DNA of 64,000 nt from Dendrobates tinctorius (Eukaryota). The translations under genes and the position numbers were made by a program. Within the stretch, counting starts at the first letter, position 1, and the number at the start of each line of letters is the position of its first letter. Of the stretch, positions 1 through 64,000 are shown in pieces. The DNA lies in contig NW_027361827.1 in the NCBI RefSeq assembly GCF_039654945.1, positions 28,458,001 to 28,522,000 of the forward strand. The letters are read 5' to 3'. The notes below the pieces were generated by a model, which was not told the origin of the DNA, made no database searches, and was given only the letters and a program-made list of their open reading frames with translations.

Positions 1-237
1 GACAAGATTATAGAAAGTTGACAAAGGGTACAGTATCACCAGATAACAGGCATATATATCATAGTTTAAACATTAAAAACCTATGTCTATATATCAGGAG
101 GCAGGCTCAGAGGGTCTCAGGCCCAGTATGGATTTGACGTGATTGTACAAAGTTGAGAAAGAGTACAGTATCACCGGATAACAGGAATATATGTAGCATA
201 GTGTACACCTGAAAAACCTATGTCTATATATCAGGAG
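1..237 (-). repeat. Remnant of the ~130-bp 3' tandem array of hAT copy A (about 2 units)
   Basis: Two copies of ...gtacagtatcacc(a/g)gataacagg...aaaaacctatgtctatatatcaggag. The reverse complement aligns with the 24960-25494 array unit. Confidence 0.8.
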
Positions 238-660
238 AAAGAAAGGGGAGGACGAATCCAAAACGGCAACCAAAGGTCATAGTGAAAAATATATTCTATT
301 TTGTGCTAATGCAAGGAACAAATAGCTAATAAAAACATGCAAGTACTAGTTAATCATTGATAACACATGATCAGGACCCAGGGCACCATATTGCCAATAA
401 TATACCAGTATTGTCATATAAGACATAAAAACGTCGTTTCATCAGGATAAACACAGCAAAGGTAAATGGAATCTCCTGTGGGCATATATTGTTTTATGAG
501 TACTTGTAGACTTGTCCCTAAATGCGGGCAGATATTATGTACAAACAATCGCAATCACACCAGTATATAGTAATTTACCTGAGAACAGCCAGTGCAGGCA
601 AAAAGAGGGTCCCCGGGCCCGCCCCAACACGCGTTTCGGACACACCTTCTTCATGGGGAT
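238..660 (-). mobile_element. Penelope-like pLTR fragment with a degenerate minimal hammerhead (622-658)
   Basis: A-rich segment ending in a motif that reads CCCC-ATGAAGA-AGG-tgtgt-CC-GAAACGCGT-gtt-GGGG on the minus strand, the layout of minimal hammerheads in Penelope-like elements. Confidence 0.55.
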
Positions 661-719
661 ACAAGTACAGACATAAAGTCAAGTGATTGCAGAAATTTTG
701 GAATTACTAATCGCGGTAA

Positions 720-1212
720 AAACTCCTGGGAGAATTCTCAGAGGCGATGCTGACCCTCAATTACTTTGTCTGTGGAGACAGCGAAAACAGTTCTTGTGAA
801 GAAAGGTTTGCTGTATCGCAGTACCGTGGAACCCATCACCATTACTCATCTCCATCAAATTGTGATCACAGGGACAGATGTAGACATTGTCCTCACTGCC
901 TATCATGATCTGTCAGGTAACTTTGGGGTGCAAAAGACAGAAGCCACAGGCCGTAGGCGATTCTATTGGATTAACATGAGAGGACACATTTAAAAATGTG
1001 GGCAGGAATGTCACACGTCTGTGAGTCGGAAAACCGTGAAAGCTGATGATAAACCATGACTGCATCTCATTGTGAGTCGACGTCCATAACAAATGGAAGC
1101 CATTGATCATCTGAAGATAGAGCCCAGCAGGACAGGGCCTAGCTACGTCTTAACCATCATCTATCATTTCACCAAATTTGTATTGGCAGTCCCAGTGAAG
1201 TATTTAACAGGC
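720..1212 (+). pseudogene. Gypsy LTR-retrotransposon integrase fragment (zinc-binding region into the core)
   Basis: ORF 766-993 reads LLYR...HQIV...VLTAYHDLSGNFGVQKTEAT-GRRRFYWINM. Downstream frameshifted codons continue into integrase-like sequence (YVLTII.HFTKFVLAVPVK). Confidence 0.75.
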
Positions 1213-4200
1213 CAGACTACACAGTGGTGGAGCAGGGAGAGGTAAGTATTGCAAGTGCTGGTGCCCTGAGCAAGCAGAGGGGCCCACTCATAGTATTCCG
1301 GTGTGTCTGACGGTGGGTGTGCACCCCCACCGTCAGAGACACTTGATTGTACTATGAGGGACCCTGTGCCAGTGCTGTTGCCCAAGAGTGGTCCCACCCA
1401 CCTGTCCAGGGCAATGGCACTCGCACGGGTGTGTGCGCCAGGTGGCGACCCCGGCCTTGTGGGGGGAGGCAGCACAGTTAGGGAGGTGGAAAAAATGGCA
1501 TATGTTGATGTTGGACATTCAGCAGCTGCAAATGGAGTAAATGGAGAAGTCCACGGAAGAGGAGGACAAAAGCGAGCCATTTTTCTGGCAACCTACGTGT
1601 CAGCAGGGGAGGGTGGGACAAAATCCTTTGAAACCCATGCATGGTTCATTTTAATGAAGGTTAGATCATCAACATTTTGGGTCGACAGACGGGTCCTTTT
1701 TTCTGTCAGGATTGATCCAGCAGCACAGAAGACTCTTTCAGATAACACACTAGCAGCAGGGCAAGCGAGCTCCTGTGAGGCATATTGTGCCAATTCAGGC
1801 CAGGTGTTAAGTTTACTGGCCCAATAGTCAAAGGGGAATGACCGGTGAGGGAGAACATCGATATGGGAGAAGTAGTTTGATACCCTAGTTGACAACTGCT
1901 GTCTCCTGTCACTTTCAATCGATGAAGTATTACCAGTCGTGTGAGCAGTTCATGAAAAATCTGTCCAGAACATGGTCATGAAACAGCAACGGCACTTCGG
2001 CTGTGTGCACCACGAACACCTCTTCCATGTTGCCCCCTACGGCTCGTGGGAGAAACATCACCACCGCTGTGTGCTGGGAATGCCTCAAACAAACGGTTTA
2101 CCAGAGTTGCTTGTTTGTTAGCCAATATTAGCTCTAGGTTCTCCTGTGGCATGATGTTTTGGAATTTGCCTTTATAGCGTGGATCCAGGATGCTGACCAA
2201 CCAGTATTCGACATCGTTCATCATTTTGGCAATGCGGTGGTCCCTTTTTAGGATCTGCAAGGCATAATCAGACATGTGGGCCAATGTTCCAGCTGTCAAT
2301 GATGCACTGCGAGTGCTGGGTTGAGGAGCACTTTCTGGCAAATCAACATCCCTCCAGTCACGCACAAACCCAGTACCTGACCTTGCCATTCCAACATTTT
2401 TTCTTGCCCCCTGAGAAGCATAATCCTCCCCAAAATAATCATCACCATCATCCTCCTCCTCTTCCTCTTCTTCCTCCACCTCATCCACGAGACTTCCCTG
2501 AGAAGACAATGGCTGACTGTCATCAAGGCTTCCCTCCTCGTCTTCCTCCTCGGCTGCAGACACCTGCTCCTTTAATGTGCGTCAAAGTTTGCATGAGCAG
2601 ATGCATAAGTGGGATGCTCATGCTTATGATGGTGTCGTCTGTGCTTACCAGCCATGTGCATTCCTCAAAACACTGAAGGACTTTACAGAGGTCTTTCAGC
2701 TTTGACCACTGCACACCAGACAACTCCATGTCTGCCTGCAAACTGCCGGCCCGTGTATCCTCCCACAAATGAATTACAGCCTGCCTCTTTTCGCACAGCC
2801 TCTGAACCATGTGCAGGGTGGAGTTCCACCTTGTTGCAACGTCGATAATTAGGCGGTGCTTGGGAAGGTGGAGCAATCGCATACGACTGGAGTGTACGGG
2901 CGACCAGCGGATGTGCGAGCACAGTCTTCGCATGTTATAGAGCAGGGGTGTTAACTCCAGATTATTATTGAGGAAGCACTGCACCACCAGGTTCAAGGTG
3001 TGAGTCAGGCAAGGTATGTGTGTGAGTTTTGAAAGGGCTATGGCTGCCACAAAATTCTGGCCGTTTTCACTAACTACCTTGCCTGGCTCAAGATGTCGAG
3101 TGCCCAGCCATGACTCAGTTTGTCGCTGCAAGTAGTCGGCCAGTACCTCCGCGGTGTGTCTGTTGTCGCCCAAACACATCATCCTCAACACAGCCTGCTG
3201 ACACTTACCACTAGCTGTTCGATAGTGGGACACCTCGTGTGCAACACTGGCAGCTGCGGATGGAGTGCTCGTGCGACTGCGCTCTGTGGACGAGCTTTCG
3301 CTTCTGGAGGAGTAGGAGGAGGAGGGTCGAATGCCTACAGCGAACTGTTTCCTATACCGTGGGCTAGGCAGCACTGTCCCACCGCCACTGTCCCCTGTGG
3401 ACCCTGCATCCACCACATTAACCCAGTGCGCAGTGATGGACACATAACGGCCCTGGCCATGCCTAGTGGACCATGCATCTGTTGTGAGGTGCACCTTTCC
3501 ACTCACTGATTACTTGAGTGCATGGACAATGCGGTCTTTCACATGCACGTGGAGGGCTTGGATGTCTTTTCGCGAAAAGAAGTGCCGACTGGGTAGGTCA
3601 TAGCGTGGTACTGCATAGGCCATGAGCTCGTGGAAAGCTTTGCTTTCAACCAACCAGTAGGGCATCATCTCTAACGAGATTAGTTTGGCAATGTAGGCGT
3701 TCAAAGCCAGTGTACGCGGATGAGAGGATGAGTACTTTCTTGTCCTACTCAGAGTCTCTGGTAGGGTGAGCTGGACTTGAGAGCTGCATATGGTGGAACT
3801 AGCGATGGACATGGCGGACTGAGAGAGGGTTGGTGATGTGTTGGTGGTGTTGCTGATGGCCTAGATTTAGTCTTTCATTGCAAAAACATTGTGATTCCCT
3901 GACTGCTTTGGCCTTGTTAAGACACCTCAACATTTCTTGCTGGTGGTGTGCTAACTGGTGGGCTTACAGTGGGGGAAGCGATGTAGCGTTGCTGACTACC
4001 TTCATTCAGAGCAGGTGTACATGTGGTATGTGAGCTTTGGTAGTCTGCCCACGCTTGCAAGTGCATGGTGGTTAAATGTCTAAGCATGCAACTGATATTC
4101 AAATATCTCAGATTTTTCCCTCGGCTAAAGGTCTTTGCGCACTTCTTACAGATAACTTTTGCCTGATCATTAGGATTTTGTTCAAAAAAGTGTCACACTG

Positions 4201-4394
4201 CACTCTTCTTACTATGGAAGACATTTTGAGACCTTGCACGCTGTGCTAATTTGACCATCTGGCCAAGCTGTTCTGCAACTCTTTTGGTTTTTGTAACACG
4301 TTTTTGCACTGCTACGGTCATAAATAAGCCAACAACTTAGTGAAAGACACAATCACTAAATAATTCTAGAGCATATATGGATATTCATAATAAG

Positions 4395-6955
4395 TAGTGT
4401 TGAGCATTCCGATACCGCAAGTATCGGGTATCGGCCGATACTTGCTGTATCGGAATTCCGATACCGACTTCCGATATTTTTTCAATATCGGAATTCGGCA
4501 TCGGAATCGGAAGTTCAAAGTTGATTGACGGCCTGACGTCATCATGATGCGCGGTGTGTGCGCATCATGATGCGCCGTCATTTCGGGCCTTCCGGGGGTC
4601 TCTGCCGGCCTGCCGGGGGGCTGTGTGGACTGCCCGGGGTCGGTACCGGCCTGCCGGGGGGCTGTGCCGGCCTGCCGGTGGTCTGTGCACCCTGTGGGGG
4701 TCTGTACCGGCCTGCCGGGGGGCTGTGCCGGCCTGCCGGTGGTCTGTGCACCCTGTGGGGGTCTGTACCGGCCTGCCGGGGGGCTGTGCCGGCCTGCCGG
4801 GGGGCTGTGCTGATGTCCGGGGGTCTGTGCAAGCATCGTCCGATGGGACTACAAGTCCCATCTGGCGATGCCTGCTACCATGACAGTGATTGACACATTA
4901 GCCAATGATGGGACAGTAGTAGTCCCATCATCCGGCTAATGTGTTAAATGTTAAAAAAAAAAAAAAAATACTACATACATACTACATACATACTACATGC
5001 TACATACATACTACATATATACTACATGCATGCTACATACATACTACATGCTACATACATACTACATATATACTACATGCATGCTACATACATGCTACAT
5101 ACATACTACATATATACTACATACATGCTACATACATGCTACATACATACTGCATGCTACATACATACTACATACATACTACATACATACTACATACATA
5201 CTACATGCATGCTACATACATACTACATACATACATACTACATGCATGCTACATACATACTACATGCTACATACATGCTACATACATGCTACATACATAC
5301 TGCATGCTACATACATACTACATACATACTACATACATACTACATACATACTACATGCATGCTACATACATACTACATACATACATACTACATGCATGCT
5401 ACATACATACTACATGCTACATACATACCACATACATACTACATACATACTACATACATACTACATGCTACATACATACTACATATATACTACATGCATG
5501 CTACATACATACTACATGCATGCTACATGCATGCTACATACATACTACATGCTACATACATACCACATACATACTACATACATACTACATACATACTACA
5601 TGCTACATACATACTACATATATACTACATGCATGCTACATACATACTACATGCATGCTACATGCATGCTACATACATACTACATGCTACATACATACCA
5701 CATACATACTACATACATACTACATACATACTACATACTATATATATACTACATGCATGCTACATACATACTACATGCTACATACATACCACATACATAC
5801 TACATACATGCTACATGCTACATACATACTACATACATACTACATGCATGCTACATACATACTACATGCATGCTACATACATACTACATGCATGCTACAT
5901 GCATGCTACATACATAGTACATGCTACATACATACAACATACATACTACATACATGCTACATGCTACATACATACTACATATATACTACATGCATGCTAC
6001 ATACATACTACATATATACTACATGCATGCTACATACATACTGCATGCTACATGCATGCTACATACATACTACATACATACTACATGCTACATACATACC
6101 ACATATATACTACATACATACAATACATTCATACAATACATACATAGACATACAGTACATATAACATAGAGTAACATACTTACCAATACTTGTCACATTG
6201 TTCCCCGAAGCCATTGTCTTTTCCGGAATAAATATTAACATAACAAACCACAAAAATACTCACCCACGATCCGAAGCAGTCCACGAGTGTGTCCCACGAC
6301 GATCTTGGGTAGAGAACTGCAGCATCAGATGATGCTGCCGTTCTCTACGGGCTGCAGGAATCCAATGACGGAAGGTAGGTATCCTTCCGCACTGTATTCC
6401 TCCGCCACTTAAAAAAAAAAAAAGTCCCTAGTCTCACTTTATGCCATTGCTGTGTGTGAGACTGTCCCATCATTGGCTAATGTGTCAATCACTGTCATGG
6501 TAGCAGGCATCGCCCGATGGGACTTGTAGTCCCATCGGACGATGCCTGCACAGACTCCCGAAGCCTGCACAGACCACCGGCAGGCCGGCACAGCCCCCCG
6601 GAGCCTGCACAGACCACCGGCAGGCCGGCACAGCCCCCCGGCAGGCCGGCACAGCCCACCGGAGCCTGCACAGACCACCGGCAGGCCGGCACAGCCCCCC
6701 GGCAGGCCGGCACAGACCACCGGAGCCTGCACAGACCCCCTGGCAGGCCGGCACAGCCCCCCGAAAGGCCCGTACAGACCCCAGAGAGGCTGTACAAGGC
6801 AAAAACAGGGTTTTTCTTATTCCGATACCGGAAGTCCCATAGACTTGAATGGGACTTCCGGTATCGGAATCGGCGATACCGATACTTTTTTTAAAGATCG
6901 GCCGATCCATTCCGATCCGATACTTTGAAGTATCGGACGGTATCGCTCAACTCTA
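4395..6955. mobile_element. Non-autonomous hAT element, 2561 bp
   Basis: TIRs TAGTGTTGAGC...GCTCAACTCTA. Perfect 8-bp TSD ATAATAAG at 4387-4394 and 6956-6963. Subterminal CCGATAC/GTATCGG motifs. Inverted GC-rich arms at ~4590-4915 and ~6460-6790. Confidence 0.93.
4968..6155. repeat. Compound TACA/TAC/TGCA microsatellite inside the hAT MITE
   Basis: About 1.2 kb of tacatacatac / tacatgcatgc units. This explains the spurious H/T/Y-rich ORFs. Confidence 0.95.
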
Positions 6956-8150
6956 ATAATAAGCATAATAACCTTCTCAAAAGAATGAATAAACCAAAAG
7001 AGTCCAGAGAAATAAAGACTCACATAAATTTATTTACTTATACAAGGAAATATGAACAGAACAAATAGACACAGTAAAATACCATAAATATGATTACAAG
7101 GAGATAGATACATGATAGATATATTGGCCACAATAAAAGAGTAATCATATGAACATAATAATACTGATAAAGTGCATAGTGTAAACAGGATGAAAAATAG
7201 CCAATCATAAAGTGCGTCTCAGGCTCCCTCCAACATTTCGCCTACCGTGGCTTTTTCAAGGACTTTTGAGAAGGTTATACTGCTACGGTCATGCCAGATA
7301 ACAGCTGTTGCGATGTCGTTGCCTGCTGCAGATCCTCCTCCTCTTCTGAGCTATTGGCAGCGGCACCCTCTTCCCTCAATGGATGCCAATCTGGGTCAAC
7401 AACTGGGTCATCCATCACCTCCTCTTCAATTTCATGTGCACATTCCTCTGTGTCACCGTGTAAGGAGGCATAGTATGCGGGAAGGCGCACCTGAGTTTCA
7501 TCTGGGTCTGATTCTGCCTCAGTACACTGCGAGGACAATGTAGTGCTCTGAGTGAATGTACCAGCAGAAAAATCTAGCAGTGGCTGTGCATCAGTGCACT
7601 CCAAGTCAGATTCATCTTGGACTGGGGAATTCACGATTTGACTTGCTAACCCAGGCATGGTATGTGAAAAGAGTTCCATGGAGTAATCGGTAGTGTGGCC
7701 TGCCACATCCTTCACTTTTGGTAGGGGTGAAGGACACAAGGAAACGTGTTGTTCCTGACCAGGAGCCTCCACTGATGACTCAGTGCTTTTATTTTTTGAA
7801 ACTTCAGAAGAGGAGGCGACAGAGCTGGAGGCTGTTTCAGCAATGTAAGCCAAAACTTGTTCCTGAAGCTCCGGCTTTAAAAGTGGTTTACCTACTCCCA
7901 GAAAAGAGAGCCTTCGAGGCCTTGTGGAGCCAGACGATGACGCAGGCTCAACACCTCCTGCCTTAGGTGCTATTGTGCTTTTGCCACTACCAACAGATGC
8001 AACACCACCACCACCACCATCAGGACCAGCTGGCAACCCCCGCCCACTTCCATGGCGTCTTCCACCATACTTCCTCATTTTTGTGAAAATGTACCCAAAA
8101 TACCACCTGCTATATGGTACTGTAAAACAAGGTAGAAGGTGTATCTACTA

Positions 8151-8977
8151 TTGGTGAGAATTTGAATCTCACTATAGATTTGAGAACACAGAACTATTGT
8201 CTCAGGCCCAGTAGAGATTACACCTCAATGTAACAGGCTGAAATTGGATGGTGAATGACAAGGTGGAGGGTGTCTATAGGACTGGTGAGAATTTGAATCT
8301 CCCTATAGATTTGAGGACGCTGAACTATTGTCTCAGGCCCAGTAGAGATTACACCTCAATGTAACAGGCTGAAATTGGATGGTGAATGACAAGGTGGAGG
8401 GTGTCTATAGGATTGGTGAGAATTTGAATCTCCCTATAGATTTGAGGACGCAGAACTATTGTCTCAGGCCCAGGAGAGATTACACCTCAATGTAACAGGG
8501 TGAAATTGGATGGTGTATGACAAGGTGAAGGGTGTCTATAGGATTGGTGAGAATTTGAATCTCACTATAGATTTGAGGACGCTGAACTATGGTCTCAGAC
8601 CCAGTAGAGATTACACCTCAATGTAACAGACGGAAATTGGATGGTGTATGACAAGGTGGAGGGTGTATATAGGATTTGTGAGAATTTGAATCTCACTATA
8701 GATTTGAGGACGCTGAACTATGGTCTCAGACCCAGTAGAGATTACATCTCAATGTAACAGATGGAAATTGGATGGTGTATGACAAGGTGGAGGGTGTCTA
8801 TAGGATTGGAGAGAATATGAATCTCACTATAGATTTGAGGACGCTGAACTATTGTCTCAGGCCCAGTAGAGATTACACCTCAATGTAACAGGCTAAAATT
8901 GGATGGTGTATGACAAGGTGGAGGGTGTCTATAGGATTGGTGAGAATTTGGATCTCACTAGAGATTTGAGGACACTG
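8151..8977. repeat. 131-bp tandem array (~6.3 units) upstream of the copy A transposase
   Basis: Unit starts (t/c)tggtgagaatttgaatctc at 8151, 8282, 8413, 8544, 8675, 8806 and 8937. Confidence 0.95.
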
Positions 8978-9667
8978 ACAATGATGCTCTCAGTCTAAGT
9001 ATGGATGCAGGCAGCCTAATAAGCATGACTGCTTCACACACAAAAGGGTGGAAAAATGAGCGCTTGGTAACTATGCAGAAAAGAGGAAGAAAAGTATTTT
9101 TGCTTTTAAAAAAGCAGTTTGCACAGCGGTGTGCAAACAGCAATGCAGCTATCAGGGAGCCTTATAAGGCAGCCTAATAACCAACAGAGCTGATGCACAA
9201 AAATAGAGCCTCCCCTGTCACTGCACACAAAGTGTTGTGTTGTAAGTGGAAATCGCTAACAGCAGAAGCAGTTTTTGGGTTCTTCTTCCCTGCCTAACGC
9301 TCTCCCTTATTCTGAATCAGCAGCAGCAACCTCTCCCTAATGCTAAGATTGGCAGAAGTAAGATGGCGGTCGGCGTTCACGCTCTTTTATAGTCCCTGTA
9401 ACGCCACACAAAGCCAGCCAATCACTTGCATGCCCTTCTCAAAGATGGTCTTGACCAATGCCTATGTCATCGCATTGCCCACAGTGTGCGTCCTCCATCA
9501 TTGGCTGAAAAAGGGCGCTTGAAGCATCTTTTGAAACGTGACTTTGGCACTCTGGTCGCCGACCTCGTGGCCGGCCTCACGCTATGGTCGGGTTTCATTT
9601 CATGAAACCCGACTTCAGCGAAAGTCGCCAACTTTTGAATATGACTGACCCGATTCACTCAACTCTA

Positions 9668-10850
9668 CTTTTGACATTTCTTGCAAGCCCCAATTCACTG
9701 TCAACTTTGGATAATCTGATTTGTGCCCTGCAAGTTCTGCAGACAGCATTATATTCTTCTTTAGATATGCCTCCCTCTTTCCATTTTATAAACATTTCTT
9801 TCTTCCTTTATAGCATTTGCTTAAGTTCTGTGTTCATCCATCCTGGTTTCCTTAAATGCTTCCTATTCTTCCCTCTTTTCAGAATTGCTAACAATTGTGC
9901 TTTGAGATTTTCATTTTTCAAGATTTCCCATCCTTCCTGGACATTTTTGTCCTTAAGGATATCCAACCATTGGATCCCTCCAATTCTCTTTCTGAATCCC
10001 TTAAAATCTGCCTTTCTGAAATCTAACCTTGACGTCTGAGTCTTCACAGGTCTTCCTTCTCTAGTTATCCAAAATTCTAAAATAGCATGGTCGCCACCTC
10101 CTAGGGTCCCAGCCACTTTCACGTCCTCAACCAATTCCTCCCTGTTTATAAGGATTAGATCCAAGGTAGCAGTTCCCCTTGTTTTCTTCCCTACCTTTTG
10201 GAAGATAAAGTTGTCAGCAAGAGAGGATAAGAATATCCTTGACCTGTTAGTTTTGCCTGAGAGAGATTCCCAACAAATGTCAGGATAGTTGAAATCTCCC
10301 ATGACAATTATGTTATATTTTTTGGAGAACTTGGCCATTTGATGCATAAAGAGTTCATCCATATCTTCAGCTTGCACAGGCGGCCTGTAGTAAATGCCTA
10401 CAATGGTGTCCTTTCCGTTGTTCTGTCCTTGTATTCTTACCCAAACAGTTTCCACAGAACTCCCAGTCTCTGAAGCTTCAATCTCTGTGCAGATATACGT
10501 GTTTCTAACATACAATGCGACACCTCCTCCTCGTTTATCAAGTCTGTTTTTTGCAAATAAGTTGTATCCTTCTAGTCTTGTATTCCAATCATGTGTATTG
10601 TCCCACCAAGTTTCAGTGATTCCAATGACATCATATTTCTTTTCCTGTGTTAGTAGTTCCAATTCTCCTTGTTTGTTGCCCATGCTTTGTGCATTAGTAT
10701 AGAAACATTTTAGTACGTGATTGATTTCTCTGTCTCCAATATTTTTATTAATTAGATTCTTTTGTCTTTGTTCTTCCCTTCCACTTCTGATAGCAGAATT
10801 CTCAATAGCATTTGTCAGGTGTATGGCTTTTTCTGGCCTTTTGCTTCCCT
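9668..10850 (-). mobile_element. CR1-clade LINE fragment, ORF2 AP-endonuclease domain (ORF 9808-10683), cut by hAT copy A
   Basis: Motifs YTNAQSMGNKQGELE, YDVIGITETWWD, RGGGVALYV, VGIYYRPP, VMGDFNYPDICW, TRGTATLDLIL and GGGDH. Confidence 0.93.
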
Positions 10851-10857
10851 TCCCATA

Positions 10858-11145
10858 TTGTGATGAGCGAGTATACTTGTTGCTCGGGTTTCCTCCGAGT
10901 ATTTTGGCGTGCTCAGAGATTTAGTTTTCGTCTTATCTGCATGATTTGCGACTTGCAGACAGGCTGAATACATGTGGGAATTCTCTAACAAACAGGCATT
11001 CCACACATGTATTCAGCCTGTCTACAAGTTGCAAATCATGCAGATGAGACGAGGAAAACTAAATCTCCGAGCATGTCAAAATACTCGGCGGACACCTGAG
11101 CATGCTCGGAAAAACCCAAGCAATGAGTATACTCGCTCATCACTA
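10858..11145. mobile_element. Small palindromic hAT-type MITE (~288 bp)
   Basis: TIRs T(T/A)GTGATGAGCGAGTATACT...AGTATACTCGCTCATCACTA. The two halves are reverse complements over nearly the whole length. No clear TSD. Confidence 0.8.
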
Positions 11146-11269
11146 AGTTCATCAAACTAAGCAATGTTCCGCAGTGAGGATTTAGCAGAGCTGGTCTGGG
11201 TAAAGTCACAGGTAATGAGGCACAGAATTCAAACTCAGATACAAGGGTACAGTAACCAAATACAGATTT

Positions 11270-12169
11270 AGGCTATGTGCCCATGTAGCGATTTAATCCG
11301 GACTCCTTCCCAGAAATCGCACTTTTTTTTCTGCGCGATTTCACCGCGATTATGTTTGCGATTTTGCCGCGATTTTCGCGTGCGATATTCAAGCACTTTG
11401 AAGCATCGCTTGGAAAGTGATTGACAGGTTGGTCACACTCGTCAAACATAGTGTTTGACAAGTGTGACCAGATTTTTACTATTGAGGCTGCCTATGCGGC
11501 ATCAATAGTAAAAGATAGAATGTTAAAAATGATAAAAAAATAAAAAATCGTGGTATATTTACCTTCCGACGTCCCGCGCAGTCTCAGCGACGCTCCCGTT
11601 CCCAGCGATGCCTTGCGAGACCTGTGATGATGTTGGTCTCGCGTTGCTATAGCGATCTCACGGGACCGCTAAAGTCACGCAAGACTACGTCATCACAGGA
11701 CCTTGCCGCAAGGCATTACTGGGAACACTGAGGCCGGGAAGGCAGCGCGGGACGTCGGAAGGTAAATATACCCCGATTTTTTATTCTTTTTTTTACACGG
11801 CTATGGTACCCAGGGCCTGGAGGACAGTCTCCTCTCCTCCACACCGTGGGTACCAACCGCACATGAGACGCTTAACTTCCCGCATGGTGGGCATAGCCAC
11901 ATGCGGGAAGTAAGCGATTCTCATGTATTCCTATGGGTGCGGAATCGCGGCAATTCTTTGCGATTCTGCACAAAAGAATGAGCTGCTGCGATTTTTTCCG
12001 CGATGCGATTCCGCCATGGAAAAAAGCGCAGCATTAGCACAGCATGTGCGGAATGCCATAGGAATGCATGGGGTGAGTTCTGTACACGATTTTTAAACGT
12101 TTTCACAGCATTTTCACGCCGAAAATCGCAGCAAAAACGCTTAAAAATCGCATCGTGGGCACACAGCCT
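11270..12169. mobile_element. T2/Kolobok-type MITE
   Basis: Termini AGGCTATGTGCCCA...TGGGCACACAGCCT in a TTA(A)-like context. Contains the internal hairpin GGTCACACTCGTCAAACA...TGTTTGACAAGTGTGACC. A reversed relative lies at 62810-63755. Confidence 0.8.
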
Positions 12170-14172
12170 TACAGGAGTTTTACAAAGCCACAAATCAGAA
12201 GTATTTTTGGCTATCTTCAGATATCCTAGGCATTTAATGTTTCAATGTAGCTTAAAGTAATTAAAACACCTCTTACTTCTACCAGTGAATAGTTTTCAAT
12301 GGTGAACATGGTAGGTCAGTGCAGGACAAAGCTGTTTCAAACAGTGGATCAGCTAAGTCTATTCTCATGTCCTCACTATATGAAAACTCTCTCATTAGTT
12401 AACATAAACAAAATTAGGCTAGAGCAGACGTTAAGAACTGACATTTTGAATCATTTATCTATTGAATCATTGAACAAGCTCTGGATATTTGCGTTAGTTC
12501 CATAATAGGTTTTGGCAAATGAATAACCCTATGGGCTCAGTTATGGGAATAGGAAGAGACTAGTTGAAACCTCCGGCAATCTGACTATGTGAACTAGATA
12601 AGACATTATCTCACTTGATTGGCTGTTACCAAATCAGTGACATAAAACAAGCCCTTGGAGATGAGATGCTTTTCTCCAAATAATAGTTTGCATTAAGGTG
12701 ATTCATGTGTGATACTATTCGTTTTAAGACAATTTTGTTTCTGTGTTCAGTATTGTGAACTAATGAGGGGAAGGATGAATGTATCAGGGGTCCATGGTGA
12801 GTTGTGCTATGCATGTATCATAGCATTATCACATAGCCTGTTCTATTTGCTTGTTCACAAATGTAACCAAATGCAAATATCCCATCCATTATAGTCACAT
12901 TTTTATATAACACAATGCCCGCTCCAGGGTACACATAGCTATTAGGCTCAATAAACCATGTATGTTTTCTCTTGTTTTGCTAAATGACACTTGAGCCCTA
13001 GGGTAAAAAAGGCAGGAACAGTTCCACAAAAATGCACAGTTTATAATGTGGTTTATATTTTTCTATTGATACTAGTATATCAAGACTCAGCACATACATG
13101 CTGCACGCTACACAGGGACTGCTTTTAAAATATTTTAAAAAATGCAAAAATTGTATACGCCTTTTAGACCACCCATAGTAAGGTTTATGAGTGTGTACAT
13201 AATATATCGAATTATAAGAGTGACTAGATAATACAGTATATCATAATATAAGAAATACAATAACTAAGAAATCAAATTTTTTTAAATATAAAAATAATGG
13301 TATATCCAAAAAATGCAAATATTAAGCAATGAACAAGAGACAAAATCAAAGTGCAATGTGAATAATTACTAACAGTGAAAAAGCTAATTTCTGAATTACC
13401 ATGTGGAATTGAGTTTCCCCACCTTTTACTATAAGATCGGTATCATCAGGGTCATATTTTCTATTGACCTGGCAACTGGCTGTAAAGTTTTCTTGCCCTA
13501 ACTAATGAGCCAAAGAAATGAGAGGATAAATGATTGTGCCGTACCAGCCTAAAAATATTCTTCCAACATGTCAGAGTGATGTGTCAGAACAGGTTATTGG
13601 TAGGGTTTATAATCAGGGAGTTAAGACGCTAAATACCTATGAGATGCTCTAAACGTTGGAAGTCTGAAATGTTCAGACATTATACTTCACTACAATGAAG
13701 AGAGAAAGAGAACAAAGAGAAATAGATCAACATTGGGTCAGATTTGTTGGCATATGCAACAGAAATGGACTGTACGCTAGCCTGACAGCATATGGCAATA
13801 GTGTAAAGTTATATGTTTGCTGTATTGTGGGGAGGGAAGTTCTCTATTATTGATGTTAGTTTTACTTTCGTTTTTGACTGTGTTATGCCAGCAGCACGGG
13901 CTGTGTGCTTCTGAATTCATATCTCATGTTTACCCATAAGAAGTAAATGCTGTTTACTCAAGATAACTTGCTCTGTGAAGTTCTCTCCTGTGTACCGGTG
14001 GATTCTCAAAAGATACACTCTGCTACAAGACTCACTAAGCTAAATACTATGCAAATTGCCTCTACAGAAAGAAAGAGGACTTTTACTCTACAGCGCCACC
14101 TATTGGTAGTAGCGATCCTACAAGTCACAATCAACCCTTTAACGAGTCTTGTAGTATGACTTAGGATACAAG

Positions 14173-14252
14173 CCAAATCAGAATCTCAATTTGCAGACAC
14201 GGTGTTTCGAGCTGTTGGCTCTCGTCAGTGCAAAGTATGCGATCTGATTTGG
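14173..14252 (-). ncRNA. Type I hammerhead ribozyme, unit 1 (intact core; predicted cleavage between 14196 and 14195)
   Basis: Minus strand reads UUUGCA-CUGACGA-GAGC-caaca-GCUC-GAAACACcGUGUC^-UGCAAA. Stem I is extended by CCAAAUCAGA...UCUGAUUUGG with an internal loop. Confidence 0.92.
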
Positions 14253-14503
14253 CAAGGTGCGAGGCTCTGGACTAGGGTCTAAGAAGTAAGGTTTCTCCTT
14301 GCAGAGAGTGACATGCCAGCTGTGGCTTGTCAAGGTAAGGAGACTTATTCGCCGTGCAATGCTCCTCTGGGAAAATAATATGCAAATTGCCTCTTCAGAA
14401 AGAAAGAGGACTTTTACTCTACAGCGCCACCTATTGGTAGTAGCGATCCTACAAGTCACAATCAACCCTTTAACGAGTCTTGTAGTATGACTTAGGATAC
14501 AAG

Positions 14504-14583
14504 CCAAATCAGAATCTCAATTTGCAGACACGGTGTTTCGAGCTGTTGGCTCTTGTCAGTGCAAAGTATGAGATCTGATTTGG
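14504..14583 (-). ncRNA. Type I hammerhead ribozyme, unit 2 (core CUGACAA, G8->A variant)
   Basis: Same fold as unit 1, but a plus-strand C->T at 14554 changes CUGACGA to CUGACAA. Confidence 0.85.
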
Positions 14584-14834
14584 CAAGGTGAGAGGCTCTG
14601 GACTAGGGTCTAAGAAGTAAGGTTTCTCCTTGTGGAGAGTGACATGCCAGCTGTGGCTTGTCAAGGTAAGGAGACTTATTCGCCGTGCAATGCTCCTCTG
14701 GGAAAATAATATGCAAATTGCCTCTTCAGAAAGAAAGAGGACTTTTACTCTACAGCGCCACCTATTGGTAGTAGCGATCCTACAAGTCACAATCAACCCT
14801 TTAACGAGTCTTGTAGTATGACTTAGGATACAAG

Positions 14835-14914
14835 CCAAATCAGAATCTCAATTTGCAGACACTGTGTTTCGAGCTGTTGGCTCTCGTCAGTGCAAAGTAT
14901 GAGATCTGATTTGG
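14835..14914 (-). ncRNA. Type I hammerhead ribozyme, unit 3 (intact core)
   Basis: Minus strand reads UUUGCA-CUGACGA-GAGC-caaca-GCUC-GAAACACaGUGUC^-UGCAAA. Confidence 0.92.
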
Positions 14915-15197
14915 CAAGGTGAGAGGCTCTGGACTAGGGTCTAAGAAGTAAGGTTTCTCCTTGTGGAGAGTGACATGCCAGCTGTGGCTTGTCAAGGTAA
15001 GGAGACTTATTCGCCGTGCAATGATCCTCTGGGAAAATAATATGCAAATTGCCTAAATAAGCTAAATACGACAGAATTTTGGCTATATTTGTACCAAAAA
15101 CTATTCTATGTGGCTTGTACGAATTTTTCACTTTTTTGAAAAAAGGACATGGTCTGAGATACTACACTGTGTGCAAAATTTAGCACATATATCTCTT

Positions 15198-15724
15198 AGG
15201 CCTCTTTCACACATCAGTTTTTTGCCTTCAGGCGCGATCCGGCTTTTTTTTGTAAAACCAGATCCGGCAAAATGCAATGCCGGATCCAGTTTTTCCCCAT
15301 TGACTTGCATTAGCGCCGGATCGTGCCGGATGGCATTGCGTTTCATCCGTTTTTTGCCGGATCCGGCAACTTGTCTCATTCCGGCGTCTGGAAAAAACGG
15401 CTACTGTAACGTTTTTTGTCTCCGGCGAAAAAGCCGGAAGTGCCGGATCCGGCGCTTCCAGCTTTTTGCTACAATGAAAGTCTATGGGCGCCGGAATGCG
15501 CCGGATCCAGAAAAAGACGGATCCAGCCACCGGATCCGGTTTTTTAAGTCTGTGCATGCTCAGATCCAATTGGCCAGCCCCCAGGAACAGATATAACCTG
15601 CTAGACGGATCCAGCAAAAAAAGGATCCGTTTCTACAGTTCTCCAAAATTTATGCCGGATCCGTTTTTTCTAAAAATAGCCGGATCCTGCCTGACGGCAA
15701 AAAACTGATGTGTGAAAGTAGCCT
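15198..15724. mobile_element. T2/Kolobok-type MITE rich in CCGGATCC motifs
   Basis: TIRs AGGCCTCTTTCACACATCAGTTTTTTGCC...GGCAAAAAACTGATGTGTGAAAGTAGCCT; the right end runs into TTAA. Confidence 0.85.
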
Positions 15725-15802
15725 TAAGGAAAGTAAGCCTACTAACACTGTAGGTGGTTTAAACCAAATGTATCAAGCAAGGTAGACTGTTTTTAGACTT
15801 TA

Positions 15803-17525
15803 AGGCTATGTGCACACGGTGCGTTTTTAATGCATTTTTGTAGCATTTTTTCCACTAGGAAATGGGCCAAAAATGCTATGGAATCCTTATGCAAGCTAAA
15901 TCAATGGCAATCCTGAAGTGTTGCGCACATGATCATTAATTTTTTTTGAGTATTAGCAGTATGTTTTTTTCTACAACATGTCAATTTTGTGCGTTTCTGC
16001 AGCATTTCCCACATGTTGACTTCAATTGAGTCAGTCAAATCCACAGCAAAAATGCAGGTATAAAAATGTTTGATGAATCTGTCCCTTCCTCAACCCTCAC
16101 TCTACTAAAATGCTTATACATGCCCTCATCATCTTCCATCTTGACTATTGCAACATCCTTTTCTGTGGCCTCCCTGCTAGCACCCTTGCACCTCTCCAGT
16201 CCATCCTTAACTCTGCTGCCCGACTAATTCATTTCTCTCCTCGCTACTCCTCCTCTTCTCCCCTCTGCAAATCTCTTCACTGGCTCCAACTCCCTCAGCA
16301 TATCCAATTCAAATTACTAATACTGACCTACAAGTCCATCTATAACCTGTCTCCTCCATATATCTCTGAATTAATCTCCCGATATCTTCCCTCACATAAT
16401 CTCCGATCCTCCCAAGGCCTCCTTCTCTCCTCCACACTTATTTGCTCCTCACCCAACCGCCTCCAAGACTTCTCCCGAATAGCCCCGATCCTCTGGAATT
16501 CTTTGCCCCAACACATCCGGCTATCAACCACACTCGGATCCTTCAGACGGAACCTGAAAAGCCATCTCTTCAGGAAAGCCTACAGCCTGCAATGATCCCC
16601 GCTGCTCCCTCACCACTACTGGAGCTGCTGCAACTCCCCAACCTATTGTCTCCTTCCCCATCCTGCAGAATGTAAGCCTGAAAGGGCAGGGTCCTCTCTC
16701 CTCTATTTCAGTCTGTGATTGTTAGTTTGTTTACTGTGATATCTGTAATTTGTATGTAACCCCTTCTCATGTACAGCACCATGGAATCAATGGCGCTATA
16801 AAAATAAATATTAATAACGTTTGCGGATTAGCTACAGATTTGATGTGTTTATGTTTGTGTTTTTACCGCCTCCTGATGGTGTTTCCCATGCTGTCATCTG
16901 TGTAACAACGTGGAAAACACCTGCATGGTTGTTCTTATCGGCGGGAAAACCGTCGGTCAGAGCTCTGTGTAGTCATGCTGCCAAATGTCAGAGTGACCCC
17001 GCAGAGCTCCTGTTACCCACAGTGATGTCCCGCGGTGAAACACTTACCGTACGTCAGCAGGCATGGGCTGATGCGACTACTCCTCTCATCAGCCTGCGTC
17101 TGCTGTCACTGATAACAGTGATAGCAGGTGCCACTGATGGGAAATGTAGTCTCATCTGCTGGTGCCTGTGCTCACAGTTAAAATAAAAAATAAGAAAATA
17201 AACACAAGCAAAATAATTACATACATATTCAAATAAAAATAAAAAACACATTATACTCAACGCACAACAAATCCCCAATGCCCTCGTCTCCTATCAATAA
17301 TGTAAAATAAAACAACATATGCTCACAATCCTGATGCTCTCTTCTAGAAAAAAATCAAAAATAATAAAAACCAAATTATACTCACCTGTCCGACATAGTC
17401 CACATAATCCCGAGAGTCCCACTGTGATGTCACGTGTAGAACAGTCACATCTGGAGATGTGACCGCTCTACCTGGCCGCCGGCGGTACACTGACAGGAGG
17501 TTATCGCTCCCGCAATGTATCAGTT
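15803..17525. mobile_element. Older T2-type MITE split by the L2 insertion
   Basis: Left end TTAAGGCTATGTGCACAC. MITE-like sequence resumes after 16818. The right end was not found. Confidence 0.5.
16074..16818 (+). mobile_element. 5'-truncated L2 LINE (ORF2 C-terminus plus 3' UTR)
   Basis: ORF 16110-16595 reads LIHALIIFHLDYCN...LQSILNSAARLI...LHWL...IQFKLLILTYK. The 3' tail has a stem-loop (cagcaccatggaatcaatggcgct) followed by an A/TAA-rich end. Confidence 0.92.
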
Positions 17526-19302
17526 TTTAGACTGACTAGTTTTTGTTTTCGTTTGAACCTTGCATCATGGTGGAATAAACCTTTTTTTCAAATTCTTCAT
17601 CTGGATTGGACGCTGTTCTTACTTTTTGATTGCTGCTATTTTTCAAGTGGTTTCCTTGGATCATGTGTTTATTTTTTGTTTGAACTGTCTAATAATTTGA
17701 TATTTTTAGTAAATCTGCCCCATAGTATTTAGATTTTCACATTGATGATAACTATTTAACCTAAAAGTCATTGCTACTGTAAAAGTATAAAAGCAATATA
17801 ATCTTAAAAAGTAATAATTATTTTAATTGTCTTTCTATAAATCAATAGTATACATACAAATAAGCAACTTTGTATTATATCTTATCAAAGGAATTTATTT
17901 AATTCTCTTACTGGACTGATCTTTCATTTTTAATATTTTCCACTCATGGGTATAATCTCTCTTCAGTGAATACAGATGTTTCCATTTCTGTTGTTACAGC
18001 TTGTCTCTGTGGGTTAAAAAGTGAATAAAGAGCAGCCATTTCCCTCTCTGTGCTGTCTATAGGAGAAATCACTGCAGCTCGTCTCCCCTGTTCCCAGTGG
18101 ATTGCAATTTACAGATAGAGCATGGAGAGGGGAAAACTGGTGAACATGCAGAATATATAAGTTAGATAATGAACAGTAATGGTGTTATTCTTCATGTATA
18201 CCTTATTCTGAATAGTTACTTGTAAGTGCAGTTACCCTTTAAAGATTTCTGAGAATCACATGAGTTATAGTTTAAAATTTTCCACAAGTATATTATTCAA
18301 TATTTCTTAAAAAAAAACAAGAAAAATGCAGAAAAATGTCTATTTAAGAAAAATCACAATGTATGGATTGGACTTACCACTGACCTATTGGCTTACAGCC
18401 AACAACTCGCCAAGGTGTTTTTCCCACAAGTAGAGTTGAGCGAAACGGGTCGGTCAATTTCAAAAGTCGCTGACTTTTGGCAAAGTCGGGTTTCATGAAA
18501 CGAAACCCGACCCTAGGATGAGGTCGGCCACGAGGTCGGCGACTTATGCGCCAAAGTCGCGTTTCAAAAGTTTGTTTTGCGCTCTTTTTCAGCCAATCAG
18601 GATCCACGGACACTGTGGGCAACGTGATGACATAGCCACGGGTCACCACCATCTTTCAGAAGGGCATGCAAGTGATTGGCTTGCTTTGGTGGGCATCACA
18701 GGGGGTATAAAAGGGCGTGCACGCCGACCGCCATCTTACTTCTGCGGATCTTAGCATAGGGAGAGGTTGCTGCTGATTCTGTAGGGAAAGCGTTAGGCAG
18801 GGAAGAAGAAAAAAAAACTGCTTCTGCTGCTAGCGATTGTGCCTGTACAACACACCAGTCACTGTGTGTGCAGTGCAAGGGGAGGCTATATTGTGGTGTA
18901 TCAGTGGTGTTGGTTGTTGGGCTGCCTTTTAAGGCTTCCTGACAGCTGCATTGCTGTTTACCCACTGCTCTGCAAACTGCTTTTTTAAAAGCAATCCCAA
19001 TTTTTTTTTTTTGTCCTGCTGAGGTACTGAGCTGCAAACTGCTTTTTTAAAAGCAATCCCAATTTTTTTTTTGTCCTGCTGAGGTACTGAGCGTGCATTT
19101 TTTCACACCATACAGCGGTGTACGCTCCTCACACAGTACCGTGTAACGGCTGTTATCACAGCCACAGTGAAGCTATCTGTGTCACTCTGTGAGAATAAGT
19201 CGAGGACATGTTCCGTTCTTACAGACCTGCACTCTAGGGAGATTCCTACTCTGCCCAATTCTACATACACCTTGTAGTTTGTGATACACTAGCCAATTTC
19301 TG

Positions 19303-20925
19303 CCTGTGACATAGCGCTGTGATATTGAGTGGGCCTCACACAATCCAAAAGTGTCCAGTGTCCACAAGTGTCTGCAGAAATTCAAAATCTCCCTTATCCT
19401 CTAGTCACTTTGGTCACAGCTGTGCCATCGAGCCTGTGACATAGCGCTCAGATATTCAGTGGGCCTCACACAATCCAAAAGTGTCCAGTGTCCACAAGTG
19501 TCTGCAGAAATTCAAAATCTCACTTATCCTCTAGTCACTTTGGTCACAGCTGTGCCATCGAGCCTGTGACATAGCGCTCAGATATTCAGTGGGCCTCACA
19601 CAATCCAAAAGTGTCCAGTGTCCACTAGTGTGAGCAGAAATTCAAAATCTCACTTATCCTCTAGTCACTTTGGTCACAGCTGTGCCATCGAGCCTGTGAC
19701 ATAGCGCTCAGATATTCAGTGGGCCTCACACAATCCAAAAGTGTCCAGTGTCCACTAGTGTGTGCAGAAATTCAAAATCTCACTTATCCTCTAGTCACTT
19801 TGGTCACAGCTGTGCCATCGAGCCCGTGACATAGCGCTCAGATATTCAGTGGGCCTCACACAATCCAAAAGTGTCCAGTGTCCACAAGTGTCTGCAGAAA
19901 TTCAAAATCTCACTTATCCTCTAGTCACTTTGGTCACAGCTGTGCCATCGAGCCTGTGACATAGCGCTCAGATATTCAGTGGGCCTCACACAATCCAAAA
20001 GTGTCCAGTGTCTGCAGAAATTCAAAATCTCACTTATCCTCTAGTCACTTTGGTCACAGCTGTGCCATCGAGCCTGTGACATAGCGCTCAGATATTCAGT
20101 GGGCCTCACACAATCCAAAAGTGTCCAGTGTCCACAAGTGTCTGCAGAAATTCAAATTCTGACTTATCCTCTAGTCACTTTGGTCACAGCTGTGCCATCG
20201 AGCCTGTGACATAGCGCTCAGATATTCAGTGGGCCTCACACAATCCAAAAGTGTCCAGTGTCCACAAGTGTCTGCAGAAATTCAAAATCTCCCTTATCCT
20301 CTAGTCACTTTGGTCACAGCTGTGCCATCGAGCCTGTGACATAGCGCTCAGATATTCAGTGGGCCTCACACAATCCAAAAGTGTCCAGTGTCCACAAGTG
20401 TCTGCAGAAATTCAAAATCTCACTTATCCTCTAGTCACTTTGGTCACAGCTGTGCCATCGAGCCTGTGACATAGCGCTCAGATATTCAGTGGGCCTCACA
20501 CAATCCAAAAGTGTCCAGTGTCTGCAGAAATTCAAAATCTCACTTATCCTCTAGTCACTTTAATCACAGCTGTGCCATCGAGCCTGTGACATAGCGCTCA
20601 GATATTCAGTGGGCCTCACACAATCCAAAAGTGTCCAGTGTCCACAAGTGTCTGCAGAAATTCAAAATCTCACTTATCCTCTAGTCACTTTGGTCACAGC
20701 TGTGCCATCGAGCCTGTGACATAGCGCTCAGATATTCAGTGGGCCTCACACAATCCAAAAGTGTCCAGTGTCTGCAGAAATTCAAAATCTCACTTATCCT
20801 CTAGTCACTTTGGTCACAGCTGTGCCATCGAGCCTGTGACATAGCGCTCAGATATTCAGTGGGCCTCACACAATCCAAAAGTGTCCAGTGTCCAGTAGTG
20901 TGAGCAGAAATTCAAAATCTCCCCT
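19303..20925. repeat. 130/120-bp tandem array (~12.7 units) upstream of the copy B transposase
   Basis: Unit start CC(T/C)GTGACATAGCGCT at 19303, 19433, 19563, 19693, 19823, 19953, 20073, 20203, 20333, 20463, 20583, 20713 and 20833. The 120-bp variants lack TCCACAAGTG. Confidence 0.97.
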
Positions 20926-20999
20926 GTCCTATAGACACCTTGTACCTTGTTTTACATTACTATATAGTTTGTTGGATTTTGTCTACATTTCTACCAAAA

Positions 21000-23900
21000 A
21001 TGAGGAAGGCTGGTGGAAGAGGCCGTGGAATTGGGCGGGGGTTGGCAGCTGGTAATGATGGTGTTGGTGGTGGATCTGATGGTAGTGGCAAGAGCAAAAT
21101 AGGACCGAATGCAGGAGGTGTTGAGCCTGCGTCATCGTCTGGCTCCATAAGGCTTCGAAGGCTTAGTATTCTAGGAGTTGGCAAACCGCTTTTAAAGCCA
21201 GAGCATCAGGAAAAAGTTTTGTCTTACATTGCTGACTCCAGCTCTATCGCCTCCTCTTCTTCAGTTGTCAAAAGTAAAAGCACTGAGTCGTCATTGGAGG
21301 CTCATGTTCATGAACCACACATTTCCTTGTGTCCTTCACCCCAACCAAGATTGAAGGATGACGCAGGCCATACTACTGATTACTCCATGGAGCTGTTTTC
21401 ACATACCATGCCTGGATTATCAAGTGAAATGGTGAATTACCCAGGTCAAGATGAATCTGACATGGAGTGCACTGATGCACAGCCGCTGATGGATGATTCT
21501 GCTGGTACATTCACTCAGAGCACTACATTGTCCTCGCAGTGTACAGAGCCAGATTCTGACCCTGATGAGACTCAGGTGCCCCTTCCCGCACACTATACCA
21601 CCATACACGGTGACACAGAGGAATGTGCACATGACATTGAAGAGGAGGTGATGATGACCCAGTTGTTGACCCAGATTGGCATCCATTGGGGGAAGAGGGT
21701 GCTGCTTCCAATAGCTCAGATGACGAGCATCCACAGCAGACATCGACATCGCAACAGCTGTTATCTGGCAGGTCCGGAGCACTCCAAAGACAGGTTCCAA
21801 AAATCAAAAGAGTTGCTGGACAGCTTGTCCAGAGGGTCAAAAGATCACAGCGTGCTAGACCGCAAAATGTCTGCCAATATAGGAAGAGTGCAGTGTGGCA
21901 CTTTTTTGAACAAAATCCTCATGATCAGGCCAAGGTTATCTGTAAGAAGTGCGCAAAGACCTTTAGCCTAGGGAAAAGTCTGAAAAATTTGAATACCAGT
22001 TGCATGCTTAGACATTTAACCACCATGCACTTGCAAGCGTGGACACAACACCAAACCTCAAGTGCCACATGTGCAACTGATCACAACGAAGGTAGTCAGC
22101 AACGCTGCATTGTTTCCCCCACTGTAAGCCCACCGGTTAGCACAGCAGCAAATGTTGAGGTGTCGTTGCAAGGCCACAGCAGTCAGGGAATCCCACTGTT
22201 ATATCAACGAAAGACTGATTCTAGGCCATCAGAAAGAACACCAACTCCATCACCATCATCAACCCTCTCTCAGTCCGCCCTGTCCACCGCTACTTCCACC
22301 ATATGCAGCTCTCAAGTCCAGCTCACCCTCCCAGACACTATGAGTAGGTCAAGAAAGTACTCAGTCTCTCATCCGCGTACACTGGCTTTGAACACCCACA
22401 TTGCCAAACTAATCTCGTTTGAGATGATGCCCTTTCGGTTGGTGGAAAGCGCAGCTTTCCGGGAACTCATGGCCTATGCAGTACCACGCTATGACCTACC
22501 CAGTCGCCACTTCTTCTCTCGCAAAGCCATCCCAGCCTCTCCCCCATCATGTGAAAGACCGCATTGTCCATGCACTCAAGCAGTCAGTGAGCGGAAAGGT
22601 GCACCTCACAACTGATGCATGGTCCAGTCGGCATGGCCAGGGCCGTTACGTGTCCATCAGTGTGCACTGGGTTAATGTGGTGGATGCAGGGTCCACAGGG
22701 GACAGCGGTGGTGGGACAGTGCTGCCTAGCCCACGGTATAGGAAACAGTTGGCTGTAGGCGTTCGACCCTCCTCCTCCTCCTCCTCCTCCAGAAGCGAAA
22801 GCTCGTCCACAGAGCGCAGTCGTACGAGCACTCCATCTGCAGCTGCCACTGTTGTACACGAGGTGTCCCCCTATCAAGTAGCTAGTGGAAAGCGTCAGCA
22901 GGCTGTGTTGCAGATGATGTGTTTGGGCGACAGACACACCGCCGAGGTGCTAGCCAAGTACTTGAAGCGACAAACTGAGTCATGGCTGGGCAGTGTACAT
23001 CTTGAGGCAGGCAAGGTAGTTAGTGATAACGGCCGTAATTTTGTGGCAGCCATAGCCCTTTCAAAACTCAGCCACATACCTTGCTTGGCTCACACCTTGA
23101 ACCTGGTGGTGCAGTGCTTCCTCAAAAATTATCCGGAATTAACAGCCCTGCTCCAGAAAGTGCGAAGACTGTGCGCGCACATCCGCCGGTCGCCTGTACA
23201 CTCCGTTCGTATGCAGAAGCTGCAGCGATTGCTCCACCTTCCCAACCACCGCCTCATAATCGACATTGCAACAAGGTGGAACTCCACCCTGCACGTGGTG
23301 GAGCGGCTGTGCGAGCAGAGGCAGGCCATAATGCATTTGTGGGAGGATACACGGCCAGGCACTTTGAGAGCAGACATGGAGTTGACAGGTGTGCAGTGGT
23401 CGAAGCTGAAAGACCTCTGTAAAGTCCTTCAGTGTTTTGAGGAATGCACACGGCTGGTAAGCGCAGACGACGCCATCCTAAGCATGAGCATCCCACTTAT
23501 GCGTCTGCTCATGCAAACTTTGACGCACCTTAAGGAGCAGGCTTCTGCAGCCAATGTTGATGAGGAGGAAGAGGAGGAGGGAATCCTTGATGACATTCAG
23601 CCATTGTCTGCTCAGGGACTTCTCCTGGACGAGGTGGAGGAAGAAGAGGAGGAGGAGGAGGAGGATGATGGGGATGATTACTTAGGGGAGGAGGATGCAT
23701 CTCGTGGGGCAAGTGAAAATGTTGGTGTGGCAATGTCTGGTACAGGGTTTGTGCGTGACTGGAGGGATGTGGATTTGCCAGAAAGTGCTCCTCCAACCAG
23801 CACTCGCAGTGCATCATTGACACCGGGAACATTGGCCCACATGTCAGATTATGCCTTGCAGATCCTAAAAAGGGACCCCCGCATTGCCAAAATGATGAAC

Positions 23901-24539
23901 GATGACGACTACTGGTTGGCCAGCATCCTGGATCCACGCTATAAAGGCAAATTACAAAACATCATGCCACAGGAGAACCTTGACCTAATATTAGCTAATA
24001 AACAAGCAACTCTGGTAAATCGGTTGCTTGAGGCATTCCCAGCACACAGCAGCGGTGATGGTTCTCACACGAGCCGTACGGGCCGGGGGCAGCTTGGCAG
24101 AGGTGTTCGTGGTGCACACAGCAGAAGTGGCGTTGGAGACAGGGGTTTCATGACAATGTTGTGGACTGATTTTTCAAGTACCGCTCACACAACTGGTAAT
24201 ACTGCATCGATGGAAAGTGACAGGAGACAGCAGTTGTCAACTATGGTTACAAACTACTTTTCCTCCCATATCGATGTTCTCCCACACAGGTCATTCCCCT
24301 TTGACTATTGGGCCGCTAAACTGGACACCTGGCCTGAATTGGCACAATATGCCTTACAGGAGCTCGCTTGCCCAGCTGCAAGTGTGCTATCGGAAAGAGT
24401 CTTCAGTGCAGCTGGATCAATCCTGACAGAAAAAAGGACCCGTCTGTCAACCCAAAATGTGGATGATCTAACCTTCATTAAAATGAACCATGCATGGGTT
24501 TCCAAGGATTTTGTCCCACCTTCCCCTGATGACACATAG
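21000..24539 (+). pseudogene. hAT transposase, ~1180 codons (BED zinc finger, DDE/RNase H-like core, hATC domain), with two single-base frameshifts
   Basis: Spans ORFs 20940-21971, 21686-22615 and 22476-24539. BED finger SAVWHFF...CKKC...MLRHLTTMH. Core motifs TTDAW, VSDNG, CLAH and TRWNS. C-terminal motif CPAASVLSERVFS. Frameshifts near 21652 and 22540, located by comparison with copy A. Confidence 0.95.
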
Positions 24540-24959
24540 GGTGACAGAAAAATGGCTTGCTTTGGTCCACCTCTTCCTGGGACTTGACCTATTTCGCCTT
24601 TTGCATCAGCTGAATGTCCAACATCAACATATGCCACTTTCAAAAACTCCCTAACTGTGCTGCCTCCCCCCCCCCATGGCCGGGGTCACCACCTAGTGCA
24701 TGACACCGTGCGAGTGCCATTGCCCTGGACAGGTGGGTAGGCCGACTCTTGGGCGCGGGCACTGGCACAGGGTCCCTCATAGTGCAATCAAGTGTCTCTG
24801 ACGGTGGTGGTGCACATCCGCCGTCAGACACACCGCCGTACTATGAGGGGCCCAGTGCCAGTACCGACGCCCACGAGTGGGCCCCCCTTGCTTGGGCAGG
24901 GCCCCAGCATTTGCAATCTTTACCTCTCCCTGCTCCTCCGCTGTGTAGTCTGGGTCGTC

Positions 24960-25494
24960 AAATCCATACTGTGCCTGACACCATTTGAGCCTGCCTCCTG
25001 ATGTATAGACATATATTTTGAATGTGTACGCTATCCATACATGTTATCTGGGGATACGGTACCCTTTCTAACCTTTGTGCAATCACGTGCAATCCATACT
25101 GGGCCTAACACCGTCTGAGTCTGCCTCCTGATGTATAGACATATATTTTGAATGTGTACGCTATCCATACATGTTATCTGGGGATACGGTACCCTTTCTA
25201 ACCTTTGTGCAATCACGTGCAATCCATACTGGGCCTAACACCGTCTGAGCCTGCCTCCTGATGTAAAGACATATATTTTGAATGTGTACGCTATCCATAC
25301 ATGTTATCTGGGGATATGGTACCCTTTCTAACCTTTGTGCAATCACGTGCAATCCATACTGGGCCTAACACCGTCTGAGCCTGCCTCCTGATGTATAGAC
25401 ATATATTTTGAATGTGTACGCTATCCATACATGTTATCTGGGGATACGGTACCCTTTCTCACCTTTGTGCAATCACGTGTAATCCATACTGGGC
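24960..25494. repeat. 130-bp tandem array (~4 units) downstream of the copy B transposase
   Basis: CTCCTGATGTA(T/A)AGACATATATTTTG at 24995, 25125, 25255 and 25385. Confidence 0.95.
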
Positions 25495-25599
25495 GTGAGA
25501 ACGGCTGGCGAGCTGTTAAGCAAGCTACAGCACCTGTGGTTTGCACACGTAAGTTTTTCATTTTTTCAGGAATGACGGTTAGGCCTAATTCCGGAACTG

Positions 25600-26110
25600 C
25601 GGTTGACCTGCACTTACTGGGAAATCATTGTTCGCGGGTAATAATTGTAATCAGTGATCCCCATCACTAACATTGTTCAGCGGGTTATCTGGACCTGTAA
25701 GCGACAAACGCTGGCTTTTTCAGTGTAGCGCACATGCAGCCACGGACATGTAAGAGCATGACAACCAGTTATTGGCCAATCTCATGTGCCAGAGCCTCAC
25801 GTGTCCCTCTAGTAAGCCGGACTCGGACCGCGGGGCATGACGGAGTCTCATTCGTTAACGGAATTAAGCTTGCAATGTGTGCATCTGTTCTGTAGCTGGC
25901 ATGGTTGAGGTTTCCCAGGTGGAGTCGAATTTAACCGTAGGCTCCACTCCTGGTGGTGCCCTTCTGGACATTCCTTTAAGGTTCAGCTTTGCAACCATAC
26001 TGCCCACGTAAAACAAACACTTTGCCTTCATGAACGCTGTTTGGAGGGTCATGACTCGTGGGAATAACGCCGCCCAATCAGTTAACCTGTTAGACAGATC
26101 GATGGTTGCT
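25600..26110 (-). pseudogene. Diverged 18S rRNA fragment (3' half, with an internal deletion) inside hAT copy B
   Basis: The minus strand carries SSU landmarks in the correct order: GCGGCGTTATTCCCA; AGTATGGTTGCAAAGCTGAAcCTTAAAGGAAT; GAAGGGCACCACCAGGAGTGGAGCCT; TTAATTCCGtTAACGAAtGAGACTC; TAGAGGGACA; GCGCTACACTGA; GTGATGGGGATC; TTCCCAGTAAGTGC. Confidence 0.9.
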
Positions 26111-26181
26111 CCCAAGCATGACATCACACTCTCTAGGAAGAAGGTAATGCCACTGTGGCGACCGTACTCCTGGGGGCGACA

Positions 26182-26470
26182 CAAGTGCACTGATGCCCAG
26201 CCACTGCTCGATGAATCTGCTGGTACATTGACCCAGACCGCTACATTCCCCTCGCACGCTACACGGCCTGAATCTGACCCTGATGAAACTCAGGTTACCC
26301 TTCCCATATACAGTTCCATCTTACACGGTGACAAAGAGGAAGCTGCAGATGAAAGTGCAGGTTCGGCCCACCCGCCATCAGACACACCACCGTACTATCA
26401 GGGGCCCTGTGCGAGTGCCGTCGCCAACGAGTGGGCCCCTCCTGCTTGCTCAGGATCACAGCACTTGCAA
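26182..26470 (+). repeat. Internal duplication of two separate parts of the hAT element, fused together
   Basis: 26182-26340 encodes CTDAQPLLDESAGT...ESDPDETQV (compare 21465-21620). It is joined to a copy of ~24810-24915 (AHPPSDTPPYY.GP). Confidence 0.85.
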
Positions 26471-26701
26471 GGTTGAAATACTGTGCAGTGAGATGGAAGA
26501 TGGGGACGACGAGGAGTCCAGACAAGTACAGGGATTCCCTAGCGAGGAGACTTATTTGATTGTTTTCAATGTTGGGACAGCAATTTTTGGGGAGCACTAT
26601 ACTCTGGAGAATGATAGATGGGGCCCACCATACACTGGAACATTCCAAAGGTGGACATCAGACACTGGAGCAGCATTTACAGGGCCCATTATACACTAGA
26701 G

Positions 26702-27029
26702 CAGGGGTCCCCAACCGCCGGTCCGCGGCCCAGCACCGGGCCGCTGCAGTGCCCTTGCCGGTCCGCGGACACAAGGGGAGCCAGGGGCAGTCAGTGGCGT
26801 AGCGGGGGCTGGGGCGGCGCGCAGCAATTCTTAGCGGCGGCCAGGGAGCGATCCAAGCAGCTCCGCTGCCTGCAAGAGGGAATAGCAGGAGTGGAGCTGC
26901 AAGGACCCGTCCAGCTTCCTGCCCGCTGCCCGCGCTTCCTGTCTCTGACTGACACAGAGAGGAGCGCGCCGCTGCTGTGTCAGAGCGAGGAAGCGCGGGC
27001 GGCGGGCAGGTGAGAGGAGAGAGGTGGTG

Positions 27030-27060
<31 letters not shown>

Positions 27061-27541
27061 GTTTGTGTAGCCTGGCCCTGGAGGAGATGGGGACATGAGG
27101 AGAAGGCCATGAGGGGAGTGATGGAGAGACGGCAGTGATGGGGTGAAGGCAATGATGGGGAGAGGGGAGTGATGGGGTGAAGGCAATGATGGAGAGACGG
27201 CAGTGATGGGGTGAAGGCAATGATGGGGAGATAGCAGTGATGGGGAGAAGGGAGTGATGGGGTGAAGGCAATGATGGGGAGAAGGGAGTGATGGGGTGAA
27301 GGCAATGATGGGGAGAAGGGGGTGATGGAGCACTCATTCAAAACCTATGGTGAGTTGAGTCACATTATAAATGTTATTTAATTATAAGTATGCACTGCTA
27401 CACTACAACCGTGTCCATAGCCCCGCCCCCTTATGACCAAAGCCCCGCCCCTGCCACACCTCCATCCCCGCCCTGCCGGGCCATGGAAGAATGGTCTTGC
27501 TTGAAACCGGTCCCTGGTGCAAAAAAGGTTGGGGACCACTG
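26702..27541. mobile_element. Non-autonomous hAT (Charlie-like termini) nested in copy B
   Basis: TIRs CAGGGGTCCCCAACC...GGTTGGGGACCACTG. Perfect 8-bp TSD CACTAGAG at 26694-26701 and 27542-27549. Contains (TCTG)n and purine-rich GATGGGG repeats. Confidence 0.92.
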
Positions 27542-28889
27542 CACTAGAGCATTAGAAATGGGGCCCATTATGTTTGGAGCATTATTTGGGCCCATAAGAC
27601 AGTGGAGCTTCATCCATGGGGACCAACATATACTGTAGCATTATGTGGAGCTCATCATATACTGTTTCAAACATTATATGGGACCAATGATTCTGTATGG
27701 AGAAATAGATGGGCGTCGTCATGAGATGTAAAAAGTGAAGTATTTTTCATTGTACTATACCGCTATTTCTCTGCCGTATCGGAGCATGATGAGTTGTGGT
27801 ATGTGTTAAAGGGGCGCTCTTTCGCCCAGGGCACATGAAAACCTGGAGCCAGCCCTCCCCCCCCACAACTGTAGCCAAATAACCCCCATTTTTCAGTGCG
27901 TAACTTGTATTATAAAGTTAAATAAGGTTGACAAGCTTAAGTAAGAAGAATTGATGCTTTTGGCATTCAAATGGGCACTGTTGGTGTGTTTCCTGTCCTC
28001 CTCTCACTGCCGACTTTTATTCCCCATTGACTTACATTGGGTTTCGTGTTTCGGGACGACCTCGACTTTTCCCTATAATCGGACGATCTTGCTCGACCCG
28101 ACTTTTGGAAAAGTCGGGTTTCACGAAACGAAACGCGACCCTAAAAAACCAAAAGTCGCTCAACTCTACCCACAAGGAAAAAATAAAAATTGTGGCAAAA
28201 AAAACCAGGAAGTGGTAAACAAAAAAAACATTTTATTTTGCTTTTTTTTGTTTTTTTTTGTTTGTTTTTCATTTTTGCTTTGCTTTGCCTGTGTACTAAG
28301 TCACCATACGGGTATGTTCACGTCTTTTAAACATGAGAGAACCTGTCAAGTTTTTTTTAAGTGGAATCCAATCATGCCAATTAATTTTGCAGATTTTCAT
28401 AGCAGATTTCACCATGTCTATTGCATAGCAGCTATGTAACTCTTTGCAGCATTAATGTTTCCATCAGCAATAAAATTATTTTATCCTCTAATAATGTCAG
28501 AAAAAAATAAGATTTAAACCCAAAAACCTGATTCTTTTTTACACTACAACTTGACTTTTACAAGATGACAACCTCAATGATCTTAGTTGTACTGGTATCC
28601 TCATGAAATGTTTTCATCACTCAGTAGATAAAGCTTGTTCATCTTCCTGAAGCCATGGTTTACATGAAGTGTACACTATCTTGTTAATCTTCTTCAATAG
28701 ATCACTTGAAATGACATAGAGACAGAGAAGCTCATTGGTATGTGTTAGTTAAACCAGATGAAATGCTCTCACATAATTCTGAAACAGATTGGCCAGTCAG
28801 AAATATGATTTTTTTGTGAGCTTAGCACAAAAACACTTTTTCTTTCACCTGGTTCTGCTGTAAAAAGAAAATGAAAAAAGATAAATATA

Positions 28890-30090
28890 ATTGTTTATTT
28901 TTAGAGCACCATTGATTCCATCCTTGGTGCTGCACATCTTGGTGCATGGAATTACAGAAGATGGGGGAAACTTCAGAGAAGTCTTGAAGGTGATTGAGTG
29001 AGGAGCATACGAGGGTGGAGGAGAGAAGGAGATCTTGTGAGGACCGGAGAATACATGTGGGAAGATATGGGGAGATTAGTTCGGAGATATATGGAGGAGG
29101 CAGATTATTGAGGAAGCAGATTATGGACCGTCTTGCAATTCAATGTTAGCAGTTTAAATTTTATCCATTGGGAAAATGGGAGTTGAGAAATTGGGAGCAA
29201 ATGAAGATCTTTGCAGAGCACAGAGGTGTAGGAGTAGCAAGGGCAAAGGTTGATTAGTTGGGCTGCAGAGTTAAGTATGAACTGGAGAGGTGCTAGAGTG
29301 TAAGCGGGGAGACCACAGTGGAGGAAATTGCAACAGTTCATGTGGTAGATGATGACAGCATACATTAATATTCCAGTAGATTGAGGGTTAAGGAAATGTA
29401 AAATTCTGGAAACATTTTTAAGTTGGAGGTTGCAGGAGGTGTTGAGAGCTTGGATATGGGTGGTTTGACAGACAGGGCAGTATCAAGGGTTACACCAATG
29501 CAGTGGACTTCCGATAAAGGGAAAGCATGATGTCATTTATAGTGATGGATCTGATAAGAGAGTTAAATAAATAGATGGTGGTCAGATAGGGGGAGAATTG
29601 AGGCTGTGAAGTTAGATAGGAAACAGAGATGAGTGAATATGATATCTAGTGTATGTCCATCTGTATGGGTGGATTTGAATGACCATAGTATGAAACAAGA
29701 TGAAACAAGTGAAAGGAGTTTGGAGATTGCTGACAAGTGGATGTTAATGGTAATGTTGAATTCACCCATGATGATGGTGGGAATGTCAGAAGAGAAAAAG
29801 TGAAGAAGGCAGGAGGCAAAGTGGCCAATAAATGTGGTGGCAGAGCCTGGAGGTCTATATATGATGGATAATTGGAGGTTTAAGAGAGAATGGATACAGA
29901 TAGAGTGCAATTCAAAAGAAGGGAGAGTAAAGGTGAGATTGGATTGAAGGTGAAGTTGTTGAACAGAAGAAGACCAACTCCATTAATATGTTAAGTGCCA
30001 GGGCGAGGAGTCTGGGTGAAGTGAAGGCCACCATAACACAGCAAGGCAGTGGAGGCTGTATCAAAGGGTGTTAGTCATGTCTCTCTGTCT
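28890..30090 (-). mobile_element. Old, internally deleted L2 LINE
   Basis: AP-endonuclease motifs IIYRPPG, IIMGEFN, THTDGHTLD and PLSDHH (29563-29910). ORF2 C-terminus LAPLQFILNSAAQLI (29105-29365). L2-type 3' tail near 28895-28935. Confidence 0.85.
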
Positions 30091-30276
30091 CTGAGGCCTA
30101 GACAGGCGGATAGATAGATGGATAAATAGATAGGTATATTATACTGTATATAGTTTAGATAGATTAGATTAGATTATATCAGATTGGATAGAGTAGATTG
30201 ATGGATCAACCAAGAATCACATGAGGCTTTCTATAAATGGACAGTACAACATGATTTAGGGAGATTGGCTTGTATC

Positions 30277-30759
30277 TGTAGGGAAGGTGACCTGACGGAC
30301 GGACGGACGTGTCAGTATAGAGAAAGATAGGTTTGCACACTTTAGACAGGTGTCAGTTAGTACAGTGGGGAAACAGCTAGGAAAGTGTAGTGGACGTGCA
30401 GTACCTTGGGTTGACCATTAGATGGCAGGGAGGAGTGTGAGCAAAGGACTTGACATCAGCTTAGGGCTTTAGAAACCGTTGGTCATGGGGGGCGGAGTTA
30501 CAGTGACAGGGGATCGGGAGTGCTATAAATACTGAGGGAGGGTTCCAGAAAGCTCCTGGCGAAAGTGCGGTGTTCTGTGGTGTATTGTAACCAGAGCACC
30601 TTGAGGAAAAATTGCGGAGTGCTGTGAGGCTGTCAGGCGGACAGCGAGTGAATAAAACTTGGACCTGTTGCACCCAGAATCTGTCTCCATCTTGTCTCTG
30701 TTTCGTCTCTGCGCGGTAAGAACAGGGACCACCCCCCCAGCACGGCCACCGACCCTTCA
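30277..30759 (+). mobile_element. Solo LTR (483 bp)
   Basis: Termini TGTAGGG...CCCTTCA with 4-bp TSD TATC (30273-30276 and 30760-30763). Contains a GC box GGGGCGGAG, TATAAATA near 30524 and AATAAA near 30651. Confidence 0.85.
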
Positions 30760-32199
30760 TATCCTTGATTTGTCTGATGAGATCATGAAGCACAGTATCA
30801 ATATTCATGTTTGAGACTGACAGATTTGTCACTATAAAGTGAAATTATAAAATACAATTCCTTAATGGTGATTTTGCATACACCTTTGTTTTTCTGCAAA
30901 AATGTTACATTTTGTGACATTGCTTTTTGTGGGTTTCTTTTTGCATAGAGACATTGAGTATAAGTCAATATGATATTGCTATACAAACAGTGCAGGGTGT
31001 TTTGTGACATTACTTACATTTTTTGTGAAATTATTTGGGTCCCTGGAAGAGTTCAGAAAAAGTTTTCAAAGGCCCTGGACCACTGGCCATAACGATTTTT
31101 TTTTGTGACCACCAGAAGTGTTCCCTGTGAACCTCCTCCTACTTGCTTGTATCCCTGATACCCCTTCTGAGTAATAAGCCCACCATGACACTATCATTGC
31201 GGTGTGACATACTGTATGCATCATGTGAAGCTCACAAGAGATACCTGCAATGCCAGCAGATAGGAAGAGGTTCACAGTGCTCTAGTCCGGTTCCACAGGC
31301 TTTCGACATGGCCACTTGTTCGTGCTATGGACAATCTTTTTGTTAAATTTTAATGACTAACCTTTTTTGTCGCTGCAGCAATCTCTGCATAGAATTTTCC
31401 TTAATAGGAGACAAAACATGCACATTTCCGCTCCATTCAAGGCAAGGATCTCCTGTGTTAATTCCTGGGTCCCAAAGCCCCGTTTTCAGCATAATAAGAG
31501 GTCCCAGTGAGGCCTCCAGCGATCATTAAATTATCCCGATCCTGTGGATCGGGAATAACTTACTATTTTGGTAATAACCGTTAATATGACCATGTATATG
31601 AGTGTGAGATTCGAAAGTTTACCAGTCAATTGTATCAATGTGCACATGTAATTTCAGCATTTTTCAGACCAAGGTTCTTTTTTGCTTATTTCTCCATGTA
31701 AAACAAAGTCTCAAAATTCTTTTTGTACTCATCTAAATAATGTTGCATTGATGTTAAGAACACCATGCCATTATTGAACTGTTTGTATAAATGATGGATT
31801 ATGATGAGATTATGAAAAAAGTATAAATGTAAAACGGACAAAAGGGCAGCAATTAATTTTCCAGGCTACCATCTTTATGAATAATTAAATTTCAGAAAAA
31901 TATTTCTTTGTAGTGATCAATCTATGCTAATTTAATTTTGAAATACTAGTTAAGAATAGAAACAGAGGATTACAAATGACCTCAGTACCAATAGGAAGGT
32001 TTTCCAATTACCATAATTCCAAATGCATTTCCATCAGTTAGAAGCATACAGATGAGAATATGTACAGTATATAAGGGATATGATGTACAATCATTAATTC
32101 TGAAAAGATAATAGTTATTGAAACAATAACAAGGCAAACATTTTATCAATTTAATGCCATATAAATGCAAATCAAGGAAAAATATATTAGACTCCCAAG

Positions 32200-32377
32200 C
32201 AGTGTCAGACTGAAGAACACTGGGCCCACCAGAGGATTTGATTTTGAGGACCCACCTTTCTCCCCCACTAAAAAGCCCAATAGTAGCTGCAAGATTTGCA
32301 CTATGAACTCTCCTGAAAGAGAAGACAGGGCCCACCGGAGGATTCTCAGGTTCTCTGGTGGGCCAGTCCAACCCTGC
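32200..32377. mobile_element. Small MITE, possibly Harbinger-like
   Basis: Imperfect TIRs CAGTGTCAGACTG...CAGTCCAACCCTG. Repeated GGGCCCACC motifs in both orientations. Confidence 0.5.
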
Positions 32378-32886
32378 TCCCAAGCAGATAATAGTAAAGT
32401 GAACCCTCTATAGGAAAGGTTCTGCCGTCCATAGCAATTCTATACACACAATCAAACGTGATCAGCAAATAATTTTTTATAAAGCATAGTTTCTCAGCAG
32501 AAGGTAATGTTTGCATTGGAAAAAAAATCAGTCTTCCAATTTTTTTATTTAGTGTGCAAAGCAGTATACGAGTTCTAGGTTCTCACTATATTTTGCAATA
32601 TTTCATTAATATAGTATAGCACATTGAATAGTGTTTTTTAATAATAATATTAAAGGAGTTGTCCACTAATAGAATAGAACAACTCCTTCCTGATCAAAAT
32701 GTTTGGACCCCATAAAATAAAAAATCACCACCCATGCTGGTGCCATTCCTGTGGTGTCAGCACTCGCTCTCTCATGGCTCCCATGCGGTTGTTGTGACAC
32801 ATGACACCGGCACCCAATCAGAGCTGGCATCTCTGTCTTTGCCTTGAAGAGGAAGTCCAGGCTACAGCTGATCCTCTTCATGCTCA

Positions 32887-35524
32887 TGTAAGGTATCAAG
32901 CAGGAATGCGAGATGCAGGCAGAGCAAAGGTTAACAGGTTTATTTACAGGGGAAATACTCCACGCAGGGCGGTAAAGAGTTAAACAGTATTAAAGGCATA
33001 GTACAATACAACGGGTCAAATATTAGCAAACGTATAAGGAAGTCCTAGTACTGCAGCTCCTGCTCCGAACTCAATGGTCCCAGCAACGGCCGACGCAGTG
33101 TCCTCATTAATGTGGTCAAGCAGACAACAATACCCCCCGTCTTCTGGAGACAGTGGTTGGTCTCTGGTACCTTCCACTGCCCCTAGTCCATATACTGTAG
33201 TTTCCTACAAAGGTAAGGGCCACGACTACTGTCTAAGCTCGACGAGACTCCTGCACAACTGTCGTCACAGTCTGGGTCAAGCGAGCCCAAAGTGGCTGAC
33301 GATAGAAGGGGTCACGATCAGGTATGGGCTCAGAAGTTGTTTAATGGCATGGTCAAGATACAAGGTTCTGTCCTGTCCTCGGTCACTTGCATGAGGCACA
33401 TGTGTTATATTCATGGACACGGAGTGTTCTGTGCCTTGCTTTCTGACAGTCACCGGACTCACGCTGTACGCCCCTTTCTCTCTGGTCCCTGCTGTTGGCG
33501 ACGGGCGACATCTGGCACTAGCTTGCACACTGCCTATGTTCTCAGGACTTGGCACTTCACTCTCTGGCTGCTGCACAGCTGGCTCAGCTCTACTTAGTAT
33601 GCATGTCTCAGCTCTGTGTACACAGCTCGGCTCTGCTTTGCACTGCTCCGCAGCGGTCTCTCTCTCTGGCATGATACTGTCAACACTTGGCTCTGCAGGC
33701 AACGAGGCTCCATCTATGCAACCTCTCACAGCGTCGGTACTCTATGCAGAGGACAAAGGAAGCAGAGCATGCCACACACCGCTCTGCACGCTGCTCTGCC
33801 CTGGCGCCAAACTGCTCTGCTTCGCGTGCTTTCTTCTTTTATCTCCCTGCTGCTGCGCGCCCTTTTCTGGCTCTCCCCACCCCCTCCTGTCAGCAGGAAA
33901 CTCTGTCTCTCTCATGCTTTCCTCATGCAGCAGGGGTCCGACCTACTCAGGCTTCCCCCGGGAACAATGGATGCAGCCTTTCCAGTTCAGGACCCGGCAT
34001 GCAGGTACCCGAGGTCCGGTCTATCTGCTTACACTCATGTCGACAGGAGGCGAGGACAGTGACTCTGGCACTGATTGGAAACAGGCATCACATGTCGCAA
34101 GAACAGCACTGGAGCCCCATTAGAGCGAGTCCTGATACTGCGGGAATGACACTAGCATGGGAGGTGAGTATAGGCTTTAGTATTTTGTGGAGGCCAAGCG
34201 AAGGATATGATAAGAAGCTGTTGAAGTAGGGGACAACTTCTGTAATATTTTGTCTTTTGCAATCATTTATGCCCTGTATATCGTGTTAATGTAAGGTTCT
34301 AGCAGGAACGCGGGATACAGTGATGAGCAGGAGGCAGAACAAGAGTTAACGGGTATTTTATGCAGAGAATAATTGGCAGTCAGTGCTCCATGAAGGGAGA
34401 ACACAAAAGCAAAGTAATACAAATACAGGACAAACATTAACAGTGTAGATCTAACGCTAATAATGATCAGTAAAGGAATGGATCAAACTTCTTAGTCTGT
34501 ACCTCCCGGCCGGTCAGGGCTACACGATTTCACGGTGTCTACGCAGGTGAAAGGAGAAGTCTCTGAAGCTATCCCAGATGACGTCAAAGCAATGTCTCTT
34601 GAAAGAAACGGTGGTTCCTGGCTTTTCCTGATGCGGGGTTCCGGTCCTGGTACATGGGATTGCACGGGGTGTAGAAGATGAAAGAACACATTGGTCACAA
34701 AGTTCTGGAGAGGAGGCTGAAGAGGGGACCTTGCAGTCAGGGTGTTGCACGTGGTCCGTTTGAAAACGACTGTCAGGAACTGCGAGGAATGCAGTCCAAT
34801 CAGAGCTCACAGATGTGGAAGTCTGTCGGGAGCCCGACTCTGTCTGAACGCAGGCTGTGCGCATAGAGAAGGATAAGCCACAGCATCGTCCTGCTGATTG
34901 GCGAGGAGCAATGGAGACGGAGCCAACCTTCTCCATTCGTGTTCTCTGTCTTCCCGCCAGAAGTCCCCTTTTCCCTTGCTCAGCCTTTTTTTATCCCTAA
35001 CCCGCCCCCTGCAGTCAGGTGCAAAGGTCTGCTCCGGTCAGAAAGTTCTTCCCCTGCAACAATGGTGACAGCCCCGATGGTTCCAGCCCAGACACACAAG
35101 AAGCTGCCCCAGCCCGGTCCACCTCCCTACATTAATAATAATTATGCTATTCCATTTTATTGTATTCTAACATTTTTACCACTTAATAACTTTGGCACAT
35201 GTTAAGGCTGCCCCTGGATCAGAAAATTCTCCTGTAGATCAATTTCTCTGTATGCCGGGTGCTCCTTTTCTCTGATCGGGCTTTTTAGGCTAGTTTAAGT
35301 CCTGTCTCTGTTTTCTCCAGATACTCAGTCTGGCTTGTAGCTGAGATATTGTGTTGGCTTGTCTTTTGCCACACAGCTCCAACAGGAATATAGCAATACA
35401 ACTCAAACAGAACACAACTTTAGAAAACTTAGACCATGTAGCTATAGTCCCTTCTTCTGTGTCTCGAGTTCTGCACTAGGGCAGTCCTCATAGCTGCATT
35501 CTATTTGGGCTGCTGCCTCTTACA
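32887..35524 (-). mobile_element. Decayed LTR-retrotransposon-derived sequence (two related LTR-like starts)
   Basis: Similar TGTAAGGT..AGCAGGAA..GTTAAC..TTTA starts at 32887 and 34290, with CTTACA at 35519-35524. No convincing TSD or pol domain. Confidence 0.45.
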
Positions 35525-36842
35525 CAGCACAAATATGCACACCCTCTGCTGTTCTTGCTTTCTCTGACTTGTGGATCTGTAATGCCTAAATATGTGCCTA
35601 TAGGACCTTCTACAGCTTATAAGTTACATGGACAGCATGTTGATTTAAATGAGAATTGTGTTTTGCTTAATTTTCCTGCTGGGGAAACAAAAATTGGAAA
35701 TTGAAGACTTGTCTGTTTTGGTCAGTTCCATAGATATTGAATGGAATGGCAACTTGTGTAGTCTTTGCTAAAAAGCACTATATATTTGTGAAACTCAGAG
35801 AGTGGACAGAGTCTTTTATAAAGTATGTTCCTGTATGCACTGCATGTGTGTTGAACCTGGAGAAGAAAAGAGGCTAGTGTAGTGCTGAAAACTAGAAGTA
35901 GTAGAAGTAGCCAAACGGGCGAAACGTAGTGGAGTGGACTACATTAGCCATTCAGACTGTCTTCTGTGTACCCTAGAGCTGTGGAACCTTTGGGTTCATC
36001 ACAAAACCCCCAGATCAAGCATGTCACTGAAGTAGACCAGAAAGCAAGTGACTGCAGACTGTAGCCAGTTTTTATGCGAAACACAAAAGCTGCCAGTAAC
36101 TAGTTTACAGCTTAGTAAAGCAAACGACAGAAGGTGCCTTCTGTATGGATGGTATGATTAACAAACAAATTAGTTACCTATCCCAACCCACCATGTGATT
36201 TTTTCATCAGTATTGGTGTATTAGAAAGCCTCTTTAAATGGACAACATCAATTCAAAATGTACCCGTGCCCCATTGAGCTGATGAAAATGTTAAAAGATT
36301 AAGTATATGCTACAGTTACTCTTCCCTCTGTTTCCGCTTCAGAAGCTGGGCAGCTCCTTTGTTGTTGGAAATGAGTGACACTGACAGTCTTGTGTTATTC
36401 TTGGGACTTTTAGTGCCGCTAAATCAGAGAGCTATAAGATTAATTTTTGTCTGATTTTAATTACTTCTTCCTGAAATCTCCAGGAAGAGCTGTCTGCTTC
36501 TTAAACTCCTGAACCTCTGACTTCCACTGCTTGTCAATAAGTTCAGATTACCTGATCTATAGCCCTGATCCTTTCTCTTGTTGCGTCTCCTGATTTATCT
36601 TGTTTTCTGAACTTGGCTTGTATTTTGACCACATACTTGATTTCTGATTTTGTTCCTCATGTGACCTCTTAATATTGACCCTGTGTGATGACTTGTCTCG
36701 CCAATAACTTGCTCCACCGTCAGCAGCTGACTCTGTGATTCCAGTCCAGAAGTCCCTGTGTAAGTACATATCCCTGTTCAGGGGTTAAAGGGTGAAAGCC
36801 AGGGAAAGCCTTGGGATCTGGTGAACATAGTGGCTTGCAATA

Positions 36843-37507
36843 AAGGCCCCGTCACACTAAGCGACTTACCAGCGATCCCGACACCAATATCAAGGTGTCA
36901 GGATCGCTAGTAAGTCGCTATGTGATCCCTGGTGAGCTGTCACACAGACAGCTTCACCAGCGATCAGCACAGCGATGCCGAGCGCCCGGCATCGCTGGCC
37001 ATCCCTGTAAAAAATAGAGTCAAAATAAAAAATATAGCTATTCTCACCTTCCGACGTCCCGTTCAGCCATCCTGCCTCTCTCCACGCTCCGGTCCCAGTG
37101 ATCCTTTGCGAGAATGACCGCGAGATGTCATGGTCTCGAGGGATAACAAAGTCTCGGGGTCATTCGTGCAAAGGATCACTGGGACCGGAGCGTGGAGAGA
37201 GGCAGGATGGCTGAACGGGACGTCGGAAGGAGAGAATAACTATATTTTTAATTTTTTTTATTATCTTTTACACCTGATCGCTGGTCTCCTGCCTGTCACA
37301 CACAGCGATACGTGCTGGCCAGCGGGAGACCAGCGATCAAAGAAATGTCCAGAGGTTTCTTCCAGCGATCAGCGATACTGGCAGGGGGGCCGCTCGCTGA
37401 TCGCTGTCACACACAGCGATCTCGCTGGTGAGATTGCTGTTGTGTCACAAAAGTTGTGACTCAGCAGCGATCTCGCTACCGAGATTGCTTAGTGAGACGG
37501 GGCCTTA
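36843..37507. mobile_element. T2/Kolobok-type MITE (CAGCGAT family)
   Basis: TIRs AAGGCCCCGTCACACTAAGC...GCTTAGTGAGACGGGGCCTT. Internal palindrome at ~37040-37230. Confidence 0.88.
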
Positions 37508-38147
37508 AGTCTTTCTGTAGAAATTCAATTAACACCTGTCAGGTTTCCATGAACAGTGCAACCATGACAGCATTCATAATTTAACTTAACACTGCTTCCT
37601 AGACATGAGCACACATGCCACAGTGACATTTAACAAATCATTAAAGACACAATTGTTACTACTTTCTATGTATAAAAACAGTCCAGGAATCTGGCAGAAA
37701 TTCATTCTGGTATTAACTTTTGATAGAATATTTTAACAAGTATGGTATGCAAACTTGATTTAACCTTGTTTGTTAGATCAAAGGTGTGGATTGCCTCTGG
37801 AAATAGACCTTATAATGAGAAATAAATGTGACCTGATGCTTATTCTAAACACTTCAGGGACTATTGTGGCAAAGTAAATAGTTTTAGCAAGAGTTTATAA
37901 AGACTGCCAAATGTGACATGAAAACAATCGAGGTAAACACTTCTAGAGGTAAAAATACTTGAGGGGGAAAGCAAGACAGGACAGAGCACTTATTAAGACA
38001 GAAAAGCTAAAATAGCTATGCCTTCCTTATTTTCAGCAGAAAAAAACAATATTTTTTAGCGATGGTGGTTAAGGGGAAGATATTGAATCCAGAAATTGTA
38101 GGTGGCATAGGCTCTATCCAGCCACCCGAGACTATACTGGATGGGAT

Positions 38148-39722
38148 TAGAGATGAGCAAACATTTCAAGGTTCGGTTCGGTTCAACGAACGTACCCAAA
38201 TCCCATTAGATTCAATGAGAGGCCAAACCAAACATATACATAACACCTTAACAGGTGACAAAAAGCTTCTCAAACAGGTAAAATTAGGTTAAAGCCCCCG
38301 TTACACACTGCGATATCGCTAGCAATATCGCTGTAAAGTCACCGATTTTGTGACGTAGCAGCGATATTGCTAGCAATATCGCTACATGTGATACTTACCT
38401 CCGACCGGCTCCCCCGCTGATTATCGCTGGTCGCGCGAGAAGGTCCTGGATCATTACTCATCGGGCGCTTCCTGCTGGACTTCCTGTGGCGCTGACGAGC
38501 GACGCGTGGACACGGGCGGGAGGACGTCAGGATCGCCGCGTCTGACAGGTAAGTAGCGACCCCTGCTATGTCGCTGGTGAGATCTGCCTGTGTGGCAGCT
38601 CACTAGCGACCACTTAGCGATGCACCAGCGATCCATATCGTTATCGGGATCGCTGGTGCATCGCTATGTGTAACGGTACCCTAAGACACCATTAAAAGAG
38701 GCATCAATTGACCCACAGTAGAAATTTGCTAATAACACAGCAGCAGTCAGCCATGGGCCATGCATTAGGTATCAGGGTCTGAGCCAGTATTTACAGCTTT
38801 GAATTGAAATTTCAATGAAGACCTGGTGGTTAATGTAGAAGTGGTGTAAGCATGACTTGCTGGGAGCCTTGATGTAACAGCTCCATTTTTTTTTTACCAA
38901 CCACACTCAGGTGGCACAAACATCAGTTACTTAGAATACTATTGGTAGAAAAATGTAAGGAAAGTAACACAGGTTGTTGACTGATCAATTGACCCACAAA
39001 TTGAACCTTTTGTAATGGCACAGAAGCAGTCAGCCATGGGGCATGCATGAGATATCACAGTCTGGGCCAGCATTTACAGCTGTGAATTGAAGTTTCAATG
39101 AAGACCTGATGATTAAGGGAGCTGTATAAGCCTTCTTAGCTAGAAGCCCTGATACCTCATGCAACAATTCTAATATTTCTTTCTTCCCAGCCACACTCGG
39201 ATGGCACAAACATCAGTTTTATACAGTACTATTGGTAGAAAAATATAAGGACAGTAACACAGGTTGTTGACTGATCAACTGACCCACAGTAGAACCTTTT
39301 ATAATGGCACAGCAGCAGTCAGCCATTGGTCATGCATGAGGTGTCAGGGTCTTGGTCCAGCATTTACAGCTTTGAATTGAAGTTTCAATGAAGAACTGGT
39401 GGTTATGGGAGCATTGCAAGCCTTCTTTGCAGGGAGCCTTAATACCTCATGCAACAGTTCCAATTTTTCTTTTTTTCACAGCCACACTCAGATGGCACAA
39501 ACATCAGTTTCATAGAGTAATATTGGTAGAAAAATGTAAGGACAATAACACAGGTTGTTGACAGATCAACTGACCCACACTATAACTTTTTATAATGGCA
39601 CAGCAGCAGTCAGCCATGAGCCATGCATGAGGTATCAGGATCTGGGCCAGCATTTACAGCTTTGAATTGAAGTTTTAATGAAGAACTGGTGGTTAAGGGA
39701 GCATCGTAAACCTTCTTTGCTG
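38148..39722 (-). mobile_element. Terminus of another hAT-family element with a ~285-bp tandem array (~3.5 units, 38700-39722)
   Basis: TIR TAGAGATGAGC at 38148 and GTTCG subterminal motifs. TGACCCACA recurs near 38709, 38990, 39280 and 39571. Confidence 0.7.
38291..38683. mobile_element. T2/Kolobok-type MITE (GCGATATCGC family)
   Basis: TTAAAGCCCCCGTTACACA...TGTGTAACGGTACCCTAA. A reversed partial relative lies at ~58410-58622. Confidence 0.8.
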
Positions 39723-41663
39723 GGAGAAAATCATATAAGAAAAAATGTACTTGGAGAACCATATTGTGCCAAGTCGCACAGGGGAAGGGGGTGTTCACTT
39801 TGCTCAACTCGGGGGAGGAGAAGGAAGGACCCAGCAGGGATCGGCTCTCTGGAGCCACCACTTATCTCATGTCAGTCAGGGAACTGCACCAAGGGCAAAT
39901 AGTTGCTGGAAAGGCTTCCCTGATTGGTACAAACAATTGAGGCACTCCCAGTGAGGGGGGACATACATCACCAGACAAGGCAGGGGATACATATGAACCT
40001 CCCAGCTGTCACTGTCAGAGTTCCGCACTAACAGTACGGTATGCTGCCACCAGTTCCTCGTTCAACATAAGCCCTGTCCGACAACATGCTTTTATCAGGT
40101 CAGAAACCAACCCGGGTAGCATATAATATAACCAACTGAGCGTGCGGACGTGGGGATTCGTGTATCGAAATAAAAGCGCAGCCCAAGATTCATTATATAT
40201 TTAATCACCGAAAAGGTGTACTAGAAATATACAGGTAAATATTTACAAGAACAATATACAGGTATACAGTCAGGAGTGCAGCATAAGGATAGGGTATAGA
40301 TAGGTTGCAATTACTATGTCATGTAGCTTTTTACCACAGGGAGGCGCTGATTGATCACAGGTCCAAATCTTAGTTACATGGTTTTCCTGGCTGCGTCTGG
40401 TAACAGTCCTCCTGCCAGTAGAAAATACTAAGCTCAAAATGAGCAGTTGTCTCTTATCTCCTAGGCAGTTCTCTCCCACACTCTGAACCCACCCCTGGGC
40501 TTGTGCAGCCTCTCTCCTCCCATCTCAGAGTATGATTTTGTGATCAGAACCTTGGAGGCTCATAACTTTCTGCCCGAAGCTCTGAAGGGAATGCCAGTGG
40601 TGCCACTGGATTCTGCTGGATTTTATCTGCACACAGAAACTAAATATGCCTGCCATATGTAATTCCTGGTAGCTATGCTTTATAACTCAATAATGCAGAG
40701 CATTACACGTGGTTGCCGGCAAGGGCATGTGGGGGAAGGAATGCTGATTCCGATTATGTGCTTGGCAAGCCTCAGCGATATTGAATTCTGTTATTATAGG
40801 TCATTTTCCAGATTCAATACCTCAGTGACTTGCTGATACCTTTGGTGCCACAATGTCTCCATGTGCTTGGATCAGACAAAGGGAGCCAGCTGGCTGTAGC
40901 TGCAGGAGAGTTCACACCCTTGTAATAATTATTGGGGACCACAGCTTCAAAGGGCTTGTTCTTGGAGTTAATTAAGGAAAATATTACATTGCCTTTTCTA
41001 GCCAGGGGGAACGCAAGGGTGAGGGCACCTTCCAGGAGTGGATGGAGATGTCCTGAATCTATAATCCAAAATGGATTGTCCCTCGTCCCTCATACCTCCT
41101 TACTTTAGAGGGCGCTAGCGGATATCACATCTCTGTGTTCCACTGCACACCTTTCCACAACCTCCCCTTGCTGGGATATTCCATCAGCATTCCCATGGTC
41201 GTGCCCCCTTTTGTGGCGAATGGTGAAGTGGTATTGCTGGAGCCTGAGGCTCCAGCATAGCAACCTCCTATTCGTCCTTGAGACTGTGTGCAACCAACTG
41301 AGGGGATTGTGGTCCATCTCCATGATGAAAGGGTACCCGTATAAGTAGGGCTGCAGACTCTGCAGTGCCCATACAATTGCCAGGCATTCTTTTTCCATTG
41401 TGGCCACCTCTCTCGGCAATAGCTTCCTGCTCAGGTACAGGGCAGGATGCTCCTGACCGGCTTTGTTGACTTGGCTGAGCACGGCACCAAGGCCTAAGTC
41501 ATTGGCGTCGGTCTGTGCTACAAACGGCGCCGCCAAGACAGCAGCTTTTAGTACTGGGGAGCTGGAGAAAGCAGTCTTGAGCGCCTGAAAAGTGGTCTCG
41601 CAGGAAACAGACCAGTCTAACGCATGAGGCAGCTTTTTCAGGGGCTTGGCCAGGGTACTATAG

Positions 41664-42583
41664 TGTAAGGATTCCGTACTTTCCTTTGTGCCTGTTTGCC
41701 CTGAACCGAGATGGAGTCTCATATCTCACCTTGTCATGGAACTTCCTGTCTGTCCTGATTATTTAAGTTCAGGTCATGTGCTCCTCTGTGCCTGAGTGTT
41801 TTGTTGCTGTTGGCTCCAGAGCTCCTGCCTGTCTGCTGGTTTACTCCCTGCTGCTGCTTGTTACTTGGTGCTCTGCCTTTCCACATTCTGCCGCCTACAG
41901 TCCTCTGTGCATCTCCCTGACGCTGTCTGTGCTTAACTACAGTCTGGACTTCTAGTGTGGAGCTATTCGAGCCTTGAACTGCTGTAGCTAGTAAGGAATC
42001 CTGACATCTCCATTTCCTCTAGGTCTGTGTTTGTTTGGGCTGCGTTGCTGGACTTGTGCGGGACTTTCAGCCCTAAGGGTACTTATAGTGATCTTCTCCT
42101 GTTTATTCCCCTTTTGTATCACGCTGGACTTCTACGTTTAAGTGCCATGTGCTTTTCCACCCTTATGATTGCTGGACTTCTACACTTTAGTTTTGTGTGC
42201 GTGCTCATTCATAACATCACAGGACTGCCTCATTAAATGCAGTGGGCTTACTTTCATGCTTACTGCTGGACTCCTATGTTTAGTGCCCTATGTTTTAGTT
42301 ATAATGTGCACACCTGCATCATATTACTGTTGGACTGGTTCATATTAGCGGTCGCGCCCCGCCCTTCAGTTATTCTGCATCATTCAGTGTGCTGTTTTCA
42401 TTACTATTGCAGGAAGTGCTCTGCTAGTTTTACTTTACTTGCATCATTCTATATTGTGCTGTGTTTTCGTTACTGAAGGAAGAACTCTGGTAGTTGTGTT
42501 ATCCTTGTTAAATATACTTATTTGGTCTCAATCTTGTATTATCCCGTGCAATTAGATGCCATAGTACACTTATAGTTGTTTCA
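41664..42583. mobile_element. Solo LTR (920 bp) inserted in the Gypsy pol gene
   Basis: TG...CA ends with a near-perfect 5-bp TSD TATAG/TGTAG. Removing it rejoins GYYRRFAPHY to STLAKPL. Confidence 0.8.
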
Positions 42584-43062
42584 TGTAGTGTGGAGCAAAC
42601 CTCCTATAGTACCCAGCAGTCCCAAAGAAGGACATCACCTGTTTCTTGGTCCTGGAGGTGGGCCAGGATGGCATCCACTTTCCTGGGCTCTGGCTTCAGA
42701 ACCCCCCTGCCTACCCGGTGACCCAGGTAGAGGACCTTGCTCTTGCCCAGCTGGCACTTTTCCAGCTTGATGGTTAAACCTGCCCGGTGTATTTGCCTAA
42801 GCACCTGGGTCAGATGCACTAGGTGATCCTCCCAGGTTGGACTAAAGATGGCAATATCATCCAGGTACGCAGCCATGTACCCTTCAAGTCCCTGGAGCAA
42901 TGTGTTGACCATCTGCTGAAATATGTCAGGGGTATTTTTCATGCCGAATGGCATCACGGTAGACTCATACAATCCAAACAGGGTGATAAAGACAGAGCAC
43001 TCCCGGGCCTCATGAGTCATAGGGATATGCCAATATCCCCAGCTCAGATCCATGATGGTCAG

Positions 43063-44023
43063 TGTCAGGCATCAAATTCCCGCCACTGCACAGTGGGAAT
43101 CTCCAGCCATCTCCTCTGTGGTCTCCCATTCTTCTGCAGCCGCAGAGGGTCCTGCTCAGCGGAGGCGTTGGTCCCAGCATCTTGCTCAGGCTAATGCTAT
43201 GCGTCTGGTTGCTGCTGCTGTCTCAGGTTCAGCTATACCATCCAGTAATAGTCAGCAGCAAGCAGACGTCCCTGGGACTAAGTCCTGTTTTTCTCCATGT
43301 GAGCATGCCCGTGAGAAGACCACTCACTGGTGGTCAGAGATCACATGCTCAGGTCCTCAAGCAGCTCGGATTGGGCCATCAGCAAGGTCCCAGAAGGCTG
43401 CGGTAATAAAAGGATCGCACGGCTGCATGGCCGTGCACTAGTATAGTCCATTTGGAGTGAGTGTTGTTTGCACGTATGAATGTCTCTGGTGAATGACTCA
43501 TTATGAAACCCATACCCTTGGTATGCATGTGTTGTTCAGCCTTGCCAGATAGTGCCTAGGCTGTTAGTGCAGGTAGGAGGCAGAGTCAGGGACTAGCTTC
43601 AGCGCCAAGTAGTAGCTTGCCTGTTCGCCACTGTGCACTTTGTCTGCACTCTACAGTAGCCAGCGTCTATTAGTGGCATTCGCAGGTGTGACACCATGCA
43701 CTTAGTGGATCTATAGAGGCTCTTACCCCATGTCCTTGGGGCAGAGTCTTGTGACCGTACACTAGCGCTGACTCCGCTGTGCCCTGTGACAGTCAACAGG
43801 GTATGGCATCTGTCTTATGCGGTACCGTGGCTCTGTGAAGCAACAAAGCCTGTCACTACTACATACTTGGTGGTGTCTAACCCACGTGTGTCCAGTGATA
43901 TACCGCCATTTAGTGTCTGCCATTATTGAGCAGCAGTTAACATCTCTGCACTGTGGACCCCGGGCTGCGAACGCACCTTATTACCATCTTTATATTATTT
44001 GGTGCGTTCCACCAGCCCTAACA
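43063..44023. mobile_element. Solo LTR (961 bp) inserted in the Gypsy RT domain
   Basis: Termini TGTCAGG...CCTAACA with a perfect 5-bp TSD GTCAG (43058-43062 and 44024-44028). Confidence 0.88.
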
Positions 44024-44899
44024 GTCAGGTACTTAGCCCCGGACAACTGATCGAGCAGGTCATCGATGTGTGGCAACAGGAACGCATTGTGACCGTGACA
44101 GCCCCCGGAAGTCCATGCAGAATCGGGTTGCTTGGTTCTTTTTGGGGACGAGGACTATGGGCGACGTCCATGCGCTGTTGGATGCCTGGATCACCCCCAA
44201 CTTCAGCATCTCATCAATCTCCTGGTGCATCTGCTGCTGCACCTCGAGAGACCCCGATATGCTGACCGCCAGATCGGGAGGGTGATCCCCAGTGTCCACG
44301 TGATGGGCAACCAACTTGGTCCTTCTGGGAAGGCTTCTAAACAGCTCTCAGATGGGGCATAGCGTATCCTCCAGCTGGGACTGTTGGTTCTCGGAGAACT
44401 GGTGACCAACGTTTACATCTTCAATGGATCCACCCACCTTGGCTTGGGTGAGCAGATCCAGGAGGGTTTTGGCCTCTCCTTCATCAGGAAAGTTGGACAC
44501 AGGGAGGGAGCAGGGCTCCTACTCATGATGAGCATTCATCATGTTCACATGGAAGGCCTTCCTCCTTCCACGGGCATGGTCTAGGGTTACCAGGTGCGTA
44601 ACATCATTGAGGCACTGGTGCACGAGGTATGGGCCCTCCCAGGCTGCCTGAAGCTTGTCCTGTGGTACGGTGACCAGTACCCACACTTTCTAACCAACCT
44701 GGTAGGTCCTTTCACAAGTGTTCTAGTTGTACCAGTGCTTCTGCTCAGCCTGAGCATGGGCCATATTGTCCTGCACCAGCCACTACAAGGCCATCATTTT
44801 GTCCAAGAAGCGCACGATGTACTCAACAGCCGACACTTTAGAGATGGCCACGTCTCCTTCCCATGCCTCTTTCACCAGCGCAAGGGGCCCTCGTTCATG

Positions 44900-45848
44900 C
44901 TACCGCCACCCAAAACATAATGTTTCCACCTCCATGCTTGACAGTGGGAATGGTATTCTTTAGGTCATAGGCAGCATTTCTCTTCCTTCAAACACGGCGA
45001 GTTGAGTTAATGCCAAAGTCCTCAATTTTTGTCTCATTTGACCAGAGCACCTTCTCCCAATCACTCACAGAATCATCCAGGGGTTCATTGGCAAAATTTA
45101 GACAGGCCTGCACATGTGCCTTCTTGAGCAGGGAGACCATGCGGGCACTGCAGAATTTTAAACCTTTACGGCGTAATATGTTAATAATGGTTTTCTTCGT
45201 GACTGTGGTCCCAGCTGTCTTGAGATCATTAACAAGTTCCCCCGTGTAGTTTAAAGCTAATCTTTCACTTTCCTAATGATCAAAGATACCCCATGAGGTG
45301 AGATTTTGCATGTTGCCCCAGATTGATGTCGATTGACAGTCATTTTGTATTTCTTCCATTTTCTTACTATTGCACCAACAGTTGTCTTCCTCTCACCCAG
45401 CGTCTTACTTATGGTTTTGTAGCCCATTCCAGCTTTCTGTAGGTCTATGATCTTGTTCCTGACATCCTTATAAAGCTCATTTGTCTTGCCCATGTTGTAG
45501 AGATTAGAGTCTGACTGATTAATTGAATCTGTGGACAGGAGTCTTTTATAAAGGTGACTATGTAAGACAGCTGTCTTTAATGCAGTAACGAGTTGATTAG
45601 GAGTCTCTAAGTGGTCTGTAGGAGCCAGAACTCTTAATGGCTGGTAAGGAATCAAATACTTATTTCTCAATACAAAATGCAAATAAATTTATATAATTTA
45701 TGCAATGTGATTTTCTGGATTTTATTTTTGATATTCCATCTCGCAATGTTAAAATTAACCTACCCTTAAAATCATAGACTGTTCATGTCTTTGTCAGTGG
45801 GCAAAGTTACAAAATCAGCAAGGGATCAAATAATTATTTCCTTCACTG
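44900..45848 (-). mobile_element. Tc1-like transposon, 5' half (IR/DR-type end), decayed
   Basis: TIR CAGTGAAGGAAATAATTATTTGATCCC ending at 45848 next to TA, with an inner direct repeat near 45651-45666. Paired-like domain [30 protein letters not shown]. Catalytic-region remnants VLWSNETKIE and KHGGGNIM. Confidence 0.9.
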
Positions 45849-45862
45849 TAAATATATATATA

Positions 45863-47046
45863 TCTAATATATAAAGCTCAAAGTGTGCATGTATGTATGT
45901 ATGTATGTGTGTGTGTATGTGTGTGTGTATGTCCGGGATAGGCATCCGCACCGTCGCAGCTACAGCCACAAAATTTGGCACAGTCACACGTCTGGACCCC
46001 GAGAGCGTCCTAAGCTATGTTGTGAGGCGAAATTTTAACCCCGCACATTCCAATTCACCAAACAATTTTGCCCCTATCTACACACTGGAGAAAAAGTGTG
46101 TGCGTGTCAAGCCCCGCCCCTCATTATGATGTCATAATGCCCCTATTTGCATACTGTGGAAACAGTGTGTGCGTATCAAGCCCTGCCCCTTATTATGATG
46201 TTACAATGGTTGCCATGGTGACGCTGATGTCATCATAGGTTGAAAGCCCTGCCGTCGCTCATTATGATGTCATAATGGTTGTCTATGGGATGGAGGATGT
46301 GTGATGGGTATATGGGCACTGGACTATTGGATGGAGGCTATGTATGATGGTTATATAGGCACGGGACTATGGGATGGAGGATATGTATGATGGGTATATG
46401 GGCATGGGACTATGAGATGAAGGATGTATGATGGGTATATGGGCACTGGACTAAGGGACGGAGGATATGTATGACAGGTATATGGGCACGGGCCTATGGG
46501 ATGGAGGATATGTATGACGGGTATATGGGCACGGGACTATGTGATGGCGGATATGTATGATGGGTATATGGGCACGGGACTATGGGATGGAGGATATGTA
46601 TGATGGGTATATGGGCATGGGACTATGAGATGAAGGATGTATGATGGGTATATGGACACTCGACTATGGGATGGAGGATATGTATGATGGGTATATAGGC
46701 ACGGGACTATGGGATGGCGGATATGTATGATGGGTATATGGGCACGGGACTAGGGGATGGCAAATATGTATGATGTGTATATGGGCATGAGACTATGGGA
46801 TGGAGAATATGTATGATGGGTATATGGGCATGGGACTATGGGATGGAGGATGTGTGATGGGTATATGGGCACTCGACTATGGGATGGAGGATATGTATGA
46901 TGGGTATATGGGCACGGGCCTATGGGATGGTGGATATGTATGATGGGTATATGGGCACGGGACTATGGGATGGAGGATAATTATAATTTTTTGTAACTAA
47001 CCACAGTTAGTTACTATGCCCGGGCAGCGCCTGGCACTTCAGCTAG
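45863..47046 (+). mobile_element. Non-autonomous Helitron with an internal ~43-bp minisatellite (46284-46980)
   Basis: 5' end TC (TCTAATATATAAAGC). 3' end has a GC-rich hairpin GCCCGGGCAGCGCCTGGC followed by ACTTCAGCTAG. Inserted between A and T in a (TA)n tract. Confidence 0.85.
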
Positions 47047-47971
47047 TATATATATATATATATATATTCGCTCTATGTATATAGCATAATTTGCAATTTG
47101 ACAAGGGGCAGGGGATAGGATCACATAGCACCTTCATTATCATAGAAAATGACGTGCCCCAGAGGCCGTGGGATACTCTGCGCCGGGCCCGTTAACTTCA
47201 ATGGGAAATGTCACAGTGGCAGTGACCCGGTCCGTGGCCTCAGGCGGTCATGTAAAAGGGGAGTATTGATTAGGGATAAAGTTTATGTAGTGATTCGTGA
47301 CGCCAGTTGGAGTGTTCGACTGTAGTATAGCCGGCACTGCAGATGATCCCTGGGGGAGTAGATGCAGATGTTAAACCCTCTCCAACCAGGGCAGACCCCC
47401 AGAGATTGTGATGAAAGTAGAAGGCAAGGAGTAATAAAGCAGGAGACAAGAAAAGTCACTTTATCATTTACTGTAGCTCAGGTGCAGTTCAGAGGAGATA
47501 TTACAACTCTCACCAGCTTACAGTCTGCTCTGCAGAATGGGAGTTATCTTTCCCTGCTGTGACTCAGTGTAACTTCCTACTATTCTAATCCCTTCTGGGA
47601 CCAAGGCTTCCCAGAGTTTGGAACTTCTAGTATAGCCACTACTCACTGTATTTTCCTCTTCGGGCAACTTGTAGCTTGAATCCTTTGTTAAGTTCCTTCT
47701 TGTACAATCCTCACTGATCCTAGTTTGCTGCTGTATTCCCGGGGAAAACACTCCAATGTAGGTTGTATAAACTCACACAGTCTCTCTGCTTACCACCCTG
47801 CTCTGAAAGCATGGATGGCCTAGGGGCTGATTCCCTGATGCTTCTTTGCTTTGCTCCAAGAGGGACCACATGTCATCATCATAGCTGCCAGGAGCGTTCA
47901 CTTCTTTCTTCTTCACTGAACAACAACTTTCAACTCCTCCCCCTCCCAGTTAGGGTATGTCTGTAAAGCTC

Positions 47972-48558
47972 TAAGGGCCCCGTCACACATAGCGACTCAC
48001 CAGCGATCCCGACAATGATATCAACTTGTCAGGATCGCTGGTGAGTCGCTACGTGATCGCTGGTAGGCGGTAAAACAGGCAGCTTCACCAGCAATCAGCA
48101 TCAGCGACGCCGAGCGCACGGCGTCGCTGTGTACGTTACTTACCATCGCGCTGATGCAGGGAGCTGGTTACTAAGGTACACATCGGGTTTCTAAGCAGCG
48201 TGCGGCACTTAGAAACCCGATGTGTACCTTAGTTACCAGCTCCCTGCATCAGCGCACTGGTAACTAAGGTAAACATTGGGTTTCTTAGTGACGCGGACTG
48301 CTTAGATACCCAATGTTTACCCAAGCTACCTGCGCGCTGATCGCTGATCGGTGGTCTCCCGCCTGTCACACGCAGCGATGCGTGCTGGTCAGCAGGAGAC
48401 CAGCAATCAAAAAAATGTCCTGGCTATTCCAGGACGATCAGCGATAACCGGCAGGGGGGGCCGTCGCTGGTCAGTGTCACACACAGAGATCTCGCTGGTG
48501 AGATCGTTGTTGCGTCACAGAAATTGTCACAGAGATCGCTATGTGTGACGGGGGCTTA
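47972..48558. mobile_element. T2/Kolobok-type MITE (CAGCGAT family)
   Basis: TAAGGGCCCCGTCACACATAGCGA...TCGCTATGTGTGACGGGGGCTTAA, with an internal palindrome. Confidence 0.88.
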
Positions 48559-48929
48559 AGTTTCAGACAAGTAAGGGAGTGAGGTGAATTGTGTGTGTGT
48601 GTTGTAGTCTCTAGCAGAGAAAGCATAACTCCCATGCTCACAAAACCAATACCAAACAGTACATATTTAACCCCTTTGTGGCGATAAAGATGCAGGGCAC
48701 CACAGAAGCACCTATCCAAATGAAGACCAGTGATCATCACTACCTGTAATTTATCCTCTCCCCATATCCATCATGTGACATGGCAAAGATCATGTGCGAC
48801 GCTCATCACCCTGACACACATAGGCGGCACATACCACAACCATGTCAAAGAAGGTGGTCCGATCATGCGATCCGACAATCATCAGAAATACCTCTACCCC
48901 CGGTCGATAGCATCTAGTGACAGGGGTCT

Positions 48930-49400
48930 AGATTCTGCTCAGGCTCTACTTTGGCCAGCCCCGGATCCAACATAAAAAATGTTGGACATCGGTGCAGATG
49001 CTTTCCTCCTCTGGAATCTGTGAATCTTTGGAGCAGACCTCTGATGCCCATGGAATAGAATGTGTAAACAGCTCTGAAGAATGGCTCCTCTGTGGTACCC
49101 CACAGTAAGTTGGGCATTTGCAAATTTGTGACGTGAGAGGAAGCAAGATTGATTGGAGTGCCACCTCTGAAGATTGTACTGTGTGTGAAGTTAAGGTGGA
49201 GCAAGAGGAGGAGAGGTCACTTGATGCAGTGCTTGCCATCCACTGGAGCACATGCTCTTTCTGGCCCTCATCTACAGTTGTACCACTTTGTGGTTGACAA
49301 AGAAAGGGAGTGGAGTAGCCCATCCAGTAACAGATGTTGTCAATATTCTTTGGATAGGACAAGACGGTGTTTCTTCAGTCAAGCTTTTATTAACATTAAC
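48930..49400 (-). pseudogene. Remnant of the N-terminal region of a distantly related hAT transposase
   Basis: ORF 48946-49362 reads QKEHVLQWMASTASSDLSSS...SSELFTHSIP...ICTDVQ. Copy A reads LQEQVLAYIAETASSSVASSS...SMELFSHTMP...ECTDAQ. Confidence 0.65.
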
Positions 49401-49433
49401 ACCTAACCCACGTACACTTCGAACACCCAGCTT

Positions 49434-49792
49434 AGGCTGTGTGCACACACAGAGTTTTTTAGCATTTTTTTAGCGGATTTGCCAATAAATCCGCTATAAA
49501 GACGCTAAAAATAAGCTTCCCATTCATTTCTATGCATTTTGCACTTTTTGTGCATATTGATGCGTTTTTTACCGCGAAAAAACAGCTTTGCGGTAAAAAA
49601 CGCAGCATGCTCTTTAATTTCGCTGATTTTTACACATTTCTGGCCATTTCTATGGGTCTGGAACAGCGTGGAAAAAAATGCATAAAAAATGTGCGTTTTT
49701 TGCGCAGAAAACATGCAGAAAAAGCCGTGCGGTTTCTGGGAAAGGGAGTCCGGTTTCTAAGCAGAAATTTTCTGCTACTGTGCACATAGCCC
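49434..49792. mobile_element. T2/Kolobok-type MITE
   Basis: TTAGGCTGTGTGCACAC...TGTGCACATAGCCCAA. Confidence 0.75.
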
Positions 49793-50242
49793 AATTCCCC
49801 CTTTCACCATATCCTCGCTTTTTCCTATTCATGTTGTATGTACCCTTCCCCTCTTGTAATCTGCTTTTTCACAATCTTAGGACACACCTGTAGGTCACCC
49901 GTCACTAAATGAACAATCACTATTCATTTTCTTTGTTAATGTGTCTGAACAACACTCTTATACCTAACAATTTTTAAGAGGAAATGTGTCCTCCTGATTC
50001 CTCACTGCAACCCACACAGTTTTATCCCAAATGATTTGGATTAGCAATTACAGCCTCCTGGCTGAACTCCTATATTAGGCATAATGATTTTTAAGAGGAA
50101 AGGGGGCCTCCTGATTCCTCATTGCAATGCAGTTTTTGCCCAAATGAGTATGATTAGCAAATATGGCCTCCTGAGACTGCAATACAGTTTTAGTACAATC
50201 TAATCACAAAAAATCGCCCACTAATCACCCATTCCCCAATTA

Positions 50243-53200
50243 AGGGTAATATACCACTAATAATAATAGGCACTTTATGGTAACCCAGTAATAAAAAACC
50301 GGTACCACATAATGGTATAAATTATTAAAAATTCACATCTTTATTGACATAAAACGCAATACACATGAGTATAAAAAGAAAGGTGTCAGACAATGTACCA
50401 AGGGACTAAAAAAGGTCCCTGGGAAAATCCCATCAGAACAATCCATCAAAGACATAAAAGCACACCCATGTATGAGGTATATAGGGAACAAGGATATAGT
50501 ACCCAATGATAGGAGTGATAAAAAAAAATATATTATTGTCAACTACCGACATATACAAAATCACTCATTTAAAAGTGTCCCTTCTAACATTGTAACTCCT
50601 AAGCGGCACTAACCGCACTATTGATGAGCAACCAACATGGTATAATACCTGAATTATGAGCTGGTGAGAATCCCCGGATGTCCCTGTAGCCCCGACGCAC
50701 GTTTCGCACTGCTTCTTCCGGAGGCGTGTCAAGGCAGGGGGTATGACTAGCTTAAATACTTCACCTAACATCACCATTGGACCATAGACATGTGTCATCT
50801 GCATAACGCTGATGAAATGTTGGGCATGCGCCTGCGCAATACCAAATGGAAGGTCCTATTAATCGCAGTGTACAGGAGGCATAGAACGGCACATGACTGG
50901 TCACAAGGGACACGCCAGCCAATCAGGGGTATATTAAGCGGTCACGTGACTCGGAAACCGCAGGTCCTGTGAGGGACGTGCGGACACCGCAAAACACAAT
51001 AGATCATGGCATAAACCCCAGGCAGTCCTGTGTATTTGCATGCGTTCAGCCTCACAAAATTATTAATGGCACGAACAAGTTAAATCTAAAGGGAATTACC
51101 TAAATATTGGAAAAGGCTATTAAATAAAATAAAATTAATAATGAACCATGTGTAAAGTGCTGTGCACACATAAGCGTCCGTTTGTGTATTATATATAAAA
51201 ATAAGGATAAAGTGCTTAGTGCCTAATATAATCATATAAATATTACAGACATGCAACAATGGTATAATTATTGTAATAATATAAATTTCCGCCTAATCAC
51301 GGTACTCATGACAACATATAAATACCAATATATAAATGTGAAAGTGCATTGTGCAACTGCAAAAATTTGCATAATGTGAATTCAATGTGACTTCCGCCTA
51401 ATCACGGTACTCATATGTGTCATATTCACACAAAAAAGCAATATGCTAATGAAGGCCTTTGTGAGATCATTTGTGATGTAGTGGAATATTTTTTGAAACC
51501 AGTGGTGGCATAACTCCCATCATTTATAAAGGATACTACCGCAGCATTAGGCCATAAGGAGAATTTACATTTAACAGAGGAAATGATTTTAGTCACCGCC
51601 GATGTTGAGGCATTGTATTCTTCTATTGCACATACGAATGGCCTAAAAGCTGTTGAAAAATATTTACGACAGAGTAATTTAAGCAATGAGATGGCATCTT
51701 TTATCTTAACATTATTGAGATTCATTTTGACTCACAATGCCTTTATCTTTAATGGAAGAGTATTTTTGCAACAGAGGGGTACTGCAAAGGGGGCTTTCTG
51801 TGCCCACTCTTATGCAAATTTATTCATGGGGTCATGGGAGTGGTCAATTTTTCAGGAGGAGGACATCATCAATGTTGACCGGGTCCACAACTGGATCCGT
51901 TATATTGATGACATTTTGTTCATTTGGGAGGGTCCAGTTTTGGCCCTGGAGATGATCATGAATCATCTTAATGTCAACAATCAGAATATTAAATTGACTT
52001 ATAAATTCGGACGCCAAATCGATTTTTTGGATTTGTCAATTGTAGTGCTTCCAAATGGTCGTCTTTCTACATCTATTTACCGAAAACCGACTTCCACTAA
52101 TTCATTTCTGCATGCTTCATCATCTCACCCAAAATCAACGATATCCGGTATTCCGATCGGACAATTTTTACATGCCAAAAGGATTTGTTCAGAAGAATCA
52201 CAATTTGAGGAACAATCAAATATTCTAAAAAAAATGTTTTAAGGATAGAGGCTATGGTCGTCGTGTCATCCAAAGGGGTTATAGGCGAGCTAAAAATACG
52301 CCAAGGGATCAACTTCTACACAAAAATTTACCTATCCCGTCCTTGGAAGATGGTGAAAAACAGGTAAGGTTTATCACGAATTATAATAGTAGATGGTTGG
52401 ATCTCAAAAAGATTTTTGAGAAACTTTGGGGAATTCTCCTCACTGACCCAATTCCTAAACATTGTTTACTGTCCTCTCCTCAGTTTGTAGCCAGAAGGGC
52501 TCCAAACTTACGAGATATGTTGGTCCACAGTTCCGGAAAGGAAGGGCTTTTTTCCCTGCGGCTTTTGCAAAGGTTGTGCCAATATGAGGAGGGCATTTTA
52601 CTTCCATAATTTTGATCAGTCAAGAAGGTTTGACATTAGAACACGCATTACGTGCTTATCCAAACGTGTAGTATACTATGCGGAATGCCCCTGTGGAAAA
52701 ATTTACATAGGCATGACAAGCCGTGAACTCAGGGTGACGGTACGGGAACATTGTCTGGACATTGACAAAGCTAAGGCCATAATGGACATTACAACCTTAA
52801 AAATCCTTCCTAGACATTTTAGGAAATATCATGAATGTAATTCCAGGCTTCTTTCTGTCAAGGGAATAGATATTGTTGATTTGGGACCAGGAGGGGGGGA
52901 TTTATCCAAAATATTGGCCAAAAAGGAGTGCCAATGGATTTACAGATTGGGGACTCTTAATCCCCAAGGGTTAAATGAGAGCTCAGGATTTAGCGCATAT
53001 CTTTAATAGCCTTAGAAGTGTGGGTGGGGGGTTTCATTTAATTTTATTTTACATCACTCATTTTTTTTATTTTAATTGTTTTTATTGTTCATTACAGTTA
53101 TATCTGCCACGATGGTTGTATGTTGGTTGTTTATTATACGTTGCCTTTTGGAGGGTAATATACCACTGATAATAATAGTCACTTTATGGTAACCCAGTAA

Positions 53201-53250
53201 TAAAAAAACGGTACCACACAATGGTATAAATTATTAAAAATTCACATCTT
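50243..53250 (+). mobile_element. Penelope-like element (Neptune-type): RT plus GIY-YIG endonuclease, frameshifted, with an oppositely oriented pLTR-like segment upstream
   Basis: RT motifs LVTADVEALYSSI, QQRGTAKG, WIRYIDDIL and YRKPT (51583-52242). Cys motif FPCGFCKGC near 52551. GIY-YIG motif VVYYAECPCGKIYIGMTSRELR...REH...GLN (52584-53006). ~100-bp direct repeat at 50243-50341 and 53152-53250. Degenerate hammerhead on the minus strand at 50690-50724. Confidence 0.9.
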
Positions 53251-54778
53251 CAGGGGCCTGAGAATCAATATTTTTCCAACTTTTGATTTGGGTGATGGAA
53301 ATTTAACCCCTTCCTGACATCCGACGTACTATCCAGTCCACGGTACCCGGGCCCGTATGACCGTGGACGGGATAGTACGTCTACCGCGATCAGCGGCGCC
53401 CACGTCGTGAGCGCCGCTGATCGCGGCCGGGTGTCAGCTGATTATCACAGCTGACACCCGGCACTATGTGTCAGGGGCGGTCACGGACCGCCCCCGACAC
53501 CTTAACCCCTTGCACACCGCGATCAAACATGATCGCGGTGTACCGGGAGTTAAAGGGAAGCATCAGGAGGGAGGGGGCTCCCTCCGTGCTTCCCTGAGCC
53601 CCCCACGGCAGCGCAATGTGCAGCGCTGCTGCGGGGGGCTCCTATCCTCCAGGCCCCCGAATCCAAGATGGCGACGGGGGCCTTCGGGGACCTGAGGAAG
53701 CTGGCTTCCTCAGTGCCTGCAAAGCGCAGGCAAGAGGAAGTCTTCTTCAATGCCTGTGACAGATTGCTGATCTGTCACAGTGATCTGTGATGTGACAGAT
53801 CAGCGATCTGTCACAGGACAGTGATGTCCCACCTGGGACTATGTAATAAAGTAAAAAAAAAATAAAAAAAAAATGTAAAAATAAATTTAAAAAAATCGCC
53901 AAATAAATTAGAAAAAAAAAAAATATTCCCTCAATAAATCCATTTTTTGGAAATAATAAAAAAAAAAACAATAAAAGTACACATATTAGGTATCGCCGCG
54001 TCCGTAATGACCCGCCCTATAAAACTGTCCCATTAGTTAACCCTTTTAGTGAACCCCTTAAAAAATAAAAATAAAAAACAAAGCAAAAAATAATGATTTA
54101 TTATCATACCGCCAAACAAAAAGTGTAATAACGTGCGATCAAAAAGACGCATATAAATATCCATGGTACCGCTGAAAACGTCATCTTGTCCCGCAAAAAA
54201 CGAGCTGCCACACAGCATCATCAGTGAAAAAATAAAAAAGTTATAGCTCACAGAATAAAGCGATGCAAAAATAATTATTTTTTATATAAAATAGTTTTCA
54301 TTGCATAAAACCGACAAAAACATAAAAAAAGACCTAAATGAGGTATCGCTGTAACCGTACTGACCCGAAGAATAAAACCGCTTTATCAATTTTACCGCAC
54401 GCGGAACGGTGTAAACGCACCCCCCAAAAAAAATTCATGAAACGCTGGTTTTTGTTCATTCTGCGTCCCAAAAATCGGAATAAAAAGCGATCAAAAAATG
54501 TCACGTGCCCGAAAATGGTACCAATAAAAACGTCAACTCGTCCCGCAAAAAATAAGACCTCACATGACTCAGTGGGTCAAAATACGGAAAAATTATAGCT
54601 CTCAATATGTGGTGATGCAAAAACTATTTTACAATAAAAAGCGTCTTTTAGCGTGTGGCAGCCGCCAAACATAAAAACCGCCATAAATAGTAAGTCAAAC
54701 CCCCCATTATCACCCCTTAGTTAGGGAAAAATAATAAAACTAAAAAAAAGTATTTATCTCCATTTTCTCGTTAGGGTA

Positions 54779-55159
54779 AGGCTGTGTGCACACGCTGCGG
54801 ATTAGGTGCGGATTCATCCGCGCGGATTTTGTAAAATCCGCAGGTAAAACCGCAGGTCAAAAGACCTGCGGTTTTACCTGCGGATTGCTCTGCGGTTTTG
54901 TCCTGAGGTTTTTCATCTCCTCAATAGAGGAGATGGCAAACCGGAGGGGAATCCGCAGAAAGAATTGACATGTCAATTCTTTCTGCGGATTGAAAACCGC
55001 AGATAATCCGCGCGGAAAATTCCGCACTGTCTGCACTGCGGTTTTTGATTCCCATAGGGAATCATGGTACTATACACCACAGCAAAAACTGCTGCTGGTC
55101 CGCAGCGGCCAAAACTGCTGCGGAACCGCAGCAAAATCCGCAGAGTGTGCACACAGCCT
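54779..55159. mobile_element. T2/Kolobok-type MITE inserted into a TTAGGG tract
   Basis: TAAGGCTGTGTGCACACGCTGCGG...CCGCAGAGTGTGCACACAGCCTTA. Confidence 0.85.
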
Positions 55160-55271
55160 TAGGGTTAGGGTTAGGGTTAGGGCTAGGGCTAGGGTTAGGG
55201 CTAGGGTTAGGGCTAGGGTTAGGGCTAGGGTTAGGGCTCAGATTAGGGTTAGGGGTGTGTTGGGGTTAGGG
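55159..55271 (+). repeat. Interstitial telomere-like (TTAGGG/CTAGGG)n tract
   Basis: About 16 hexamers of TTAGGG/CTAGGG. A shorter tract lies at ~60251-60302. Confidence 0.9.
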
Positions 55272-55284
55272 TTGGAGTTATAAT

Positions 55285-57815
55285 TGGGGGTTTCCACTGT
55301 TTGGGCACATCAGGGGCTCTCCAAATGCAACATGGCGTCTGATCTCAATTCCAGCCAATTCTGAGTTGAAAAAGTCAAATGGTGCTCCTTCCCTTCCAAG
55401 CTCTGCCATGCGCCCAAACAGTGTTTTACCCCCACATGTAGGGTATCAGCCTACTCAGGACAAATTGCAAAACAATTTTTGGGGTCCAATTTCTCCTGTT
55501 ACCCTTAGGAAAATAAAAAATTGGGGGCAAAAATATCATTTTTGTGGAAAAAAATGATTTTTTTATTTTCACGTCCGAGTGTTATAAACTTCTGTGAAAC
55601 ACTTGGGGGTTCAAAGTGCTCACCACACATCTAGATAAGTTCCGTGGGGGGTCTAGTGTCCAAAATGGGGTCACTTGTGGGGAGTTTCAATAGTTTAGGT
55701 ACATCAGGGGCTCTCCAAACGCACATGACACCCGTAGACCATTCCATGAAAGTCTGCTTTCCAAAACGTCACTGCTTCCCTTCCGAGCCCCGACGTGTGT
55801 CCATACAGTAGTTTTCTCCCACATATGGGGTGTCAGCGTACTCAGGCCAAATTGGACAACAAGTTTTGGGGGTCCAATTTCTCCTGTTACCCTTGGGAAA
55901 ATGAAAAAATTGGGGACTAATTGATCATGTTTCTGGGAAAAATACGATTTTTTTATTTTCATGCCCTGGCATTATAAACTTCAGTGAAGCCCTTGGGGGT
56001 TCAAAGTGCTCACCTCACATCTAGATAAGTTCCTTAGTGGGTCTAGTTTTCAAAATGGGGTCATTTGTGGGGGGTTTCCACTGTTTAGGTACATTAGGGG
56101 CTCTCCAAAGGCAACATGACACCCGCAGACCATTCCATCAAAGTCTGCATTCCAAAACGTCACTACTTCCCTTCCGAGCCCCGACGTGTGCCCATACAGT
56201 AGTTTTCTCCCACATATGGGGTATCAGCATACTCAGGACAAATTGGACAACAACTTTTAAGGTCCAATTTCTCCTGGTACCCTTGGGAAAATAAAAAAAT
56301 GGTGACTAAAAGATCATGTTTGTGGAAAAAATACGAATTTTTTATTTTCACACCCGGGCGTTATAAACTTCTGTGAAGCACTGGGGGGTTCAAAGTGCTC
56401 ACCACACATCTAGATAAGTTCCTTGGGGGTCTAGTTTCCAAAATGGTGTCATTTGTGGGGGGTTTCCACTGTTTTGGTACATCAGGGGTTTTCCAAACGC
56501 GACATGGTGTCCGATCTCAATTCCAGCCAAAAACGTCAAATGGCGCTGCTTCCCTTCCGAGCTCTGCCATGCGCCCAAATAGTGGTTTACCCCCACATGT
56601 GGGGTATCAGCGTACTCAGGACAAATTGCACAATAACTTTTAGGGTCCTGTTACCCTTGGAAAAATAAGAATTGAGGGTGAAAAGATCATTTTTGTGGAA
56701 AAAATATGATTTTTTAATTGTATGGCTTTATGTTATAAACTTCTGTGAAGCCCATGGGGGTTCAAAGTTCTCACCACACATCTAGATAAGTTCCTTAGGG
56801 GGTCTAGTTTCCAAAATGGTGTCATTTGTGGGGGGTTTCCACTGTTTCGGTACATCAGGGGTTTTCCAAACGCGACATGGTGTCCGATCTCAATTCCAGC
56901 CCAAAACGTCAAATGGTGCTGCTTCCCTTCCGAGCTCTGCCATGCGCCCAAATAGTGGTTTACCCCCACATGTGGGGTATCAGCGTACTCAGGACAAATT
57001 GCACAATAACTTTTAGGGTCCTGTTACCCTTGGAAAAATAAGAATTGAGGGTGAAAAGATCATTTTTGTGGAAAAAATATGATTTTTTAATTGTATGGCT
57101 TTATGTTATAAACTTCTGTGAAGCCCATGGGGGTTCAAAGTTCTCACCACACATCTAGATAAGTTCCTTAGGGGGTCTAGTTTCCAAAATGGTGTCATTT
57201 GTGGGGGGTTTCCACTGTTTTGGTACATCAGGGGTTTTCCAAACGCGACATGGTGTCTGATCTCAATTCCAGCCAAAAACGTCAAATGGCGCTGCTTCCC
57301 TTCCGAGCTCTGCCATGCGCCCAAATATTGGTTTACCCCCACAAGTGGGGTATCAGCGTACTCAGGACAAATTGCACAATAACTTTTAGGGTCCTGTTAC
57401 CCTTGGGAAAATAAAATTTGGGGTGAAAAGATCATTTTTGTGGAAAAAATATGATTTTTTAATTGTACCGCTGTACGTTATAAACTTTTGTAAAGCCCTT
57501 GTGGGTTCAAAGTTCTCACCACATATCTAGATAAGTTCCTTGGGGGGTCTAGTTTCCAAAATGGGGTCACTTGTAGGGGGTTTCCACTGTTTAGGTACAT
57601 CAGGGACTCTCCAAACGTGACATGGCGTCCAATCTGAATTCCAGCCAATTTTGCATTGAAAAAGTCAAACGGCGCTCCTTCCATTCTGAGCTCTGCCATG
57701 CGCCGAAACAGTCGTTCCCCCCATATGTCAGGTATCTGCGTACTCAGGACAAATTGCACAATAACTTTTGCAGTCCAATTTCTCCTGTTACCCTTGGTAA
57801 AATAAAAAAAATTGA
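55285..57815. repeat. ~372-391-bp tandem array (~6.5 units) within the piggyBac-like element
   Basis: TTCAAAGT(G/T)CTCACC..ATCTAGATAAGTTCC recurs near 55610, 56000, 56389, 56761, 57134 and 57506. Confidence 0.9.
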
Positions 57816-58626
57816 ACCTGAATTATTTTTTTATGAAAAAAAGTTAGATGTTCATTTTTTTTTAAATATTCAAAAAAATTCCTGTGACGCACCTAAAGGG
57901 TTAATAAACTTCTTGAATGTGGTTTTGAGCACCTTAAGGGGTGCAGTTTTTAGAATGGTGTCACTTTTGGATATTTTCTATCATATAGACCCCTCAAAGT
58001 GGCTTCAAATGTGATGTGGTCCTAAAAATAAAATGGTGTTGTAAAAATGAGAAATCGCTGGTCAACTTTTAACCCTTATAACTTCCTAACAAAAAAAAAT
58101 TTTGGTTCCAAAATTGTGCTGATGTAAAGTAAACATGTGGGAAATGTTACTTATCAAGTTTTTTGTGTGCCGTATCTCTGTGATTTAAGGGCATAAAAAT
58201 TCAAAGTTGGAAAATTGCGAAATTTTCAAAATTTTTGCCAAATTTCCATTTTTTTCACAAATAAACGCAAGTTATTTGAATGAAATTTTACCATTAACAT
58301 GAAGTACAATATGTCACGAGAAAACAATGTCAGAATCACCGGGATCCATGGAAGCGTTCCAGAGTTATGACCTCATAAAGGTACAGTGGTCAGAATTGTA
58401 AAAATGTCCACGCATCGCTCATCGGCGCCAGCAGGAAGCCCAGCAGGAAGCGCCCGATGAGAAATGGATGTGGACGATCTCGCGAGATCACCGATAGCAA
58501 GCGGGGGAGCCGGTCGGAGATAAGTATCACACATAGCGATATCGCTAGTGATATCACTGCTGCGTCACAAAATCGGTGACGCTTTAGCTTTAGCGATATC
58601 GCTATGTGTAAAACCCCTTTAAGGGT

Positions 58627-59532
58627 TTGACTTTCTCACCTTCACTTGATTTAGACCCATTCATGGTCATAAAAGACCTTAACCTGTTTTCAAAGAAATT
58701 AGTTCTGAAAAGGATGCATTGCAGAGGGGAAACTGAGGATGTCATTTCCTGTAGAGAGGAACAACAGTCCCTGAAAATTTTGGAATCACTAATGGAGGAA
58801 AATTCTCCTACAGTAAGTATTGAATTTCCCACTAAAATGTTTAACAAGTCAAAGAAATTTCCTCCTTTGACCACAGTACCAGTAGTTGACACTTTTACTA
58901 AAATTGTGTCATCTGAAATTGAGGATTTGAGATAATCAAAAAAAAATATGGCATTTAACAATCTAACTAGGACTGAGAGGGAGGCTTTGCCACAATTAAG
59001 GGAATGGGATGATGTTGTCTTCAAAATTGCCGATAAAGGGAGAAGCATTGTTTTTTGGTCAAATACAATGTATGAGGCTCAGGCATATAAAATTATTGAT
59101 AACTCTGTTGAATATAAGCCACTTCCCTATAACCCCATGACCAAATTCCAAATGGAATTGGTGGATATTCTGAGGAGGGCATATGAGGACAACATCATCC
59201 CTAAAAAACTTATGGAGGTCAATGAGAAACTCAGTCCTAGATTGGCCACTTTTTACCTTATTCCTAAGGTGCATGAAGACCCCTTATATCCCCCTGGCAG
59301 ACCTATAATCACTGCTAATGAAGGCCTTTGTGAGATCATTTGTGATGTAGTGGAGTATTTTTTGAAACCACTGGTGGCACAACTCCCATCGCTTATAAAG
59401 GATACTACCGCAGCGTTAGGTCATTTGGAGAATTTACATTTAACAGAGGAAATAATTTTAGTCACCGCCAATGTTGAGGCATTGTATTCTTCTATTGCAC
59501 ATACGGATGGCCTAAAAGCTGTTGAAAAATAA
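58627..59532 (+). pseudogene. Penelope-like element ORF fragment (N-terminal region to start of RT)
   Basis: Motifs NNLTRTEREAL, VFKIADKG, FYLIPKVH, PPGRPII and LIKDT. Positions ~59313-59531 are nearly identical to ~51445-51662. Confidence 0.88.
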
Positions 59533-59552
59533 ATTATGACAATGTAAATTAA

Positions 59553-60302
59553 CCCCTTCACGACCAATGACGCCACATAGGCGTCATGAAAACTGGTGCC
59601 ATTATGACCATTGACGCATATGTGGCGTCATGACTTTAAAGCCCCCCTGCGGGTCGGGTGACCTAGGTCACTGAAAGGTCACCCGACCCGCAGATACAGG
59701 GGGCTTTTTACTTCACTATGGGGGGCGTGGCTTCGCCCCCCACATGGCTACGATCGCTCTGATTGGCTGTTAATAGTGAAACAGCCAATCAGAGCGATAG
59801 TAATATTTCATCAATGAAAATTGATGAAGTATTACAATCCAGCCATGTTCGACGCTGCTGCAGCATCGGATATGGCTGGTGACACCGATCCGACCCCCCC
59901 ACCAGTTAATGGGGGCCATCTGCCCCCGCCGCTGTCATCATCTGCCCCCCCGCCTTCCCTCTGCTCCCCCGCCTTCCGATCGTCCCCCTCCCACCCCGGT
60001 ACTCACCAAGTGCCGCTATGGCTCCCAGTGTCCTGTGGTCCCGGACCATGGGCGCCGCCATATTGGAAAATGGCGTGCGCATGCGCAGTGCGCCCGTTGG
60101 CTGCAATTTCCATTCATTTATTTTGATCACTGTGATAAACTCTCACAGTGATCAAAATAGAATGAAAAGTAAATAACCCCCCCCCTTTATTACCCCCATA
60201 GGCAGGAAAAAGCAATAAAATAAAGAAATTATTTTTATTTTTTTTTTCCATTAGGGTTAGGGTTAGGATTGGAAAGAGAGTTAGGATTGGAAAGAGGGTT
60301 AG
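59553..60302. mobile_element. Left end of a second piggyBac-like non-autonomous element
   Basis: Starts TTAA|CCCCTTCACGACC, followed by a series of subterminal palindromes, and ends in a TTAGGG-like tract as in the element at 53307. Confidence 0.65.
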
Positions 60303-61157
60303 TGTTAAGAATGAGTCACCGAGGAGGAAAAAACAAAAAGCAAGCTAAGCCCAGAAAACCCGAGAGGTTGGTAACTAGCGGATTGCCGACCCCTGATCCT
60401 ATCCACAACAACTAGCAGTAGCCGTGGAGTGTGCCTACGGTGGTCCTAGATGCCTCGTCATGGCCGGAGAACTAAATAAGCCTAAAGAAAGAAAGGGAAA
60501 ATCTAAACTGCCCCAGAGCAGACCCCAAAGCAATAGACAGCCCCCAACATGTATTGTCGGTGAAACAAGATGAAAGCACAAACACAGATAGAAAGATAGC
60601 CAGTCACAAATGAAAAATTATAACACGGAGTACCGTGAAATTACATAACAACAAACAAGAAAAAAGGTCCTCCAATTAAGATAAAAGATCATATTTTTAT
60701 TAGGACACATAACATGGAATAAAACAGAGTCGGCAGACCATACATGAAATGACAGTGAAACACACAGCCTCTGGGTGAAAAAAATATTTGTTCATAAATG
60801 AAGTAAATACAGTTTTACATAAATGTATAATCTGGCAACAAACAATAATAAGTATCTCTCACAGAGCACATGAAAAATACATGTACACAAATATGTTGTT
60901 GGAAAAAAGTTTTTTATATAGCATACATTAATTTTCAGACATTGCTGGTTTCTCACATTTAATTCTCCTTTTATAAGGAAACTAATCCACAATAGAAAGG
61001 TATAAAAAATATTAATTGATTTTATAAGAAGAAGACAAATGTGAGAAATATATCTCATGCATCAAAAAGCTACATACATAAGTACTCTAGATGACATAAA
61101 TTTCTCACATTAAATCCCTCTCCCAAAGGGAAATATCCCATAGTGCAAAATGCTAGT

Positions 61158-61161
<4 letters not shown>

Positions 61162-61216
<55 letters not shown>
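61162..61216. repeat. (TA)n microsatellite
   Basis: About 27 TA dinucleotides. Confidence 0.97.
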
Positions 61217-61220
<4 letters not shown>

Positions 61221-61399
61221 TTAGGAGAGGGGTAAATGTGAAAAAGTATGTACCTCATGGCTCCAATAGTGGCACATTAATGAAAATCATTACCAGAAAA
61301 AGGATCACCCAGGGTCCCCCTGAAGCACGATTCAATGAGATATCTTCCTCAGAAGGGGTGCTGAACCTCCCATTTCAGTTGGTCACCTTTTTATAATCA

Positions 61400-61934
61400 T
61401 ACAAACAAGTAATGCCAATCACCTGTGAAAGGATCCACCCCCAGGCGTCATCACGGAACCATTATCAAATTTCTACTATGGGTCAGTTGATGATACTTTT
61501 CCTGGTGTCTGCCCCTAATTTTTGGAAATATTTGGACTCAAAGTTGCGTCTCCTTCACGTGTGTTGCCTGAATTTGTCAGGGCTCCAAGAGCACCTGGCA
61601 TATACCTGTCACTCATCCACCTGTTACTGATCTATGTTTAACCTACAAATGCTGGTCTAAGCCCTATTTCAGGCTATGTCCCATGCATACATGCTGCGCA
61701 ATTATACTATTTGTACTCTGGGTCAATTGATGCCACTTTTCCTGGTATCTGAACCTAATTTCAACTGTTTTTGCAGCTCTTTGCCCCTCCCCAAAGGTGT
61801 TGTCTATTTATTTGGTTTTCCCTAACAATCAATTCAATGGAGTTCAGGTATGTTCGATGAACTGTTCAGAGAACATGTTTGGCGAACATCGGGATGTTCT
61901 CCGAAGAAAACCTTGAAAGGTTCACTCATCTCTA
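61400..61934 (-). mobile_element. Opposite terminus of the hAT family that begins at 38148
   Basis: Ends GTTCACTCATCTCTA. GGGTCAATTGATGCCACTTTT (~61720) and AAATTTCTACTATGGGTCAGTTGATG (~61467) are reverse complements of the sequence at 38694-38727. Confidence 0.65.
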
Positions 61935-62149
61935 ATTGTAACACCAAGAAGAAAAAGTTGTGTAAGTATGCAATGCTAAAAATCAACAGACATGTTAATG
62001 ATGAAAAATAGAAAGATATTTTTGAAACATCTTGATTTACTCATTATTGAGAATGAGCACCACAGCTTGGCGTAAGGTTTTTAATTCAAGTCATCAGGAT
62101 TCACTGCTTGCAGATCACTTTGCATTTGTTGACCAATTAGAACCAGATT

Positions 62150-62410
62150 TCTTAATTGGAACACAAGTCTGGAGACATTGCAGACAATGTTAGCAAGATT
62201 AGTCCATGAAGGTTGCTTGTAATAGCATAAGAAAAATGCCCCCTGGCTTTGTCATGTTGAAAAAAGGCTACTTGGATATTTTGGAGAAATGGCAAAACCA
62301 CTAGTTTCATGACTAAATCAATATAATACCAAGTTGTTATTGTACCTTGAATAAAGACTAGACAGGTCCAGCTACCATACAATGTGTCATCCCACACCAT
62401 AACCACTCAG
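62150..62410 (-). pseudogene. Very old Tc1/mariner transposase fragment (catalytic region)
   Basis: VMVW...LVFIQGT...YID...VVLPFL...FFQHDKARGH...SPDL resembles the FQQDNARPH and SPDLN motifs. Confidence 0.7.
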
Positions 62411-62809
62411 AGGAGTGTGATGTTTCCACTTAAAAAATTGTTTTCATTACTTGATCACATTTGAATATCAATACCATGTCTTTCGATCCTGTGATTCCAT
62501 TATTCCACAAGTTTTCCTTGGTAAATAGAAACACCAGCAAAAAATATCAAGTGTCCATGCTATAAGGCGACTCAATATCATACTTCAATAAAGGAGGAAC
62601 GAGTATATATAGCCAAAAGTACAGAGAAAAATTGTATTTATCAAAAGTTGAACTTTAATAAATATTTGTAATACAAACATCATATATTAACAAACATGCA
62701 CGGGCATACATCAATGTCATGTGACTAACTCCATGGGTCAATATAATGACCAGAAAAAGCAGGACCCAAAATTTGAATAACACATGCACCATTCAAAAAA
62801 GATCATATA

Positions 62810-63755
62810 AGGCTGAGTTCACACGTGGCGTTTTTTTCGCGTTTCCGCGGCGGTTTTAACCGCGCGATTTTGCCGCGAAAATGCGAAAAATAAGCATCCC
62901 ATGCATTCCTATGGGATTCCGCAATGCTGTGCTAATGCTGCGGTTTTTACCGCGGCGGAATCGCTTCGCGGTAAAAACCGCAGCATGCTCATTAATTTGC
63001 GGAATCGCGGCGATCCCGCACCCATAGGAATGCATTGTTCCGCTTATTTCCCACATGTGGCTGTGCACACCATGCGGAAAGTAAGCAGAACAATTGCGGA
63101 TGGTACCCATGGTCCGGAGGAGAGGAGACTGTCCTCCGGGCTTTGGGTACCATATCCCTGTAAAAAATAGAATTTAAAAATAAAAAATATTGTTATTCTC
63201 ACCCTCGGGCGTCCCGCGCAGCCTTCCCGCTTCTCTTCACGCTCTCGTTCCCAGTAGTCCTTTGCGAAAGTGCTCGCGATGACGTCCCTTCTCGCGGGAT
63301 CGCGAAGTCTCGCGGTCATTCGCGCGACGTCATCGCGAATTACCGCAAGACGTCGCGATCCCGCGAAAACTGACGTCATCGCGGGCATTTTCGCAAAGGA
63401 TTACTGGGAACGGATGCGCGGGACGTCGGAGGGTGAGAATAACACTATTTTTTATTTTTTTTTACATTCTATCTTTTACTACTGATGCTGCATAGGCGGC
63501 CTCAGTAGTAAAAAGTTGGTCACACTCGTCAAACACTATGTTTGACGAGTGTGACCAACCTGTCAATCAGTTCTCCAAGCGATGCTCCAGATCGCTTGGA
63601 AAATGCTAGCATTTTGCAAGCTAAATACGCTTGCAAAATGCTAGTTTTTCTGCGGGAAAATCGCGGGAATTTAAAATGCGATTTTCCCGCGGACTGGAAT
63701 TCCGGAATTCTCGCGGTAATTTCCGCGAGAGTTCCGGTACGTGTGCACTTAGCCT
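62810..63755. mobile_element. T2/Kolobok-type MITE, related to 11270-12169 in reverse orientation
   Basis: TAAGGCTGAGTTCACACGT...ACGTGTGCACTTAGCCTAA. Shares the hairpin GGTCACACTCGTCAAACA...TGTTTGACGAGTGTGACC. Confidence 0.85.
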
Positions 63756-64000
63756 AAAAGGTTAAAGGTTGTTTAGAGACACATGTTATCCAGCGATAGG
63801 GATTAAACAGTACTGACTTCCCCAGAGCCCACAATTCCTATACCGCTAGGTAAACAACCTCCCATAGACACAAATTAGCACCTTTACAAATGTATAATCC
63901 AGTGCACGGTAAAGGAAAGATTTATAAGAGAATTGGTACAAAATAATTACCCATAGTGGTGTGTATAAAGTCCCGTCTAGACCTTGGTCATATACCCCGA

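Follow-up and report, generated by a model that had tools for sequence, protein, structure and literature searches.

How do three almost identical, protein-free units come to stand head to tail in a frog genome, and what kind of element do they represent? This question is raised by a locus in the window, by which we mean the whole stretch of 64,000 nucleotides from Dendrobates tinctorius that was analysed. The original prediction described the locus as a trimer of hammerhead-bearing units resembling amphibian satellite 2. We conclude that it is very probably one insertion of a non-autonomous, non-coding metazoan non-LTR retrozyme, a member of the class that includes salamander satellite 2. Taken alone the locus carries minor weight: newts, axolotl and Xenopus had already furnished members of the class, to which it adds one frog family. 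It is nevertheless a clean specimen: the insertion is young, its junctions are intact, and it retains a terminal redundancy and a target-site duplication. Set beside its sister copies, it can test how protein-free elements return to DNA and by which enzyme.

Architecture and boundaries of the insert

Tandem Repeats Finder reported an array at 14042-15054 with a period of 331, 3.1 copies and 98% matches, in sequence free of N. The three near-identical 331-bp units that had been proposed were recovered within it at 14048-15040, with mutual identities of 98-99%, 3-8 differing positions per pair and a G+C content of 0.447-0.456 (Table 1). The insert is composed of units alone and is non-coding, with no LTR, and no ATG-started ORF was found inside the 331-nt units. 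Neither further copies of the unit nor other hammerheads occur in the 64,000-nt window. At both insert junctions there is an exact 12-nt direct repeat, which constitutes a target-site duplication. Given this duplication, a type I hammerhead in the units and the lack of an ORF, the proposed classification as a protein-free tandem retrozyme holds, and the copy is a recent insertion. The three additional A residues at the right junction are either an untemplated addition or a piece of a longer, imperfect duplication.

Table 1. Coordinates of the insert, its units and their features within the window.
Feature	Position	Strand	Remark
Left target-site duplication copy, TAAGCTAAATAC	14036..14047		Final bases AAATA(C) mimic the unit's AAATA(A)
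Whole insert: 3 x 331-nt units, 14-nt partial fourth unit and AAA	14048..15057	-	Hammerhead-sense RNA is the minus strand
Unit 1	14048..14378	-	5 private substitutions, one weakening distal helix I
Perfect octamer ATGCAAAT at the extreme terminus	14049..14056		Repeated at 14380, 14711 and 15042
Small hairpin CCUCUU ... AAGAGG (RNA sense)	14071..14092	-	Just upstream of the RNA-sense 3' terminus
Extended helix I of hammerhead a	14172..14256	-	6 bp, internal loop UAC/U, 6 bp, one-base bulge, ~10 bp
Hammerhead a, type I, core intact	14190..14234	-	Predicted cut 14196/14195
Unit 2	14379..14709	-	Hammerhead core mutated, G8 to A
Hammerhead b, core CUGACAA, 27.6 bits	14521..14565	-	Cut site would be 14527/14526
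Unit 3	14710..15040	-	Helix III central base C to A (plus-strand T at 14863), a common family variant
Hammerhead c, type I, core intact	14852..14896	-	Predicted cut 14858/14857
Terminal redundancy, first 14 nt of a fourth unit, TATGCAAATTGCCT	15041..15054	-	
Three extra A between element and right target-site duplication	15055..15057		
Right target-site duplication copy, TAAGCTAAATAC	15058..15069		

The differences among the units bear on whether the trimer arrived as such. One or two units may instead have inserted and the array then expanded locally through unequal exchange or replication slippage, leaving the trimer uninformative about multimeric cDNA; we regard this as unlikely. Only three sites separate units 2 and 3, against 6-7 within the element that separate unit 1 from either, as local growth would leave them, and positions 14302-14303, CA in unit 1 and TG in both units 2 and 3, resemble alternative decay products of a single CG. 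A 2026 preprint has also proposed that retrozyme arrays amplify locally (10.64898/2026.07.22.740005). However, the private changes (5, 1 and 2 in units 1, 2 and 3) are not significantly uneven, and a single cDNA would explain the 14-nt start of a fourth unit and the exact target-site duplication equally well. The uneven unit differences and the CA/TG sites fit heterogeneous templates or a later duplication as well as they fit rolling-circle copying.

Hammerhead ribozymes and their predicted pairing

The Rfam model Hammerhead_1 (RF00163) matched the minus strand at 14234-14190 and 14896-14852, each with 34.7 bits and an E-value of 6.4e-05, exceeding its gathering score of 34 by 0.7 bit only. 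The hammerhead of unit 2 (14565-14521) scored 27.6 bits and fell under this gathering score owing to its altered core, CUGACAA. A type I hammerhead on the minus strand of every unit, as originally claimed, thus reaches the gathering score in units 1 and 3, where the conserved core (CUGANGA, GAAA, the A15.1-U16.1 pair and a cleavable H17) is complete. These are full canonical type I hammerheads with loop 1 and loop 2, and the extended helix I arrangement given for hammerhead a in Table 1 is also found in units 2 and 3. The motifs read from the letters are all in place: stem I UUUGCA/UGCAAA, stem II GAGC/GCUC, loop CAACA, GAAA, the GUC triplet with the predicted cut of unit 1 exactly where it had been put, and a near-palindromic stem III, ACACCGUGU or, in unit 3, ACACAGUGU.

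In unit 2 the change of G8 to A corresponds to a plus-strand T at 14554 and is a CpG transition. This shows how simply such a ribozyme can decay: a C at N7 creates a CpG within the core, and deamination there removes the G8 needed for catalysis. With unit 2 disabled, the locus lacks two consecutive intact hammerheads, so that its transcript would release a 662-nt RNA at best. The 331-nt RNA originally expected from this locus therefore gives way to a predicted product of 662 nt. The disabled unit 2 also sets the locus apart from metazoan non-LTR retrozymes counted as 'active', a label that Li et al. (2026) reserve for two consecutive units with complete hammerheads and that this locus does not earn. 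Transcription, self-cleavage and circular RNA are, for locus and family alike, predictions from sequence.

A chance hammerhead-like motif was considered and is excluded by the Rfam score, by shuffling and by covariation. A 25-nt core pattern had three matches in the window and none in 100 shuffles; the same kind of core-pattern scan found no match in viral contigs. For covariation, the hammerheads of this locus were aligned with four metagenome hammerheads that have a common core but different stems. Base pairing was retained in 99.2% of alignment cells, 9 of the 16 pairs change on both sides, and none of 500 shuffles equalled this, while slid controls of the alignment paired at 22-47%. Stems I and II thus covary against these metagenome hammerheads; the pairs of helix III are invariant in this alignment.

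Helix III itself (ACAC-C-GUGU) is weak and palindromic, with an extra unpaired central base. Energy calculations gave -5.7 kcal/mol for the canonical monomer hammerhead fold against a minimum free energy of -9.1, and -7.4 for a duplex of two hammerheads. By these calculations helix III is too weak within one hammerhead and pairs well between two. The ribozymes would work as pairs because helix III is weak singly and forms an 8-bp duplex between two. Such dimer-dependent cleavage is known for salamander ribozymes (PMC7229834).

The self-complementarity ascribed to the remainder of the unit fared less well. Both ATCCTACAAGTCA at 14115 and TGACTTAGGAT at 14157 lie where they were placed. The motifs ACAAGCCA at 14168 and TGGCTTGT at 14323 are likewise present, but their pairing is absent from the minimum-energy fold. 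We also considered and rejected a rod-like, viroid-type fold: 62% of the bases are paired, with z-scores of -2.4 and -3.5 and a similar value for the plus strand (-2.0). As the circular fold exceeds shuffled sequences only modestly in stability, the term 'viroid-like' was an overstatement.

A frog family within a described class

The family is very abundant in this genome. Public runs, taken as contigs, were mapped to a target of 879 letters comprising one unit and the left flank, and the summed contig depth over the unit was 1.5-5 x 10^5 compared to 3.8 on the single-copy flank. This unit-to-flank ratio of ~10^4-10^5 gives a rough idea of abundance and should not be read as a copy number. In run X15, which is RNA by guess (contigs of uncertain library type), exact pieces of the unit occurred at a depth of 400-500 and the repeated flank was absent. 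At contig joints the unit mostly adjoins itself head to tail, several of the joints stepping back by 325-331. Other copies also show loose ends at 14048; in part these represent junctions between diverged units, and a family-wide common terminus at this position is only suggested.

Variation within the family is unevenly placed. Positions 14220 and 14210, which form pair 10.2-11.2, switch jointly from A-U to G-C, with similar frequencies in all four runs, and there are sub-families with a GGGG/CCCC stem II. No common variant was listed in the catalytic core among the contigs of the public runs. The fewest common variants of the unit are found in the stretch from the predicted cut to the proposed start site, 14048-14195. 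Within it, the small hairpin sits in a part without any listed common variant, and most of the family's diverged junction variants retain the octamer ATGCAAAT.

The metazoan non-LTR retrozymes were defined as a class, with their features and the axolotl families Rtz331 and Rtz353, by Cervera & de la Pena (2020, PMC7229834). Like them, the element consists of tandem units in the range of 170-400 nt with a type I hammerhead in each, has no ORF or LTR and resides in an amphibian host. It further agrees with them in a G+C content below 50%, a target-site duplication longer than 4 bp (12 nt here) and membership of an abundant family. Members of the class have neither PBS nor PPT, and for the locus this point was judged from the units-only make-up of the insert. 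Linear and circular monomer RNAs, and Penelope-like elements in the same genome, are further hallmarks of the class. Non-LTR retrozymes have been reported in all seven amphibians sampled in a 2026 survey, Xenopus frogs included, and are related to Penelope pLTRs (10.64898/2026.07.22.740005). The possible novelty raised originally is therefore not upheld: the element is a further frog family of an already described class, although the family of this frog is unnamed in the literature searched.

The resemblance to satellite 2 proved to be one of architecture. The unit length of 331 nt equals that of axolotl Rtz331, and a weak palindromic helix III is common to salamander satellite 2 and Rtz353, reading ACAC-C-GUGU here and ACACGUGU in Ax353. 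The extra unpaired central base of helix III distinguishes the frog element from salamander satellite 2 and Rtz. In a comparison by eye with Ax330 and Ax353, the likeness concerns the core and the kind of helix III, whereas both other stems (I and II), loop 2 and the remaining unit look unrelated. The unit also holds an octamer-type motif, and newt satellite 2 reportedly uses an snRNA-type promoter (cited in PMC2220036).

Satellite 2 was originally described as satellite DNA, and eight of nine Xenopus retrozyme dimers remained uncleaved in vitro. Both facts would suit an ordinary satellite spread as DNA, in which the hammerhead motif is a functionless relic. We consider this very improbable here: the array is short and dispersed, with three units and an exact 12-nt target-site duplication, covariation is seen in its stems, and the core is preserved across family members.

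Plant LTR retrozymes and hammerhead viroids resemble the element in being non-coding, in their self-cleaving hammerheads and in the circularisation proposed for the monomer RNA. Their hammerheads, however, are of type III and not of type I as here. Plant retrozymes moreover possess LTRs, a PBS, a PPT and 4-bp target-site duplications, unlike this element, and viroids replicate from RNA to RNA and are absent from the genome.

Insertion mechanism and the likely enzyme

Penelope-like elements offer a comparison for how the units may have been inserted. Their pLTRs bear type I hammerheads and form tandems, with the hammerhead upstream of the reverse transcription start and an AT-rich target (PMC4209133; PMC11167929). 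These features recur here, with the start of reverse transcription as a proposed site. Xenopus retrozyme families are, in addition, sister to pLTRs (10.64898/2026.07.22.740005). The locus might accordingly be a truncated or ORF-less Penelope-like element made of tandem pLTRs, and not a member of an independent retrozyme family. We give this little credence. Unlike in Penelope-like elements, no RT or GIY-YIG reading frame stands beside the element or anywhere in the window, and the hammerhead is of the full-size canonical type I, not the minimal Penelope type (PMC7761336). The unit also mostly recurs head to tail with itself in contigs.

Under the preferred reading, an insertion of a non-autonomous retrozyme, target-primed reverse transcription of hammerhead-sense RNA would have yielded a multimeric cDNA. 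The left end would have been the place of priming, since the AT-rich end of the target, AAATA(C), resembles the AAATA(A) of the element there, at a site 147 nt downstream of the ribozyme cut. The template may have been a circular monomer copied repeatedly or an uncleaved linear multimer, and the enzyme most likely came from a Penelope-like element. Substitutions after insertion would amount to ~0.8%, one of them the CpG transition that removed G8 of the middle ribozyme. The window contains no Penelope-like element, an observation that stands against this explanation.

As to the template strand, the evidence is a microhomology of 5 nt, together with the fact that the opposite strand has no credible poly(A). 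Plus-strand RNA was considered as a template and is unlikely, as the sole A-tail is 3 nt long in a copy that is ~99% intact.

In vitro, a Penelope enzyme nicks AT-rich DNA, initiates internally downstream of the hammerhead and accepts uncleaved RNA (PMC11167929). As in Penelope-like elements, the scheme above requires no homology between target and template and could use uncleaved multimeric RNA as template (PMC11167929). The proposed start site is 147 nt past the cut here, compared to ~90 nt in those elements. We tentatively propose, as a possibility that we hold to be rather unlikely, that the junctions record retrozyme mobility in the manner of a Penelope enzyme: an AT-rich nick and a fixed internal start of reverse transcription 147 nt past the cut, with 14048-14195, including the octamer and the hairpin, as a recognition module. 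If so, a junction census over the copies of this genome could reveal the mobilising enzyme and whether the template is circular.

Other mobile-element enzymes are found near the insert within the window, namely an APE-type LINE endonuclease and LTR-type RNase H and RT fragments. A hAT transposase also neighbours the element.

Three hammerhead-bearing units and a mutated middle ribozyme

The original prediction described three near-identical 331-bp units with type I hammerheads on the minus strand and a CUGACAA core in unit 2, and our analysis bore this out. Tandem Repeats Finder delimited an array at 14042-15054 (period 331, 98% matches, 3.1 copies). Three positions distinguish units 2 and 3, and unit 1 differs from these two at six to seven positions within the element. 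A rare TGAGA to TGCGA change occurs twice in unit 1, at 14240 and 14260, 20 nt apart; both instances create CpGs, and each accounts for <0.1% of the depth in the rest of the family. No further unit copies or hammerheads were found elsewhere in the window.

Features of the hammerhead-bearing element, in window positions
Feature	Position	Strand	Remark
Unit 1	14048-14378
Unit 2	14379-14709
Unit 3	14710-15040
Partial fourth unit	15041-15054		its first 14 nt; three A next
Target-site duplication TAAGCTAAATAC	14036-14047 and 15058-15069		12 nt, exact; adjoins both element ends
Perfect octamer ATGCAAAT	14049-14056, every 331 nt after		terminus of each unit
Predicted cut sites	14196/14195, 14527/14526, 14858/14857	minus

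On the minus strand, units 1 and 3 matched the Rfam type I hammerhead model at 34.7 bits (E = 6.4e-05; gathering score 34 bits), whereas unit 2 fell below the gathering score at 27.6 bits because of its CUGACAA core. The underlying mutation is G8 to A, which on the plus strand is a C-to-T change inside CG. Such changes are the usual decay of methylated CpG. Catalysis requires G8, the pairing partner of C3, and G8 and C3 mutations abolish cleavage by a Penelope hammerhead (PMC11167929). Since the middle ribozyme is disabled, an array transcript would be cut only at 14858/14857 and 14196/14195, releasing a predicted 662 nt. The 331-nt circular RNA first proposed as the product was thus overstated for this locus, and any 331-nt monomers would derive from sister copies. 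A recent preprint regards copies with two consecutive complete hammerheads as 'active' (10.64898/2026.07.22.740005); the copy at 14048-15057 has no such pair, its middle hammerhead carrying the G8 change.

Helix I comprises 6 bp, an internal loop (UAC/U), another 6 bp, a one-base bulge and ~10 bp more, and in helix II GAGC pairs with GCUC around loop CAACA. Energy calculations for a lone hammerhead gave -5.7 kcal/mol for the canonical fold vs -9.1 for the minimum-energy fold, and -7.4 kcal/mol for the mutual pairing of two copies of ACACCGUGU. Helix III is thus predicted to be unstable within a single hammerhead, a property described for the hammerheads of newt and axolotl, in which monomers cleave poorly and dimers efficiently (PMC7229834; PMC7761336).

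Conservation, abundance and expression

A core-pattern scan of metagenome contigs yielded four loci that have only a 37-nt core, stem II and loop 2 in common with the frog unit. We aligned these with the three frog hammerheads and scored the base pairs. Helices I (both parts), II and III paired in 99.2% of alignment cells, with both-sided changes in 9 of the 16 pairs. None of 500 shuffles matched the observed pairing and covariation, and control structures shifted by 1-3 columns paired in only 22-47%. Loop 1 (U-A/G-C opposite U) and loop 2 (CAA-C/U-A) were retained across the alignment. Within the frog family, contigs from four runs showed joint A-U to G-C changes, at similar frequencies, at positions 14220 and 14210 (pair 10.2-11.2), and in some sub-families CUGAUGA is combined with a GGGG/CCCC stem II. 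Among the variants listed from these contigs (at least 10%), none fell in the catalytic core, which is only suggestive.

Contigs from three different metagenomes (L001:1-1230, L002:1-850 and L003:1-1256) contain one hammerhead-bearing element family of ~1030-1130 nt, 78-91% alike, whose ribozyme core, stem II and loop 2 match those of the frog over 27 nt. The first 200 nt of L001 recur at the contig end, and the L003 element lies at the terminus of a 7.4-kb contig. A further contig, L004:1-1468, begins and ends with an exact 127-nt repeat, contains internal repeats of ~157 nt, and appears to be a 1341-nt circle or tandem. Its hammerhead is of the same type, and stems I and II covary.

Depth in the public DNA run X1 was 3.8 over the single-copy flank (13500-13739), and the unit reached a summed depth of 1.5-5 x 10^5 at >=85% likeness, which is not a copy number. 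The depth still indicates a family on the scale of 10^4-10^5 unit equivalents, similar to the 126,247 hammerheads of axolotl (PMC7229834). Several contigs join 14374-14378 back to 14048-14050, so the family is mostly arranged head to tail. In run X15, exact unit pieces occurred at depth 400-500 and the repeated flank was absent; the unit-to-flank depth ratio was roughly 20-50 in other runs. With library types guessed (RNA for X15) and contigs as the only material, this pattern is a hint, not proof, of transcripts of the unit.

Insertion and proposed mobilisation

The element was rightly classified as a retrozyme: its exact target-site duplication, the absence of ATG-started reading frames from the units, a unit G+C of 0.45 and the lack of LTRs fit the definition of metazoan non-LTR retrozymes (PMC7229834). 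A repeat finder gave a longer version of the duplication, 17 nt with two mismatches; the added length may be due to chance. The left flank (13740-14047) is itself repetitive, with a summed depth of 5 x 10^3 to 2 x 10^4 vs 3.8 for single-copy DNA, so the element inserted within another repeat.

The target ends in AAATA-C at the left junction; the equivalent unit sequence is AAATA-A. Microhomology of this sort is to be expected when cDNA synthesis is primed by the end of a nicked target. Such priming at the left junction would imply minus-strand, hammerhead-sense RNA as the template, with initiation 147 nt downstream of the cut made by the ribozyme, at a point that closely precedes a U-run in the RNA. 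The opposite end has AAA only, too short a run to be a poly(A) tail in a young copy. In vitro, a Penelope-like enzyme nicks AT-rich DNA, initiates internally ~90 nt downstream of the hammerhead cut, and uses multimeric unprocessed RNA as substrate, ribozyme cleavage being unnecessary (PMC11167929). The insert anatomy resembles this reaction, although the putative start lies further from the cut. Vertebrate retrozymes also occur wherever Penelope elements do, and Xenopus families are sister to pLTRs, the Penelope terminal repeats (10.64898/2026.07.22.740005). Because of this resemblance and association, we favour mobilisation by a Penelope-like element, none of which was found in the window.

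The trimer could stem from rolling-circle copying of a circular monomer, as modelled previously (PMC7761336), from copying of a linear multimer, or from later local duplication. The uneven differences among units 1, 2 and 3 (5, 1 and 2 private changes; CA vs TG at 14302-14303) lean slightly, not significantly, away from a single identical circle.

Relation to known retrozymes and other features of the window

Novelty had also been suggested, which was overstated, as the element belongs to a kind known from newts, axolotl and Xenopus. Newt satellite 2 was reportedly described in 1987. Axolotl Rtz331, identical in unit length (331 nt), and Rtz353 produce circular RNAs (PMC7229834), and a survey of seven amphibians reported retrozymes in every one, Xenopus having 57 families (10.64898/2026.07.22.740005). 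The 331-nt frog family itself is without a description found in the poison-frog hammerhead literature, and its hammerhead stems, compared by eye only, differ from those of axolotl Ax330/Ax353. The terminal octamer was kept in four of five diverged junction variants among contigs and is reminiscent of the newt satellite 2 promoter, reported to be of snRNA type in work cited in PMC2220036. According to a 2020 review, by contrast, retrozymes seem to lack a promoter of their own (PMC7761336).

The window is transposon-rich, with no sign of a host gene close to the insertion. Retroelement fragments include a LINE APE-type endonuclease (9808-10683, minus), an LTR-type RNase H (41105-41722, minus) and a weak reverse transcriptase match (51583-52242, plus). 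A diverged 18S rRNA fragment lies at 25575-26005 on the minus strand (95 bits, model positions 1118-1666). Finally, a long palindromic stretch at 11524-11800 matched MIR839, a plant miRNA model, on both strands with a score far under gathering (84 vs 200 bits); it is probably an inverted-repeat transposon, not a miRNA.
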